DNA from: Candidatus Saccharimonadota bacterium
GTDB lineage: Bacteria; Patescibacteriota; Saccharimonadia; Saccharimonadales; DTSZ01
NCBI GenBank assembly: GCA_012965045.1
Contig: DTSZ01000001.1
Span: forward strand, 591,629-655,628
Length of the DNA: 64,000 nt
Reading direction: 5' to 3'
Under the pieces are notes generated by a model that was not told the origin of the DNA, did not search any database, and saw only the letters and a program-made list of their open reading frames with translations. Both the position numbers and the translations under genes were made by a program. Positions 1 to 64,000 of this stretch are shown here, in pieces; the first letter of the stretch is position 1, and each line of letters starts with the position of its first letter.

Positions 1-195
1 TGGTTGAGCTGCTTCCGGTGTAGTTGAACTCGGCTGCACTGGCTGGCCTGGCGCCGGCTGAGTAGTTTGCTGTTCAGGCTGTGCTGGCTGAACTGGTTGT
101 GCCGCTTGTACTGGCTGTGTCTCTGGTGGCGTAGCTGGTTCTGGGCTTGGCGATGCGTCCGTCGGCGGATTAGTTTGTGGTTGATTGTCGTCCAT
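1..195 (-). CDS. 5' part of a CDS that runs off the left edge. The N-terminus is Pro/Gln/Thr-rich and low-complexity (MDDNQPQTNPPTDASPSPEPATPPETQP...).
   Basis: ATG at 195-193 on the minus strand, with the frame open to position 1 by hand translation. No motif recognised. Confidence 0.4.
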   Translation of the reverse strand, partial: MDDNQPQTNPPTDASPSPEPATPPETQPVQAAQPVQPAQPEQQTTQPAPGQPVQPSSTTPEAAQP

Positions 196-260
196 AAGGG
201 TACTTTCTGTTTATGTAATTTAGTCTAACTATACCGCACAAGCTAAAAATCAATAAAAAA

Positions 261-2165
261 TTAGTCTAACATCGCCCACAGAGCACTCTTATGACCAGCA
301 AAATTTGCCGATGAGTAGCTTGTTAATTCAACGATCATGCTTGGTATGCCTTTGTTGTCGACCGTCCACTCCTCGAAACTTCCGGTAACGTTGTAGTTAA
401 AAGTAGACTGCGAGCTTTGACCAGTGGTGTTTCTGTAACCAGCTAGTTTAGCGTAGGTAGCGGCATAGGTTTCAGAAATATTCCCGACGTCGCCAATTAC
501 GACCCCGCCAACCGCGTGGAATGACAACAATAACCGTGGATTCATCTTTTCTACATAACTAGCTAATGCTTGTGCAGCTGGCTCGCTTAGCGGCTCTGTG
601 CCGCCAGCGCCTTTCAGTATGCCGTTTTTACTTTCGGTGTCCGCCTGCCAATCTGCAGTCGGGAAATTACGGTTGAGGTCAACATTTGCCGAGTTATTGC
701 GCGTGCCCGCAGCAAGGCCGTCTGCGTTTACATTAGGCACAATAACTACTCTTTTACCGCTATATCGACTTGGGTTAGCCTCTAGTTCATTCACCCACAA
801 ATCAAGTATTTTTCTAGAGCTACTTTCGTTACCATGCAGTCCGCCCACAAACATAGTTACGGGACCAGAGTTGCCAAAGCTATACGACAAAATAGAGCGG
901 CCTTGTCGAGTGCTGCCGATCGTACTGACACTGTGGCAGGTCGTGCGGCCTGTAAAACTCCAGTCTTCAGTAGCTGCTATACCGTATTTGCTCACTATTC
1001 CCGGCTTTACTGTAATGGTAAATTGCTGACATTTTGGTAGGCTACGCAACTTCACGGTGGCTTGAGTGGCGTTCTTTTTATTAATAGTAGCAGTGCCACC
1101 ACTAAACGAAATAAGGTCGCTTAACGCTACGTCATCACTAAGCTCTTGGTCAAATGTAAGGATAATAGTTTCATTAGAACCGACCTTAATGGTGCTGGCG
1201 CTAACACTCGCTACCGCAGGACCGCCAGACAACGTAAACCGTACTTGATATGGTTCTGCTAACGAACTGCCGTCCAAAGATTCTGCTTCAACAAGCCTAA
1301 TAATGTAGTCGCTGTTACGTGTTAATTCTTCGCTGGGGGTAATAATAGCTTTGGTGTCTTTGTAGGTTAGGCTGCCTTTTACGGCCGTCTCTTCGTCGCC
1401 ATCGACTTGCATTAAATAGGCCTCAGCTGCATGCAGCTCTTTATCAGTTTCAACTGTAAAGTTAGCTGGTTTATCATAAATTATTTGACCTTCGGAAACT
1501 GACGAACCGATAACTGCTATGGCTGGTAGGGTTTCGAGCTCGCCTTCGCTGACTCTTACTTTTTGCCCCGAAAAACCACGCAGTAATTTGTAGTCATATT
1601 CCGCGCCTTGATCGAGGCTAAGCGTTGAGACATCACACACCACAGCTGACGACGTTGGCGTACATTCAGTTGCTTTGTCATCGACCACGATTTCATATTC
1701 ATGCAAGTTGTCGGTTTGGCTAAGCGGTATTTTTATAGTCTTTTTGGTTGGAATTGGTTTTTTAAAAACAGACAAATTTGCCTGTGGTAGCCCAGGCACT
1801 TCAACTGCGAAGTTTTTTTGCGCAAAAAAGCCGCCCCACGGAGCACTCGCCACTGTGCTCGTACCAGGTTTTGGTGCTTGTTTAGGGCTTACGCATGTTT
1901 CGCTTGAAAAAATCGGGATACTTCCCAGCTGCTTATATTCACCATGGGTTACTTCAAAATAATCATCGTCAACTGTTTCATGGATAGTCGGAAAAAGCGT
2001 AAACTTTTCAATACAGTTACCGCCTGCATAGCTAAAATCAATTGTTTTTGCAGGTAAAAATATAACTAAATAGATACTCACAGCACATACTGCTGCAAAC
2101 ACTACGTACACCAACATAGGCAAGTCGGCAGCCCAAAAATAGGCGTCCTTTATTTTTTGTCTCAC
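261..2165 (-). CDS. Membrane-anchored M14-family zinc carboxypeptidase with Ig-like repeat region.
   Basis: 634-aa ORF with an N-terminal TM helix. C-terminal M14 motifs are LHGNES (HxxE), NVNADG, DLNRNFP and SFHAVGG. Confidence 0.75.
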   Translation of the reverse strand: MRQKIKDAYFWAADLPMLVYVVFAAVCAVSIYLVIFLPAKTIDFSYAGGNCIEKFTLFPTIHETVDDDYFEVTHGEYKQLGSIPIFSSETCVSPKQAPKPGTSTVASAPWGGFFAQKNFAVEVPGLPQANLSVFKKPIPTKKTIKIPLSQTDNLHEYEIVVDDKATECTPTSSAVVCDVSTLSLDQGAEYDYKLLRGFSGQKVRVSEGELETLPAIAVIGSSVSEGQIIYDKPANFTVETDKELHAAEAYLMQVDGDEETAVKGSLTYKDTKAIITPSEELTRNSDYIIRLVEAESLDGSSLAEPYQVRFTLSGGPAVASVSASTIKVGSNETIILTFDQELSDDVALSDLISFSGGTATINKKNATQATVKLRSLPKCQQFTITVKPGIVSKYGIAATEDWSFTGRTTCHSVSTIGSTRQGRSILSYSFGNSGPVTMFVGGLHGNESSSRKILDLWVNELEANPSRYSGKRVVIVPNVNADGLAAGTRNNSANVDLNRNFPTADWQADTESKNGILKGAGGTEPLSEPAAQALASYVEKMNPRLLLSFHAVGGVVIGDVGNISETYAATYAKLAGYRNTTGQSSQSTFNYNVTGSFEEWTVDNKGIPSMIVELTSYSSANFAGHKSALWAMLD

Positions 2166-2249
2166 AACGTTTTCGTTTTTAAGTGTTAAACATTAGTATT
2201 TTAGCATTATCAATGTTTTGTAGCAAAATGATAAAAATTCATAATTGAG

Positions 2250-2307
2250 CCGGGGGTGAGAGCCTGCCTGCCGCAGGTAGGGACTTGGTCGGGGTGAGAG
2301 GACTTGG
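2250..2307 (-). repeat. Two extra copies of the tRNA-Pro 3' end. Copy 2286-2306 is an exact 21-nt match. Copy 2250-2286 is degenerate and split by a 19-nt GC-rich palindrome at 2263-2281.
   Basis: Direct comparison with tRNA-Pro 2475-2495 (tggtcggggtgagaggacttg). Confidence 0.85.
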
Positions 2308-2442
2308 TCACGTTCCGCGACCCCGAAACTTCACGTTTAAAAACTAGTTTTTAACGGAAGGTTTCCTTGCGAAATGACATTTAGTCATTTCTCACCTCCG
2401 ACTCACTCCGTGAGTTAGGAGTCACAAGTCTTCTCAAGCATT
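2308..2442 (-). ncRNA. Copy A of a tRNA-linked structured repeat family of unknown function.
   Basis: Shares CCCGAAACT, GTTTCCTTGC and TTYTCACCYCCGAC blocks at identical spacing with copy C (28277-28412). Three hairpins covary between the copies. Helix 2306-2322 has an A-C mismatch on the plus strand that becomes G-U on the minus strand. Confidence 0.55.
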
Positions 2443-2472
2443 AAAAAAACTGCCCAAATGGACAGTTTTTTT
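2443..2472. terminator. Bidirectional rho-independent terminator between tRNA-Pro and repeat copy A.
   Basis: aaaaaaactgcccaaatggacagttttttt: a GC stem flanked by an A7 run and a T7 run. Confidence 0.7.
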
Positions 2473-2474
2473 AA

Positions 2475-2551
2475 TGGTCGGGGTGAGAGGACTTGAACCT
2501 CCGACCTCACGGTCCCAAACCGCGCGCGCTAGCCAACTGCGCCACACCCCG
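2475..2551 (-). tRNA. tRNA-Pro (anticodon TGG), CCA encoded.
   Basis: Hand-folded cloverleaf: acceptor CGGGGTG/CACCCCG, anticodon loop TTTGGGA, T-loop TTCAAGT, 77 nt. Confidence 0.95.
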
Positions 2552-2608
2552 ATAAACAGAGGTTATTTTACATTTTAAACGATCATATTACAAGAAAAGC
2601 GTTAAAGA

Positions 2609-3430
2609 CTAGTTTTTTGATCTTTCAATGAGACTTGTTAAACCGCCCATTACAGCTTGCTGCTCTAAGTCTTCGTCTGGTTTTTCGTAGTAGCTTTCTG
2701 CTACTGCCAAACATTGATCAAGTAGGTTTATGAGTTTGTTAAACATATTCTCATCAATGGACTCAATTGGGTAGCGCCTATCAGAACTCAATGCTTCCTG
2801 TGTTTGATCTCCTACAAATTGAAGGCCAATTCCCTCTTCCCAGATTGGAAATAAGCTATATTTACCCGATTTAAGATCCCCTTTGAATATATCTTTAGCC
2901 GTCGGTATTTCAACGAAATCTACATCAAATTCTTCCTCAAGATCCACCGTGCCCTCATTAATAGTGTATCGCTCTAAGCATGCTGTCCAGCCGTCAAATC
3001 TAGAGATTTTTTGTGAACCCTTTTCTTTAGTTTGCTGAAAAAGAGTTATGAAAATCTCCTCATCTGAGTCCGACCAAATAACAACGTCTAGATGAAATTC
3101 TTCATGTCGTAAGGTGTCTGGGTTTGGCACAGGGCTATTAAACTTTTCTATAATGTGCACTACACGAGCGCTTTCAAAATCGAGAGAATCAGAGGCCCAT
3201 AGGGCGGCCTCGCTCGCCACACCAACATCATCGCTTAAAAGGTGAGCAAAATCGTCAAAAAGTGCGCCAATTCGGGCCTTTCTCGCCATCGGCTGAGTGT
3301 CCTCTTCAAATTGCTCCTTGGCATAGCCCTCAGCTAATAGTGCGTTTACCCAGTCGTCTGCAGTACTTTCACTCATTAGGTAGAGTAAATCATCATTTTG
3401 TTCAAATTCTGACCAAGACCGAGGCTGCAT
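2609..3430 (-). CDS. Hypothetical acidic protein (273 aa).
   Basis: Long ORF with a GGGAG RBS just upstream of the ATG. No recognisable motif. Confidence 0.6.
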   Translation of the reverse strand: MQPRSWSEFEQNDDLLYLMSESTADDWVNALLAEGYAKEQFEEDTQPMARKARIGALFDDFAHLLSDDVGVASEAALWASDSLDFESARVVHIIEKFNSPVPNPDTLRHEEFHLDVVIWSDSDEEIFITLFQQTKEKGSQKISRFDGWTACLERYTINEGTVDLEEEFDVDFVEIPTAKDIFKGDLKSGKYSLFPIWEEGIGLQFVGDQTQEALSSDRRYPIESIDENMFNKLINLLDQCLAVAESYYEKPDEDLEQQAVMGGLTSLIERSKN

Positions 3431-3464
3431 TCATCTCCCATGCCCACCGCTTTTACTTTAACTT

Positions 3465-4976
3465 TTACTTCGCGTATTCGATTGCTCGGGTTTCGCGGAT
3501 TACGTTCACCTTGATTGTACCAGGGTAGCTTAAGGTAGATTCGATTTTGTTTGCCACGTCGCGGGCTAGGCGGATTGCGCTTAGGTCGTCGATGCTTTCT
3601 GGGCGGACAAATACTCGAATTTCGCGTCCTGCGCTAATGGCGTAGCTTTTTTGTATACCGTCAAAACTGTTAGCAACGTTTTCAAGCTCTTTCATTCGCT
3701 TCACAAAGTCTTCTGCAGAAATATTGCGCGCGCCTGGTCGAGCGGCTGAGATAGCGTCAACTACCCGAATAATCATTGCTTCTGGTGTCGCGGCCTCAAC
3801 GTCATCGTGGTGAGCGTGAATAGCGTGAACAATTTCTTCTTTCATGCCAGCTTTTTGAGCGAGGTCTGCTCCAATGTGGTGGTGCTTACCTTCAATTTTA
3901 TGAGTAACAGCTTTACCAATGTCATGTAGCAAGGCGGCTGTTTTGGTAATTTGAATATCGGCTCCAATTTCACCAGCTATCATTCCAGCTAAGTGAGACA
4001 TTTCGGTGCTGTGCTTAAGTACATTTTGACCGTAACTAGTGCGGAACTTCAATTCACCAAGTAGACGCTTAATGTCTTTTGGCAAGCTCGGTACACCAAC
4101 TTCACGCATGGCGTCTGTGGCTGCTTGTTCAATTTCTTTATCAAGTTGTTTGCCGGCTTTTTCGACAACTTCTTCGATGCGTCCGGGATGTACTCGCCCA
4201 TCTTTAATCAATGTTTCCATAACAATCCGTCCAACTTGTCGACGGATAGGATCGAAACAACTCAATACGACAACACCAGGGGTTTCGTCAACCATAACGT
4301 CAACACCAGTTAAACGCTGAATGGCTTGAATATTACGGCCTTCTTTGCCAATTATTCGGCCTTTCATGTCGTCAGGAAGTGGTACAGCAACAATTGTTCG
4401 CTCTGCTGTCACATCACTGGCTAGCCGTTCCATGGCGGTTAAAATAGCTTTTTGAGCTGTTTCTTCGGCGTCCTCGACAGCTGTTTCTTTAAGCTTTTCA
4501 GTAAGACTGACTAAGTCGTCTTTAATGGTTTTTTCGGTCATCTTCATTAGCTTTTCAGCAGCGTCAGCTTTTTTAAGCTTCGCTATTTTTTCAAGCTGCT
4601 CTAGTTGTCGGTCTTTAATTTCGTGGATCTTGCCTTTTAAGTCTTCTAGCTCTTCTTCGGTTTTGCGTAACGACTCTTGCCGTTTATCGACTTCTTCTAG
4701 CTTTTTTTCTAGTGATTCTTCGCGTTTTACTACGCGCTTTTCTGTTTCGGCCAACTCGTGGCGTAACTCTTTTTGCTCTTTGCGAGTTTCGTCAGCAATT
4801 TTATTAGCTTCTTCTTTTGCTTTTAACACAATGTCTGCAGCTTCGTTTTTTGCTTTCGAGAGCTTTTCGTCAGCTCTTTTTTCTACGTCACCAATTTTTC
4901 GTTTTGTTAATACACCTGAACCACCAAAGCCAATACCAATACCAGCCAAAGCGGCAATAATTGCAGCTACTTCCAT
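3465..4976 (-). CDS. rny: Ribonuclease Y.
   Basis: N-terminal TM helix plus K/E coiled coil, KH domain (GKEGRNIQAIQRLTGVDV) and HD domain (LLHDIGK). Start moved to ATG 4976, which is preceded by a GGGAGAAG RBS. Confidence 0.95.
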   Translation of the reverse strand: MEVAAIIAALAGIGIGFGGSGVLTKRKIGDVEKRADEKLSKAKNEAADIVLKAKEEANKIADETRKEQKELRHELAETEKRVVKREESLEKKLEEVDKRQESLRKTEEELEDLKGKIHEIKDRQLEQLEKIAKLKKADAAEKLMKMTEKTIKDDLVSLTEKLKETAVEDAEETAQKAILTAMERLASDVTAERTIVAVPLPDDMKGRIIGKEGRNIQAIQRLTGVDVMVDETPGVVVLSCFDPIRRQVGRIVMETLIKDGRVHPGRIEEVVEKAGKQLDKEIEQAATDAMREVGVPSLPKDIKRLLGELKFRTSYGQNVLKHSTEMSHLAGMIAGEIGADIQITKTAALLHDIGKAVTHKIEGKHHHIGADLAQKAGMKEEIVHAIHAHHDDVEAATPEAMIIRVVDAISAARPGARNISAEDFVKRMKELENVANSFDGIQKSYAISAGREIRVFVRPESIDDLSAIRLARDVANKIESTLSYPGTIKVNVIRETRAIEYAK

Positions 4977-5421
4977 AGAAGTACTTCTCCCTTTTTTGTT
5001 GCAGGACCACAATCTAAACTGTTGTAACGTGCTTTACCGCGTGAGGGTTTAAGCAAATACTATCCGGGCCGATTGCTCCCACAACACCTAAATGTTGTTT
5101 TCTCTCAAGGAATAAATCCTTGCAATAATTGTACGCTGATTGTGTTTGAAGGGCAAAGACGATGTTTTTACCTGAATTCAGCAAGCTGCCGTTTGCATTC
5201 ATTTCCACCATTTTGAGTGATCAAAACGGTGGAGCCAAAAGATCACCCTGTTCACATCTCTTGATATACTCACTGCTTGTTTAACAACAGCCTGTGGAAT
5301 GGCTAAAGCCAGTCTGAAAGTTATCTATAAGAGTCTCAGACACGTCCTCGGCTTAATTGTTGTTAAGCCAAGCATTCCTATTCAGGATCTGCTCAAAAGG
5401 GATTGGCGAGCGAAGCTCGCT

Positions 5422-5523
5422 GGGTCTGGGCATAAAAGACAGCTTTTCCTGATTAGATGTTGTAATTCAAATTGTGTGAACCTTAACCTGCCTACCGGCA
5501 GGCAGGCGAGTGAAGTGTGCTTC
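5422..5523 (-). repeat. Truncated copy (X1) of the structured element found complete at 49748-49923.
   Basis: Shares GGGTCTGGGCATAAA..CTTTTCCTGA, TGTTGT..TTCAAA and CGAGTGAAG(T/C)GTGCTTC with X2. Carries a 20-nt GC palindrome insert at 5487-5506. Confidence 0.6.
5487..5506. repeat. GC-rich palindromic mini-element cctgcctaccggcaggcagg, related to 2263-2281 in inverted orientation.
   Basis: About 16 of 19 positions match the reverse complement of 2263-2281. Stem CCTGCC/GGCAGG. Confidence 0.5.
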
Positions 5524-5533
5524 CCAAGAAAAC

Positions 5534-5923
5534 TTATTTTCTAGGTTTGGTAATATTCGCTTCCCCGCCATACACTGGCAAAACTACTTTTTGATTTTCG
5601 CCACTTTTAAGTTTTTCTATTCCCTGAGCAAACCAAATGTCACCTGCGGCTGCGACCACTGGAACGTCGAGCGAATAGCTTAGGGTGTTTGCAAGTGTCA
5701 CGCCAATTCTCAACCCAGTAAAACTACCCGGCCCTTCAAACGCGACTATGCCTTCAATTTGGTCAAACTTACTGTTGGCTGCGTCGAACAATTCATCAAG
5801 CTTATAAAAAATAGTGCTCGATAATTGCTTGTGGCCTTCCCATTCTACTTTTTGTATGTCATCGCCGATTTGTAGCCACAGCTCTGCTTGGGGTTTGTCT
5901 GTGCGAATTCCTAAGATATTCAT
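5534..5923 (-). CDS. tsaB: tRNA t6A biosynthesis protein TsaB, short form.
   Basis: GPGSFTGLRIGV motif. Overlaps the tsaE stop by 4 nt. Confidence 0.8.
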   Translation of the reverse strand: MNILGIRTDKPQAELWLQIGDDIQKVEWEGHKQLSSTIFYKLDELFDAANSKFDQIEGIVAFEGPGSFTGLRIGVTLANTLSYSLDVPVVAAAGDIWFAQGIEKLKSGENQKVVLPVYGGEANITKPRK

Positions 5924-6363
5924 GGTTGTTTATCGAAATTTATAAAATGCAATATTCGATCATTTTCTGATGTGGCGGTAATTTCTATCTTCTTTGTGTT
6001 AGCCGGCAATACCTCTCGTACCGAATCAGCCCATTCTATAAGCACTACATCGCCATCTTGTATGGCTTCGGTAAGTTCGTCTTGCATAATTCCCGCATTG
6101 TCTAGCCGATGAAAATCGTAATGACGAATTAAATAATCAGAGCACTGGTACTGCCTCTCGACAGTAAAGCTTGGGCTTTGTACGTCATCGGTACTGCCAG
6201 CACCAGCCGCAATTCCTCGAACTAGCTGGGTCTTCCCCGCCCCTAGATCGCCAACCAACTCAATAACATCACCAGGAACTAAAACCTTAGCTATCTTTTC
6301 GCCGACCTGAAACGTAATTTCGGGCCCGATGGAACGTACTTGAAATGTCACGCCTGAACTCAT
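5920..6363 (-). CDS. tsaE: tRNA t6A ATPase TsaE.
   Basis: P-loop GDLGAGKT and HYDFHRL. ATG 6363 gives canonical P-loop spacing; ATG 6372 and 6402 are also possible starts. Confidence 0.85.
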   Translation of the reverse strand: MSSGVTFQVRSIGPEITFQVGEKIAKVLVPGDVIELVGDLGAGKTQLVRGIAAGAGSTDDVQSPSFTVERQYQCSDYLIRHYDFHRLDNAGIMQDELTEAIQDGDVVLIEWADSVREVLPANTKKIEITATSENDRILHFINFDKQP

Positions 6364-8065
6364 ATAAACCATAGAATAACGTGCCAACACCTGCGGCTGC
6401 AACTACTGATAGATTCGCACTCTCAATTGGTATAGCAGCTGGTTGCGCTAGCGGGTTGCTGGAACTAACAGTCAGCCCAGATTCAGAAGACTGATTATTG
6501 GCAGCCTGCTCTTGGGCAATTTTGTCTTGCTTAGTCTGCAATACATTTTTGGCCGCTGGCGTAGGCTTTGCCGTCCACTGCCATTTACTACCTATAAAAG
6601 CCCACGCTAAGCCATCCTCGGCTTTTGAATATTCACCAGCCGTGCTCTTGCTGTCGCCATTTGGATCGAGCAACTGTGCCTGACCGCCGCTATTGCCAAG
6701 GCTCATTTTGCTGTCAGCAGAAAAAATAGCTACGTACTGGCCAGGTTGCAAAATAATGTCATCAAGCGTTTGTGTTGTGGCCAAAGATTTACCGGTTTTT
6801 AACTTGTAGTCTTTAACGTTTACAGCAAATGTATTTGGGTTATACAGTTCTACAAATTCATCGTTTTTGTCTAGCAGCGGACTGGCAGGGTTTGGCAGCA
6901 GCTCGGTAATTACCACTTTGGCATAGCTGCGTTTTTTCGGTGTTTGCGAAGAAGATGATGCACTGGCGACGCTGGCTGTGTCTTCATGTGGCGATAAGTT
7001 CTGCTGGCCAGGTGTTACCCGGTTCGTAAAAACATAGGTAGTGCCAATTTTCGACCAACTTTCACCAATGGGAGCTTTTTCGTACGCAACCAACTCTGAA
7101 ACTATTGAACCGTCGGGTGCCAGCACTTGAGCTTTGCCACCAGAGTTAGCGAGCACCAAACCACTGTCGCGTGATTCAAACGCAATATAGCTTTTAGCCG
7201 GCAAAACTATGTCGGTAATTTCAAATCTGTACTGTAATTTCGACCCTGTTTGAATTACATAGCCATCTAAATCAATTTCAAGAGCGCTAGGATTATACAA
7301 TTCCACAAATTCATCGTCGGCATCTGTTTGCGGGCTTTTGGGATCGATAAATAATTCTGAAATTTCTACACTCAAATAGTCTTGATCGTTGCCTGTTCCC
7401 TCGTCGGGCAATGGCTGTTCTTCTGGGTCTGGTTCTTCGACTGGCTCAGCCTCTTCTACACTGGGAGTACGAGTAGGCGTCGGGTCGTCCGACACTTCAA
7501 AATCAAGGGAGTTGTCATTAGTGTCTATAAACAGCCCGTCTTCATCAACGATTCGCTTTAAACTTTGGCCAGCTGCTGGCTCGGTTGCTGGCACAGTCTC
7601 TGGGCTGTCAGCTGCAACACCGTAGCCAAGTACATCATGAACCTTTTCTTCTTCGCTCAGTTCCCCGGTGTCGGTGTCTTCAACTTCAACAAGCTGAATA
7701 AGTCGTATGTGTCCGGCGCTCGCTGCCAGGCCACTATTAAATTCAAAATCAAATTCTTCTGGCTCAAGATTTAGTTCTTCGGTCGCCAATAACACAAATC
7801 CTCGGGGCTGTGCTTCAAATTCATCAAATGTCAATTTGGTCTGCCATTGTTCGCCAGTAGCAGACTTATACTGGACCTTCCAGTCGGTTAGGTCTATTGG
7901 ATAGTCGTTAGGATTATAAAGTTCTATAAATTCTGCTTTAGAGTCATCGGTGCTGGCGGAGAAAATTTCAGTTATGAGTAGATTTTTTTGTTCATCTACG
8001 GCACTCAAAGGCACACCCACCAGCAAAACGCACAATATGGTTACTACCCTCCACGTAATACGCAC
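6287..8065 (-). CDS. Surface protein with three lamin-tail-domain (LTD) repeats, an N-terminal signal/TM segment and a C-terminal TM anchor.
   Basis: Three repeats carry EF(I/V)ELYNP...(I/V)DL.(D/G)(W/Y). Acidic P/E linkers separate them. The C-terminus is LSVVAAAGVGTLFYGLYEFRR. Confidence 0.8.
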   Translation of the reverse strand: MRITWRVVTILCVLLVGVPLSAVDEQKNLLITEIFSASTDDSKAEFIELYNPNDYPIDLTDWKVQYKSATGEQWQTKLTFDEFEAQPRGFVLLATEELNLEPEEFDFEFNSGLAASAGHIRLIQLVEVEDTDTGELSEEEKVHDVLGYGVAADSPETVPATEPAAGQSLKRIVDEDGLFIDTNDNSLDFEVSDDPTPTRTPSVEEAEPVEEPDPEEQPLPDEGTGNDQDYLSVEISELFIDPKSPQTDADDEFVELYNPSALEIDLDGYVIQTGSKLQYRFEITDIVLPAKSYIAFESRDSGLVLANSGGKAQVLAPDGSIVSELVAYEKAPIGESWSKIGTTYVFTNRVTPGQQNLSPHEDTASVASASSSSQTPKKRSYAKVVITELLPNPASPLLDKNDEFVELYNPNTFAVNVKDYKLKTGKSLATTQTLDDIILQPGQYVAIFSADSKMSLGNSGGQAQLLDPNGDSKSTAGEYSKAEDGLAWAFIGSKWQWTAKPTPAAKNVLQTKQDKIAQEQAANNQSSESGLTVSSSNPLAQPAAIPIESANLSVVAAAGVGTLFYGLYEFRRDISSTFHRARNYVSGRRKDS

Positions 8066-8140
8066 TAAATCTATATAATCACGACGCTGTTAACTTCCAA
8101 AGCATGAGCAAAATATTTTGTTGTTCGCTACACTGTTAGT

Positions 8141-8668
8141 ATGCTGATTTTAAATACACAACTTTTGCCACGGAGCATTATTAGTATTCATGCAAGTTCG
8201 CCCGTAGCATTTGCCAAACACGTCGTTATTAATCCCCATAACTTAACAATATCGGGCTTTTTTGTGGACTACGCCCGCCTTGCTGGGCAACACCCGGTTT
8301 TAATTAGCCAAGATATTCGACAAATTACTCCAAAGTCGTTTGTGATTAACCATGAAGAAGACATAACGCCCGTGGAAGAACTTATACGGTTTTCAAAGGT
8401 GGCAGAACTTAACTACGAACTACTGGGTAAAGAAGTCCGAACAGAGTCAAAAAAGAAAGTCGGCAGCGTAGACGAGTACGTTATTCAAGCTGATGGCATG
8501 GTCATTTACAACCTGCACGTTAACAAGCCTGTCTGGAAAAGCCTCACTGGTGGTGCTCGTATTATTAACCGTAGTCAAATAGTCGAAGTAACTGACAGCA
8601 CTATTATTGTTAAAGACGCTGTCATAACTGAAAAACAAGTTGCGCCACAAGCTATTCCTGCGAGCTAG
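8141..8668 (+). CDS. Hypothetical protein, possibly a tandem PRC-barrel protein.
   Basis: 175-aa ORF. Only weak pattern resemblance to PRC-barrel/YlmC-type proteins. Its 3' end overlaps the recX stop by 17 nt in convergent orientation. Confidence 0.5.
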   Translation: MLILNTQLLPRSIISIHASSPVAFAKHVVINPHNLTISGFFVDYARLAGQHPVLISQDIRQITPKSFVINHEEDITPVEELIRFSKVAELNYELLGKEVRTESKKKVGSVDEYVIQADGMVIYNLHVNKPVWKSLTGGARIINRSQIVEVTDSTIIVKDAVITEKQVAPQAIPAS

Positions 8669-9260
8669 CATCCTCCAGCGCCTTTTTAACATCGCCGTAA
8701 CTAAAACCATTCCGACACAAATATGCAATTAGCTTTGTGTCGTCTTGATAGCGTTTTTGTTTACGTTTGCTGATAATAATTCGTTTTAAACTAGTTGATT
8801 CTTGGTTAAGTTCGTCTAAAACTCGCTCAATAACAGAACCTTCAATGCCTTTTTGTTTCAGTTCAAAAAACAACTTACGTCGCGAAGTTGGCTTAAAGTC
8901 ATTGCGGTCAACCACCCACGATCGGGCAAAATCTTCGTCATTTAAATATTTCAAGTCCAGAAGTTTGCGGATAATCAGCTCACTATCTTCTGCTGCGGCG
9001 TCCTTGCGCATTAAATAGTCACGCATTTCTTTTATGCTGCGTTTTCGTCGCGCTAAGTAATCGAGAGCTTTGGCATACAGTTTGCCATAATCGGATTGTT
9101 TTTTAAGCTCGTCGATACGCTGAGGGCTGATCGTGTCGCCAATTTTTAAGTTGCTGTCCTGCCACTGCGATATCGTTAACGAAAAAGAATAGCTGCCGTC
9201 TATAAAAAATGAAGCCCGATTTTTGTCTTTTTGTTGTTGCTTGATATTTGTAATCTTCAC
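8652..9260 (-). CDS. recX: RecX regulatory protein.
   Basis: Repeated three-helix RecX pattern (ALDYLARRKRSIKEMRDYLMRK..., LKYLNDEDFARSWV). GTG start. Lies downstream of recA. Confidence 0.85.
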   Translation of the reverse strand: MKITNIKQQQKDKNRASFFIDGSYSFSLTISQWQDSNLKIGDTISPQRIDELKKQSDYGKLYAKALDYLARRKRSIKEMRDYLMRKDAAAEDSELIIRKLLDLKYLNDEDFARSWVVDRNDFKPTSRRKLFFELKQKGIEGSVIERVLDELNQESTSLKRIIISKRKQKRYQDDTKLIAYLCRNGFSYGDVKKALEDASSQE

Positions 9261-9276
9261 ATTTATATACTACAGT

Positions 9277-9516
9277 ATGAAATCTATGAATTTAGCAGAT
9301 GAAAAAGCAGACAAAGCCGGCTGTTTAAGGCACGAAGAAGAATTATGCTTATTAGACGCTGAAGCAGCTGAATGGTGTGGTGAGGCAGAACTAGTTTGGT
9401 GTGGCAAGGATAAGCAACAAAGCCCCGGAGCATTTTTGACTGAGATTATAGTCGATAAAGACGAAGAGCTGAGAGCAAAGGGCTGGCACCACACCGACAT
9501 CGCTGACCTACTTTAG
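9277..9516 (+). CDS. Candidate 79-aa acidic four-Cys protein, antisense between recA and recX. Possibly leaderless.
   Basis: TTGATA (9241-9246), 17-nt spacer, TATATA (9264-9269), 7 nt, then ATG 9277. The sequence is protein-like, with pattern C-x7-C-x9-C-x7-C. No SD. Confidence 0.4.
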
Positions 9517-10523
9517 GCAGTGCTAGCTTCGCGAATTTTCTTTTCGATTGTAGCCATATCTTTAGGGTGATCAGCCAGCCACTGTTTCGCAGCTTCCTTG
9601 CCCTGGCCAATCTTTTGATCGTTGTAGTCAAACCATGCACCAGCTTTCCCAATAATGTCGCATTTGACACCTAAATCCACTATATCGCCAGTTTTTGAAA
9701 TGCCTTGGTTATACATTATGTCGAATTCAGCAATTTTAAACGGTGGGGCAATTTTATTTTTTACCACTTTAACTTTTGTTCGATTTCCTATTACTTCATC
9801 GCCAGATTTAATTTGGCCAATACGCCTGATATCTAGCCGGACAGAGCTATAAAATTTTAGTGCGTTGCCGCCGGTTGTGGTTTCTGGATTACCGAACATG
9901 ACGCCGATTTTCATTCGTATTTGGTTAATGAATATAACCGTACAATTTGTGCGATTAATTACACCTGTTAATTTACGCAGCGCTTGGCTCATAAGACGAG
10001 CTTGCAAGCCCATGTGACTGTCACCCATTTCGCCTTCAATTTCTGCTCGTGGCACTAATGCGGCAACAGAGTCGATCACCACAAGGTCAACGGCATTAGA
10101 CCGCACTAATGTCTCGGCGATTTCCAAAGCTTGTTCGCCAGTATCAGGTTGCGAAATAAGTAAATTGTCGAGGTCAACGCCAATTTTTTTAGCGTATTCA
10201 GGGTCAAGGGCGTGTTCGGCGTCAACAAATGCAGCTGTGCCACCTTGTTTTTGAATTTCGGCAACAGCGTGCAAGGTTAGTGTGGTTTTACCAGAACTTT
10301 CTGGGCCGTAAATTTCGATAATCCTCCCCCGTGGCAAGCCACTGCCAAGTGCAAGGTCAATGCTTAAACTGCCACTTGAAAACGTTTCAACATTTTTAGC
10401 AGTATTTTCACCTAAATTCATAATAGAACCACTGCCAAATTGCTTTTCGATCTGCTCCATCGCCAGCTTTAGTGCTTGTTTTTTACCGTCGTTTGATCCA
10501 CCCTTGTCAGCCTTTGCCGCCAT
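9513..10523 (-). CDS. recA: Recombinase RecA.
   Basis: GPESSGKTT Walker [10 protein letters not shown], and full-length collinearity with the RecA pattern. Confidence 0.98.
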
Positions 10524-10598
10524 GTACCCCTCGCTTTCTTGATTACTCTAGTATACAAACAAATATTGACTAAATAAAATACAGATTATCTAAAGTGA

Positions 10599-10610
10599 TT
10601 ATGCTTATAG
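10599..10610 (+). promoter_or_regulatory. pil-box copy 1 (TTATGCTTATAG), about 60-70 nt upstream of the pilB start.
   Basis: The exact 10-mer TTATGCTTAT is shared with 13890-13899 and 14461-14470. Confidence 0.45.
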
Positions 10611-10667
10611 GTAGAAAAACTAAAGATGGAAAGCTATAATACAGCTAATGATTAAAAATAGACATGG

Positions 10668-12635
10668 GTGGCGCAGCGAATGAGAATCCCTGATGCAATG
10701 GTGCAGCAGCTACTGCTGGAGGCCAAAAAAACCACAACCGACCAGATTGACGAGCTGGCTAAGCTTGGCAAACAACAAAATAAACCACTGCAAGATATGG
10801 TTATCGAAAAGCAGGTCATTAATGAAGCTGAGCTGGCTCAGCTCTACTCCAAAGAAATCGACGTATCCTTTATTGACCTGAGCGAACTAAAAATCGACAA
10901 AGAAATTTTAAAGCAAATTCCAGAACGAATTGCTAAAGAGTACCGAGCTGTTTTATTTGAAGTAAAAGGCGACACAAAAAAACTAGCCCTCGCCGATCCA
11001 GACGACTTACAAGCAATCGATTTTTTAACCAAACAACTTGGTGGCAATATCGAAATTTATCTTGCGACCAACAAAGACGTGTCGGTCGCGCTCGATGACT
11101 ACAAAGGCAGTCTTTCCAGCGAATTAAGCTCTGTTGTTACTGGTGAAGGTGACGAAGAAGAGGCAGTAAAAGAAGCTGTTAAAGAAGAAGATTTAGCCGA
11201 AGACTCGCCAATAGCCCAAACCGTAAACTTAATTATTGAATACGCTATTAAAGCCAAGGCCTCCGACATTCATATTGAACCACGCGAGCAATTTGTGCAG
11301 GTGCGCTATCGGGTCGACGGCGTTTTGCGTGAGGCCAATAAGCTGCCGCGTAAAGTAATGGCCGCATTAGTGTCACGTATAAAAATCCTGGCTAACTTAA
11401 AGATCGACGAACACCGTGCTCCCCAAGACGGCCGATTTAAAATTTCACTTGGTGAAGCCATTTATGCAATGCGGGTGTCTACCCTGCCAGTAGTTGACGG
11501 CGAAAAAGTTGTTATGCGTATTTTAGACGAAACCACACAGGCTCTTAGCCTTGAAGAGCTCGGCTTTTGGGGTGTGAGCCTAAAAAACATTCACGATGCA
11601 ATAAGCCAACCACATGGCATTATGCTAGTGACCGGCCCGACTGGATCTGGTAAGTCGACTACTTTGTTCTCGGTACTAAACCTGCTTAATAACCCTGGTG
11701 TTAATATTTCTACCATCGAAGACCCAGTTGAATACCGCATTCCGGGTGTTAACCAAACTCAAGTAAACGTAAAAGCTGGCATGACTTTCGCAGGTGGTTT
11801 GCGGGCGCTACTGCGACAAGACCCAAACGTTATCATGATCGGTGAGATCCGTGATGGCGAAACAGCTGATCTAGCTATACAAGCTGCTCTAACTGGCCAC
11901 TTAGTGTTTGCCACTCTGCACACCAACAACGCTGCAACGGCTATCCCGCGGCTTCTGGACATGGGTGCAGAGCCATTTTTGATAGCTTCTACCGTACGAG
12001 CGGTGATTGGTCAGCGACTTGTACGTCGCCTTAGTCCCGAAGCACGCGAAAGCTATCACCCAACTCAAGCCGAATTAAAAGACATAAAAGATAATTTTGA
12101 AATTAAAGAGGCGATCGCTCAAGTTAAACAAGCCGAAAAGATTAAAATCGACAAAGAGGAGCTTGAAAAAGAGTCCAAAAAAGTCATAAAACCCGTTAAT
12201 GCTGACGTTAAAGACAAAAGTATCATGGATAAAATTAAAGAAGATCCGAATATACTAGATCGGTCTGCGGCTGAAGCCGTGGCTGAAAAAGCTGTTAAAG
12301 AGGCGGTTAAAAAGCAAGAAGAAAAAGAGTCCAAGCCGAACGACACAAAAGATGACGATGAGGCTGAAAAAATTCAAACTTCTGAAAGCAAGCTAACGCT
12401 GTGGCGAGTTAAAGAAGGTGCTGAAGGCACTGGCTATAAAGGTCGAGTAGGAATTTATGAAGTTCTATCAATTTCCCAAAAAGTTCAACAGTTGATTTCT
12501 GCTCGAGCAACCGCCGACGAAATTCAAGACCAGGCTATTAAAGAAGGCATGATGACCATGCAGCAAGACGGATTTGTTAAAGCTATGCAAGGTCGAACCA
12601 CTGTCGAAGAAATCCTAAGAGTGACACGAGAATAA
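10668..12635 (+). CDS. pilB: Type IV pilus assembly ATPase PilB/GspE family, with a K/E-rich insert replacing the tetracysteine region.
   Basis: T2SSE N-domain, Walker A GPTGSGKST, IGEIRD, TGHLVFATLHTN. GTG 10668 or ATG 10680 as start. Confidence 0.9.
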   Translation: MAQRMRIPDAMVQQLLLEAKKTTTDQIDELAKLGKQQNKPLQDMVIEKQVINEAELAQLYSKEIDVSFIDLSELKIDKEILKQIPERIAKEYRAVLFEVKGDTKKLALADPDDLQAIDFLTKQLGGNIEIYLATNKDVSVALDDYKGSLSSELSSVVTGEGDEEEAVKEAVKEEDLAEDSPIAQTVNLIIEYAIKAKASDIHIEPREQFVQVRYRVDGVLREANKLPRKVMAALVSRIKILANLKIDEHRAPQDGRFKISLGEAIYAMRVSTLPVVDGEKVVMRILDETTQALSLEELGFWGVSLKNIHDAISQPHGIMLVTGPTGSGKSTTLFSVLNLLNNPGVNISTIEDPVEYRIPGVNQTQVNVKAGMTFAGGLRALLRQDPNVIMIGEIRDGETADLAIQAALTGHLVFATLHTNNAATAIPRLLDMGAEPFLIASTVRAVIGQRLVRRLSPEARESYHPTQAELKDIKDNFEIKEAIAQVKQAEKIKIDKEELEKESKKVIKPVNADVKDKSIMDKIKEDPNILDRSAAEAVAEKAVKEAVKKQEEKESKPNDTKDDDEAEKIQTSESKLTLWRVKEGAEGTGYKGRVGIYEVLSISQKVQQLISARATADEIQDQAIKEGMMTMQQDGFVKAMQGRTTVEEILRVTRE

Positions 12636-12636
12636 T

Positions 12637-13869
12637 ATGGCTAAGTTTGAATACACCGCAAAATCAGCCGAAGGCCAAGTTAGTAAGGGTGTTATTGAGG
12701 CCAGCGACCGAGCGGCCGCCCAAAAGGTATTAGTAGACCGTAAGCTTGAAATGCTGCTTTTAAAAGAAGCTGAGAAACAATCTGCGCTTAACAAGTTTTT
12801 AAACTTCAATCTGTCTGACCCAAAAGTAAAACTTCAAGATAAAGTCGTCTTTACCCGGCAACTTGCTACCATGATAAACGCTGGAGTGCCACTTGCACGT
12901 TCTCTGTCTACGCTGTCGGCTCAAACTGACTCCAAAGCCCTAAAAATCTACCTGCCAAATATCGTCAAAGACGTCGAAGGCGGGTCAACCTTTGCCGACG
13001 CGTTGGCTAAATATCCTAAAGTGTTTAATGACATCTACGTAAACATGGTCCGTGCTGGTGAAGCTGGTGGTATTTTAGATTCTATTTTGGAGCGATTGGC
13101 AGAACAGCAAGAAAAAGACGCTGAGATCAAAGGTAAGCTCAAGAGTGCTATGACCTACCCAGGGGTGATATTAAGCATTACTATAATTGCATTTTTATTC
13201 CTAATGACTACTGTTGTACCTAAAATCGGCAATATTATTCAAGACTTAGCTGGTGAGGACTACACCCCGCCTGTCTATACAAAAGTTATGTTAGGCATTA
13301 GTGACTTTTTAGTTAATTACGGCATAAAATCTTTACCGTTTATAGCCATTGGAACAGTCTTACTTATACGCTTTATCCGTAGCCCCAAAGGCAAGCCACT
13401 GTTTCATAAATTTTTACTAAAAATCCCACTGATAAATAAGATTCTTATTAAAGTTGCCTTGGCCCGGTTTGCGCGTATATTTAGTTCGCTAAATGCGGCT
13501 GGCGTGAATATTCTTGAATCGCTCCATACTACTGGTGCGGCGGTTGGAAACTTAGCCATTAAAGAGAAGATCGACGCTGCTGCCGAGGCAGTAAAAAGCG
13601 GTAAACCACTCAGCGAACCGCTTAGTAAAGACCCAATGTTTCCACCAATTCTGGCGCAAATGATAGCTGTTGGCGAAGAATCTGGAGATATCGATACTAT
13701 TTTGCAGAAATTAGCCAGCTTTTACGAACAAGAGGTGGACCAAGTTGCTGACGCCCTTACGTCCATATTGGAGCCGCTAATGATCGTTGTTTTAGGTGGA
13801 ATCATTGGCATGATCGCCTTATCGGTCTTTGGCCCAATTAGCTCAATTACTCAATCAATTGGTGGTTAG
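12637..13869 (+). CDS. pilC: Type IV pilus platform protein PilC.
   Basis: Two GspF repeats (FTRQLATMINAGVPL, FARIFSSLNAAGVNI) and three TM segments. Confidence 0.9.
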   Translation: MAKFEYTAKSAEGQVSKGVIEASDRAAAQKVLVDRKLEMLLLKEAEKQSALNKFLNFNLSDPKVKLQDKVVFTRQLATMINAGVPLARSLSTLSAQTDSKALKIYLPNIVKDVEGGSTFADALAKYPKVFNDIYVNMVRAGEAGGILDSILERLAEQQEKDAEIKGKLKSAMTYPGVILSITIIAFLFLMTTVVPKIGNIIQDLAGEDYTPPVYTKVMLGISDFLVNYGIKSLPFIAIGTVLLIRFIRSPKGKPLFHKFLLKIPLINKILIKVALARFARIFSSLNAAGVNILESLHTTGAAVGNLAIKEKIDAAAEAVKSGKPLSEPLSKDPMFPPILAQMIAVGEESGDIDTILQKLASFYEQEVDQVADALTSILEPLMIVVLGGIIGMIALSVFGPISSITQSIGG

Positions 13870-13873
13870 GTAG

Positions 13874-13902
13874 TTGACCCCTTAACCGCTTATGCTTATA
13901 AT
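13874..13902 (+). promoter_or_regulatory. Near-consensus sigma70-type promoter for the pilin gene. It overlaps pil-box copy 2.
   Basis: TTGACC (13874-13879), 17-nt spacer, TATAAT (13897-13902). GAGGAGGG RBS before ATG 13971. Confidence 0.65.
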
Positions 13903-13970
13903 TCCGTATAGATACGGCAAATAACGTATTCTTTATCAACAAATAAATAAATGAGGAGGGTGGACTCTCA

Positions 13971-14399
13971 ATGAAAGTCTCATCACTACGAAAACAACAA
14001 GGTTTCACAATTATCGAACTTTTGATCGTAATTGTTGTAATCGGTATCCTAGCTGGTCTAGTGCTTAACGCTTTTGGAAATATCCAAGAACGAGCACGTG
14101 ACACAGAACGACAAAATGACATTAACGCGTTGCACACAGCTCTTGAGTTGTACTACGCAGACAACGGGTACTACCCAGCTGCATTGTCTGACTTAAATGT
14201 TAACGCTGAAAGCTTAGAAGGTCCAAACGCAGAAACCTACAACTTTGCAACAACTGCTAGCTGTACAACACTTGCAGGTAACTGTGCAGAGTACACGCTT
14301 AACGCGACTATGGAAACCGACCAAGACGACGACGGTGACGTTGACGCAAGCGACGTGTTTGCTCGCGACAGTCTAAACGGAAACCCAGGCTCTCTATAA
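13971..14399 (+). CDS. Type IV major pilin (prepilin).
   Basis: Leader plus GFTIIELLIVIVVIGILAG class III signal. C-terminal Cys pair (SCTTLAGNC). Confidence 0.9.
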   Translation: MKVSSLRKQQGFTIIELLIVIVVIGILAGLVLNAFGNIQERARDTERQNDINALHTALELYYADNGYYPAALSDLNVNAESLEGPNAETYNFATTASCTTLAGNCAEYTLNATMETDQDDDGDVDASDVFARDSLNGNPGSL

Positions 14400-14420
14400 C
14401 ATAGAGTTGTCTGAGTCAGT

Positions 14421-14452
14421 AAAAAACCTCCTCTAAACCAGGAGGTTTTTTT
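14421..14452 (+). terminator. Rho-independent terminator after the pilin gene.
   Basis: aacctcc-tctaaacca-ggaggtt followed by a T-run. Confidence 0.75.
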
Positions 14453-14460
14453 AATTTAAC

Positions 14461-14473
14461 TTATGCTTATGAT
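14461..14473 (+). promoter_or_regulatory. pil-box copy 3 (TTATGCTTATGAT) upstream of pilM.
   Basis: Exact 10-mer shared with the pilB and pilin upstream regions. A TATGAT -10-like hexamer is present. Confidence 0.45.
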
Positions 14474-14517
14474 ACTGATATAATTCATGTATAACTTGCG
14501 TGGGCAAAAAATAAAAA

Positions 14518-15639
14518 ATGAATACACCGTTATTTTATAAAAATAAACCAATCTTTGGCATGGATATTGGGCATAGTACGCTCAAAGTCGTTCAATTAAC
14601 TAAAAATTCAGATTCATCTTTGCTGGTTCAAGGTTATGGATTTAATAATTTTTCTGGTTCGGCGATCGAGAATGGCATTATTACCGACCCAAGCGAAGTT
14701 GCTCAGGCAGCGTACAGCTTACTTACAGAGAAAGTCGTGGGTGGCATTACCACGAACCGTGTGGTCTCAGCTATACCGGTGTCAAAAACCTTTACGCGAG
14801 TACTTACTTTGCCGGCTGCTAGCGAAGACCAACTTGATGAAGCTGTAAAACTTGAAGTTGAACAATACGTCCCAGTACCAATTGACGACTTATATATCGA
14901 CTACAAAATTACCTACCGAGACACGTCCAAAAAAGACGAAGAGCTTGAAATACTTATGGTAGCCGCACCAAAATTAATTGTAGACAGCTATATGGACTTA
15001 TATGAAATGTTGGGATTGGAAGTCGCAGCCATCGAAACCAGCCTTATATCTTCGGTCCGTGGAGTAAAAAATTCGTTCAATAAAAAACCCGATCCAAAAA
15101 AAGGTAAATCAAAGTCTAAAAAAACCAAAACTCAAGCAACTTTACTAATCGACTTTGGAGCAAAATCCAGTGACTTGAGCATATTCGACAATACCATCCG
15201 AGTTACAGGCACTATACAAAAAGGCGGTGACGATATAACAAAAGCTATTGCCGACACCCTGAAACTTACCGAACGACAGGCTCATACTCTAAAAAGTCGA
15301 CATGGCTTAAGTGATAGCAAGCATCAAAAGAAAATAAATGACGCCGCTAAGCCAGTATTGGCAGAGCTTGGCCGTGAAATTCGTAAGATGAAGCGTTATT
15401 ACGAAGGACGCGCAACTGACGAAGGAGAGATTTCCCAATTAATTATTCTTGGTGGTGGCGCCAATCTACCAGGTTTGCCAGAATTTCTAAATAAAGAAAC
15501 AGGGATAGAAACTAGCGTTTGTAACACCTGGAACAATGCTGATTTTGGCCGACTCCAAGAGCCGCATCGGCTCGAAACAACTATGTACACCACAGCCTTT
15601 GGGTTGGCGTTGGCCCAAATTAAGGGAGAATTGCGATGA
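14518..15639 (+). CDS. pilM: Type IV pilus assembly protein PilM (actin-like ATPase).
   Basis: MDIGHSTLKVVQL start motif, ILGGGANLPGL, and position ahead of pilN. Confidence 0.85.
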   Translation: MNTPLFYKNKPIFGMDIGHSTLKVVQLTKNSDSSLLVQGYGFNNFSGSAIENGIITDPSEVAQAAYSLLTEKVVGGITTNRVVSAIPVSKTFTRVLTLPAASEDQLDEAVKLEVEQYVPVPIDDLYIDYKITYRDTSKKDEELEILMVAAPKLIVDSYMDLYEMLGLEVAAIETSLISSVRGVKNSFNKKPDPKKGKSKSKKTKTQATLLIDFGAKSSDLSIFDNTIRVTGTIQKGGDDITKAIADTLKLTERQAHTLKSRHGLSDSKHQKKINDAAKPVLAELGREIRKMKRYYEGRATDEGEISQLIILGGGANLPGLPEFLNKETGIETSVCNTWNNADFGRLQEPHRLETTMYTTAFGLALAQIKGELR

Positions 15640-16229
15640 TAAATTTGCTCCCTCCAGATTACAAAGAACAAATAAAATATAGTCGCTATAACATTACTAT
15701 GGTCGGATATGTAGTATTGGTGTTCTTAGTAGGTTTGGCTATGTCGGCAATATTATTTGGCTCTAGCCTTATCGCACAAAAACAACTAAATGACCTCGAT
15801 GCCCAAATTACTGATCAACAGCAGCTTATAAACAACTTCGACGCTGTCCTGCAAGAAGCCAAAGAACTCGATGCTAAAATCGAAAAAGCCGGTGAAGTCA
15901 TTGCTAACGAGAGTAATTTTATTGGCTTCTTAGAAGAACTGGAGGGTGTTATCCCTGACTTTGCTCGTATTGCTTCGATTAGCTTAAGCCATGCGTCTCA
16001 AACAACCGGACCGGATGCACCTGAAGAAGATTTATTGCAGTTGACTATGGCTGTGTCTAGCCGAGACCAAGTAGCTACCTTGCAAAAGACACTCGAAACT
16101 ATGCAGCGCGTTGAGTCGATTGACGTTCAAGCCGTGCGACAAGACGAAAATGACACATCACAGTTCACAGTTGATATGTTATTAAAGCTAACGTCTCGTC
16201 CAGGTGAAAGACTGGAGGTAGCTGAATGA
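15636..16229 (+). CDS. pilN: PilN-like pilus assembly protein.
   Basis: INLLP motif, single TM, coiled coil. Overlaps the pilM stop by 4 nt. Confidence 0.7.
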   Translation: MINLLPPDYKEQIKYSRYNITMVGYVVLVFLVGLAMSAILFGSSLIAQKQLNDLDAQITDQQQLINNFDAVLQEAKELDAKIEKAGEVIANESNFIGFLEELEGVIPDFARIASISLSHASQTTGPDAPEEDLLQLTMAVSSRDQVATLQKTLETMQRVESIDVQAVRQDENDTSQFTVDMLLKLTSRPGERLEVAE

Positions 16230-16867
16230 GACCTAAGGCACTTTTCGTAATCCTTTGTTTCGCACTGGTCGCTAGCACGCTTGCTGCCGGTAGCATTTAT
16301 TACTTTGTTCAAAATGATCTCGAGTCTAACCTTGAGCTAATCCGAGAAAAAACCGCCGAGCTCGACACAATTGATGAAAAAGCTCGACTTCTAAATGACA
16401 CAAAAATTGAACTGCAAACCCTTAAAGATCAGAATATAGATCAAAAAATTTCAACCATACTTCCTGATGTAAAGAATCAACCTCAGGCAATTCAAAATTT
16501 ATATTCTATATTCGATCAAAACAAAATTGAGCTTACAGGAATTACGTTTGAAAGCACCGAAGATGAGCCAAACAATACCTCCCAGTCGACTGCGACCGAT
16601 GTTACCGGTGTTCTCTCGCTGCCAGTTGAACTAACCTTCAATCCAGAAATGTCATATTCAAAAGCTAAAAATCTTATAAAAGATCTCCAGCAGTCGAGCC
16701 GACATTTGAGCATTTCGGAAATGCAGCTTACGCCAAATTTGGATTCTGGTAATGTACTGGTATCGATTAGTGTCGACATCCACTTCGAAGCCGAAGTAGC
16801 AGGAGCAACATCAGAATTGTCGCGCGAAGAAGTCCTTAAGCAGATTGAAGAAGGCAACCAACAATAA
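16226..16867 (+). CDS. pilO: PilO-like pilus assembly protein.
   Basis: N-terminal TM plus coiled coil. Operon position and 4-nt overlap with pilN. Confidence 0.6.
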   Translation: MRPKALFVILCFALVASTLAAGSIYYFVQNDLESNLELIREKTAELDTIDEKARLLNDTKIELQTLKDQNIDQKISTILPDVKNQPQAIQNLYSIFDQNKIELTGITFESTEDEPNNTSQSTATDVTGVLSLPVELTFNPEMSYSKAKNLIKDLQQSSRHLSISEMQLTPNLDSGNVLVSISVDIHFEAEVAGATSELSREEVLKQIEEGNQQ

Positions 16868-17163
16868 TGAAAAAATATCTCGAAAAACTTTTACCACTCC
16901 TCCAAGCTTTATTGAAACTGAAGGTCATTATCCTTAGCTTAATTGTGTTTATTATACTTAGCTTAACGATTACGCAGGCCCAAAAAGTTGGTGATAGCAT
17001 GCTTGACCGTGAATTAATCGACAAGAAGAGACTTGAAATTCAAGCCAATAAAGTAGAGTTCGATCAGGAAACGATTGATATCATCTACCAGCGCGTTAAA
17101 GAAGCTAATTTAGAAGCTCAGCCTGTAGACGATTCAACAAGCAACCCATTCTTTTACAACTAA
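16867..17163 (+). CDS. Small membrane protein at the end of the pilMNO operon.
   Basis: 98-aa ORF that starts on the pilO stop. One TM segment. Confidence 0.5.
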   Translation: MKKYLEKLLPLLQALLKLKVIILSLIVFIILSLTITQAQKVGDSMLDRELIDKKRLEIQANKVEFDQETIDIIYQRVKEANLEAQPVDDSTSNPFFYN

Positions 17164-17705
17164 ATAACGTCGATGCCGTATTTTTTAATGAATTTTTCGT
17201 GCGCCTCGTTAATTTGTTTGGCTGCTACAACTGGGTCTTTAGCCAGGCGAAAAGCAAAATTTGCGGTTTCTCCAGCTGTTTCAACTTGAATCGTTCCAAA
17301 GTTAAATACTGACGCAAAAAAGCCCCGCTTAATTGCGGTTACATCTTGAACTTTTTCTAAACTTAATTGCGATACTGCTGAGCTAAACAAGCTGGTTTGC
17401 AATATTTGCACCAAGTTTTCTGACGTGACTATTAATTCGTTTGTCCGATATATTCTTGCGGCAATGTAGGTGCCAATTGCTACTAACACTGACACAGCAA
17501 AGACAACCATTAAAAACATAGCCCCTTTAAAAAAATCCGGGAAATCAGCACCAAGACCACTGCTGCGTGCAAGCAATGCAATTCCAATTAAAAGAGCTAT
17601 GATAAATACCCCTGATCCATAAATTGGTATAAGACCAACTGGGTGACGCCGAACTTCAAAGTCAACTGTTTCGCTTGGGTCAATATTTAATATTGTGGAT
17701 CTCAT
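17160..17705 (-). CDS. Membrane protein with a bacterial PH-like (YdbS/YdbT-type) domain.
   Basis: Two TM helices followed by a roughly 80-aa soluble domain. The pattern resembles the bPH_2 family. Confidence 0.55.
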   Translation of the reverse strand: MRSTILNIDPSETVDFEVRRHPVGLIPIYGSGVFIIALLIGIALLARSSGLGADFPDFFKGAMFLMVVFAVSVLVAIGTYIAARIYRTNELIVTSENLVQILQTSLFSSAVSQLSLEKVQDVTAIKRGFFASVFNFGTIQVETAGETANFAFRLAKDPVVAAKQINEAHEKFIKKYGIDVI

Positions 17706-17760
17706 AATGGTAGTGCTTACTAGTAGTTTTAGTTATACTCTAATTAGTATACACATTATT

Positions 17761-18159
17761 ATGCTTAAAGATGACAACGGCTTCACCCTAACTGAACTTA
17801 TAGTTGCAATCGTGGTTGCGGTTATTTTGCTGACTGTTGCTAGTAATGCAATTATCAATCTAAATCGACTTAGCGCCCGATCAAGAGCCTTAGCGATTGC
17901 AAATGCTGCTGCCGAAAACAAGACCGAGGAAATTCGGAGTATTGGCTATTTGAATCTGGATAGCGCTGGGGACGGCACTTTCAGTATAGACACCAGTGAC
18001 CTCCCTGATGAGTTAATAAATCCAGTGGCAAGCTACACGGTGTCCACACCTGAGACCGGCCTGAAACAAGTCGAGATTAACCTTGCATATGATGTAAATG
18101 GCGACACAGAAAACCTCAACTACACCACGTACATATCGGAGCTTGGCGTTGGACAATAA
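17761..18159 (+). CDS. Minor (pseudo)pilin.
   Basis: MLKDDNGFTLTELIVAIVVAVILL prepilin signal. Start set at ATG 17761. Confidence 0.8.
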   Translation: MLKDDNGFTLTELIVAIVVAVILLTVASNAIINLNRLSARSRALAIANAAAENKTEEIRSIGYLNLDSAGDGTFSIDTSDLPDELINPVASYTVSTPETGLKQVEINLAYDVNGDTENLNYTTYISELGVGQ

Positions 18160-18835
18160 CGACAGCACTCACCAAGCTGGCTTTACTATTTCAGAGCTAC
18201 TGGTAGCTCTGGTGGTGACGAGTGTAGTGATCGTAGCGATATTTCAGCTTTTTACGAGTTATTTTGGCGCAACCTTAAACAATGGTGCTCAGGTTAATCT
18301 AACTAATGAATCGCAAACTATTCTTAGAAAAATCGTTGAAGAAATACGGACAGGTTCAGCCATCCGTCAACAAAATTTAGTCCCTGACAGTAATGCACCA
18401 GGAGGCAATTGGCAAACATCTGAATCAGATGTAGTAATCATAATTGCTACCCCGACAATGAATGCCGATGGTGATTTTATAATCGACCCAAACACCGGCT
18501 CACCATACCAAACAGAGTATGTGTATTTTGTAGAAGACACCACGCTTTTCAGAAGAACGTTAGTGCCAGGCGGTGCATCCAGCAGCTCTCCTGCCGAAGA
18601 AACAAGCTGCCCTGAAGCTGTTAGTTCACCAAGTTGTCCGCCCGATCAAGTCATTACGTCCCATTATGCAGCAATGAATTTCGACTTCTTTGACCAGAAC
18701 AACGACGAGACGCCATCTCCGAGCTTAGCTCGTTCGTTAGTAATCAATATTACTCTACAAAGAAGCGGATTTGGTGAACCACGAACGGCCGAAAACCAAA
18801 TACGAATGACATTAAGAAACAACGAGGATTTTTGA
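18098..18835 (+). CDS. Minor (pseudo)pilin.
   Basis: AGFTISELLVALVVTSVVIVAIF prepilin signal. The true start is probably in-frame TTG 18143 or 18149, which would give a short leader. Confidence 0.75.
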   Translation: MATQKTSTTPRTYRSLALDNNDSTHQAGFTISELLVALVVTSVVIVAIFQLFTSYFGATLNNGAQVNLTNESQTILRKIVEEIRTGSAIRQQNLVPDSNAPGGNWQTSESDVVIIIATPTMNADGDFIIDPNTGSPYQTEYVYFVEDTTLFRRTLVPGGASSSSPAEETSCPEAVSSPSCPPDQVITSHYAAMNFDFFDQNNDETPSPSLARSLVINITLQRSGFGEPRTAENQIRMTLRNNEDF

Positions 18836-20223
18836 TGCCACACACCCTACATAACACGACCGAAAAAGGCTTTATTCTTCCGAGTATTGTCGTTCTTATT
18901 ACGTTCTTAATTGTGGTGGCTGCATCGTTTTTGCAGCTTGCTTCAAGTAGTTATTCTACTGCTATTGCTGATAAAACCATCGTCCTCGCCCAATTAGCAG
19001 CAGACGGAGGCATTGACTATTCAATGAACAAAATCAGCCAAGACCCAACCTGGCTTGGAACCGATGGTTTGGATGCAGATACCGATCCTGACGAAATAGA
19101 GCTCCACAATGACGGAACGTTTAGAACCACCTTCACTTCGCAAGTGTACAACCCTGCAGTTGATGAAAAATACTTTGAAATTACCGGCCGTTCCTACCGG
19201 CTAAGCGACAATAGCTTGCAAGCTACTCGCAGTTTTAGGGTTGACCTAAGCCCCGTTGTCTTCGGTGATGCCTCTATCATTACTGGCAATGGTGGCTTGG
19301 TTATGGACAACAGCTCAAAAGTAGTTGCTGGAAGTGTATTTATTAACGGCACCTTAACCATGAACAATAGTTCGCAAATTGGGCTTAGCGTTAATCCTGT
19401 CAGTGTAGAAGTAGCTCATTTCTCATGCCCAAACCCACCCGATGCAACATACCCACAACAATGTGCAGATGGTGAAAACGGTGAACCCATTACTATGAAT
19501 AACTCAGCCCATATATACGGTGATGTCCGGGCCACAAACCAAACAGACGGATCTGGCATGAGTGATGGCGGCCTGGTTCCAAACCAGACAGTCGCAGACA
19601 GAGAGTTACCGCCCCACGAGCGAGATACCCAAATAGCGGCTATTACTACCGAGCGCTCTGGCAACGATGCCTCGTGCACCAGTAACAACGGAGTGGAAAT
19701 CTGGGAAGCTAATACAAAAATCAATGGCAATGTTACTGTTTCAAAAAAATGCACAGTAATTATCGAGGGCGATATTTGGATAACAGGCGATTTCACGATG
19801 CGTAATCAAGGGAAAATTATTGTTGACGATCTAGTATCAACTACTCCCTACATCATGATCGATGGTGACGACATAGATTTTATGAATAGCACAGAAATTA
19901 TAGCCAACAACTTCGATGTAGGAGCTAATATCATTGGCTACTACAGTACTGCTCCTTGTTCACCAGACTGTAGTAACGTCACTGGCCCAGATTTTGAATC
20001 CTCTAAAGACCTCGAAACTATTACGATCAATAATTCTCTGAGCGCGCCAAATACCTTGTTTTATGCTCGATGGACAAAACTTACTGTTTTTAACAGTGGG
20101 TCAATTGGCGCACTAGTTGGACAGACAATTCATCTTAGAAACTCAGCTGCTGTCACTTTTGGTACAGACATAAGTGGTACTGGTACTCAAATATGGGTAA
20201 TCCGGACCTATAAGCGTATTTAA
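18832..20223 (+). CDS. Large pilus-associated protein with a PilX_N-like hydrophobic N-terminus and beta-helix-like repeats.
   Basis: [22 protein letters not shown]-terminus. Operon position after the minor pilins. Repetitive N/G/S-rich segments. Confidence 0.55.
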
Positions 20224-21290
20224 AGTAAAGAATTTTGCCCGTCATCAGATTGATCTGATTGCTGTTGTCCGCTTAAGCTATCTATAATTGGTCGGTTTAG
20301 GTGCTTATATGCCTTGTGAGTGACTTGTCTTCCTCGGGGTGTTCGCTGCAGCATACCGATTTGCATTAAAAATGGCTCATAAAAGTCTTCAATTGTTGAA
20401 CGCTCGTCGGCGGTCAGCGCAGCAATCGTGTCGAGTCCAACAGGCTTCATGCCGTAGTTATCAATAATTGCTTCCAACACACGCCGATCGGCTGGGTCTA
20501 AGCCAAGCTCATCAACTTCAAGCAGGTTTAAACCATCGACGGCAACCTGATGGGTTATAATTCCCTGCCCTTCAACCTGAGCATAGTCGCGCGTTCGTTT
20601 AAGCAGCCTATTCGCGATTCTCGGCGTTAGGCGAGCTCGTTGAGCTAAAATTACTGCTGCTTCTCTAGCCAGCTCCACCTCTAAAATTCCGGCCGCTCGT
20701 TGAATGATTTGTACCATTTCCGCAATTTCGTAAAATTCTAAGCGGTGCACTATGCCAAACCTATCACGGAGCGGTGCGCTAAGCGCTCCGGCACGGGTCG
20801 TTGCTCCAATTACCGTAAACTTAGGCAGATCTAATCGCAAACTTCGAGCTGACGGCCCCTTACCGAGCATAATGTCCAATTTAAAATCTTCCATTGCCGA
20901 ATATAAAACTTCTTCCACGGTACGATTTAGCCGATGTATTTCATCTATAAACAGGATGTCGTTTTCCTGTAGATTCGTCAGCATACTAGCCAAATCACCA
21001 GCTCGTTCAATGGCCGGACCGCTGGTTGCTTTTAGCTGAACACCCATTTCGTTAGCTATCACCCAAGCCATGGTCGTCTTGCCTAGACCCGGTGGGCCAA
21101 ACAACAAAACATGGTCAACGGCATCACCACGTTGCTTAGCAGCTTTTATAGCCAGTTGAAGGTTTTTCTTTAGTCGTTCTTGGCCAATATAGCTCGCAAA
21201 ATCTTGCGGCCGCAGACTGTTTTCTACAGCGACTTCTTCGTTGTCTTCTGGTTCGTCGCTGGTGGCATTAACTATTCTGTCGATACTCAT
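20220..21290 (-). CDS. ruvB: Holliday junction helicase RuvB.
   Basis: [15 protein letters not shown] and the full RuvB pattern. Confidence 0.97.
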
Positions 21291-21856
21291 GCTAGCTCCT
21301 TCAAAGCCGCTCGTATTCGGGCCTCGGTACCTTCAGCGTCAACATTAGCTAGGGCTTGCAAGGCCTGCTGAGAACTATAGCCAAGTGCGATCAACGCTTG
21401 CAGCGCTTCGTCGTTTCCTTGCGAGTTCCCCATTGTAGCTTTTTCGTACAAGACATCTTGGCCTAATTTATCGCGCAACTCTACAACAACACGCTCGGCG
21501 GTTTTTTTGCCAACTCCGCTGGCGCCAGAAATGTAGGCATTATTACCGCTCGCAATAGCTTGCTTGATTGAGGCAACAGGACCTAAGTCAAGGATAGCTA
21601 ACCCTGCTTTTGGGCCAATTCCGTTAATACTAATTAAATCTTCGAACAAATTAAGGGCATCGGTGCTGCTAAACCCATATAAATCATGCGCTTTTTCTTG
21701 TATATGCTCGTAAATAAACACCTCAAGTGATTGGGCAAGTTTAATGTGATCAAGGTCTTCTCGGCTGACATGCACGCCGTAACCAACCCCATTAACATTA
21801 ATGGTAACTTTTGATTTTCCAACAAAAACAACAGAGCCTGAAAGATACGAAATCAT
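21287..21856 (-). CDS. ruvA: Holliday junction DNA-binding protein RuvA.
   Basis: MISYLSG start, HhH motifs ([24 protein letters not shown]). Start set at ATG 21856. Confidence 0.9.
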
Positions 21857-21883
21857 GCCCAAAGTATAACAAATATACACTTT

Positions 21884-21909
21884 TTAACGATCGTAAAAAT
21901 TTGTATACT
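21884..21909. repeat. 26-bp direct repeat R1 (TTAACGATCGTAAAAATTTGTATACT) in the ruvA/PaaX-like divergent region.
   Basis: 24 of 26 positions identical to R2 at 22476-22501. Contains the ACGATCGT palindrome. Confidence 0.7.
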
Positions 21910-21915
21910 CTAATC

Positions 21916-22464
21916 ATGTCAACGCGAGCAGCAGACCAAGCCAGTGCTCAAATCCTAAAAACATGCCTTCAGCTATTAAAAGATGCTGGTGGCTTAAGCC
22001 GAGACACGTTAAAAAACACCCTCACAAAACTCGATTTTGACCTATCTAACCGTCTCGTTAATTTACGCGTAAATTCTGTAATTTTGCGGGCTCGATCATC
22101 GCAGTTTATCGAAGAAGAAAATGGTCAATTAACGGTAACCTCTGCCGGTGTACTGCAGCTACAAAAACTAATACGGATCACTGACTTTAAGTTTCTTAAA
22201 AGCCAGCCATGGGACAATAAATGGAGGCTACTAAGTTACGATGTTCCAGAAACCGAACGTCAACTTCGCAATGAACTACGTGCCCTTATTAAGCAAGCGG
22301 ACTTTACTTTATTGCAGCGAAGTCTATGGATTACGCCGTACGCCTGCGAAAAACTCTTAGAAGATTTACTAGACAACTACCCAGATTACGTACAGCTATT
22401 TATCGTCAGCTCCATTAAGGGCGACATGAATTTTAGCGCAAATTTCAAAAACTACATCGACTAA
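21916..22464 (+). CDS. PaaX-like transcriptional regulator.
   Basis: The C-terminal pattern WDNKWRLLSYDVPETERQLRNELRALIKQADFTLLQRSLWITPY matches the PaaX C-domain signature. Confidence 0.6.
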   Translation: MSTRAADQASAQILKTCLQLLKDAGGLSRDTLKNTLTKLDFDLSNRLVNLRVNSVILRARSSQFIEEENGQLTVTSAGVLQLQKLIRITDFKFLKSQPWDNKWRLLSYDVPETERQLRNELRALIKQADFTLLQRSLWITPYACEKLLEDLLDNYPDYVQLFIVSSIKGDMNFSANFKNYID

Positions 22465-22475
22465 CTATACAAAAA

Positions 22476-22501
22476 TTAACGATCGTAAAATTTTGTATAG
22501 T
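22476..22501. repeat. 26-bp direct repeat R2, embedded in a roughly 36-bp palindrome after the PaaX-like gene.
   Basis: ctatacaaaaattaacgatcgtaaaattttgtatag. Confidence 0.7.
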
Positions 22502-22543
22502 CCGAGCGCTGCACCGGTATTGATAATTCAGCGACTGGTTAAT

Positions 22544-23011
22544 TTAGATTGTAAATCCGTGAGTTAGGGCTACGGCTAGGCCATCGGCTGCGTCGTCGGG
22601 TCGAGGAATGTCTTTTAGTTTCAACAGAGTTTTTACCATTTCTTGAACTTGAATTTTTTCCGCCTTACCATAACCGGTCATAGCCTGTTTAATCTGCAGC
22701 GGTGTGTACTCTGCTATCTGTAAATTCGCTTTGGCAGCGGCAAGTAAAACAACTCCACGGGCTTCGCTTACTGTCATTGCTGTCGTTATATTTGTGTTAA
22801 AAAATAGCTTTTCGATCGCCAGGGTGCTTGGTGTATGCTCTTGAATTAATTCCGTTACACAATCAAAAATAATTTGCAGTCGCTCGCCTTGGGGCTGATG
22901 GGCTTTGGTTCGAATCACTCCTGCATCAAGCATTTTTGGCTTAGCTTTAATAACTTCGATCACGCCAAAACCAGTTATACCGGTGCCTGGATCTATGCCG
23001 AGGATTTTCAT
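22544..23011 (-). CDS. ruvC: Holliday junction resolvase RuvC.
   Basis: MKILGIDPGTGITGFGVIE, and a C-terminal DAADGLAVA. Confidence 0.93.
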   Translation of the reverse strand: MKILGIDPGTGITGFGVIEVIKAKPKMLDAGVIRTKAHQPQGERLQIIFDCVTELIQEHTPSTLAIEKLFFNTNITTAMTVSEARGVVLLAAAKANLQIAEYTPLQIKQAMTGYGKAEKIQVQEMVKTLLKLKDIPRPDDAADGLAVALTHGFTI

Positions 23012-23472
23012 TAAATTACGTATTTTCGCCAGTCAACACTACTAGCAATTCTTATGTTGTTCAAATCTTTTAGATTCACCCATTCCGGAAATTTAGCATA
23101 TTCCTTTTCGTCCTCATCAAAACCATCAACTGAAAGTTCACCACCGACGTAATTGCATTTGCAATAAATCATTAACGAATGAAATGGAGGGCTGCCTGGT
23201 TTATGAGGTTTATAGAAACTAGTTTCAAAACCAACAAAACTCTGAAACGTGGCCTCTATACCGGTTTCTTCTTTTACTTCTCGCTCTACAGCTTGAATGT
23301 GGGTTTCGCCAAGCTCAATCCCGCCGCCTGGCAAGTCGTAACCTTCAAATTGAGGCGAAAGCAAAATCTTTCCCTCATGAATTACAATGCCATAAATTGA
23401 CGGCCTAAACTCTAGGTCTGTTGAATCTACTTTATGCTGTTTGCCGTTGACGTCCTTAGCGATTACTTTCAT
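23011..23472 (-). CDS. Nudix hydrolase.
   Basis: Nudix box GGGIELGETHIQAVEREVKEETGI. Confidence 0.85.
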   Translation of the reverse strand: MKVIAKDVNGKQHKVDSTDLEFRPSIYGIVIHEGKILLSPQFEGYDLPGGGIELGETHIQAVEREVKEETGIEATFQSFVGFETSFYKPHKPGSPPFHSLMIYCKCNYVGGELSVDGFDEDEKEYAKFPEWVNLKDLNNIRIASSVDWRKYVI

Positions 23473-24194
23473 TAGGCTATGTCAAAATTAGTATAAGTCT
23501 CGACAACATCATCAAGCTCATCAAGTGCGTCCATAAGCTTCATCACTTTTTGTTGTTTTTCTTCGTCGTCAATTAGCATTGTTGCTTTTGGTTCGTAGCT
23601 GGCAGTGGCATCGGTCACGGTAAAGCCTTCGGATTTTAGAGTGTCTCGCACTTTGCCAAGATCTTGGAGCTCGGTGTACACAATCCATGAGTCGTCAGAG
23701 TCAGCAATGTCGCTTGCGCCTGCTTCAATTGCCGTTAATTGGTCGCTGTCGTCATCGCCAGTCTTTTTGATTGTTATTACACCTTTTCTGTCGAATAAAT
23801 AGCTAACGGCGCCACTTTCGGCCAAATTACCGCCGTTTTTGGTAAAGGCAGTTTTTACAAATGTAAGTGTACGGTTAGTGTTATCGGTTGCGCATTCGAT
23901 CAACACAGCCACACCTGCGGGGCCGTAGCCTTCATACATTACTTCTTCTACTTGGGCTCCGCCAAGTTCGCCGGCACCACGTTTAATAGCCCGCTCAATA
24001 TTAGCGTTTGGCATATTTGATTGTTTGGCTTTTTCAATTGCAAGCGCCAGTGTCGGGTTCATGTCGGGGTCTTTGCCGCCAGACTTAACAGCAATTGCTA
24101 TGCCGTTACCGAGCTTAGTAAATATAGCGCCGCGCTTAGCGTCGTTAGCGCCTTTGTCTCGTTTGATTTTTGCCCATTTAGAATGTCCAGCCAT
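23472..24194 (-). CDS. YebC/PmpR-family transcriptional regulator.
   Basis: MAGHSKWAKIKRDKG start and full family collinearity. Confidence 0.93.
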   Translation of the reverse strand: MAGHSKWAKIKRDKGANDAKRGAIFTKLGNGIAIAVKSGGKDPDMNPTLALAIEKAKQSNMPNANIERAIKRGAGELGGAQVEEVMYEGYGPAGVAVLIECATDNTNRTLTFVKTAFTKNGGNLAESGAVSYLFDRKGVITIKKTGDDDSDQLTAIEAGASDIADSDDSWIVYTELQDLGKVRDTLKSEGFTVTDATASYEPKATMLIDDEEKQQKVMKLMDALDELDDVVETYTNFDIA

Positions 24195-24206
24195 GCAAAT
24201 TAGTAT

Positions 24207-24233
24207 AAAGGTGAAAGGTCAAAGGTGAAAGGC
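24207..24233. repeat. Tandem heptamer (AAAGGTN) x about 3.9 in the comEC-yebC spacer.
   Basis: aaaggtg aaaggtc aaaggtg aaaggc. On the mRNA strand it reads CCUUUCA/CCUUUGA. Confidence 0.8.
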
Positions 24234-24237
24234 TTAC

Positions 24238-25683
24238 CTACTCAATCACTTCGCTGGCGTTTAGTTGGCTACCAGATTTTTTATAAAGAATTAAAATGAC
24301 ACCCAGGATTGATGCATAAACACCAATCATGCCAACTGTCGATAAATTAATGGTTACCAGCGCATAAGGAATTTGCGCTAACAATGTCACCAGCGAAGTT
24401 ATGAGTTCTAAAATAAATCGAGCTGGCCAAGCAAACCAACCAGCGAGTGGGGTTATGAGCCAACCGCTAAGACCGGCAATAAATGTCAAAAGCATGGCCA
24501 ACGGAATTAACGGCAAAATAATCGCATTGGCCAAAATTGCAATTAACGAAAATTCTCCAAAAATAGCGCCAATTAGCGGCATAGTTAATAACTGGGCGCA
24601 TGATGTTTCAAGCACTATTTGCATAATTGTGTTTGGTTTTTTGTCGCCGTACAGGCGTTTTGTAACCAGTGGCGCCAATATAAGCACGCCAATAAATGCC
24701 AGAAACGACAGCCACCAACCAAGATCACTCCATAAAAATTGCGGATTTAACCCAGCTGTGATTGCGCCGGACAATAACAGCAGCATAGTCGGGCTGACTT
24801 TTCGCCCCCAATACCACGCCAGCAAGGCCAGACTGGTCACCACCCCAGCACGAGCAATTGACGGACTTATACCTGTTATGGCGATAAAACTAATAATTAA
24901 CGCAAAAGAGCCACTGACAGCCCAGTACTTAGAAAATTTTGCCAAGCTACGCCGCATCAAACGCACTAAAATAGTAAGGTTGTAACCACTAACCGCAACA
25001 ATATGAGTTAGCCCCGTAACACTAAGTGCACTCAATAAATCATCTGGCAGCAAGGTTCTGCCACCAACTAAAAAACCGAGGCCTAAACTGCTCTCGGGTT
25101 CTGGTAATGAGCTGTACGTGCCGGCAAAAAAGTTCTTACGAACTGAGTTTATTGGGCTGTCTGTTCTGGCTAGAACATCTACTTGTGCAAACGAAATATC
25201 AGCATTATCGCTTCCATAGCCCGATTTAATCGTGCCGCGCACCTGCACCCTGTCGCCGCGCTGTAGACTCGTTATACCAAAACCAGAAACTTCTACCCTA
25301 CCCGGCAACTTATTTTCTTCGAACACAACCTGCCCTATGTGAAATTCTCTTTGAAAAAATCTATTGTAGACAGGATCATCTTCGACCACTCCCTCTATAA
25401 TCACCGATTGTCCCACTAGTTTTTCGTATACGTTAGTGGCACTAATTTCCTGTTGTCCGCGAATAAAACCAAGGCTCAATCCCAGTAACAGCGCTGCTAC
25501 TATTGCTGGCAATTTCTTTGTAAAAACTAAAGGCCCGCTCACTATTCCAAGTAATAGGATCGTTGCCGAAATAGTCGGCCAGTGCGCCGCCCACCACAGT
25601 CCAAGCAAAAATGTTAATAAAAATATCTGAATTTTTGTAGTTCGCCGAAAGCGAACTTGACCCAGGCGTAACAGATAAGGCAT
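24238..25683 (-). CDS. comEC: ComEC/Rec2 DNA-uptake channel, with the OB-like N-domain and competence domain but no metallo-beta-lactamase domain.
   Basis: 481 aa and multi-TM. LTGLTHIVAVSGYNLTIL competence-domain motif. Confidence 0.85.
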   Translation of the reverse strand: MPYLLRLGQVRFRRTTKIQIFLLTFLLGLWWAAHWPTISATILLLGIVSGPLVFTKKLPAIVAALLLGLSLGFIRGQQEISATNVYEKLVGQSVIIEGVVEDDPVYNRFFQREFHIGQVVFEENKLPGRVEVSGFGITSLQRGDRVQVRGTIKSGYGSDNADISFAQVDVLARTDSPINSVRKNFFAGTYSSLPEPESSLGLGFLVGGRTLLPDDLLSALSVTGLTHIVAVSGYNLTILVRLMRRSLAKFSKYWAVSGSFALIISFIAITGISPSIARAGVVTSLALLAWYWGRKVSPTMLLLLSGAITAGLNPQFLWSDLGWWLSFLAFIGVLILAPLVTKRLYGDKKPNTIMQIVLETSCAQLLTMPLIGAIFGEFSLIAILANAIILPLIPLAMLLTFIAGLSGWLITPLAGWFAWPARFILELITSLVTLLAQIPYALVTINLSTVGMIGVYASILGVILILYKKSGSQLNASEVIE

Positions 25684-25726
25684 AGTAATGGCAGGTTAGC
25701 AAAATAAAAAACACAAGCCCAAACAA

Positions 25727-27406
25727 ATGCATCACGATCTATTTACAGAACTTAGTTTAATTCTCGTTGTAGCGGGAACTGTTTCTGCTGTCATGAAGTT
25801 ACTGAAGCAACCATTAATTATCGGTCATATTTTTACCGGACTACTGCTAGGACCTTATTTACTTAACGCTATAAACTCACCAGACCAAATTAATGAATTA
25901 TCGTCGTTTGGCATTACCTTGCTGCTGTTTATTATTGGCCTGGGCCTAAACCCAAGAGTTATACGCGAAATCGGTAAAGCCGCAATAATTATTGGTCTTG
26001 GGCAGGTAATTTTTACGGCCCTTTTTGGATATGCGATTAGCAATCTACTTGGCTTTACCCCCAAAGAAAGCTTTTATATTGCTATCGCCTTGACCATGAG
26101 CAGCACCATTATTGCGCTTAAAATAATTTCTGACAAACGCGACACCCCCCAGTTATACGCCAAAATAACCACTGGTATTTTGTTAGTTCAAGACCTTGTG
26201 GCAACCATGTTATTAATCGCAGTTGCTGGTATGGGTTCCGGCTCGCTGCCGCTACCTGAGCTTTCAAGAACACTAGGCTGGGCAATTCTGCTTGGTGTTG
26301 GTGTGTACTGTGCTGGGACCTATTTGCTGCCGCGAATTGAAAAATTTATTAGCGATAGTCAAGAATATTTATTTATTTTCTCTGTGGCTTGGGGTTTTGG
26401 TATCGCCAGCTTGTTTTCAATGGCTGGGCTATCAATTGAAGTCGGTGCCTTGTTTGCCGGCGTAGCCCTTGCCGCTCAGCCATATGCCCAGCAAATGAGC
26501 TCTCGCCTCAAGCCACTCCGTGACTTCTTTATTATTATTTTCTTTATTGTTCTTGGCGCTCGACTAGAATTTACAAACCCTGGTGCATTACTTCTTCCGG
26601 GGGTATCGCTTGCGCTATTCGTTCTGTTTGGCAACCCGCTAATTATCATGATAATCATGGGCTTTTTGGGCTACACCAAGAAAACCAGTTTTCGAGCTGG
26701 CCTGAACTTAGCTCAAATCAGCGAGTTTTCATTAGTCCTAATACTTTTGGCACTCGAATATAACCAAATCAGTCAAGAAATTGTTTCAGTTGTAACCATT
26801 GTAGGCCTTATTACAATTGCTGGCAGCACATACATGATGCTCTACGACAACAAACTCTATAGCGTGCTAGAAAAACGTCTTAGCATGTTTGAGCGCAAAA
26901 AAGTACCACTCAAGCAAAAAGAACTTGGCAAATCTCCAGAAATTATATTATTTGGCTATGCGCGTGGCGGGCATGAATTCGTCCGTGGATTTAAAAAGCT
27001 CAAGAAAGACTTTTTAGTTGTTGACTACGACCCAGAAGCGGCCGATGCGCTAAAGAATGCTGGCCTACCACACGCCTACGGCGATGCGTCTGACGCAGAA
27101 TTTTTAGAAGAAATCGATATAGCCCACGCAAAATTAGTTATTTCAACGGTTTTGGACTTTCAAACAAACTTGTTTTTGACCGAATATACTCATAGCCAGA
27201 ACAAACAGGCTATTATTATTGCCCGCAGCGAAAACCCCGAAGAAGCCGCAGAGCTATACGAAATGGGAGCAACGTATGTGATGATGCCGCACTACATCGG
27301 CAGCGAACGAGTCAGCAAAATGATTAGCCGCAATGGTCTGCGAAAAGGAGACTTTACCCCAGCCCGTGAAAAGCACTTACGATATGTGCAACGGCATTTA
27401 GTCTAG
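25727..27406 (+). CDS. CPA2 (Kef-type) cation:proton antiporter with a C-terminal RCK/TrkA-N domain.
   Basis: Roughly 12 TM segments with an Na_H exchanger pattern. IILFGYARGGHEF Rossmann start. Confidence 0.85.
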   Translation: MHHDLFTELSLILVVAGTVSAVMKLLKQPLIIGHIFTGLLLGPYLLNAINSPDQINELSSFGITLLLFIIGLGLNPRVIREIGKAAIIIGLGQVIFTALFGYAISNLLGFTPKESFYIAIALTMSSTIIALKIISDKRDTPQLYAKITTGILLVQDLVATMLLIAVAGMGSGSLPLPELSRTLGWAILLGVGVYCAGTYLLPRIEKFISDSQEYLFIFSVAWGFGIASLFSMAGLSIEVGALFAGVALAAQPYAQQMSSRLKPLRDFFIIIFFIVLGARLEFTNPGALLLPGVSLALFVLFGNPLIIMIIMGFLGYTKKTSFRAGLNLAQISEFSLVLILLALEYNQISQEIVSVVTIVGLITIAGSTYMMLYDNKLYSVLEKRLSMFERKKVPLKQKELGKSPEIILFGYARGGHEFVRGFKKLKKDFLVVDYDPEAADALKNAGLPHAYGDASDAEFLEEIDIAHAKLVISTVLDFQTNLFLTEYTHSQNKQAIIIARSENPEEAAELYEMGATYVMMPHYIGSERVSKMISRNGLRKGDFTPAREKHLRYVQRHLV

Positions 27407-27426
27407 GAAGTTAAAACTATAGGATA

Positions 27427-27608
27427 AGGGGTGTGGTGGGACTCGCCAAAAGTATTTTTCTGGTGAAAAATCTTTTCGATCGTACTCTAGCGCCGGCGCA
27501 CTCCGGTCTTGCGAGAAGCAGACATGCATTTCTCACCCAACTGGGTTCGAGTCATTAAAACTGTCCAATTTAAAACCCGCCAAAAGGCGGGCGTTAAATT
27601 GGAGGGAC
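27427..27608 (-). repeat. Copy B (degenerate, orphan) of the tRNA-linked structured repeat, including its terminator hairpin and a tggaggga tRNA-Lys end fragment.
   Basis: Shares gtgggactcgcc, TCTTGCGA..hairpin..TTTCTCACCC, TAAAACTGTCCAATTTAAAACCCGCC...GGCGGG and AAATTGGAGGG with copy C. No tRNA is adjacent. Confidence 0.6.
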
Positions 27609-27644
27609 GTATGTATCGTTATTGCAACTAAAATAAATCTGCAA

Positions 27645-28151
27645 CTACTCAACGTTAAAAGTTAGAATGTTCGATTCGAAACCTTGCCATTGGAGTTTTG
27701 CTTGATGTTCGCCCGGTGGCAATTTTAATTCGTCACTAAATCCGATGTAATCACTGCTTATATCGTGAGAAAAGTCATCTACCAGCGTAAAAGGGTATTC
27801 ATACGTGATGGTTTTGTTTGAGCCGATATTTATATCTGTAAGCGCATCACCACAGGCATAGTACAGACCAATTGGTTGTTCATTTATATAAAACGTACCC
27901 TCGGTACATGTGGAAGAAAACGTATATGTTTTTGCACTTGTTGTTGGGTTGTTAATGAATGACTTGAAGGTAATTGATTCACCTATTGAATAGATGCTTT
28001 TGTGTAATCCTAGTTGTATATTCAACTCCCCATTCGTAGGTTCAGATACATTCTCATGTTTGACAAGCTTAGTCATTACTAAAAATAAACCAACTCCAGC
28101 TACTATTGCAATCAATAAAGCAATGATAGTAATTTTAACTTTTTTACTCAT
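27645..28151 (-). CDS. Small N-terminally anchored secreted protein (168 aa) lying between repeat copies B and C.
   Basis: N-terminal TM (ITIIALLIAIVAGVGLFLVM). The beta-rich body has weak resemblance to BsuPI-type inhibitor folds, at low certainty. Confidence 0.6.
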   Translation of the reverse strand: MSKKVKITIIALLIAIVAGVGLFLVMTKLVKHENVSEPTNGELNIQLGLHKSIYSIGESITFKSFINNPTTSAKTYTFSSTCTEGTFYINEQPIGLYYACGDALTDINIGSNKTITYEYPFTLVDDFSHDISSDYIGFSDELKLPPGEHQAKLQWQGFESNILTFNVE

Positions 28152-28222
28152 GACTTAACTATAACAAAAATGCTACAACATTAGTTGCGGCATTCTCATT
28201 TGAGTTATGATTTTGACCATAT

Positions 28223-28252
28223 AAAAACACCTACGGCGAGATAGGTGTTTTT
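28223..28252. terminator. Bidirectional terminator hairpin.
   Basis: aaaaacaccta-cggcgaga-taggtgttttt. Confidence 0.65.
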
Positions 28253-28255
28253 ATA

Positions 28256-28441
28256 TGGAGGGTCCAGTGGGACTCGCCCACATTCTGCGGGCCCGAAACT
28301 ACGTCTTTCAAAACAAGTTTTGAAGAGTAAGTTTCCTTGCAAACTGCTCCCAGCAGTTTTCACCCCCGACACTACGTGTCGTGGCTTCGACCCAGTAAAA
28401 CTCTCCAATTTAAAAACCCGCCATTCGGCGGATTCATAAAT
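28256..28441 (-). ncRNA. Copy C of the tRNA-linked structured repeat. It starts behind the tRNA-Lys terminator and ends in an exact 21-nt copy of the tRNA-Lys 3' end (28256-28276).
   Basis: See copy A. Helix 28276-28292 again has an A-C mismatch on plus that becomes G-U on minus. Terminator hairpin ccgcc-attc-ggcgg at 28418-28431. Confidence 0.55.
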
Positions 28442-28518
28442 TGGAGGGTCCAGTGGGACTCGAACCCACGACACCCTGCTTAAAAGGCAGGTGCTCTAAC
28501 CAGCTGAGCTATGGACCC
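28442..28518 (-). tRNA. tRNA-Lys (anticodon TTT), CCA encoded.
   Basis: Hand fold: acceptor GGGTCCA/TGGACCC, anticodon loop CTTTTAA, T-arm GTGGG-TTCGAGT-CCCAC, 77 nt. Confidence 0.95.
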
Positions 28519-28602
28519 TCGTATGTAAAAAGCTACGAGAATAAGAGAATGTAACTTTTACTCACAAAATGCTAGCATGCCACCTCTGTTTTTTCAACTC
28601 TA

Positions 28603-29118
28603 TTATTTTTTTGCTCTTGATCGACGACGACTCTTTCGTGCTCGTAGTAGTCCTGGGTTTGTTTGACTCATCACCTCAAAGAAGGCAACACCAAACGACA
28701 TAAGAGTCACTAAACCACTGAATCTATTAAGTTGGTTCGCAAAATAAGAGTTTCTAAACGGATCTTCAAAGCCGGCAAGTATAAACGTATTAGTGGTCGC
28801 CACAATCAACATAAACGCAAAGAAGGCCGATACAATTATGCGCTCCACTGGATTAAATCGACCCCCGCCACGAAAATGCCAGTATGCATAAAAGGTCGGC
28901 CCAAAAACTAACAGGCTATACACCAGCAACTTAGCATTGTCTGTCTCAAAGATAGATGCTTGAGAAGATAAAAAATTCAATAAATCTGGTCCAAAACTGA
29001 TACCGAGTAACATGCTGCTCAGCAACACCAGTAGAACTGTTTGGACCGATACGCGTTTTATTATTGAAACGCCTGTAAAAAATAAAACTACAAATAGTGA
29101 TAAAAAATCAGATGACAT
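28603..29118 (-). CDS. Integral membrane protein (171 aa) with a basic C-terminal tail.
   Basis: 4-5 predicted TM segments. No motif recognised. Confidence 0.55.
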   Translation of the reverse strand: MSSDFLSLFVVLFFTGVSIIKRVSVQTVLLVLLSSMLLGISFGPDLLNFLSSQASIFETDNAKLLVYSLLVFGPTFYAYWHFRGGGRFNPVERIIVSAFFAFMLIVATTNTFILAGFEDPFRNSYFANQLNRFSGLVTLMSFGVAFFEVMSQTNPGLLRARKSRRRSRAKK

Positions 29119-29140
29119 ATCTAAGCATCAGTATAAACGA

Positions 29141-30451
29141 TTATGCTTTTTTAGTTTTCACTGGAGTGACTTCGATTTTTACGGCCTGTTCAAGCCGGCG
29201 AATATCTGCCAGTAGATCCGATCGTGATTTATTGTGCAACGTAATGTTAAAGACGCTCTTGCCGCCGTTTTTAGCAAATTTACACATGTCACCCTTGGTT
29301 TTATTTATTTTTAAATTATAAAACGAGGTTAAAGCACGTGCTTTGTTCATTCCATTAATCTTTTCAAGTCGGCCCTCTTTGTTTGAGAAAAACTTCATGC
29401 TAGCTGTATAGCCTTGTCGTTTCTTTTTAATTATTGGCTTTCGACCAGTCCGAACCAAAAGGTCGTTATAGGCATGGTCAAATCCGTATGATAATTGATA
29501 CAGGTTCTGACGAAATCCACCCATCCGGCACGCTATTTCGACTATTTTAAAGCCCGTTAGTTCAGTCTTTATTACCTCAACATGAACTATTGTGTTGCGT
29601 AGTCCTAAAGCGTGAACGCCTTTTGCAGCCACCTGTTCCATGTCTTTAATTTTACGCGCCAGCAACTTAACTGGGGTCATTTGCTTGTAGCCAAAGAAAT
29701 CATCAAAACCAATCGCCCGGCCTGTCTTTATGTGTACCGGCGGCACAAAATCTACACGACCAGTATTATCAACGTAGCCATCTATTGAATACATAGTGCC
29801 TTCTAGAAACTGTTCGATTAGTACTTTTGGTTCACCACGCCCAGCATATGACTTATGTGCTGCCTTAACCTGTCGTAGGGTACGTTTTAAATTAGATACT
29901 AACTCTTCTTCGTGGTAGCAAATACTCACCAATACACTGGCGGCTAACCCGCTTGGCTTAATTACCAGCGGAAAACCAACTTTTCGTTTGATTTTTGAAA
30001 TAGTCTTGTCGCTAATGTCGGTAGCAATGGTATAAGCCGGTGTAATTTTTTTATCGTATTCGGTAAAACGTCGACGCATCAGTAATTTGTCGGTCGACCA
30101 GTTAATCGACGTTTCAGTCGGCGTTAATGTATATGGGACATGGGGTATAACCCGCTTAAAATTCTCCAACAAGTCCTCTGACCGACAAGTGATAGCAATT
30201 ACGCGGTGTAAGTATGGTAGAAGTGCTTCATGAATTTGTTTTGGTGATTTAAGATTTATTTCAATTTTTGTAAAATCTTTTTGAAAAACACTCTTATTAG
30301 CTTTTTGTGACTTATCAATAAGCCAAACACGTTGCAAAGGACGGCGGAGTTTTTTTTCAAGCTTATCAATGGCAATACTTAATGAATCACCCACATCTTT
30401 GCTGTCGGTGGCTAGTACAATGACGGTGTCTCTCGAAAATTGCTTCTCCAT
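29141..30451 (-). CDS. ATP-grasp domain ligase with an N-terminal extension.
   Basis: GFPLVIKPSGLAAS, LIEQFLEG..YSIDGYV and EIACRMGG are typical ATP-grasp blocks. Confidence 0.7.
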   Translation of the reverse strand: MEKQFSRDTVIVLATDSKDVGDSLSIAIDKLEKKLRRPLQRVWLIDKSQKANKSVFQKDFTKIEINLKSPKQIHEALLPYLHRVIAITCRSEDLLENFKRVIPHVPYTLTPTETSINWSTDKLLMRRRFTEYDKKITPAYTIATDISDKTISKIKRKVGFPLVIKPSGLAASVLVSICYHEEELVSNLKRTLRQVKAAHKSYAGRGEPKVLIEQFLEGTMYSIDGYVDNTGRVDFVPPVHIKTGRAIGFDDFFGYKQMTPVKLLARKIKDMEQVAAKGVHALGLRNTIVHVEVIKTELTGFKIVEIACRMGGFRQNLYQLSYGFDHAYNDLLVRTGRKPIIKKKRQGYTASMKFFSNKEGRLEKINGMNKARALTSFYNLKINKTKGDMCKFAKNGGKSVFNITLHNKSRSDLLADIRRLEQAVKIEVTPVKTKKA

Positions 30452-30633
30452 ATCTTGCTCAACATAGGCGTCTTTATCTGTTATGTCAAGTATTGTTTAT
30501 CCTAAAAACTGCAAAAAATCATCATATTTAATGCAATCATTTTTATATTCTGTAAAAGGTTATTTATTTTACAACGATTAACAGTTTAAAAAGCAGCTGA
30601 TTTTGTTACGCTTAAGGTAACTAAAGGTCAAAC

Positions 30634-32508
30634 ATGCGCTTACCAAAAAATGTAATATCACCACTTGGGTTGTCTCGTTACCAAGAACATGCCGCTCTGG
30701 TATATTCGTCAAAGCGCCGAGGCCACGGAAAATTAGGTCTAGCTCTCAGTGAAGACGGTCTTCATTTTAACGAGTCCGTTGATGCTCCGGTAATATTCAC
30801 CGGTCAAAACAAAACGGAATCAATTGCTGACACCAGCGACTACCGTTTTGCAAAAGTGGCTCACGACCACCTGCTTACCTACACCAAAAATGGCCGCTTA
30901 GTCATTGCACGAGAAGAAGAATCCGGCGACCTCTGGGACTTAGCAATCTGGAAAACACTACGAACAGGTAACCCACGTGCTACTAACGGCATGTTTGTGC
31001 CAGAGTATAAATACAACAATCAATACGTCTTGTTCTACAACACCAGCAGCATTAACTTTGCAGTCACAAAAGACTTTAAAGACTGGCACTCGCCATACCG
31101 CCCAGTTTTAGAGCCACGCCGACATAACTTTGATAACAAGTCTCTAAAAATAGTTTCAGTTGCAAACATTAGTAGTGGAATTGCTGTGTTGTACGAGTCG
31201 CAGTCAATGCGTAAGCGACAGCAAACTATTCATGTTGGGTTTGCTGTATTTTCGCGCCAAAACCCTGGTAAGTTAATCTGGCGCAGCGAAGGGCCGTTAT
31301 GGGCTGCCACAAACGCCGGTAGGTCAAAAATTGAACTCCTTGGTGCAGACATACAAAACGATTCTATTCGTTTATACGGTAGCTCTGTCTCCAACGGTCT
31401 ATTTACCGTCGACCTCCAACAACCGCTTAAGCTAGACGAAGTTAGCCGACCAAAATTCGAACTAGAGCGTCATCATAAAAACCCGTTGCTTAGCCCAGAA
31501 GGTGGCGAACACTGGGAGTCGTCAGGGGTATTTAACCCAAGCGTCGTCCACCACGAAGGCAAGGTGCATATTTTGTACCGTGCTGTTGACCCGTACGGCG
31601 TTAGTCATGTCGGTTATGCCAGCACAACCGACGGGTCAGAAATAGACTATCGGCACAACGAACCTTGCTACTGGCCACGCGCATGGTTTGAAGCTGGTAG
31701 AGGCAAACGGCCATATAAAGAATGGAATAAAGCCTTTGGTTCCGGCGGCGGCTGGGGCGGTTGCGAAGACCCTAAGGCAACACTTATGGATGACAAAGTC
31801 TACATGACCTATGTTGCCCACGACGGCAGCCCCTATTTGCGTTTATGTATAACATCAATTGATATAGATGATTTTGTAAATCATCGGTGGGATAAATGGG
31901 CATGGCCAAAAGTAATTAGTAACCCTCAATTTGGCCCACACGTTAATCCACCATTTGGAGTTCGTGTTATAAAAAGTGGAATAATCTTGCCAGAGAAAAT
32001 TAACGATAAATATGTGATTTTCTTCAAAGAACCGCCACATGTTGGCATTCATTATATTGACGATATCGAACGACTTGGTATTGATGAAGAGCTCGAAGCT
32101 CATGACTTCATATACACTCGCCCCGGTCATTGGGACAGTCAAAAACTCTCGATGGGATCGACTCCGATTTTAGTAAATGAAGGTTGGCTGGTTATATACC
32201 ACGCCGTCGATAAACGCGAAGGTCACAAATATAAAATTGGCGCTATGTTACTTGATAAGAACGATCCAAGTAAGGTATTGCGGCGCACCAATACCCCAAT
32301 TCTTGAACCTGATGCTGACTATGAAAACAACTGGAAACCTGGCGTTGCCTACCCATCTGGTGCGGCTATCATCGGTGATCAACTTCATGTGTATTACGGC
32401 GGTGGAGACCGACACGTCTGCGTTGCAACAACTCCCCTGCAAGAGTTCATGGACCATCTAATGAACGAAGAAGAAATTCACCTAACTGCAGAAGTCACGG
32501 TTAGTTAG
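30634..32508 (+). CDS. Two-module GH130-like glycoside phosphorylase/hydrolase. The N-terminal module is degenerate.
   Basis: GVFNPSVVHHEGKVHILYRAVD and GGCEDPKATLMDDKVYMTYVAHDG, the GH130/DUF377 signature. Confidence 0.75.
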   Translation: MRLPKNVISPLGLSRYQEHAALVYSSKRRGHGKLGLALSEDGLHFNESVDAPVIFTGQNKTESIADTSDYRFAKVAHDHLLTYTKNGRLVIAREEESGDLWDLAIWKTLRTGNPRATNGMFVPEYKYNNQYVLFYNTSSINFAVTKDFKDWHSPYRPVLEPRRHNFDNKSLKIVSVANISSGIAVLYESQSMRKRQQTIHVGFAVFSRQNPGKLIWRSEGPLWAATNAGRSKIELLGADIQNDSIRLYGSSVSNGLFTVDLQQPLKLDEVSRPKFELERHHKNPLLSPEGGEHWESSGVFNPSVVHHEGKVHILYRAVDPYGVSHVGYASTTDGSEIDYRHNEPCYWPRAWFEAGRGKRPYKEWNKAFGSGGGWGGCEDPKATLMDDKVYMTYVAHDGSPYLRLCITSIDIDDFVNHRWDKWAWPKVISNPQFGPHVNPPFGVRVIKSGIILPEKINDKYVIFFKEPPHVGIHYIDDIERLGIDEELEAHDFIYTRPGHWDSQKLSMGSTPILVNEGWLVIYHAVDKREGHKYKIGAMLLDKNDPSKVLRRTNTPILEPDADYENNWKPGVAYPSGAAIIGDQLHVYYGGGDRHVCVATTPLQEFMDHLMNEEEIHLTAEVTVS

Positions 32509-33721
32509 CCGGTTGTATTGTCTTCCATAGTTTTACTTGCAACCAATACGTTGCTAGTCCTCCAAAAGTTACAATCGCCCACACAGTACGCAAAAATAGC
32601 TCACTGTTGTCTAAGATATGAATAAGCCCAATAAAGAAGCCTAAGCCAACTAGTCGTGTAGAAAACTTAATCACCTCAAGAAGATAATTAAGTTGAAGTG
32701 TATTTCTTTGAACATCACTACCAAGCACAGCCTCGCGTAAGCTAATGTCTAAATCGTCATCTATGGGCTTCTCTATTGTCTGTGCGCCTTTTTCAATAAC
32801 AGCTCTGCCAATCAGGGCAGGCGCTTGCCAGGACGCCACTAAACCAAGTGTTGCTGCCACCCTAATTGAATGTAAGTAATACCCAAGCCGCAAGTTACCT
32901 TTTAGCTCCACATGGCGCCGTACATAGACAACTATCGCTGCAATTAAGGCAACTCCACTTACAAAAACACCGTAGCCAAAAATGCTACCTAGTATTAAAA
33001 ACGGAGCAATCTTCCAAAAATGACTTTGTAATTCATCCTGTAATGTATCAATGAAATAAATTCGCAAAAAGCGTTTCCATTCTGGGTGATTTTTTAGGCT
33101 ATTGAGGAAGGATTTTGATAAAAGCGGCGCTTTTGGTGGAATAGTATTGTTTTGATACGTCTTAAATAGACTCAGGAAGCTTAACAGGGCGGCAACAATC
33201 AAGAACGCTCGGTAGCCCACGACAAAATCCAGCAAAAACCCAATTATCAGTGGCAAAAATACACTCATGATTGTTTCGTAGCTTCCAGAAACTTGAAATA
33301 TATAGCTGCGCTGTTTGCTTTTCATTTCTTTTACAGCAACATAGTGTGAGCTTGTGTGATAAAAACCTGAGTCTATTCCTCGCATCACAGACAGCACCCA
33401 AAACCATGTAAACGGGTCTTGCTCAAGTAGTGGCCAGATTAAAATAGAAATAAATATAAGTACTGTTCGAAGATACCGCCCGTATACCCAAACGACACCA
33501 TAGCCTTTTTTGCGAAGTAGAACATTGGCAACAGTAATGCCTACCATGGTTGCACACGCTATAACTAATTTGTCTAAAAATACTAAAGTTAAAGAACCGC
33601 TCAAGACAAATAGAACAACACTGTAGAGTTCTCCCAAAATACCCCATATAAACAAGGCTGTCATTCTGTTATAAAAAAATTGCCGAACGACGTCGGCTTG
33701 AGACTTTAGCTCTAAAAACAT
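32501..33721 (-). CDS. Polytopic membrane protein, transporter-like (406 aa).
   Basis: Roughly 10-12 TM segments. Sits between the two GH130 genes. No specific motif. Confidence 0.6.
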   Translation of the reverse strand: MFLELKSQADVVRQFFYNRMTALFIWGILGELYSVVLFVLSGSLTLVFLDKLVIACATMVGITVANVLLRKKGYGVVWVYGRYLRTVLIFISILIWPLLEQDPFTWFWVLSVMRGIDSGFYHTSSHYVAVKEMKSKQRSYIFQVSGSYETIMSVFLPLIIGFLLDFVVGYRAFLIVAALLSFLSLFKTYQNNTIPPKAPLLSKSFLNSLKNHPEWKRFLRIYFIDTLQDELQSHFWKIAPFLILGSIFGYGVFVSGVALIAAIVVYVRRHVELKGNLRLGYYLHSIRVAATLGLVASWQAPALIGRAVIEKGAQTIEKPIDDDLDISLREAVLGSDVQRNTLQLNYLLEVIKFSTRLVGLGFFIGLIHILDNSELFLRTVWAIVTFGGLATYWLQVKLWKTIQPAN

Positions 33722-33764
33722 GACATTAGCATAGCAGCATCACATCATAGAAGCTGCTACAATA

Positions 33765-35687
33765 GTGTTTATGTTTACAGTAACCAGAAATAAAAAGAAT
33801 CCAATCATAAAAAGTAATAACGACGAGCCGTGGCGTGCGTTGGCAGCGTTTAACTGTTCGCCGGCTAAAGTAGGCGACTCGCTTCATTTAGTATTTCGGG
33901 CAATGACCGACGAAGCCCTGTACAAGGGTCACAACGTCGAGCTATCGACCATAGGACATGTAATGGTTGACCCTCAGACACACCATTCCATCGGAGAATA
34001 CAAAGTCCTTATACAGCCCGAAGAAGACTGGGAGATGTATGGCTGCGAAGACCCGCGGGTAACTAAAATTGATGACACATACTATATTTTCTACACCGCT
34101 CTGAGTGGTTTTCCATATTCGGCTGAAAATATTAAATGTGCCGTGGCGACCACCAAAGACTTTAAGACAATCGACAGCCGGCAACTGGTAACACCGTTTA
34201 ATGCTAAGGCCATGGCGCTTTTTCCAGAAAAAGTCGACGGTAAATGGACTGTTATTTTGACTGCAGATAGCGACAAGCCACCTTCTAAAATGGCTATAGC
34301 TCAAAGTGACAATTTTGATGATTTTTTAAATCATGACTGGTGGGCAAATTGGTATGAAGAAGTTGAACACCATAATATTGACCTGCGCCGCGTGGATACT
34401 GACCACTGCGAAGTTGGCGCACCTCCAATAAAAACTGATGCGGGCTGGCTCCTTATCTACAGCCACATCCAAGATTACTTTACCGACGACAAGGTTTTTG
34501 GAATCGAAGCTGTTTTATTAGACAAAGACAACCCACGAAAAATTATCGGCCGTACTCGCTACCCATTTATGGTGCCAGAAGAAAGCTACGAACAATATGG
34601 ACAACTGCCAGACATCGTTTTTCCAAGCGGAGCTATGTTGGATGGCGACATCCTAACAGTTTTTTATGGAGCTGCCGACACAACTTGCGCCTCTGCTAAA
34701 TTGCGGCTGTCACACCTGCTTGAATCTATGCAGATGGAAGGAAAAAGTTACGCGAAACGCTACAGTGGCAATCCGATTCTACTCGCTAAAGAAGAAAATT
34801 ACTGGGAAAGCAGCTATGTCCTAAATCCTTCAGCAATAGAAATTGACGGCGAAATAAATATTCTTTACCGAGCGCTTGGGCCTGACAACACATCTGTTTG
34901 CGGCCTAGCAATTACAAAAGATGGCTACACAATTGACGAGCGTCTTGATGAGCCAATCTACATACCGCGGGCTAAATTTGAGTCAAAGCTTAAACCACCA
35001 GACGGCATATCTGGCTGCGAAGACTTGCGGGCCCAAATTATCGGTGATCGAATTTTTGTAACCTACACAGGCTACAATGGCGTTGACCCTCCGGCTGTCG
35101 CAGCAAGTTCGATTTCTATTGAAGAATTTAAAAACCGCAAGTTTCAATCTTGGACCGAGCCTCACCTAATTAGTCCGGTTGGCATCGACGACAAAGATGC
35201 TGCAATTTTTAGTGAAAAAATAAACGATCAGTACCTTGTATTTCATAGAATTGACCACCATATATGCGCCGACACCCTACCAGAACTAGATTTTGAAAAG
35301 CATCAGCTTGACCGCTGTATCCAGGTTATGGGACCGCGTAAAGGCATGTGGGACAGTCTAAAAATTGGAATCAATGGTCCGCCGATAAAAACCGAAAAGG
35401 GTTGGTTGCAGTTCTACCACGGCATTAACGAGCATCACCACTACCTTATGGGGGCCGCGTTGCTAGATCTTAAAGATCCAACAAAAATCATTGGGCGATC
35501 TGCTATGCCAATAATGGAACCTGAAACCCAGTGGGAACTTGAAGGTTGGATAGACAATGTTATTTTTAGTTGCGGTCAAGTTGTTCGCGACGACACAATT
35601 TTTATTTATTATGGTGGCGCTGACACAGTTGTGGCTGTGGCAACATTAAGCTTGTCGGAGCTTTTGAGCCAACTCAACGAGGCTTAG
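33765..35687 (+). CDS. Tandem-GH130 protein with two complete modules.
   Basis: YGCEDPRVTKIDDTYYIFYTA and SGCEDLRAQIIGDRIFVTYTGYNG. Two FPSG/YYGGAD C-terminal blocks. Confidence 0.8.
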   Translation: MFMFTVTRNKKNPIIKSNNDEPWRALAAFNCSPAKVGDSLHLVFRAMTDEALYKGHNVELSTIGHVMVDPQTHHSIGEYKVLIQPEEDWEMYGCEDPRVTKIDDTYYIFYTALSGFPYSAENIKCAVATTKDFKTIDSRQLVTPFNAKAMALFPEKVDGKWTVILTADSDKPPSKMAIAQSDNFDDFLNHDWWANWYEEVEHHNIDLRRVDTDHCEVGAPPIKTDAGWLLIYSHIQDYFTDDKVFGIEAVLLDKDNPRKIIGRTRYPFMVPEESYEQYGQLPDIVFPSGAMLDGDILTVFYGAADTTCASAKLRLSHLLESMQMEGKSYAKRYSGNPILLAKEENYWESSYVLNPSAIEIDGEINILYRALGPDNTSVCGLAITKDGYTIDERLDEPIYIPRAKFESKLKPPDGISGCEDLRAQIIGDRIFVTYTGYNGVDPPAVAASSISIEEFKNRKFQSWTEPHLISPVGIDDKDAAIFSEKINDQYLVFHRIDHHICADTLPELDFEKHQLDRCIQVMGPRKGMWDSLKIGINGPPIKTEKGWLQFYHGINEHHHYLMGAALLDLKDPTKIIGRSAMPIMEPETQWELEGWIDNVIFSCGQVVRDDTIFIYYGGADTVVAVATLSLSELLSQLNEA

Positions 35688-35690
35688 ACC

Positions 35691-37046
35691 GTGCCACGGG
35701 CAAAGAAAAAACAACCAACATCGACGACCACTACGAAAACAATTGAACAAGCTAAAAAAGTCTTAGACATAAATTTTAAAGATGGCTACACTATGCCATC
35801 AAAAGTACTCTACCCGCACCAATGGTTATGGGATTCGTGTTTTCATGCAATTGGCCTACGGCACCACCGTCCAGATCGTGCACTGGAAGAAATCAAACTG
35901 TTACTACGGGGCCAATGGCCAAATGGTATGGTGCCGCATATGATTTTTAGTGGCGCCAAGCACGGACATCAACGCTACAATATTTGGAAGTCACATGTCT
36001 GTGACGACTGTGTTGTCGGCCTGAGGACCAGTGCAATCACGCAACCGCCTGTCATTGCTTGGGCGTTCGAAAAGGTAGTAAATAGCCTGCCCAAAAAAGA
36101 TCAAAAAGCAGCTATCGAAAAATACCTGCCGCAGATAATTCGCTATCATCAGTGGCTGTATGCAGACCGTGACCCTGACCAAACAGGTCGCATTGTAATT
36201 ATTCACCCGTGGGAAAGTGGCCTCGACAACAACCCAGCACTAATGGCAGCACTGCGTGAATGTTTCCCTGTGAATACCAGTGAAAAAATATTTTTGACCA
36301 ACCCTTTTGTACGCGGTGTATACCACAAGCTTCGTAAAGACATTCAAGTCACGAGCGCTGCCGAGCGAAGTCGAACTGTTGAAAACTGGATGTTTGCACG
36401 ACTTATTGCCCGGTATCGTCGCAAGCTCTATAAAACCGAAGCCATCTTATATGATAAAAATAGCTTCGTTGTTGAGGATGTTAGCTTTAACGCAATATTT
36501 ATTCGGTCTAATGCCGCTATAAAAACTCTGGCGAAAAAAATAAAACTCACACTGCCAGACGACTTAACTCAAGCAATGGACCGTAGCGACGCAGCGTTTG
36601 CTGATTTCTGGAACGACGACAAACAAGCATATTTATCGCGCAACTGGCACACCAAACAATCAATTCCAATTGAAACGATCGAAGAATTACTGCCACTCAT
36701 AACTTCTATTATCCCCAAATCAAATGCTAAAAAAATTGTCACAAAACTTGAATCAAATAACTTTTTCACACCTAAGCCGGTATCCACAAACAACACAGCG
36801 CGCGACGACTACGACCCTATTCGTTATTGGCAAGGCCCAGTATGGGTAAATATGAACTGGATGATTATCGAAGGACTAAAGAACTACGGCTATACCAAAA
36901 AAGCTAAAGACCTCGCCAATTCAACAATTAAATTAGTCGAAGAAAATGGCATATGGGAGTACTACAATTCGCAGACTGGCATGGGCCACGGAATCAGCAG
37001 TTTTTCCTGGACCGCAGCTTTGTATTTAGACTTAATTAATTCCTAA
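35691..37046 (+). CDS. GH63-like (alpha/alpha)6 glycoside hydrolase of the mannosylglycerate/glucosylglycerate hydrolase type.
   Basis: LYPHQWLWDSCFHAIGL, IIHPWESGLDNNP and YWQGPVWVNMNWMIIEGL. GTG start. Confidence 0.7.
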   Translation: MPRAKKKQPTSTTTTKTIEQAKKVLDINFKDGYTMPSKVLYPHQWLWDSCFHAIGLRHHRPDRALEEIKLLLRGQWPNGMVPHMIFSGAKHGHQRYNIWKSHVCDDCVVGLRTSAITQPPVIAWAFEKVVNSLPKKDQKAAIEKYLPQIIRYHQWLYADRDPDQTGRIVIIHPWESGLDNNPALMAALRECFPVNTSEKIFLTNPFVRGVYHKLRKDIQVTSAAERSRTVENWMFARLIARYRRKLYKTEAILYDKNSFVVEDVSFNAIFIRSNAAIKTLAKKIKLTLPDDLTQAMDRSDAAFADFWNDDKQAYLSRNWHTKQSIPIETIEELLPLITSIIPKSNAKKIVTKLESNNFFTPKPVSTNNTARDDYDPIRYWQGPVWVNMNWMIIEGLKNYGYTKKAKDLANSTIKLVEENGIWEYYNSQTGMGHGISSFSWTAALYLDLINS

Positions 37047-37379
37047 CTCAACTTCTTCCGCTCTAAATTCTACAAGTTCTCGGATGCGATCATCAACATA
37101 CTGACTTCTTTCAAGAAAGTTCATTCCGCCTAAAATTTGGTCACGTTCACTGACATCGCCAGTCAACCCAGCAGCAATGTCGTCCCTAATTGCAGATTCT
37201 CTACAAGCCTTGCGCACTAATACTGGGCAAGTGTCGCATATAGCCTTTGCTATTTCTTCCCTGCTTCGACGTGCATTTATGCCTTCAGGTCTCAAATCGT
37301 CAGGAGGAAAAAATAAGTCACCCTCTCCGACACATGGTTTTGCTGTTAATGACATCTTTTTATCTAAATCTACAAACAC
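37032..37379 (-). CDS. WhiB-like (Wbl) Fe-S transcription factor candidate with a C-terminal extension.
   Basis: KPCVGEGDLFFP ... AKAICDTCPVLVRKAC gives four Cys, the FFP motif and a CxxC-PV pattern. AAGGAG RBS 7 nt before GTG 37379. Confidence 0.55.
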   Translation of the reverse strand: MFVDLDKKMSLTAKPCVGEGDLFFPPDDLRPEGINARRSREEIAKAICDTCPVLVRKACRESAIRDDIAAGLTGDVSERDQILGGMNFLERSQYVDDRIRELVEFRAEEVELGIN

Positions 37380-37475
37380 TGCCTTGCTCCTTTTATATAA
37401 AAACTACTCTTTGCTTTTGTAATCTGTCAAGTTCGTTGTTTATTTAAGTGGCACGAAAATGGACATAGTAGTGTT

Positions 37476-38102
37476 CTATGTATCGTTTATCAACAAGTTA
37501 ATCTGACTACTGTCTGCTGGCATATCCCATCTACTCCACTCATCACGGTATCTCTGAAACTCTTCGTCGGGAACCTTATGTAAATGTTTTGGATTAAAGA
37601 CTCGTTGGAACCAACGGATTCCATTCAAGTGATCGACTTCATGCTGTACGATCCGTGCAACAAATCCACTGAATTTATTTATGACAACTTCACCGTATTC
37701 ATTGTGCCAACGAACCTCTACCGCCTCAGAACGTTTAACAACACCGCCATAGCCTGGTAACGAAAAACACCCTTCTCGATCTTCTGCTTGATTGCTACTA
37801 GCCCAAGTTATTACAGGATTTATCATAAAAATATTATTTGGCGTCGGATTAACAGCTTTTGGGTCTGCATCAATATCAACTAAAATCACCCGAGCGTTCC
37901 AACCAATTTGCGGGGCAGCCAGTCCGACCATAGTTTTTGTGCCGGGTGTTGGGTCTTGTATAACTCCAGCAATTTTTTGCATTTGCAGGAGCGCATTTTT
38001 AAATGCAATCGACTTATAATCAATGATCTCTGCAGTTACTTTTTTCAATAGGGGATTGCTTGGTTCTAAGATACTAAATTTATCTTTTTCCCCATCTTCC
38101 AT
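37476..38102 (-). CDS. def: Peptide deformylase.
   Basis: GLAAPQIG, EGCFSLPG and HEVDHLNG. Confidence 0.92.
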   Translation of the reverse strand: MEDGEKDKFSILEPSNPLLKKVTAEIIDYKSIAFKNALLQMQKIAGVIQDPTPGTKTMVGLAAPQIGWNARVILVDIDADPKAVNPTPNNIFMINPVITWASSNQAEDREGCFSLPGYGGVVKRSEAVEVRWHNEYGEVVINKFSGFVARIVQHEVDHLNGIRWFQRVFNPKHLHKVPDEEFQRYRDEWSRWDMPADSSQINLLINDT

Positions 38103-38125
38103 CTTCTAACTACCAGCTTCTAAAT

Positions 38126-39253
38126 CTACAGCCATTTCTTGCCTTTTTTGGTTCTAAATTCTTCGAGTATTTTCTTTTGTTTTTTGCTCAGTTTGGTTGG
38201 CGTGTCTACAAGTACGCGTACAATGTGGTCGCCACGTGATTTACCGCGTAAACTCGGCACACCTTTGTTGGCAATTTTAAAATCTGTACCACTTTGGGTC
38301 CCAGCAGGAATTTTTAGCTTTTCTTTCCCATCAACGGTTTCTAGTTCAATTTCTGTTCCTAGCGCTGCGTCTACCATTGGCACGTGTTCGTCGCTTAAGA
38401 TTAAATTACCTTCTCTCGTGAAGTGCTTATGTGCTTTAACGCGCACATTTACATATAAGTCGCCAGCGTTTCCGTTTGAGGCAACTTCACCGCGGCCAGT
38501 AAGCCGAATCGTAGCTCCATCATAAATACCAGCAGGGACTTTAAGCGTAGTTTTTTTACTCTGTCGAGTAACACCACTGCCACCACATACGCTACATTTT
38601 TTCTCTGGAATTTTCCCTTCACCCTTACATGTCCGACAGGTTCTGGCTTGCTGAAAATTACCAAGCGGCGTTTGCATTACTTGTACTTCTTGACCGCTCC
38701 CTTTGCAGGTGTCACATGTTTTTACATCGTGACCAGGCTCTGCTTTTGTCCCTTTACAATGCTCACATACATCTAGAAGGCTTAGTTCAACTTCTTTTTC
38801 GGTACCAAAAATTGATTCTTCAAATGTTAACTGGACGTTTGTCTCAACATCGCGGCCACGTTCGGTTTGTGTCCTAGTTCGCCGGCCACCACCGCCGCCA
38901 CCAAAAAATCCTTCAAAAATATCACCAAGTCCAAGGTCGCCTAAGTCAACATGTACTCGCTGGCCAGACCCGCCACCAAACCCACCAAAAATGTCTTCAA
39001 AACCACTAAAACCAGCTCCGCCGCCACCGCTCGCTCCGCCAACACCAGCATGTCCGAACTGGTCGTAGCGTTGGCGCTTGCTTTCATCTTTTAATACTTC
39101 ATAGGCTTCAGAGGCTTCTTTAAATTTAGCCTCGTCACCGCCTTCTTTATCTGGGTGATGCTTAATAGCCAATTTTCTAAAAGCCTTTTTTATCTCGTCT
39201 GCGCTGGCGGATTTACTAACTCCTAAAATTTCGTAGTAATCTCGTTTAGCCAT
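38126..39253 (-). CDS. dnaJ: Chaperone DnaJ.
   Basis: J-domain HPD, G/F region and four CxxCxGxG zinc motifs. Confidence 0.97.
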
Positions 39254-40081
39254 TTAATTTGCCTTTTTGAATGCCTTTATAATCAAATCACTCGGTATTA
39301 ACCGCGTTTCGCTGGCGCTACCTGTCATTACATCGTTAACGCGCTCTTCGTGCGTAAGGTAAATTACCTTTGCGCCATTTTTTTCCGCTGCAAGCATGGC
39401 TGGTTTTAGGTCTTGGTCACTACTCCACAGTACAACAGTATCTACGTTATTGGTTGCTGCCGCTTCCGTCATATCTACCGCTAAGCTAACATCTACACCT
39501 TTTTCGTTAAACGACAGCTCATCCTTTTTAGTAATTGGATTAATACTTGGTCGAATAACTAATTTACCAGCTGCAACAAACTCAACTCCACTATTTGATA
39601 AATAGCCTATCCAGCGTCGTTTATGATCTATCATCTTTAGCGTGCGTTTTTTAAGCTCTGGGTCATCATGTTCTTCGTGTAATTTTGCGCCGTAATACCT
39701 GTCTTCGCGCGGGCCTAGGTCGCCCAACATGTGATTCAGTAACATTTCCATGTCAAACTTCACTAAATCGTCGCGGAATTTTATCAGCTTGGCTTTTCGA
39801 AGCTCGTCAAACAGTTGAAAAAACGTATTTTCACCGTCAATATACACAACTGTTCGGCCACTTTCTGCCTTGGCCGGTGGTGTTGATTGCGCCTTAGTTT
39901 GGGGTTTACGCCTACTCGTAGAATCGTTCTTTTTTGATGCTGGATTTTTTGCGTTATTGCCGCCTGAATTTGATCGGCTAGACGGTTTTTTGCCCGCCTT
40001 GTCTTCTGCCTCATACACATCGTCCAATGCACTCAGCAAGTCTTGTTCTTTTCGTTCTTTAAAACTTAATTTTTTCTTCAT
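39254..40081 (-). CDS. NYN/LabA-like (PIN-like) domain protein with a basic disordered N-terminus.
   Basis: VVYIDGENTF and VDTVVLWSSDQDLKPAMLAAEKNGAKVIYL. Its stop abuts the dnaJ start. Confidence 0.7.
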   Translation of the reverse strand: MKKKLSFKERKEQDLLSALDDVYEAEDKAGKKPSSRSNSGGNNAKNPASKKNDSTSRRKPQTKAQSTPPAKAESGRTVVYIDGENTFFQLFDELRKAKLIKFRDDLVKFDMEMLLNHMLGDLGPREDRYYGAKLHEEHDDPELKKRTLKMIDHKRRWIGYLSNSGVEFVAAGKLVIRPSINPITKKDELSFNEKGVDVSLAVDMTEAAATNNVDTVVLWSSDQDLKPAMLAAEKNGAKVIYLTHEERVNDVMTGSASETRLIPSDLIIKAFKKAN

Positions 40082-40096
40082 TAGCTACAGTCTATC

Positions 40097-40213
40097 TTAC
40101 TTATCGGTAATTTTTTGCTTAATTTCTTCAACATCACTAGCAATTTTCTCTAAATTTGCGTTCATTTTACTTAGTGCTGCTTGTAAATCTTCAACTAATT
40201 CACGTGGGTTCAT
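40097..40213 (-). CDS. Candidate 38-aa coiled-coil peptide (MNPRELVEDLQAALSKMNANLEKIASDVEEIKQKITDK).
   Basis: Hand-found ORF that starts 5 nt after the upstream stop, with AAGGG 10 nt upstream. Below the ORF-track length cutoff. Confidence 0.4.
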   Translation of the reverse strand: MNPRELVEDLQAALSKMNANLEKIASDVEEIKQKITDK

Positions 40214-40218
40214 TGTCT

Positions 40219-40563
40219 CTAACCCTTATCAAAATCTGCTTTGCAGAGTTGGCAATATGATTTCAGTGATCCATACTTAATGAGAGGTGATCTAACTTGG
40301 TCTTTGTCATAACAGGCGATACAAAACCTCAGATTTCCAAAATTTAAATTACCAGTCGCTACTAGCCAAGCCCTGCCGCTGGAGTCAACCTGTAGTTTAC
40401 CTTTTGATGTAATCTTATCAATTTCGTCTTTTAGTTTCTTATTTTCGAGCTGCAAATCAAAGATTTTTTGCTGCGCTTCAAGAATCATATTAAATTCGTC
40501 AATTTTATCTGCAGCGCGTAACGTAGCGCCTGCTTGTTTTAGCCCTTCTAAAACACTAACCAT
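40219..40563 (-). CDS. Coiled-coil protein with a C-terminal CxxC...CxxC zinc ribbon (114 aa).
   Basis: FCIACYDKD...YCQLCKADF. The ATG lies 2 nt after the dnaK stop. Confidence 0.6.
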   Translation of the reverse strand: MVSVLEGLKQAGATLRAADKIDEFNMILEAQQKIFDLQLENKKLKDEIDKITSKGKLQVDSSGRAWLVATGNLNFGNLRFCIACYDKDQVRSPLIKYGSLKSYCQLCKADFDKG

Positions 40564-40565
40564 TG

Positions 40566-42485
40566 CTACTTGTCTTCTCTCTTCTCATTCACAACTTCAC
40601 CCTCTACAGGTTCATCAGACTCTTTGTCGTCTTTCTTGTCGTCGTCACTAGACTCACTACTCTCTTCTCCGTCCTCTGAAGCTGTTTTAGCTGCTTCTTT
40701 ATACATCTTCGCACCAATCGGAGATACCTTATCAAGTAGTGTCTTAGCAGCTTCTTCGAGCTTCTCTTTATCCGTTTCTTCTTGAGATTTCTTAGCTTCC
40801 TCAATTGCTTCTTCAACTGTCTTCTTATCTTCGTCGGACAATTTGTCGCCGTTTTCGTCGATCAGTTTCTGGCCAGTATATATAGCGTTTTCTAATGCGT
40901 TTTTAGCTTCTACTGCTTCGCGTTTTTTCTTGTCTTCTTCAGCGTGAGCTTCGGCATCTTTTTGAGCTTTTTCAATCTCGTCTTTATCTAAGTTGCCGCT
41001 GTCTTTAATAGTAATCGACTGTTCTTTGCCAGTACCTTTGTCTTTGGCCGTAACATTCAAAATTCCGTTAGCGTCAAGATTAAAAGTTACTTCAACTTGC
41101 GGAACACCGCGTGGCGCTGGGGCGATGCCGTCTAAAACAAATCTACCGAGTGATTTGTTATCGGCTACCATTTCTCGTTCACCTTGAACAACATGAACTT
41201 CAACACTTGGCTGGTTGTCTGCTGCTGTTGAAAAAATTTCGCTCTTACTAGTCGGGATAGTAGTGTTTCGTTCAATCAACTTGGTTGTAACGCCACCTAA
41301 GGTTTCTATACCAAGGCTTAGTGGAGTGACGTCTAGAAGCAGCACGTCTTTAACGTCACCTGCTAGTACGCCACCTTGAATCGCAGCACCTACAGCTACA
41401 ACTTCGTCAGGGTTTACACCTTTAAGCGGTTCTTTGCCAAAGATCTCCTTAACTTTAGCTTGCACTGCTGGCATTCGGGTCATACCACCAACCAAAATGA
41501 CTTCGTCGATTTCGCTGGCTTTAAGCTTGGCGTCTTTTAACGCGTCGAGACACGGCTTAGCAGTTTTTTCGATGAGCTTACTTACTAGCTGCTCAAGCTT
41601 GCTACGAGTAAGTTCGTATTCGAAGTTAAGTGGTCCTTCTGCTAAGAACGGTAAGTTAATTTCACTGCTTTGTGCACTCGAAAGCTCAATTTTAGCTTTT
41701 TCAGCAGCCTCTTTAAGCCGCTGCATTGCTTGTGCGTCACCTTTAAGGTCTTTGTCGTGGTCTTTTTTAATTACGTCAAGTAAGTGATTAACAATGACAA
41801 GGTCGAAGTCTTCACCACCAAGGTGAGTATCGCCGTTGGTAGACTTAACTTCAAACACGCCGTCACCTAGCTCCAAGATTGATACGTCAAATGTTCCACC
41901 GCCAAGGTCAAACACGGCAATTTTTTCATCTTTTTGCTTATCAAGACCGTAGGCTAAGGCTGCTGCGGTTGGTTCGTTAATGATTCGCTTAACTTCCAAG
42001 CCAGCAATTTTACCAGCGTCTTTTGTTGCCTGACGCTGGCTGTCGTCAAAGTACGCTGGAACCGTAATTACAGCTTGAGTAACTTTGTCACCTAAATATG
42101 CCTCTGCGTCAGCCTTGAGCTTGCTCAAAATCATTGCTGAAATTTCTTCTGGACTTTGTTCTTTGCCGTCGAGCATTACTCTAGGTTGGTCGTTTTTACC
42201 CTTAACAATCTTATACGGCATAATGTCGATGTCGCGTTGCACTTCTTCGTCTTTAAACTTACGACCAATAAGTCGCTTAACACCAAAAACAGTGTTTTCT
42301 GGGTTGGTGACCCGTTGTCGGTAAGCAACCTTACCAACTAAGCGATTTTTATCTTTACCAATAGCTACAACGCTTGGTGTAGTTCTATCACCTTCGCTGT
42401 TAGCGATAATTTGCGGGCTACCGCCTTCCATAACAGCCATAGCGCTGTTGGTTGTTCCTAAATCTATTCCAATTATCTTTGACAC
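40566..42485 (-). CDS. dnaK: Chaperone DnaK (Hsp70).
   Basis: [18 protein letters not shown] and full-length Hsp70 collinearity. Confidence 0.98.
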
Positions 42486-42791
42486 TTTTTCCTCCTAAGT
42501 TTTGCAACGTAGCTCTCTGCCCGCGAACAAATTTCGCTGCTCCAGAGCTACTTAAAGCGCATTACTTCGTCAAAACCTACATCACTCGTTCGAAGTACTA
42601 TTTGTACATCTCACTCGTTTTTTGGCTTTTCCTTGTACTGCATCTTTATGCAAAGCTTAGGAGCTAAAAAGCTAGTTACCTGAAAATCTTCTTGCTTGAA
42701 TTTATTAAATTACTTTTTACGAATCACTAGTTACCAAATACGAACTACTGATTCCTAGCAGTTACCTGCCACCAGTGCTAGTTTAGCAGAA

Positions 42792-42818
42792 TTAGCACTC
42801 ACGGTGCAAGAGTGCTAG
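42792..42818. promoter_or_regulatory. CIRCE operator (TTAGCACTC-N9-GAGTGCTAG) upstream of dnaK.
   Basis: Matches the HrcA operator consensus TTAGCACTC-N9-GAGTGCTAA at 17 of 18 positions. Confidence 0.85.
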
Positions 42819-42828
42819 TGCCTAAAAA

Positions 42829-43599
42829 TCACCGCTCTAAGTAACCTTCCATGACATGTGACCTGCCTATACTTAGTTCAATTCCATCCAGACATTTATT
42901 CAGCTCTTCCGCTTGGTCAGCTACGGACGGATTGCCAAGCACATGCAGTTTATACGCCTCCTCAAGCACTTTTAATGATTCTGTGTACTTTTTACGCAAA
43001 TATGCTCGTTTTGTTTTTGATTTCACGGAGTGTAGCCGCTTAGTGTTTTTATATGTATCGATTATTTTAAGGGCTACGGCTTTACCAAACAGCTCTGGGT
43101 CATACTCTTGCTCTGACACATCACCTATAAATTTTTGCCGCAAATTATCAGCATAAAACCGTATTTTATTTTCTTCTGTTGGTTCAATGTCATCTGGAAA
43201 CGGTCTATTGCTTACCATTTGCACAAACAATGCAACTTTTTCAGATTTAGTTATTTTTTCTAGGGCTTCAGTTACGCTCACATCGCCGCTGCCGTTACCC
43301 GACCCTACAAATTGCAATAGTTGTTCAGGGACATCTTCAAACGAATCATGATATAAGCCAGCGATTATAAGGTCAGCATGCTGGTCTGACGCAAATCCCA
43401 CGTGCACCAGTCCTTCTGCTACTTCAAGCAAGTGCAGGTCATAGCTAACGCTGGCATACAGCTTGTCTCTGTGCAGGTCAGAAGCGATATTATGAGCGGA
43501 TCTTATGCGCTCCGCTTCATCAGCACTAAAACTATTCTCAATAATTCCAAAAAACTGGTCTTTTAAATCTTCTACTTCAGGATAGTGCATGTTTTCCAT
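42829..43599 (-). CDS. HD-domain protein with a SpoT/Mesh1-like (p)ppGpp-hydrolase-type motif.
   Basis: HLLEVAEGL...AGLYHDSFEDVPE fits the H...HD..ED pattern of the RelA/SpoT hydrolase domain. Confidence 0.5.
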   Translation of the reverse strand: MENMHYPEVEDLKDQFFGIIENSFSADEAERIRSAHNIASDLHRDKLYASVSYDLHLLEVAEGLVHVGFASDQHADLIIAGLYHDSFEDVPEQLLQFVGSGNGSGDVSVTEALEKITKSEKVALFVQMVSNRPFPDDIEPTEENKIRFYADNLRQKFIGDVSEQEYDPELFGKAVALKIIDTYKNTKRLHSVKSKTKRAYLRKKYTESLKVLEEAYKLHVLGNPSVADQAEELNKCLDGIELSIGRSHVMEGYLER

Positions 43600-43642
43600 G
43601 TCTTATTATGGCATGAAAAAGCAATAACTACGAAGACGGCTG

Positions 43643-44137
43643 TTATTTGTTAATTACTTTAACCATGGCATGGCGAACCACTTCACCATTTAACGAATAG
43701 CCAGTTTGCAGCACCTCTTTAACAAACTCCGTCTCACCATCACCTTCAACGGCCACGGCTTCGTGGTATTCAGGATTGAACAGCTCGTCTTCTACCCCAA
43801 TTTTTTCGACTCCTAAGTTTTGGAGTTCTTTTTCTAGTTGTTGTGCAACCTTCGAAACACCTTGGGCCCAGTCATTATTTTGTAAATCCTCGGGTAAATG
43901 AGCCAGCGCACGGTGAACATTATCCAGTGTTGGCAATAAACTCAGTAAAATCTGTTTTGCTCCAAATGCAATTGAACTAGCGCGGTCTTCTTCGGCGCGT
44001 CGCTTAAAGTTTACAAAGTCAGCTTGGGTGCGCTTTAAGTCACCGGTCAGTGTCTCTACTTCTTGCTCCAAATCGGCAATTTTCTGATCTTTTTTGTTTG
44101 GTTTTTTAGCATTTGAATCTTCTGATTTATTCTTCAT
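43643..44137 (-). CDS. grpE: Nucleotide exchange factor GrpE.
   Basis: The coiled-coil N-terminus and C-terminal pattern (FNPEYHEAV...G..VRHAMV) match GrpE. Confidence 0.9.
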   Translation of the reverse strand: MKNKSEDSNAKKPNKKDQKIADLEQEVETLTGDLKRTQADFVNFKRRAEEDRASSIAFGAKQILLSLLPTLDNVHRALAHLPEDLQNNDWAQGVSKVAQQLEKELQNLGVEKIGVEDELFNPEYHEAVAVEGDGETEFVKEVLQTGYSLNGEVVRHAMVKVINK

Positions 44138-44164
44138 GTTTACCCTTTCAACATTTAGCTGTAT

Positions 44165-44875
44165 TTACAGCACACCTTCCAGTGCTCTGCCTGCGTGGCT
44201 AACGAGCGCCATAGTTTCTTTGTAACTTTGTCTGGTTGGACCCAACACCCCTATGTAGCTATTGTCTGAATACGGCGACCTGAACCTGCTAATGACCAGC
44301 GTACATTCGCTGTTTTTGCCAATTGGGTTCTCTTGGCCAATAAACACACTGAGTGGTTTATTTGGGGCGGCTTCACGTAGCCATGGCTCTAAATTGTCGA
44401 GTAGCTGCGCTACTTGTCGAACACCGCCATGAGCAAACTCAGGCTGTCCAAATAGTTGGCTTAAGCCGCTCATGTACAACGTGCCACCGATTGTTGCTAG
44501 GCCCAGATTATCTGTCATTTCAACCAAGCTGTCTACAGCAGATTTTATAGCTTGCTTTGGTTCGCCAGCATGTTCAACACGCCGATCTAAAACTTGGGTA
44601 CTGCGTGTACTAGCAGCTTGCTCCAGCTTGCCGTGACTGCGAAGATCTTGTAGCTCATTAACATACAGTCTGTAGCCCTTGTCGGTTGGAATTCTGCCGG
44701 CACTGGTGTGGGGGTGTGTAATAAAACCGAGTTTTTCTAGCACTGCCATATCAGCGCGAATTGTCGCAGAACTAACACCAAACACTTTCGCTAAGGTAAC
44801 CGACCCAACAGGTGAAGCTACTTCAGCATACTGCTCTACAATTGCTTCCAATATCTTTTTTTGTCGGGGTGTCAT
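44165..44875 (-). CDS. hrcA: Heat-inducible repressor HrcA, short form.
   Basis: [50 protein letters not shown]. Start set at ATG 44875 so that the CIRCE lies upstream. Confidence 0.85.
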
Positions 44876-44895
44876 AGTAGCTAAATTATAGATTT

Positions 44896-44922
44896 TTAGC
44901 ACTCAAATGTCCAGAGTGCTAA
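44896..44922. promoter_or_regulatory. Perfect CIRCE operator (TTAGCACTC-N9-GAGTGCTAA) upstream of hrcA.
   Basis: 18 of 18 match to the consensus. Confidence 0.9.
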
Positions 44923-44950
44923 ATTACTACGTAACCAGCGCTTTTAGCGG

Positions 44951-45679
44951 CTATGCAGTGCGATTATTCAGGTGTGCTTTTAAGTCGTTCAGTAACCGTT
45001 CGGCCTTTTTCTGGCTCCGTTCTTTTCGTTCATCTGGGTCAAGTTTGCCAGTTATTATGTCATCTACGTATCGGGCTGTGTCGGCTAGGTCATCGTTAAC
45101 CACAAAAATATACCCGCCACTGGTTAAAACATGTTCTATTTCCTCGACAGCAGTCTGTAGGCGATCCATTGTTTCGTCTTCACTTAAGTCTCCGCGCCGT
45201 TGCATGCGTTGCTGCCAGGTGTCAAAGTCGGGCGGTAAGACAAAAAAGCACAATAGCTCGGGGTAGAAAGCTCTGATCGCTTCCACACCTTGAACATCAA
45301 TTTCATTAATCGGTTTTTTATTAGATCGAATAGCTCGCTCTAATTCGTCGACGCTAACGCCAGACACTTGCCGGTTATGTATGACTTTTGCTTCCAGCAT
45401 TTCACCGCGGTCGAGCTTGTTAACCATTTCTGCTTCCTTCACAAACCAATATTCGCGCCCGTCCTGCTCCATAACACCATTATTGGCGCGTGGCTGTCGT
45501 GTTGTGTGTGACACCACAGACATATAGTTGCCGGTATTAATCAGTTCAGTTATTAAGGTGTTTTTACCGGCGGCAGTTATACCTACCATAACTACAAAAC
45601 CAGACGATCGCACGGTGTCTTGTGCGCTTTTTGGCATTGTGTAGTTAGTTACAGCTGTCTTTAGCTCGGTAGAAATCAT
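44951..45679 (-). CDS. Guanylate-kinase-like P-loop kinase.
   Basis: GITAAGKNTL P-loop and SHTTRQPR...GREYWFV...EMLEAKV, which fit the GMP kinase pattern. Confidence 0.6.
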   Translation of the reverse strand: MISTELKTAVTNYTMPKSAQDTVRSSGFVVMVGITAAGKNTLITELINTGNYMSVVSHTTRQPRANNGVMEQDGREYWFVKEAEMVNKLDRGEMLEAKVIHNRQVSGVSVDELERAIRSNKKPINEIDVQGVEAIRAFYPELLCFFVLPPDFDTWQQRMQRRGDLSEDETMDRLQTAVEEIEHVLTSGGYIFVVNDDLADTARYVDDIITGKLDPDERKERSQKKAERLLNDLKAHLNNRTA

Positions 45680-45970
45680 TTAATTTAATCTATCATATAA
45701 CGAGCCAGTTAGTATTAAGGCGCCGAGTCCGACTCCAAGTAGTATTAGCGGGTTGTCTCTAAAAAGGTCCACCTTATCAATCAGACCTTCAAAACCGTAC
45801 AGCGTTGCAACAAGACCAAACACCCCAAGTAACGTAAAGACTATCGGGAATCGATCAAAGGCTGATTCTTTTGTGCCTTTTATTTTTTCGGAAACAGCTT
45901 TTTCGGTGTCTAATAGCGCTTTTAAAAATCTACTTACTCTTTTAATCATAGTTTTAGTAGTATATACCAC
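45680..45970 (-). CDS. Small two-TM membrane protein, paralog of 46572-46838.
   Basis: Aligns with the 88-aa paralog (F(D/E)R(F/Y)P(I/L)(V/L)FT, ATLYG/ATFYG, TGSLYDRL/TGKLYEKL). Confidence 0.55.
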   Translation of the reverse strand: MVYTTKTMIKRVSRFLKALLDTEKAVSEKIKGTKESAFDRFPIVFTLLGVFGLVATLYGFEGLIDKVDLFRDNPLILLGVGLGALILTGSLYDRLN

Positions 45971-45977
45971 TAAAACA

Positions 45978-46451
45978 CTAGGCGACTCTGTCTTCTGGGC
46001 TGTTTTCTACTAATCGTTTTAATTGAATAAGGTTTTTCTTAACGAATCGTCTAATCGTTAAAGACAGTACCGGCATCAAGAAGAACCCCACTAGATTAGC
46101 TGGTTCAATATTTTGGGTAAAAGTCAGTCGCGTAGTGTTCGGGGTTTTCCCTTCCTGGAGTTCGTAATGGCCCTTGCCAGTTATTGGGCCTTTTGAAGGT
46201 GCAGTAATCCACGATACTTTAGTAGGGGCAGTGTAGGTTATTTCGCTTACGATTTCGTCTTTGAAAAATAAAAAACGCATTAATGTTCGGTACGTGGCTT
46301 TTGCGTTATTGTTTTCGTTGTCTTCAAGTTTAACTATTTCACGAATCCATTTGTTTCTCTTTTGCTGCAAATTATCGTCACTAGTAACAACTCGCCAGAC
46401 TTCTTCGAGTGGCCGGGTTACTGTAACAGATGTTTTTACAGTGCGTGGCAT
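45978..46451 (-). CDS. SRPBCC/START-like protein.
   Basis: The N-terminal pattern (V..S..V.RPLEEVWRVV) is typical of the polyketide_cyc2/SRPBCC fold. Weak call. Confidence 0.5.
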   Translation of the reverse strand: MPRTVKTSVTVTRPLEEVWRVVTSDDNLQQKRNKWIREIVKLEDNENNNAKATYRTLMRFLFFKDEIVSEITYTAPTKVSWITAPSKGPITGKGHYELQEGKTPNTTRLTFTQNIEPANLVGFFLMPVLSLTIRRFVKKNLIQLKRLVENSPEDRVA

Positions 46452-46571
46452 GTTTATATTCTGATTTAAACCTGGCTCATAAGCAATATGTTATTTACTC
46501 GTTTGCTTCATAAAACTGTGTGATGCAGTAACAGTCGACTACGTGCCGAGCGGGCGGTCGCAAACGCTATA

Positions 46572-46838
46572 CTATTTTAATTTTTCGTACAGCTTACCTG
46601 TAAACCACAGCGTAGAAATACCTAAGAACAAAATTAGTGTTGGATGGTCGGCCAAAATGTCTACACTGCTAATAATTTCTTGCAATCCGTAAAATGTTGC
46701 CACTGCCCCAAAGCTAACTAAAAATGTGAACAGCAACGGATAGCGCTCAAACACCGTGCGTCGGTGCTTTTCGATCCGTTCGTTCATGGCTCGCTCAGCC
46801 TCTTTTGCAGTTTGAGAAACTTTTTTAAGTATTTTCAT
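46572..46838 (-). CDS. Small two-TM membrane protein, paralog of 45680-45970.
   Basis: See the paralog entry. Confidence 0.55.
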   Translation of the reverse strand: MKILKKVSQTAKEAERAMNERIEKHRRTVFERYPLLFTFLVSFGAVATFYGLQEIISSVDILADHPTLILFLGISTLWFTGKLYEKLK

Positions 46839-46860
46839 TATTCTTTAGTAGTATATCAGC

Positions 46861-47292
46861 CTATTCTTCTTCATCTCTTTGATATTTATGCAAAACTCTT
46901 TGTGCACCCTTAAGCCTTAGCATAAGTAAGCTAACCATTCGATCACCGCTCGGGCTGGCGTCAGGGCTGATAGCTATGTGTTCGTGCTGCTCAATACTCA
47001 TTTGAACTTTCTGTGCTTCCTCTTCAATGTAGGCTTGCATTACAGCCGACCGTGGTTCGTGTGGATTATCGTGCACAGCCATATTTGCCCGAATCATATA
47101 ATCTATTGATGTCAGATCAACATATCGTTTTTCTAAAAATTGTTTTAAACCAATGGCTTTATGAAGCAATCCACCATCAGATATTCTAGCCAGCGCATGC
47201 TCGATATCTGCCATATTTTCGGTAATCGAAAGCAGCACGCCACGTTCGACTCTTTCTACTTGGTCGAGTGGGTCGGCGCTAGATTCGGTCAT
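46861..47292 (-). CDS. Hypothetical protein (143 aa).
   Basis: ORF directly downstream of lepA on the same strand. No motif. Confidence 0.5.
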   Translation of the reverse strand: MTESSADPLDQVERVERGVLLSITENMADIEHALARISDGGLLHKAIGLKQFLEKRYVDLTSIDYMIRANMAVHDNPHEPRSAVMQAYIEEEAQKVQMSIEQHEHIAISPDASPSGDRMVSLLMLRLKGAQRVLHKYQRDEEE

Positions 47293-47295
47293 CGC

Positions 47296-49116
47296 TTAGT
47301 CCTTTTTAAGTAACACTGTGAAAGCTTCGGGCGGTATTTCTACTTTACCGAATTTTTTCATTCGTTGTTTACCAGCTTTTTGCTTGGCCCATAATTTCTT
47401 TTTACGAGACACGTCGCCGCCGTATAAATGACCGGTAACATTTTTGCCCAAGGCTTTAATATCTTCACGAGCGAGTATTTTACTGCCAACCGCTGCTTGC
47501 AAAGCAACTTCAAATAGCTGACGCGGAATAACGTCTTTGAGTTTTTCCAACATTTTACGGCCGGTACTTTCTGCTTCTGATTTATGAGTCATAATACTTA
47601 AACTGTCCATGCGCTCACCACCTACTAAAATATCTAAACGTACTAAATCCTGGGCTCTATAATCAGCAATTTCATAGCTTAGTGTGCCGTAGCCGCTGGT
47701 AGTGCTTTTTAGTTGGTCATAAAAATCTGTTAGCACATTTGCCAGTGGTGCCTCAAAGCTTACTGTGGCTAAATGCTCGTCGACATAGCTAATATTTTTC
47801 TGGTGGCCCCGAGTTGAAACAATTAACTGCACAACATTCCCAACATAATCTACGGGTACAATAATTTCACCGCGAATCCACGGCTCACGAATTTCTGCGA
47901 TATGCGTCGGATCAGGCAGGTTGCTGGCCGAACGAATGGTTTGCTCTTCGCCACTGGCCATTACAACGTGGTAGTCGGTCGACGGATTAGTCACAATCAC
48001 CTCAACCCCTTGGTGGCGCTCAATTCGTTCTTGCACAATTTCAAGATGCAACAGACCTAAAAACCCAACCCTAAACCCAAAGCCAAGAATTTGTGAATTT
48101 TCTGGTTCATACACTAAAGCTGCATCATTTAAACTAACTTTTTCTAGTGCGTCTTTGAGGTTTGGGTAGTCGTCGGCGCTAGCTGGAAACACTCCAGCAT
48201 ACACAAATGGTATAGCTTGTTTATAGCCAGGCAAAGCCTCTGCAGTGGTTCCGTGTAATACAACTGTGTCGCCAACGCGAGCGTCGGCAACTGTTTTAAA
48301 GTTGGTAACAATATAGCCAATTTCGCCCGCCTTGAGGCTTGGTGTTGGCACTTGTTTCGGACTAAAAAAGCCAGTAATTAACGCCCGTCCGTCAGCTTTT
48401 GTGCCCAGCATGGTTATGTCGGCGTTCTTTTTAATCTCGCCAGCCACGACTTTTACATACAGCACTACACCTTGATATTCATCCAAAAACGAATCAAAAA
48501 CCAATGCTTTGGCGGTTTCGTCTTTTAGTGGTTGTGGCGGCGGAACGCGCTCAACAACAGCCTTTAAAACGGCCTCAACATTTTGGCCAGTCTTTGCGCT
48601 AATTTCTATAATTTCTTCCCGCTTGCATCCCAGTAAACTAATAACTTCTTTACTAACGCGGTCAACATCGGCCGCAGGCAAGTCTACTTTGTTTAGTACC
48701 GGAATAATCTCTAGATCTTGTTCAAGCGCTAAATACACATTCGCCAGTGTCTGAGCCTGTATACCTTGACTCGCGTCTACGACAAGGATTGCACCTTCCA
48801 CAGCTGCCAAGCTACGACTAACTTCGTAACTAAAGTCGACATGGCCGGGAGTGTCAATCAAGTTGAGTTGATACTCAATTTGATTGACGCCATCTTCCAT
48901 CTTCTTTCTTCCATCTTCCGAATGACGGTACGTCATTCTAACCGGCTGCAATTTTATGGTAATACCTTTTTCCCGCTCCAGATCCATCTGGTCAAGTAGC
49001 TGTTCTTTCATTTCACGCTTGGTAACCGTCCCAGTAATTTCCATAAGCCGATCCGCCAAGGTCGACTTACCGTGGTCAATGTGGGCAATAATGCAGAAAT
49101 TTCTAATATTTTCCAT
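47296..49116 (-). CDS. lepA: Elongation factor 4 (LepA).
   Basis: IRNFCIIAHIDHGKSTLADRL, DTPGHVDF, NKVDL and the LepA C-terminal domain. Start set at ATG 49116. Confidence 0.97.
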   Translation of the reverse strand: MENIRNFCIIAHIDHGKSTLADRLMEITGTVTKREMKEQLLDQMDLEREKGITIKLQPVRMTYRHSEDGRKKMEDGVNQIEYQLNLIDTPGHVDFSYEVSRSLAAVEGAILVVDASQGIQAQTLANVYLALEQDLEIIPVLNKVDLPAADVDRVSKEVISLLGCKREEIIEISAKTGQNVEAVLKAVVERVPPPQPLKDETAKALVFDSFLDEYQGVVLYVKVVAGEIKKNADITMLGTKADGRALITGFFSPKQVPTPSLKAGEIGYIVTNFKTVADARVGDTVVLHGTTAEALPGYKQAIPFVYAGVFPASADDYPNLKDALEKVSLNDAALVYEPENSQILGFGFRVGFLGLLHLEIVQERIERHQGVEVIVTNPSTDYHVVMASGEEQTIRSASNLPDPTHIAEIREPWIRGEIIVPVDYVGNVVQLIVSTRGHQKNISYVDEHLATVSFEAPLANVLTDFYDQLKSTTSGYGTLSYEIADYRAQDLVRLDILVGGERMDSLSIMTHKSEAESTGRKMLEKLKDVIPRQLFEVALQAAVGSKILAREDIKALGKNVTGHLYGGDVSRKKKLWAKQKAGKQRMKKFGKVEIPPEAFTVLLKKD

Positions 49117-49169
49117 GACTAGTAGTGTAACAGAGGTCATTAAATATTACTTTATAGTAGAATAAGTTC

Positions 49170-49739
49170 ATGAACAAAGATGTCGCCTTAGATTCACTAG
49201 AAGTTGTAATTGATAATTCAATAGTGAATCGAATAACTGAAAGTGAAGCCATAAAAGAACTCCCACAAATTCAGTTAGTTTTGGCTAGCTACAGAGTTTT
49301 GTCATCTTATCGCGACAAAAGATTATTAGAAAAGATTTTGGTATTACTCAATAAAACTAGCTCGCACCAAAAGGAACTTTTTGAAATTTTTGCAAAAACT
49401 CATAACCAAAACCTGTTGCTGGATTATCTCGATCAAGCTGAGGATGAATACAAAGTAAAAGTCACTGGTTCTATATTTAATAATTGGGTAACAGAAAAGC
49501 ATGATCAAAATATACTTATGAGATGCCTTGAGATTTTGCAGAATTTATCCCCAGTGGAAATACGTCAAATAATTAGTAATGATACTTTCGGAAGGTACTT
49601 AGGCGAGAAATTATGTTTGCTTGGTATTTGTACCAGAAATTCAAGAGTTGGACAGTGGGACGGCGGAGATCAAGTAGACTTTCCATTAACAAATTTTGGG
49701 AAAACATTTATCAATTTATCTAAAAATTATACTGAATAA
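49170..49739 (+). CDS. Hypothetical protein (189 aa), an AT-rich orphan.
   Basis: ORF with no motif. A hand count of the first 100 nt gives about 33% G+C, which looks lower than its neighbours by eye. Confidence 0.5.
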   Translation: MNKDVALDSLEVVIDNSIVNRITESEAIKELPQIQLVLASYRVLSSYRDKRLLEKILVLLNKTSSHQKELFEIFAKTHNQNLLLDYLDQAEDEYKVKVTGSIFNNWVTEKHDQNILMRCLEILQNLSPVEIRQIISNDTFGRYLGEKLCLLGICTRNSRVGQWDGGDQVDFPLTNFGKTFINLSKNYTE

Positions 49740-49747
49740 ATAAACTT

Positions 49748-49923
49748 GGGTCTGGGCATAAAGTGCACTTTTCCTGAGAAGGCTGTTGTTCAAAAAGATG
49801 TGGGTACCACACCGAGTGAAGCGTGCTTCATAAAGCTGCTGGGTGCAGCTTTATAGAATGCACTCTGAGCGAGAACATCTTTTTAACAACTGATTCTAAA
49901 GAAAAGTACACCCCGCCCAGTGG
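49748..49923 (-). ncRNA. Candidate roughly 175-nt rod-shaped structured RNA (X2) of unknown identity.
   Basis: Nested long-range helices are ctgggc/gcccag, gtgcacttttc/gaaaagtacac and gttgttcaaaaagatgt/acatctttttaacaac, with apical hairpin ataaagctgc-tgggt-gcagctttat. One mismatch is C-A on plus but G-U on minus. Confidence 0.45.
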
Positions 49924-49955
49924 TTTTGGCTACTTTTGGCAGCAAAAGTAGCGAC

Positions 49956-51557
49956 TTATGGTTGGTGAATCTTCAACGGCTTATAAAGCAGCTTCAAGAA
50001 TCCCTTAACAACTGGCTGGGATTCTTTAATTTTTAATAGATGACTAAAGAATACGTAACTGGCAAGAGTAACAACCACAATCACTCCAAATTTAGGTGCA
50101 AGGGCGAAAAAGCCAACATCGCCAGCTTTAAGCGGGAAAATGTAGCGAACAAAAACATAATTAACGACTGACATTCCAAACACTGCAACAAGCATTTTAG
50201 AGGTAGAAATAAAGCTTTCTTTTGTAAAAACGGTGCCGATTCGTTTGGTTAACACGATAACTAAAAACAATACCTCAAAAATGGCGACTGCAGTTTGCGC
50301 CATCGCTAGTCCAACAACGTCATACAGATTTACAAAAACGACTGCTAAACCAATGTTAAGAAGAATTGAGTACACCGAAATTTTTAAGGGGGTAGAAGTG
50401 TCTTGCTGAGCGTAAAAAGCCCGGGTAGCGGCCTGAAACAACGCACGGAAAATTATTGACAGTGTAAACCAGCCTAAAATAGAAACTATTAAGGTGTTTC
50501 CTTGGCCGACCAAAAACCGCACCAAATAACCACGCATAAAGAACGCAATGGCAGCCGCGGGGATCGACAGCCATAGCAAGACATTAAAAACTGACTCAAT
50601 GTCTTTTCTAAACAAATCGGTTCGTTTACTGGCAGCGCGGGCGCTAATTTTAGGAAAAGCCGCGGTTGAAATTGCCACGCCGATAAGCGTAATGGGCACG
50701 CTGCGCAAAACGTAGGCTGTGTTGTAAGCAGCTATCGACCCAACGACCAAAAACGACGCCAAAAAACGCTCAACAATTGAATTTAAATAGTCGATACTTT
50801 GGTCTAACGACCGTGCCGGCAATAGCTTGAGCACTTTTCTAAAGCCACGATTTCGCCAAAATATTTTGCGATCATATTTAAATCCAAGGCCGGCCAAACC
50901 AATAGTTTGAATAATAAGTTGCAATATTGCACCCAATCCCACACCAAGAGCAACACCAACAATCGCCGGATTGTCTTGCGTGCCAATTGCAGGGGCGAAC
51001 CAAACAATTCCAGTAATTATGCCGATGTTGTAAACAACGGGGGCCAGCGAGTTAAAAAAGAACCGACCAAAAGCCTGCTGCATGCTGGCAAGCACACTAC
51101 TAATAGAAAACAGGAACGGATTAACGGCAATTATTCGCATTAAGTTTGCAGCTGTGTCTTGAACCTCTTTAGGCGAGCCAGCAGCAATGAGTTTTACCAG
51201 TGGTGGTGCAAAAATAAAAATAACTATACTGGTAATTGCCGTACCAATAGCAAACAGATTCATCAAACTTGCAGAAATTTGCCAAGCAGACTCTTTGTTA
51301 CCAGTCTGCAAGCGTTGAGACAATACCGGTATCAGGGTAACGCTGAGCGCCCCAGACACCAATAAATAAAACATAAAGTCTGGTATAGAAAAGGCAATAA
51401 TGTAGGCATCGAGTGTCGGGCCCAGACCAAATTTGGCAATTAAAAGCTTTTCGCGCAACAGACCAAGTACCGCACTAACTGCAAAGCTTCCTGACAAAAT
51501 CCAGGCAGCTTTACCAACTGTTAGGGAACTATTCGCTCTGCTGATTATGTTTTTCAT
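49956..51557 (-). CDS. murJ: Lipid II flippase MurJ.
   Basis: LGLLREKLLIAKFGLGPTLDAYIIAFSIPDF and about 14 TM segments. Start set at ATG 51557. Confidence 0.85.
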   Translation of the reverse strand: MKNIISRANSSLTVGKAAWILSGSFAVSAVLGLLREKLLIAKFGLGPTLDAYIIAFSIPDFMFYLLVSGALSVTLIPVLSQRLQTGNKESAWQISASLMNLFAIGTAITSIVIFIFAPPLVKLIAAGSPKEVQDTAANLMRIIAVNPFLFSISSVLASMQQAFGRFFFNSLAPVVYNIGIITGIVWFAPAIGTQDNPAIVGVALGVGLGAILQLIIQTIGLAGLGFKYDRKIFWRNRGFRKVLKLLPARSLDQSIDYLNSIVERFLASFLVVGSIAAYNTAYVLRSVPITLIGVAISTAAFPKISARAASKRTDLFRKDIESVFNVLLWLSIPAAAIAFFMRGYLVRFLVGQGNTLIVSILGWFTLSIIFRALFQAATRAFYAQQDTSTPLKISVYSILLNIGLAVVFVNLYDVVGLAMAQTAVAIFEVLFLVIVLTKRIGTVFTKESFISTSKMLVAVFGMSVVNYVFVRYIFPLKAGDVGFFALAPKFGVIVVVTLASYVFFSHLLKIKESQPVVKGFLKLLYKPLKIHQP

Positions 51558-51698
51558 CGTTACTACTAGTATCGCACCCCAAATCAAATCAAACCAGTCA
51601 AAAACCGCCAAACGCATATGCACACGAACAAACAGCAAACATGCTCTATAGCCCGCCACACAGCCAAAATTATTTTAAAACTATTTTTTATCTATTTT

Positions 51699-51720
51699 AA
51701 AATTATTTTAAAATAATTTT
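51699..51720. promoter_or_regulatory. Perfect 22-bp AT palindrome in the murJ upstream region, with a half-site repeat at 51666-51680.
   Basis: aaaattattttaaaataatttt equals its own reverse complement. Confidence 0.4.
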
Positions 51721-51774
51721 TTCATAATAGGGCAGTAGAGCACTTTACTGCCGTATTAGTCCTAAGCTCTAAGC

Positions 51775-53139
51775 CTACTCGTTGCTATTGGTGGGTTCTG
51801 TTTTGCTGCCGTGTTTTAGAATCGAATCTTTGTGGTGCCACCAATACCACGCTATGTACCCCATCCCTGCCAATCCAATAACACTACTACCAATGATAAG
51901 AGCTTTGTTTAATCCATCGTCAGAACTGTTCTGGGTGTCTACTTGTTGAGCCCCATCCTCTTCTACTACTGTATTTTCATCAACACTAAACTGCGCTACA
52001 ACAGCTGGTTCACTTTCTTGACCGGTTTCAGTATCTACTACTGCAACTTCAACATGATGATCGCCTGGCTCTAGATTTGTTATGGTGTACTCCCAGTAGC
52101 CTTCTTCATCTGTTTGTACGGTTGCCTCTTGCGGTTCCGAGAAAATATATAGTTTTATTGTTGTATTTGGGTCTGCTTGGCCAGAAATTTTTACAGGTTG
52201 ATCTTTTGCAAATTTCGGCTTTGCATCGGCGACGGTAGTATCGTGTTCTTCGTCGTTAAGCTTCACTGACTCAAATACAGTTTCTTTCTCGTCTCCACTG
52301 CTGTCTTCGTCTTCTTGGGTATTGGTTTCTTGCGCTGTGTCAGCTGATGTATCAGTAGCAGACGTTGTGGATGAGGATGCAGAAGAAGTCTTATTGTCGG
52401 GGGTTGTACTGGTTGTAGGTTTTGTATCAAAATATGCTACTGCTACAACGCTACCAACTGCAGAATTTACGTAGGCATTTGAGCAAGTTGAACTTGTAAG
52501 CCTTCCAGAAGACGCACCTTTGCCGCCTCCAGACAAACATGTTCCCCCGCCTTCTGACTGCGTACCCCAGCCTGCGAATACCGAATTAGAACTTGGCGTG
52601 GCTGTTAGTTTATAATTTGTTGATGTCGGGATAACTTCCGAACAATCACTCGGGCAATTAATGCCCGCAGGAGTGCTTTTAACTGTTCCCGATCCAGAAC
52701 CTTTTATTACTGTGCTCAACGGGCCATGAGTGTAGCCAAAATACATTGAAATATCTGCTCCTGCAGCTAATCGGGAGTCGGCCAAATCAACAGTACAGGA
52801 ACTACTATAGTTGCCTTCTATACACGAAATAATAGATGTGTCATCTGCTGGGCTAACAGTCCATTTGCCTACATCCCTATGTGTAGATGGTGCTGCAGTT
52901 AATACAACTTGAGTATTCTCTGGAAACTGAGCGGTACATGCACCAGGGCAATTAATACCAGCTGGTGAACTGGAAATAGCCCCACCCTCTCCGCCTTTGT
53001 CAATCACAATCTCTATTGTTTGTGTGCCAGTAGCCGTCACGTCAAGCGCGCTTGTAAAAAGATAGCCTAATGATAAAAATACTGCAGCGAAAGATATGAA
53101 AAATCCTGCATGCTTTATATGGTGTTTTTGTAACCTCAT
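51775..53139 (-). CDS. Surface protein with two divergent InlB-B-repeat-like modules, an S/T-rich linker, an Ig-like domain and a C-terminal TM anchor.
   Basis: SSPAGINCPGACTAQF and STPAGINCPSDCSEVIP repeats. ALIIGSSVIGLAGMGYIAWYWW anchor. The start is uncertain: 53139, 53169 or 53181. Confidence 0.65.
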   Translation of the reverse strand: MRLQKHHIKHAGFFISFAAVFLSLGYLFTSALDVTATGTQTIEIVIDKGGEGGAISSSPAGINCPGACTAQFPENTQVVLTAAPSTHRDVGKWTVSPADDTSIISCIEGNYSSSCTVDLADSRLAAGADISMYFGYTHGPLSTVIKGSGSGTVKSTPAGINCPSDCSEVIPTSTNYKLTATPSSNSVFAGWGTQSEGGGTCLSGGGKGASSGRLTSSTCSNAYVNSAVGSVVAVAYFDTKPTTSTTPDNKTSSASSSTTSATDTSADTAQETNTQEDEDSSGDEKETVFESVKLNDEEHDTTVADAKPKFAKDQPVKISGQADPNTTIKLYIFSEPQEATVQTDEEGYWEYTITNLEPGDHHVEVAVVDTETGQESEPAVVAQFSVDENTVVEEDGAQQVDTQNSSDDGLNKALIIGSSVIGLAGMGYIAWYWWHHKDSILKHGSKTEPTNSNE

Positions 53140-53266
53140 GTTTGTGTCCTGTTTATGCTTACTTTGCATTATATAACACAACTAACACAAACCATCACCA
53201 ACACCCCAATGAGGTAAATTCCAACTTGATATTAAACACCCTTATGCAAAATCACCGTTCTAGTTT

Positions 53267-53596
53267 TCAACCCCCCTTACGAGGAAAGCGGTCAATGTCG
53301 CGGTGCATCATTTTAGCTATGCCCTGCTCAATTCCTTTACTTAAGTCAATATTTTGTGAGTTTGCTAAACAAATAAGGGCAATTAAAATATCTCCTAATT
53401 CCTCTTGTAGATGAGAAATATCCTCACCGGGTTTTGGTGGCTTTGGGCCAAATTCTCTATTTAATATCCGGCCGACCTCTCCAAGCTCTTCAATTAAACG
53501 AGCAAGGTTTTCGTGTGGTGACCAGTATTTTGGTTCGTATTGTTGTTCTTCTAAAAAAGTATCAATTATCGACTGGTAGTCGCTTAAAGTTTTCAT
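53267..53596 (-). CDS. MazG-like nucleotide pyrophosphohydrolase.
   Basis: LIEELGEVGR...LQEELGDILIALICLAN, the paired EExxE/D motifs. Confidence 0.8.
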   Translation of the reverse strand: MKTLSDYQSIIDTFLEEQQYEPKYWSPHENLARLIEELGEVGRILNREFGPKPPKPGEDISHLQEELGDILIALICLANSQNIDLSKGIEQGIAKMMHRDIDRFPRKGG

Positions 53597-53613
53597 GGTG
53601 TCTCCTTATTTTA

Positions 53614-54087
53614 TTATGTATGGGTAAATAGTTGACGCTTTTCATCTTCGCTTAGGTAGGTTTTACCGCCGTTAAAATAGCAGTGCAGCCCAACTTTACT
53701 CGGTTCAAAATGTGGTTCTGGTACTTCGTGCCATGGCAACCACCAGTAACCTTCGTTTTTATCTGGTTCACGGTTTTGCAGGGTGCCGTTAAAGTGTATT
53801 GTGTGAAGAATTATCGAGATCGTATGTATTCCGGCCGCTTCAACTAGACTCAAGTTATTCACCACGCCCATAACGCGCCAAGCTTTTTCGTCTACCCTTA
53901 GACCGGCTTCTTCATACAATTCTCTGCTGGCAGCTTTTTCAAACTCTTCGCCATAATCAAGCTTGCCGCCCGGTATTGAATACTGGCCGGCAGCATGGCT
54001 GCCTATTCTACGACCTATTAAAACGGCGTCGTCGTCAATACTTTCAACAATCAAGCCCACCCCAACAATTGGAGGGGTTTCGCTCAT
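53614..54087 (-). CDS. Nudix hydrolase.
   Basis: Nudix box GGKLDYGEEFEKAASRELYEEAGL. Confidence 0.85.
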   Translation of the reverse strand: MSETPPIVGVGLIVESIDDDAVLIGRRIGSHAAGQYSIPGGKLDYGEEFEKAASRELYEEAGLRVDEKAWRVMGVVNNLSLVEAAGIHTISIILHTIHFNGTLQNREPDKNEGYWWLPWHEVPEPHFEPSKVGLHCYFNGGKTYLSEDEKRQLFTHT

Positions 54088-54090
54088 ACG

Positions 54091-55968
54091 CTAAATCGCA
54101 GCAGTTTTCGGCATCTTTGTGCCTTCAAAGACTTCTTCTACCTGTTTTTCGTCAACAGTTTCGATATCGAGCAGTTTGTCGGCTAAGGCTTTAAGGTACT
54201 TTTTATTGGCTTTAATTACTTCCTCGGCACGGTGAGCAGCTTCGGCAATAAGACCTTCTACCTGGAAGTCGATTTCTCTAGCAGTTTCTTCACTATACGG
54301 ACGGTCATGCACCATGCGGTCAAACATCATGCCGCTCTGTTGGTCGGCGGTAAAGACCATGTTACGCAGTTTCTTAGTTCCCATTCCCTGCTCGATCACC
54401 ATTTCACGAGCTAGTTCTGCAGCCTTTTTAAGGTCGCTGCCAGCACCAGTCGTAACGTTGTCGACGCCGTAAATGATCTTTTCTGCAATACGTCCGCCCA
54501 GTATTCGAGCCAGTACATCTTTGTATTCATTGATTGAATGGTAAGACTTGTCTTCTGGTGGGATAGCCCATGTAACACCACCTGTACCACCACGAGGAAT
54601 AATAGTCACCTTGTGAATAGGGTCGCTCAGCGGCAGTACGTGGCCGACCAAAGCGTGCCCCGCTTCGTGATAGGCAGTTAGTTCTTTGTCTTTTTCGTTC
54701 ATAATTTTGTTTTTGCGCTCTGGACCAATTGCTACACGCTCAAAAGCATTAGTTACGTCATCATTACTAATTGTTTTGCTGTTACGACGGGCAGCTAAAA
54801 TAGCTGACTCGTTAGCAATGTTCATCAGATCAGCTCCAGATGAACCAGCTGTTTTAGCAGCAAGAGCATCAAGATTTACTGATTTGTCGGTTGGCTTCTT
54901 TTTAAAGTGAACGTTTAGAATTGCTTCGCGGTCTTTTCTATCTGGTAGTGGTATGGTTACTCGTCGGTCAAAACGGCCCGGTCGCAATAGAGCTGGGTCA
55001 AGAACGTCAGGACGGTTAGTAGCAGCGATAACAATTACATTCGTGCCTTGTTCAAAGCCATCCATTTCTACAAGAATCTGGTTGAGGGTTTGCTCTCGTT
55101 CGTCATGTCCACCACCCATTCCAGAGCCTCGTCGACGACCGACTGCATCAATTTCGTCAATAAAGATAATGCAGGGGCTATTCTTCTTAGCCTTAGCAAA
55201 CAAGTCACGTACTCGGCTGGCGCCTACACCAACAAACATTTCTACAAATTCTGAGCCACTGATACTAAAGAACGGCACGCCTGCCTCACCAGCTACGGCT
55301 CGAGCCATTAAGGTTTTACCAGTACCCGGGCTACCAACCAGCAATACTCCTTTAGGAATTTTTGCGCCAACTTCGCGGAACTTTTTAGGGAATTTTAAAA
55401 ACTCTACGACTTCTTGCAGCTCTTCTTTAGACTCTTCGTTACCTGCAACTTCACTAAAAGTAACTTTTTCTTTGGTGTCACCAAAAACTTTTGCACGTGA
55501 CTTACCAAAGTTCATAGCTTGGTTGCCTTGGCCCTGAGCTTGTTTCATGAAATAGAACAAAATAAACACAAATAGTACCAGCGGACCGAAGGCAAACAGT
55601 ACTTGCGTCCACACCTGGCCAGAATCATTTACGTCTTCGCTTTTTACCGAAACAGTTCCTTCTTCGATACCACGTTCACGTAGTTCGGTAGAAACTGACA
55701 AGCCATCCTCTTTTTGAGAAACAAAATCCGGCTCTACACTTCCATCTACATCGGCGACTTCTTCGTCGTATAGCTCTAGGTCGTTACCTTTAACGATAAT
55801 GGTATTTACTTCGTTGTTGCGGACTTTATTAACAACCTCGGTAAATGATATTTCAGGAATATTAGACGGTTGATTAAATACGGCCACCACCAGTAAACCG
55901 ATTACTATCAGTAGTGCTGCGAAGCCGAAATTCTTCTGCTGTTTTTTGTTATTCTTCATTTTATCCAT
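54091..55968 (-). CDS. ftsH: ATP-dependent zinc metalloprotease FtsH.
   Basis: [20 protein letters not shown], the SRH, and HEAGHAL zinc site. Confidence 0.98.
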
Positions 55969-55999
55969 AATATGGTTTGTTCCTCTCTGTAGTGTCTCA

Positions 56000-57031
56000 C
56001 TATTTTAGCACTTCCATACGTGGAGTGCTAATCCGCACAATTGATGAAATTTGCTTCTGGTGCTTGAGCTCTATTCTACTGCCAAGTTCGGTAATTTTAC
56101 TAGGTAAAGACGCATTAATCGAGTCTGCTCCCCTCGTAATTTGCTCTGTATTGAGCTCGGCATCGCTATTTAATCGCAACACCAAAAACCTCAGTAGCTC
56201 ATGTTGTATTTTTTGATCGAGACTTGAAAAAGCCTGCCTGTCGACGTTAATGCGTGCACCCTGTTTATCAGAAACCGCTTTTTCGATACCACCTAACAAC
56301 TCGTCGATTTCTGCATTAATTGTAAGCATGCGGCTGTATATTTTTTGTAGTTTTTTAGACGTATTTTGAGCCCGCCCCAGCTTTGCTCGAATTGCATTAC
56401 GGGTATAGGTGTTGTCTTTGTTGGTTGAATCCTCGACAAACTCTATATTATGCGCAACACAGTACTCATAAATTTGATTTTTAGTTACGTTTAATAACGG
56501 CCGTTTTATATGCAGCGTTTCTTTTAGTGACGTCAACCCACTCCGCCCCGTTCCCCGTTGAAGGTTAATAAGAATTGTTTCCGCAATATCGTCGGCATGG
56601 TGGGCGGTAATAATTGCAGTGGCATCATGCTTTACGCGAAGGTCGTGCAAAAACTCCCACCGACCGGCACGGGCAGCTGCTTCACTTTTTTTAGGCAGTG
56701 TGAGTTTAGTTGATACGTAGTTGAGCTTATATTTTTGCGCAAGTTCGCGCACAAAGCGCTCATCGTCGCTGCTGTCGGTACGCCAACCATGGTCAACATG
56801 CGCTACGATAAGTTCGTATCTATTTTTTATTTTTCTTTTTTCACCTTTCATTGATTTTTCATTATTCGGTTGATCATTGGTAGATTCTAAATTATTCCGA
56901 ACCAGCCTGTCTGTGGGCAAGACTGCGAACTGCGAACTGCGAACTGCTAGCCTGTGCAGCAGCACAACCGAATCTACCCCACCAGACACTGCCACAATGT
57001 ACTTCCCTGGTTTCGGCCATAAAATTTCCAT
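56000..57031 (-). CDS. tilS: tRNA(Ile)-lysidine synthase TilS, with a roughly 40-aa insert after the PP-loop.
   Basis: VAVSGGVDSVVLLH PP-loop, AHVDHGWR, TAHHADD. Start set at ATG 57031. Confidence 0.85.
   Translation of the reverse strand: MEILWPKPGKYIVAVSGGVDSVVLLHRLAVRSSQFAVLPTDRLVRNNLESTNDQPNNEKSMKGEKRKIKNRYELIVAHVDHGWRTDSSDDERFVRELAQKYKLNYVSTKLTLPKKSEAAARAGRWEFLHDLRVKHDATAIITAHHADDIAETILINLQRGTGRSGLTSLKETLHIKRPLLNVTKNQIYEYCVAHNIEFVEDSTNKDNTYTRNAIRAKLGRAQNTSKKLQKIYSRMLTINAEIDELLGGIEKAVSDKQGARINVDRQAFSSLDQKIQHELLRFLVLRLNSDAELNTEQITRGADSINASLPSKITELGSRIELKHQKQISSIVRISTPRMEVLK
56005..56031. promoter_or_regulatory. CIRCE-like operator (TTAGCACTT-N9-GAGTGCTAA) 37-63 nt upstream of ftsH, overlapping the last codons of tilS.
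   Basis: 17 of 18 match to the CIRCE consensus. Confidence 0.75.
56923..56947. repeat. Tandem heptamer (CTGCGAA) x 3.6 inside tilS.
   Basis: ctgcgaactgcgaactgcgaactgc, which encodes AVRSSQFAV on the minus strand. Confidence 0.9.
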
Positions 57032-57037
57032 GCCATA

Positions 57038-57688
57038 ATGATAACAATGAATGAACATGACCTGTTAGATAAACTAGACCACGTATTCAAAGAGCTGATT
57101 TACCCTTTTCATGTGTTGGAACGTGATATACCTTTTCAGTTAAACGGCCAAAGTAACTACAGAAACGAAACCGATACCGAACATTCGTTTACTCTGGCAC
57201 TTGTGTCGATTTTACTCGCACCACACATTGATCCCGCATTAGATATTGGCAAGTGCTGCCAGCTAAGCATAGTGCATGACTTAATCGAGGTTTACGCAGG
57301 CGATACGTCGTTTTGGGCCAACAAAGATTTGCAAGATTCTAAAAAAGAACGTGAAGCGGAAGCTGTTGGTATCATCAAGTCTAAGTTTGGGTCTAGTTTC
57401 CCTAATTTACCTGAACTCATAGATGAATATGAACTAAAAAGCACTAAAGAGGCTCAGTTTATAAGCGCGTTAGATAAGTTTTTAGCTTTAGCTGTACTGC
57501 AAACAAGCAAAAGTAACTATTTTAAAAAGAATAAACTCACTAAAACACAGGTAGAAAAGGAGGTTCTGCTTCGTCACCGTGGTAGAGGCTTAGCCTATGA
57601 GCCTTTTAATTCAGTCTACTTGGCGCAGTTAGAGCGATTTATGAAACAAACTGACTATTTTCATGATGACGAAGCCTCGTCCTCATGA
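57038..57688 (+). CDS. HD-domain phosphohydrolase of the YfbR-like 5'-nucleotidase type.
   Basis: ETDTEHSF...SIVHDLIEVYAGDT, fitting the H..HD..E..D pattern. Confidence 0.7.
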   Translation: MITMNEHDLLDKLDHVFKELIYPFHVLERDIPFQLNGQSNYRNETDTEHSFTLALVSILLAPHIDPALDIGKCCQLSIVHDLIEVYAGDTSFWANKDLQDSKKEREAEAVGIIKSKFGSSFPNLPELIDEYELKSTKEAQFISALDKFLALAVLQTSKSNYFKKNKLTKTQVEKEVLLRHRGRGLAYEPFNSVYLAQLERFMKQTDYFHDDEASSS

Positions 57689-57701
57689 AATACTAGTTAC
57701 T

Positions 57702-58283
57702 ATGGCTTTACCGAATATAAAGAAACTCATTGAACTCCAAGCATTTATTCAGCAACTTAGAGCCGTAAAACGAACGGCGTATATTCCGGGAACTGACGAG
57801 AAAGAAAACGATGTTGATCATAGCTTTAGCCTAGCTGTTACCGCATGGTATATAGCGTCCGGATCTGACAATAACTATGATACCGAGAAAATTCTTCAGT
57901 ATGCGCTGGTGCATGACATGGTAGAAGTTCATGCTGGTGATACCTACTTTTTGGCAGACATATCGACTTTAAACGCCAAAAAAGAAAAAGAAGCAGCTGC
58001 TCTGCGTCAACTAGAGGCGGATTGGCGAGACCAGTTCCCTGAAATGATTCAACGAATTAAGGAATATGAAAATAAACAAACTAAAGAAGCTCGATTTGTA
58101 TATGCGGTTGATAAAATAATGCCCTTAACCATACACGCTAATGACAACTGGCGAACGTGGCGAGAAATGGATGTTGACCCGCACGCAGCGTTTAAAATTA
58201 AGAAAGAAAAACTACCAGTTTCAGAAGAAATTGCTAAATATTTAACTGAAATCGAAGAGCTAATGATGAGCTACGAGAAATAA
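57702..58283 (+). CDS. HD-domain phosphohydrolase, paralog of the preceding gene.
   Basis: ENDVDHSF...ALVHDMVEVHAGDT. Start set at ATG 57702. Confidence 0.7.
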   Translation: MALPNIKKLIELQAFIQQLRAVKRTAYIPGTDEKENDVDHSFSLAVTAWYIASGSDNNYDTEKILQYALVHDMVEVHAGDTYFLADISTLNAKKEKEAAALRQLEADWRDQFPEMIQRIKEYENKQTKEARFVYAVDKIMPLTIHANDNWRTWREMDVDPHAAFKIKKEKLPVSEEIAKYLTEIEELMMSYEK

Positions 58284-58298
58284 CATCCTAAGCCTTGT

Positions 58299-58772
58299 TT
58301 AAAATGGCTTAGGTAAAACCCCGACACTAAACTGATCTGGCTCTGCTTTTAAGCAGGTGACAGCTACCTGATCGTGCAATGTCACTAAGTCGACTACGCC
58401 TTCGGCCCCAGGTAAATACAGATCGTCGTGAGTTTTTGGATGTTGAATCTCAATTACTGATTTTTCTGGATCAACAACCGTTATTTTTGAGCTACAAACG
58501 TACAAACCTTCATCGATTGGATTAATACCAAAGTGTTGCGTGAAATAGTTTATGATTTTTTCAGTTCTAAATCGTTCATTAAAAGTAACAATTACAGGTC
58601 GTGTCTCGCCAGCTTCAAGCTGGCCGTCAAGTAGTCGCAGAGCCTTCACCGTTCTTTGTCCTCTATTTTCACGCCACTGTTGTTCTCGGGCAGAGCGATT
58701 AGTGCCTAAAAAAATACCGCCTTCGCGGCGGTTTTGGGGTTCGATAACTGGTGGGTCTAGTATATCACTCAT
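58299..58772 (-). CDS. Hypothetical protein (157 aa).
   Basis: ORF only; no motif. Confidence 0.5.
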   Translation of the reverse strand: MSDILDPPVIEPQNRREGGIFLGTNRSAREQQWRENRGQRTVKALRLLDGQLEAGETRPVIVTFNERFRTEKIINYFTQHFGINPIDEGLYVCSSKITVVDPEKSVIEIQHPKTHDDLYLPGAEGVVDLVTLHDQVAVTCLKAEPDQFSVGVLPKPF

Positions 58773-58807
58773 ACTAGGCTTTAATTATATATTAAACGGT
58801 TCGAAAT

Positions 58808-58884
58808 TGGTAGCGGCAGGTGGAATTGAACCACCGACCTCAGGCTTATGAGTCCTGCGCTCTAACCATCTGAGCTATGCCGCC
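58808..58884 (-). tRNA. tRNA with a CAT anticodon, either elongator Met or lysidine-modified Ile2. CCA encoded.
   Basis: Hand fold: acceptor GGCGGCA/TGCCGCT, anticodon loop CTCATAA, T-arm GGTGG-TTCAATT-CCACC. It lacks the initiator features (no C1-A72 mismatch, no GGG/CCC anticodon stem). Confidence 0.9.
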
Positions 58885-58942
58885 GCAAAAAATTTTATAC
58901 AGAATAATCTGCTGAGATACAACTATACCAGATGTCTATCTT

Positions 58943-58958
58943 ATTGATAAGAATCAAT
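58943..58958. promoter_or_regulatory. 6-4-6 inverted repeat ATTGAT-AAGA-ATCAAT upstream of the His-rich protein operon. Candidate metalloregulator operator.
   Basis: The palindrome is seen directly. The TGATAA core loosely resembles Fur-family boxes. Confidence 0.3.
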
Positions 58959-59005
58959 TTAACGACTAACCTAATAGCATAAGGTATATAAAAAAGGACG
59001 AGGTT

Positions 59006-59581
59006 ATGAGCAACAATACACAAGAGACGCAAAATATTAATGTGGTTTTGGGGGTAGTGATTGCCTTGTTGCTAGCTTTTCCGCTTGGCTATGTAGCTGG
59101 TAATGCTCAATCAAATAATGCTGATACTACTACCGTAATGGACGAAGCTCATAGCGAAACAGAATCAGATGAACATACTCACGACCACGTACTGTTTGAT
59201 GTAGACGCAGCCGACGCCCCAATGGTTATGAACGTACGCGTCACACCAGATGCAATGGCTGGCTGGAACATTAGCTTTGATACCGAAAACTTTACGTTCG
59301 CCCCAGAGAACGCCAGTAGCAGCCATGTTGCTGGCCAAGGCCACGCCCACTTATATATTGACGGCGAAAAAATTACGCGACTATACGCCAACAACTACTA
59401 CATTAGTGAACTCGGCGATGTTGGTGAACATGAAATAGAAGTAACACTAAATACCAACGACCATCAAACATACAGTGTTAACGGCGAAGAAATTGCGGCA
59501 CTCACTACTGTTACCGTTACAGAAGAATCAAGTCATTCACACGATGAAACCGACCACGGTTCTGATATGGAAATGAACTAA
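59006..59581 (+). CDS. Membrane-anchored His-rich protein, probably metal-binding.
   Basis: HSETESDEHTHDH, GQGHAHLYIDG and SSHSHDETDHGSDMEMN. N-terminal TM segment. Confidence 0.6.
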   Translation: MSNNTQETQNINVVLGVVIALLLAFPLGYVAGNAQSNNADTTTVMDEAHSETESDEHTHDHVLFDVDAADAPMVMNVRVTPDAMAGWNISFDTENFTFAPENASSSHVAGQGHAHLYIDGEKITRLYANNYYISELGDVGEHEIEVTLNTNDHQTYSVNGEEIAALTTVTVTEESSHSHDETDHGSDMEMN

Positions 59582-59582
59582 C

Positions 59583-59888
59583 GTGTTCCAGCTTTTCGCA
59601 CACGGCGGTGAAGACCATAGCGACTCAGCTGAAGCCGCTCAACATGTACTAGCGCTTAATCCGTTTATTGCCACAATGTTCGTAGTTGGTTTTGTCATAC
59701 TTTCGACCACACTTATTTACAAAGTTACTAAATCTTCAACCGCAGCTTCATACTCTTTGCTTGCTCAACTACTGGGGCTTGGCGTGTTTAGTTACTCTGT
59801 TCTGCCTCTTTTAAGTGGTTTGTGCATTGTTGTCGGTTTTGCTTTGTCGATGCTACTGGCTTTTGGGGGCCTTCATGACACGAAATAA
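59583..59888 (+). CDS. Small membrane protein with a His-containing N-terminus.
   Basis: GTG start 1 nt after the upstream stop. FAHGGEDHSD followed by 2-3 TM segments. Confidence 0.5.
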   Translation: MFQLFAHGGEDHSDSAEAAQHVLALNPFIATMFVVGFVILSTTLIYKVTKSSTAASYSLLAQLLGLGVFSYSVLPLLSGLCIVVGFALSMLLAFGGLHDTK

Positions 59889-60468
59889 TCTCAAAAAAGT
59901 ATTCCCTTTTATCCTCGTTATTGGCGGGCTGATTGGGTTAGTAGCCTCCGGTGTATTGGTGATCGAAAAACTTAATATAGCTGCCAATCCTGACTATGTA
60001 CCAAGCTGCAGCCTAAACCCAATTCTAGCCTGTGGCTCTGTGATGGAAACTGATCAAGCAGAAGCCTTTGGTTTTCCTAATATGTTGATTGGTGTTGCCA
60101 GTTTTAGCGTACTTATTACCGTTGGTATGGCCTTGTTTGCTGGCGCACGATTTAAAAAATGGTTTTGGCAGGGACTACTAGCTGGTTCAATTTTTGGCGC
60201 TGGATTCATAACATGGCTGTTCTACCACAGCGTGTATGTTATTGGGGCATTATGTTTGTATTGCATTATCGTTTGGGCGGCAGTTATCCCTATTTTTATC
60301 TTTACATTGCAACAATACGCAGAACGATATGCTGCAAAGTCCAAACTAACTAAGTTCTTCACCTACGTTAAACCTTATCAATTGGTCGTTGTCTGGTACC
60401 TGCTAATCGCTGTAGCGATATTGATTGAATTTTGGTTCTACTGGAAAACAACGAGTTTATTCAGCTAA
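59875..60468 (+). CDS. Vitamin K epoxide reductase (VKOR) family protein.
   Basis: CSLNPILACGSV loop cysteines and a LCLYC CxxC in a TM helix. Start set at ATG 59875. Confidence 0.8.
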   Translation: MTRNNLKKVFPFILVIGGLIGLVASGVLVIEKLNIAANPDYVPSCSLNPILACGSVMETDQAEAFGFPNMLIGVASFSVLITVGMALFAGARFKKWFWQGLLAGSIFGAGFITWLFYHSVYVIGALCLYCIIVWAAVIPIFIFTLQQYAERYAAKSKLTKFFTYVKPYQLVVVWYLLIAVAILIEFWFYWKTTSLFS

Positions 60469-60470
60469 AT

Positions 60471-60499
60471 TTGACTAAAGTTTTATACTATTCTATAGT
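60471..60499 (+). promoter_or_regulatory. Near-consensus promoter for a small transcription unit.
   Basis: TTGACT (60471-60476), 17-nt spacer, TATAGT (60494-60499). Confidence 0.6.
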
Positions 60500-60508
60500 A
60501 GTGTAATT

Positions 60509-60610
60509 ATGTGTAACGATAAGCATAACAACCGATCACAGATTCTACCAACAACTGCAATGTTTGCAGGTGTCTATCCTGCTGTGGCTTATCGCGGAAC
60601 AAACTTTTAG
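60509..60610 (+). CDS. Candidate 33-aa peptide (MCNDKHNNRSQILPTTAMFAGVYPAVAYRGTNF), or the body of an sRNA.
   Basis: The ATG lies 9 nt after the -10 hexamer. A terminator follows at 60642-60668. No SD. Confidence 0.35.
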   Translation: MCNDKHNNRSQILPTTAMFAGVYPAVAYRGTNF

Positions 60611-60641
60611 AAAATTAATACATTTCACTAGGATCCAGATA

Positions 60642-60668
60642 AGCCCTCAAGCAAAAGAGGGCTTTTTA
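60642..60668 (+). terminator. Rho-independent terminator.
   Basis: agccctc-aagcaaaa-gagggct followed by ttttaattt. Confidence 0.75.
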
Positions 60669-60764
60669 ATTTGCAACAACAACTCTTTTAAAAACAATGC
60701 TTGAGAGCTGATTTGGTCTTAGGGGGATCTAAGATTAGCACCTAATTAGATAAGGAGATACATT

Positions 60765-61952
60765 ATGAACAGTAAACTAGAACAAAAAATGAAGCGAAAC
60801 CTGAAACTGCTGTATATTTTGCGAGCCATACGGTCATTTGGTGTGTTTGCTCCTGTAATTGTTCTGTTCTTTCAAGAAAACGGGCTTAGCCAGACCGAAG
60901 TGTTTGCGCTGCAGTCTATCTTTGCAGCAGCGATCGTACTGCTAGAGGTGCCGAGCGGCTACTTCGCAGATGTCTTTGGGCGCCGAATAAGCGTGGTGCT
61001 TGGAGGACTGTTTACTGCACTTGGTTTTGGAGGTTACGCGCTAGCGAGTGGCTTTGCGCAATTTTTGCCGATGGAAATACTTATCGGAATTGGCCTCAGT
61101 TTCCTAAGTGGAGCAGACCAAGCACTAGCCAGAGATAGTTTGATCGCTTTGAGCCGCGAGAGCTACTACCGCAAGTTTGAATCCAGAGCGCACGAGCTGA
61201 GTAGCTGGTCATCTGCTCTAGCAGCACTTACCGGCGGCTTTATTGCTCTTATTAGCCTGCAATCGGTTATTGTTGCTCAAGCAATTGTTACAGCTTTGTT
61301 AGTTCCGTTTAGTCTACTCATTATCGAGCCTCCTCGGACAAAGCCAACCGGCAAGAATCCGTGGAAGCAAGTCAAAAAGATAGTTCGATATAGTCTGCGC
61401 GAGCACCAACAGCTGAAGTGGCTCATCGCCTATGGAGCGGTGGTTACTACACTCACACACACTATGTTTTGGCTTACTCAGCCACTGTTTGAGCAAGTCG
61501 GAGTACCCCTTGGCTGGTTTGGAGCGCTGACAGCCTTGTTGTTTGTTAGCCAAGGCCTCTCTGCCAAAGTAAGCATTTGGTATGAACAAAAGCTTGGCAA
61601 ACGACGGGCCCTGAAGAGCTTTGTACTTATAGGCACAGTTAGCTACGTGCTGATTGGAGCGTTCACTCTAGTGTGGATGCTGCCTGTACTACTGGGCTTT
61701 CAGTTCATACGTGGCGCTGCCATGCCAGTCATGAGCGACTATGTTCATGAACATGTTGAGTCTGATATTCGAGCTACGGTGATGAGTGTTAATAGCTTAG
61801 CTAGTAAGCTTTTCTATACCTTCGCCGGCCCTGTTGTTGGTTTGGTTGTAGACAACTACTCGCTCAGTGCCGGTTTATGGTTTTCCGCTTTACTTTACGG
61901 TACCCTTGGTTGGTTCGTGTTGTCACGAATGAACCGCAATGGTGACCTTTGA
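60765..61952 (+). CDS. MFS transporter.
   Basis: 12 TM segments and a G.FADVFGRR motif in loop 2-3. AAGGAG RBS. Confidence 0.85.
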   Translation: MNSKLEQKMKRNLKLLYILRAIRSFGVFAPVIVLFFQENGLSQTEVFALQSIFAAAIVLLEVPSGYFADVFGRRISVVLGGLFTALGFGGYALASGFAQFLPMEILIGIGLSFLSGADQALARDSLIALSRESYYRKFESRAHELSSWSSALAALTGGFIALISLQSVIVAQAIVTALLVPFSLLIIEPPRTKPTGKNPWKQVKKIVRYSLREHQQLKWLIAYGAVVTTLTHTMFWLTQPLFEQVGVPLGWFGALTALLFVSQGLSAKVSIWYEQKLGKRRALKSFVLIGTVSYVLIGAFTLVWMLPVLLGFQFIRGAAMPVMSDYVHEHVESDIRATVMSVNSLASKLFYTFAGPVVGLVVDNYSLSAGLWFSALLYGTLGWFVLSRMNRNGDL

Positions 61953-61975
61953 AGTTCTTCTTATCAAAATAAGCA

Positions 61976-62014
61976 AGACCAGCTCTAGGGAACGTCCCTA
62001 CGATGAGCTGGTCT
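61976..62014. terminator. Long bidirectional hairpin between the MFS gene and the Nudix gene.
   Basis: agaccagctc-tagggaacgtcccta...gagctggtct followed by a T-run. Confidence 0.7.
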
Positions 62015-62028
62015 TTAAATTTTTACGT

Positions 62029-62553
62029 TTAAGATAACCTAATGCGATCCCAAGACTGATACGCGTCATTCAATACAAATGAAACAAGCTCTTTCGTTGC
62101 TGGTGACAGATCAACACTATTACTGCTAATTTCATCAATACTAAACAAGCCAACTGTTCCGGACTCCCCTTGTTGCGGGGATAATTGTGGTTTTTGATCA
62201 GTAACGAAGCCGTATGCTAGGTCAGTGTGAAAATGTTTGGTATCGCCTATTTGGTGAGTATTTACCGCAAGCGGCTGGGGATGCCACGCAACACCCTTAC
62301 TTTGTGGAACAAAGCGCTGTGGCGGCTGCAGCAACTGAAGCTGACTCATCTTGTAACCGGATTCTTCTAGAACTTCATGTGTTAATGCCTGCCACGGATT
62401 TTCATTTAATTCCACGTGTCCACCAAATTGTAGCCACATTTTTAGTTTTTTGTGCATGTGCAGCATTACTTTAGGTGCGTTCGTTTCAATTTTGACGATG
62501 TAGGCACTAACCGTCAGGTCATGCTCGTCATCATTAGTGTGTATGTGTGCCAT
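62029..62553 (-). CDS. Nudix hydrolase.
   Basis: Nudix box GGHVELNENPWQALTHEVLEESGY. Confidence 0.85.
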   Translation of the reverse strand: MAHIHTNDDEHDLTVSAYIVKIETNAPKVMLHMHKKLKMWLQFGGHVELNENPWQALTHEVLEESGYKMSQLQLLQPPQRFVPQSKGVAWHPQPLAVNTHQIGDTKHFHTDLAYGFVTDQKPQLSPQQGESGTVGLFSIDEISSNSVDLSPATKELVSFVLNDAYQSWDRIRLS

Positions 62554-62572
62554 TTATAAGTCCAATCATAAC

Positions 62573-62599
62573 AAAAGCCCCTGCTTTAGAGGGGCTTTT
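62573..62599 (-). terminator. Terminator after the 47-aa ORF unit.
   Basis: agcccct-gctttag-aggggct flanked by A and T runs. Confidence 0.7.
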
Positions 62600-62620
62600 A
62601 TCTACGCGTTCCGTTTATTT

Positions 62621-62764
62621 TTAGCAGAAGGCGCAATCTTCAGAGTCGCTTTTTTCTTTAGCGTTTATTTCGTCCAAAACTGCTTGAGCGCTAGCCGCCG
62701 CGTCATCTTGGTCGTCTGCCTTTGAAGACTTTGACTGTTTATCATCGTTTAAACCAAAAACCAT
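62621..62764 (-). CDS. Candidate 47-aa acidic peptide ending in a CxxC (…SEDCAFC).
   Basis: Hand-translated ORF with its own promoter at 62840-62868 and terminator at 62573-62599. The SD is weak. Confidence 0.4.
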   Translation of the reverse strand: MVFGLNDDKQSKSSKADDQDDAAASAQAVLDEINAKEKSDSEDCAFC

Positions 62765-62839
62765 GTTTGTTTTTCTTTCTTGGCCTTTGACGTTATGTTT
62801 TAGCCAAAGGCCTTTTTTGTTTTAGTTGATGATGACTAT

Positions 62840-62868
62840 AATATATACCGCTTTTGCTTATTTGTCAA
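62840..62868 (-). promoter_or_regulatory. Near-consensus promoter on the minus strand.
   Basis: TTGACA (62868-62863), 17-nt spacer, TATATT (62845-62840). Confidence 0.6.
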
Positions 62869-62890
62869 TAACTTTTTGTAGAATATGTTG

Positions 62891-63505
62891 TTATACCTTC
62901 CGACTCCACGAAGTCATCCATGGGTGCTGATGTAAGCCGCACCGTCCGTCGTTTTTTTGTGATTCCTGTTCACGCCCAGAACACGAACCATCAGCAAACG
63001 CTTGATCACGTGTACCTGTTTTGCGTATATAAAAAGCATTTAAAAACTCGTCGCGTTCTTCTTGCGTTTTTGTTGCAAATTGTTCTAAGGCATTGATTCT
63101 TCGTAATGGATCGCCCATAAAATATTCTATTGACCCTTGTTCTCGTTGGCTTACTTCTAAAAACCGCGAATTCTCAGGAGCTATTAGGCCTCTGTCGTGT
63201 CTATCGCTGCGTTGTTGGTGTACGGTTCTGCTCAGTCCGATCCAGCACAACAGTTCAGAATTAATTTCTGGAAGCTGCTCAAGTTCGGTGACCAAAGAAG
63301 TGTTTTCTGGAGCATCGGCAAAATCAATTACTAAGCGTATACCTCTTTTTCGGTTGCCTACCAGATATCTTTCGAGGTGAAATGCACGTGCGACGCGTGA
63401 ATCGTCCGCTCGACCATGTAAGCAATTAAGTGGCACGCCATCGGCGCGTCGTAATGCTGTATCGGCATCTGCGTAAAAATCCACTCCACTATATAATTCG
63501 TTCAT
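62891..63505 (-). CDS. Hypothetical protein (204 aa).
   Basis: ORF only; no motif. Confidence 0.5.
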   Translation of the reverse strand: MNELYSGVDFYADADTALRRADGVPLNCLHGRADDSRVARAFHLERYLVGNRKRGIRLVIDFADAPENTSLVTELEQLPEINSELLCWIGLSRTVHQQRSDRHDRGLIAPENSRFLEVSQREQGSIEYFMGDPLRRINALEQFATKTQEERDEFLNAFYIRKTGTRDQAFADGSCSGREQESQKNDGRCGLHQHPWMTSWSRKV

Positions 63506-63550
63506 TACAAATATTTTATAATGAAACGAGTAAAACTCAAATTACGATGG

Positions 63551-64000
63551 TTACGAGCTGGGCACGTCGGGCATAATCCGGTCTAAAATCGGGTTGGCGA
63601 TTTTCATGGCTGCAAATAATACTACCGAAACAATTCCGATAGCTATCCAGTGCACAGCACCGACTGGTACTAGTCCAAATAAGTCGGCCAGTGGTTGGAC
63701 GTACACAACCGCTGCAAGTAACGCAAAGCTACCCGCAATAGCTACGCTAAGCCACGGGTTAGAAAACCAGCGTATGTTGTAGTCAGTGCGTATATCTATA
63801 AGTCGAACCATTTCATAGACAACCATTCCAATAAAGGCCACCGATTTAGCTAGTGCGTCTGACTGAGGACCATCGAAGACAAATCCGAAATGAATCAACA
63901 AAGCAATCGACATCATGCTGCCAAACAAGAACATCTCTGTCCAGACGCGCTTATTTAAGATTGACCCCTGGAAACGCCATGGCTTAAAGCGCATTATGCC
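63551..64000 (-). CDS. C-terminal part of a P-type cation-transporting ATPase. The CDS continues beyond the right edge.
   Basis: The frame stays open to position 64000. The TM-rich C-terminal domain pattern is typical of P-type ATPase TM7-10. Confidence 0.7.
   Translation of the reverse strand, partial: GIMRFKPWRFQGSILNKRVWTEMFLFGSMMSIALLIHFGFVFDGPQSDALAKSVAFIGMVVYEMVRLIDIRTDYNIRWFSNPWLSVAIAGSFALLAAVVYVQPLADLFGLVPVGAVHWIAIGIVSVVLFAAMKIANPILDRIMPDVPSS

Follow-up and report, generated by a model that had tools for sequence, protein, structure and literature searches.

The segment at 49748-49923 is a 176-bp imperfect palindrome that folds into a strong rod, is non-coding, recurs as a half-length copy at 5422-5523 and lies, like that copy, in DNA inserted at a gene junction that is tight in relatives. 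It matches no Rfam family and nothing in the relatives' loci that we searched, which points to a small repeat or terminator hairpin rather than to a new conserved regulatory RNA. Our preferred reading, which we hold tentatively, is a lineage-restricted palindromic intergenic repeat of the MITE, REP or ERIC kind that, as a transcribed hairpin, could serve as a bidirectional terminator or insulator. The analysis covers a 64,000-nt stretch of genomic DNA (the window) from a Candidatus Saccharibacteria (Saccharimonadales) metagenome-assembled genome, which belongs to the CPR, as a preliminary description of the stretch had implied.

Architecture of the palindrome and its half-copy

The full element, here called the rod, and the half-copy comprise the following parts:

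49748-49923, folding on both strands: the full element, a 176-bp imperfect palindrome with a GC content of 46.6% and a paired core at 49752-49920
49752-49757 (CTGGGC) with 49915-49920 (GCCCAG): closing helix of the rod
49763-49773 (GTGCACTTTTC) with 49901-49911 (GAAAAGTACAC): 11-bp helix of the rod
49792-49801 (AAAAAGATGT) with 49875-49884 (ACATCTTTTT): inner helix of the rod
49830-49854: apical 10-bp hairpin, ATAAAGCTGC (49830-49839) with GCAGCTTTAT (49845-49854), loop TGGGT
49748-49829, plus strand: left arm (L-module), the part common to the half-copy
49855-49923, plus strand: right arm, corresponding to the left arm in inverted and diverged form
49929-49952: separate 10-bp hairpin, GCTACTTTTG / CAAAAGTAGC, located after the rod and before the stop codon of murJ (49956-49958)
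5422-5523, plus strand: half-copy (L-module only), ~100 nt resembling the plus-strand left half of the rod
5422-5436: shared block GGGTCTGGGCATAAA, exact over 15 nt
5443-5452: shared block CTTTTCCTGA, exact over 10 nt
5458-5463: shared block TGTTGT, exact over 6 nt
5507-5523: shared block CGAGTGAAGYGTGCTTC, identical at 16 of 17 nt

The nested helices, the ctgggc/gcccag closure and the 10-bp apical hairpin that had been picked out by eye are all present, forming a strong rod of ~176 nt downstream of murJ, and the sole mismatch of the 11-bp helix is indeed C-A on the plus strand and G.U on the minus strand. In a DNA-level self-comparison the two arms are 69% complementary over 159 nt, while a three-way alignment of the left arm (L1), the reverse-complemented right arm (R1rc) and the half-copy (L2) identifies the right arm as an inverted version of the left that is missing the GAAG-YGTG-CTTC piece of block D. 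The left arm carries four blocks (GGGTCTGGGCATAAA, CTTTTCCTGA, TGTTGT and CGAGTGAAGCGTGCTTC, A to D), together with a small local hairpin, GTGG-GTA-CCAC, at 49800-49810. Stop codons bound the rod on both sides, that of the plus-strand ORF 49170-49739 on one and that of the minus-strand murJ on the other, and on the plus strand a tract TGGTTTTGG (49921-49929) joins it to the small hairpin at 49929-49952. The rod and half-copy loci are 100% identical in independent assemblies from JGI, ENA and Logan (the genome is recorded as JGI 3300001678 Mariner_1000006, as a 929,678-bp ENA scaffold and as an NCBI TPA entry), so the rod is no assembly artefact; every other assembly of the organism is likewise identical at both loci, and we thus found no strain variation.

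Both strands of the rod fold better than their shuffled counterparts: the plus strand reaches -68.6 kcal/mol (z -4.75) and the minus strand -74.0 kcal/mol (z -7.25), with 0 of 200 shuffles as good in either case. The minimum free energy (MFE) structure of the minus strand has a closing stem of ~42 bp, an asymmetric central loop (49856-49874 opposite 49797-49829) and an apical stem of 17 bp. A GC-corrected sliding fold scan (180 nt) across all 64 kb places the rod third on each strand, below only two loci, each consisting of a tRNA plus a module.

The tRNA-linked modules are a separate observation. On the minus strand, the segment after tRNA-Pro (2475-2551) occupies 2286-2474 and that after tRNA-Lys (28442-28518) occupies 28256-28441; in both, a terminator-like hairpin comes first and the ~165-nt module second, and the module ends in an exact 21-nt copy of its own tRNA's 3' end with the CCA. 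It consists of an incomplete tRNA copy (nt 47-55 and 57-77 in the case of tRNA-Pro) with a structured, conserved insert of ~87 nt in the T-loop, and the Pro and Lys inserts adopt a common fold in which 13 of the 41 pairs have changed on both sides and are still paired. The modules have no match in Rfam or among viral contigs and are absent at nine other tRNAs examined, including the relatives' tRNA-Pro and tRNA-Lys. A third, degenerate module lies on the minus strand at about 27430-27600 (nhmmer E 7.6e-5), bracketed by tRNA-Lys 3'-end pieces (CCCTCCA ... CGAGTCCCAC); the first tRNA-Lys module lies ~650 nt upstream of it, beyond a small ORF, and the arrangement looks like the product of serial insertions at one tRNA. 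The modules, whose inserts do covary, look more interesting than the rod. Two further structured sites were seen in the window. At 21871-21910 and 22463-22502 there are two copies of a 40-nt palindromic motif (ATATACA...TTAACGATCGTAAAA...TGTATA), 83% identical and 592 nt apart, which may be paired protein-binding sites; and a strong fold (z about -3.7 in the GC-corrected scan) lies on the plus strand at 61531-61800, inside an MFS-like ORF (60765-61952).

The half-copy holds the four blocks of the left arm in the same order. Within the 64-kb window it is recovered by nhmmer with an E value of 3.6e-4, and its Smith-Waterman score of 34.5 is the highest of 2118 windows (background mean 11.0, sd 2.2), which bears out the recurrence of ~100 nt of the rod's left half at 5422-5523. 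A 20-nt GC hairpin at 5487-5506, CCTGCCTACCGGCAGGCAGG, comes in addition, and 10 nt separate the end of the half-copy from the stop codon of tsaB (5534-5536). No partner arm was found downstream of it, in keeping with its earlier description as truncated, and upstream the only trace is a weak reverse-complement match over 27 nt, at 5267-5293 (E about 0.1). A circularly permuted second copy, with the partners of blocks B and C at 5250-5421, was rejected: this single 27-nt match is all that it can draw on, block A has no partner, and in the MFE structure the upstream AACAAC pairs locally. A module of ~85 nt is thus present in three copies, L1, the inverted R1 and L2, with similar divergence among them. 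When the left arm, the inverted right arm and the second copy were combined into a profile, no further module was detected in the 64-kb window or in ~19 kb of its own flanks, so that ~83 kb of genome contains one full and one half copy.

Comparison of the two copies by RNAalifold returned no self-contained conserved fold of the left arm: on the minus strand only a 4-bp GAAG/CUUC hairpin in block D is predicted, on the plus strand scattered invariant pairs, and in no pair is there a compensatory change or other covariation between the copies. The element is also non-coding. The ORFs that cross it encode only 25-42 aa, and a 1-nt indel between blocks A and B puts them in different frames in the two copies; a protein search with the composite and small ORFs, which would catch copies called as genes, gave no match. 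The possibility that the element is a small protein was discarded on the same grounds, the frames not being conserved between the copies.

Inserted DNA around both copies

The features that define the surroundings of the two copies are:

47296-49140, minus strand: lepA
49141-49955: inserted block of 815 bp between murJ and lepA, holding the plus-strand ORFan 49170-49739, the rod and the small hairpin 49929-49952
49170-49739, plus strand: ORFan of 189 aa, GC 32.8%, with its stop codon 8 nt before the rod
49956-51659, minus strand: murJ (Pfam MurJ, E 5e-76)
5013-5533: tsaB-rny spacer of 520 nt, which houses the half-copy

Relatives share a conserved tilS-ftsH-(mazG)-murJ-lepA gene row. The gap between murJ and lepA is 27 nt in one of them (L150), the two genes overlap by 4 nt in two others (L151 and L152), and in a fourth (L002) an MFS gene in opposite orientation occupies the junction; the rod is absent at murJ-lepA in all four. 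The C-terminus of MurJ aligns with that of the relatives up to the last residues and is native, so the insertion begins directly after murJ. At the other locus, the tsaE-tsaB-rny order is conserved in relatives, where the tsaB-rny spacer is mostly ~90-170 nt and reaches ~370 nt in one case (L040), which puts the spacer here at three to five times the length found in most of them. It folds with z -3.0 on the plus strand and -4.0 on the minus strand, contains no gene called in the ENA annotation (including at the 65-aa ORF 5014-5211), and might serve as an extended leader of rny. A genomic island with the two direct copies, 44 kb apart (full and 3'-half), as attL and attR was rejected, since tsaE-tsaB-rny and murJ-lepA are each syntenic in relatives across what would be the boundaries. 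Similarly set aside were a common origin of the ORFan and the DNA upstream of the second copy, which show no similarity; an L-module acting as a shared promoter for rny and lepA, there being no common -35/-10; derivation of the rod from the murJ 3' end, whose score of 19 (3 of 500 shuffles) falls within the window's empirical background, where some ten random places do as well; and a Tn3-type inverted repeat, for which, compared by eye with the Tn3 repeat, only the first 8 nt (GGGTCTG) are alike and the right end has no counterpart.

The murJ ORF as called starts at a GTG that lies 34 codons before the conserved start M35; the relatives' MurJ begins MK(N/K), and the first 34 residues of the called ORF are probably untranslated. 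The short spacer just upstream of murJ contains AT-rich direct and inverted repeats (51666-51728), with AAAATTATTTTAAAAYWATTTT present twice and overlapping palindromes. These repeats overlap promoter-like hexamers on both strands, and the segment may be an operator or promoter region.

The gene beside the rod is, as first described, an AT-rich orphan, with 32.8% GC compared with 46.6% for the rod, 43.8% for the spacer of the second copy and 43.0% for the window. The rod thus has a genome-like GC content, unlike the ORFan, which suggests that it is resident sequence rather than cargo of the AT-rich gene. The ORFan is all-helical, runs opposite to murJ and lepA and is a real but rare protein: a search of 5.8e9 proteins retrieves only itself, its remote homologues are one protein (P0122) at 35% identity (E 4e-19) and eight weaker ones, and together these form a rare family of ~200-aa proteins (P0122-P0130). 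No match was found in Pfam, PHROGs, PADLOC or the PDB, and a single-sequence AlphaFold model (pLDDT 46.5) is unusable for the fold. The P0122 gene lies just downstream of a family-A DNA polymerase gene, with no palindrome downstream at the P0122 loci.

The position of the rod, a long imperfect palindrome 8 nt after a promoterless-looking ORF within a unit inserted against the direction of an operon, could suggest a cis-acting DNA site of an ORFan cassette, either an attC-like site recombined as a folded single strand or the single-strand origin hairpin of a small mobile replicon; a strand-biased fold would suit a single-strand substrate. We regard this as very improbable. No integrase, Rep or relaxase is encoded near the rod, searches of phage and plasmid sequences by BLAST gave no match to the element, its GC content departs from that of the ORFan, the closest homologue of the ORFan has no such palindrome, and the second copy is not beside an ORF of the ORFan kind. 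The ends of the rod are also unlike the attC R''/R' consensus, and its 176 bp exceed known attC sites.

Insertion at both junctions is equally what would be expected if the palindrome were a functionless by-product, a local inverted duplication made when illegitimate recombination introduced the ORFan, with 5422-5523 as an older template or a relic. The modest complementarity of the arms, comparable to the divergence between L1 and L2, and the failure to find relatives or covariation fit this explanation as well. Against it, the helices are kept well enough for a z-score of -7.25, mismatched positions tend to G.U on one strand, the copies still have long blocks in exact agreement while the spacers have diverged, and compact CPR genomes, this one being about 0.93 Mb, rarely retain useless DNA. 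We consider a by-product unlikely.

Strand preference and the search for an RNA family

The preliminary description had read the helix mismatch as a sign of a minus-sense RNA. The data lean slightly that way: the minus fold contains 8 G.U pairs and the plus fold 3, and the minus structure, when mirrored onto the plus strand, is ~6 kcal/mol weaker. With 11 informative pairs the preference is only a hint, and the bias in G.U pairs and energy favours the minus strand without being decisive. A consensus match scan found no sigma-70-like promoter adjoining either copy on either strand.

Sequences resembling terminators do accompany the hairpins. On the plus strand, the base of the rod (GCCCAG) is directly followed by UGGUUUUGG. 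On the minus strand, the first copy has an internal GC hairpin, GGUGUGGUACCCACAUC, followed by UUUUUG and flagged as terminator-like by the scan, while the rod as a whole has a U-rich tail, with a 7-nt spacer before UUUAUUUAUU; the second copy shows, at the same module position as the hairpin of the first, another GC hairpin, which is longer and is followed by UUAAGGUU. In the simple scan used, whose loop limits the whole rod exceeds, terminator-like sites are not enriched genome-wide (19 found against 19.0 expected), and given this lack of enrichment the terminator role can only be inferred.

The suggestion of a conserved structured RNA of the 6S type found no support in the searches. At gathering thresholds, Rfam 15 reports three tRNAs alone in the 64-kb window, with neither 6S nor SRP nor any other family; in E-value mode (E<=10), 501 nt and 191 nt around the rod and the locus of the second copy gave nothing relevant, and 6S was not listed. 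HEARO and related Rfam families have no match, and ARAGORN detects no tmRNA. The pattern formed by blocks A and B had one chance match, in a coding region of Cytophagales, among GTDB species genomes and 0 among JGI metagenome contigs, and blocks A, D and A'+B had chance matches in viral contigs, with no extended similarity. By nhmmer, blastn and a covariance model of the rod, no homologue was found in ~570 kb made up of 80 rny loci, several murJ loci and the window with its flanks, the covariance model finding itself alone. Among 5.8 billion proteins, no homologue of MurJ or RNase Y comes nearer than 65-70% identity, which marks the lineage as isolated, and conservation or covariation in relatives was nowhere seen as far as these searches reach, the nearest sequenced relatives being ~65% identical in MurJ and RNase Y. 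Full-text searches of a paper library returned no work on MITEs or 6S RNA for Saccharibacteria or Patescibacteria, and no 6S or comparable global regulator for Saccharibacteria.

These results weigh on the alternative that the element is a lineage-specific regulatory sRNA of the minus strand, expressed from its own gene or from the murJ 3' UTR and perhaps acting as a 6S-like decoy of RNA polymerase, with 5422-5523 as a decayed or specialised paralogue. Such an RNA would account for the very stable minus fold, for the excess of G.U pairs and the extra cost of the same structure on the plus strand, and for the orientation of both copies, which lie downstream of minus-strand genes and point the same way as those genes; the 176-nt length and the predicted layout resemble 6S, and the exactly conserved blocks could be protein-binding motifs. 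It is harder to reconcile with the failure of 6S and every other Rfam model, even at E<=10 on 191 nt, with the minus strand having no promoter-like site upstream, and with a shared half that shows neither covariation nor a self-contained fold and that in the second copy has no partner arm. Moreover, one would expect a housekeeping RNA like 6S to occur in relatives too and to lie outside inserted DNA, and this element is absent from the syntenic site and from the 570 kb searched, which comprise relatives' loci and the genome's own flanks. What keeps the sRNA in consideration, as an unlikely explanation, is the strand bias together with the very low z-score and the exact blocks. A more far-reaching version is that the rod is a genuine minus-strand CPR RNA, either a highly divergent 6S-type decoy or a new protein-binding RNA with the blocks GGGUCUGGGCAUAAA and CGAGUGAAGYGUGCUUC (as plus-strand sequence) and a reusable module also found upstream of rny, or that, together with the tRNA-linked modules, it represents a class of small, structured mobile insertions in Saccharibacteria that is so far undescribed; this we consider improbable.

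The proposed palindromic intergenic repeat and its relation to known systems

The reading of the element as a lineage-restricted palindromic repeat draws on the palindrome extending over the whole length, the three module copies, the non-coding state, the inserted loci, the genome-like GC content and the lack of a promoter. Lineage-specific structured insertions at tRNA-Pro and tRNA-Lys further suggest that small non-coding insertions are a trait of this genome. Some observations pull in the other direction: selection on motifs, rather than decay, could explain why exact blocks of 15 and 17 nt stand next to spacers that have diverged, the better minus fold hints at selection at the RNA level, and ~83 kb hold just one full and one half copy, with no target-site duplication and no transposase or parent IS seen. 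The element is, in short, an unclassified intergenic palindromic repeat or hairpin of a familiar kind, with a putative function.

We propose that one ancestral module of ~85 nt is represented by an inverted pair, the rod, and by the solo copy at 5422-5523, both in DNA that the lineage recently added at the murJ/lepA and tsaB/rny junctions, which are tight in relatives. The full copy lies between convergent genes, the inserted ORFan on the plus strand and murJ on the minus strand, where a transcript entering from either gene would form an interrupted hairpin ~80 bp long. A hairpin on either transcript, with UGGUUUUGG on the plus strand and the U-rich tail and UUUUUG on the minus strand, makes a bidirectional terminator or insulator the most likely effect, and the occurrence of a GC hairpin with U-rich sequence at the same module position in the first and second copies speaks for such a role. 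The hairpin could also protect 3' ends, and the outcome would be that the intruding, opposite-oriented ORFan is kept apart from the ftsH-mazG-murJ-lepA operon.

If the palindromic repeat is the correct reading, the element itself matters little, as one more unclassified palindromic repeat to be catalogued, and the case would illustrate how a reduced CPR genome can tolerate a foreign, opposite-oriented gene in a conserved operon by way of a strong flanking hairpin. Were a discrete RNA to be shown, it would matter more, since a family confined to one lineage would offer a tractable entry point. A strong fold and a single paralogue are not sufficient by themselves, and the tRNA-linked modules, with their compensatory changes, are the better lead.

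The neighbours of the rod, MurJ, LepA and the ORFan, have no DEDD, RuvC or nuclease domains, unlike the partners of the IS110 bridge RNA and of the omega RNA or reRNA of IscB and TnpB, and no recombinase, reverse transcriptase, transposase or nuclease is present among the neighbour proteins of the rod and half-copy that were scanned, which applies equally to a retron RNA and its reverse transcriptase. Integron attC sites carry R''/R' core sites (RYYYAAC ... GTTRRRY), measure 57-141 bp and lie at the 3' end of a cassette ORF. The position of the rod after an ORF fits this description, while its ends (AAACTTGGG... ...CCCAGTGGTTTTGG) are off consensus and its length is 176 bp.

The resemblance to 6S RNA (RF00013) is one of size and outline: 176 nt, a predicted rod in which an asymmetric central loop separates the closing stem from the apical stem-loop, and a 3' side of the central loop that can form a small hairpin. 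This outline comes from the minus-strand MFE structure of a single sequence, and any long imperfect palindrome looks similar. The element differs from 6S in having no covariance-model score, no promoter and no counterpart in relatives, in lying in inserted DNA, in possessing a half-length paralogue and in having nothing that links it to RNA polymerase. With bidirectional intrinsic terminators it shares a location between convergent ORFs and a GC-closed stem followed by U-rich sequence on both strands; it departs from them in its ~80-bp stem with several internal loops, as opposed to the usual 7-20 bp, and in its imperfect U-tracts (UGGUUUUGG on the plus strand, the 7-nt spacer before UUUAUUUAUU on the minus strand).

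The closest likeness is to palindromic repeats such as ERIC/IRU, REP/BIME, RUP, Correia and MITE-like elements. Compared with these, the rod is unusual in amounting to 1.5 copies in ~83 kb, in having neither target-site duplication nor parent IS and in showing no similarity to described families; no direct repeat brackets 49748-49923 (flanks ...AATAAACTT / TGGTTTTGG), and decay could erase a short one. As in a MITE, terminal inverted repeats mark the ends (CTGGGC...GCCCAG and GTGCACTTTTC...GAAAAGTACAC) and there is no coding capacity. Intergenic palindromic repeats often serve as terminators or mRNA stabilisers. Like them, the element is non-coding, falls in the ~100-200 bp range, is an imperfect palindrome over nearly its full length, lies between genes (here convergent ones), would give a long hairpin whichever strand is transcribed, is present more than once, with one copy partial, and is absent from the orthologous sites of relatives.
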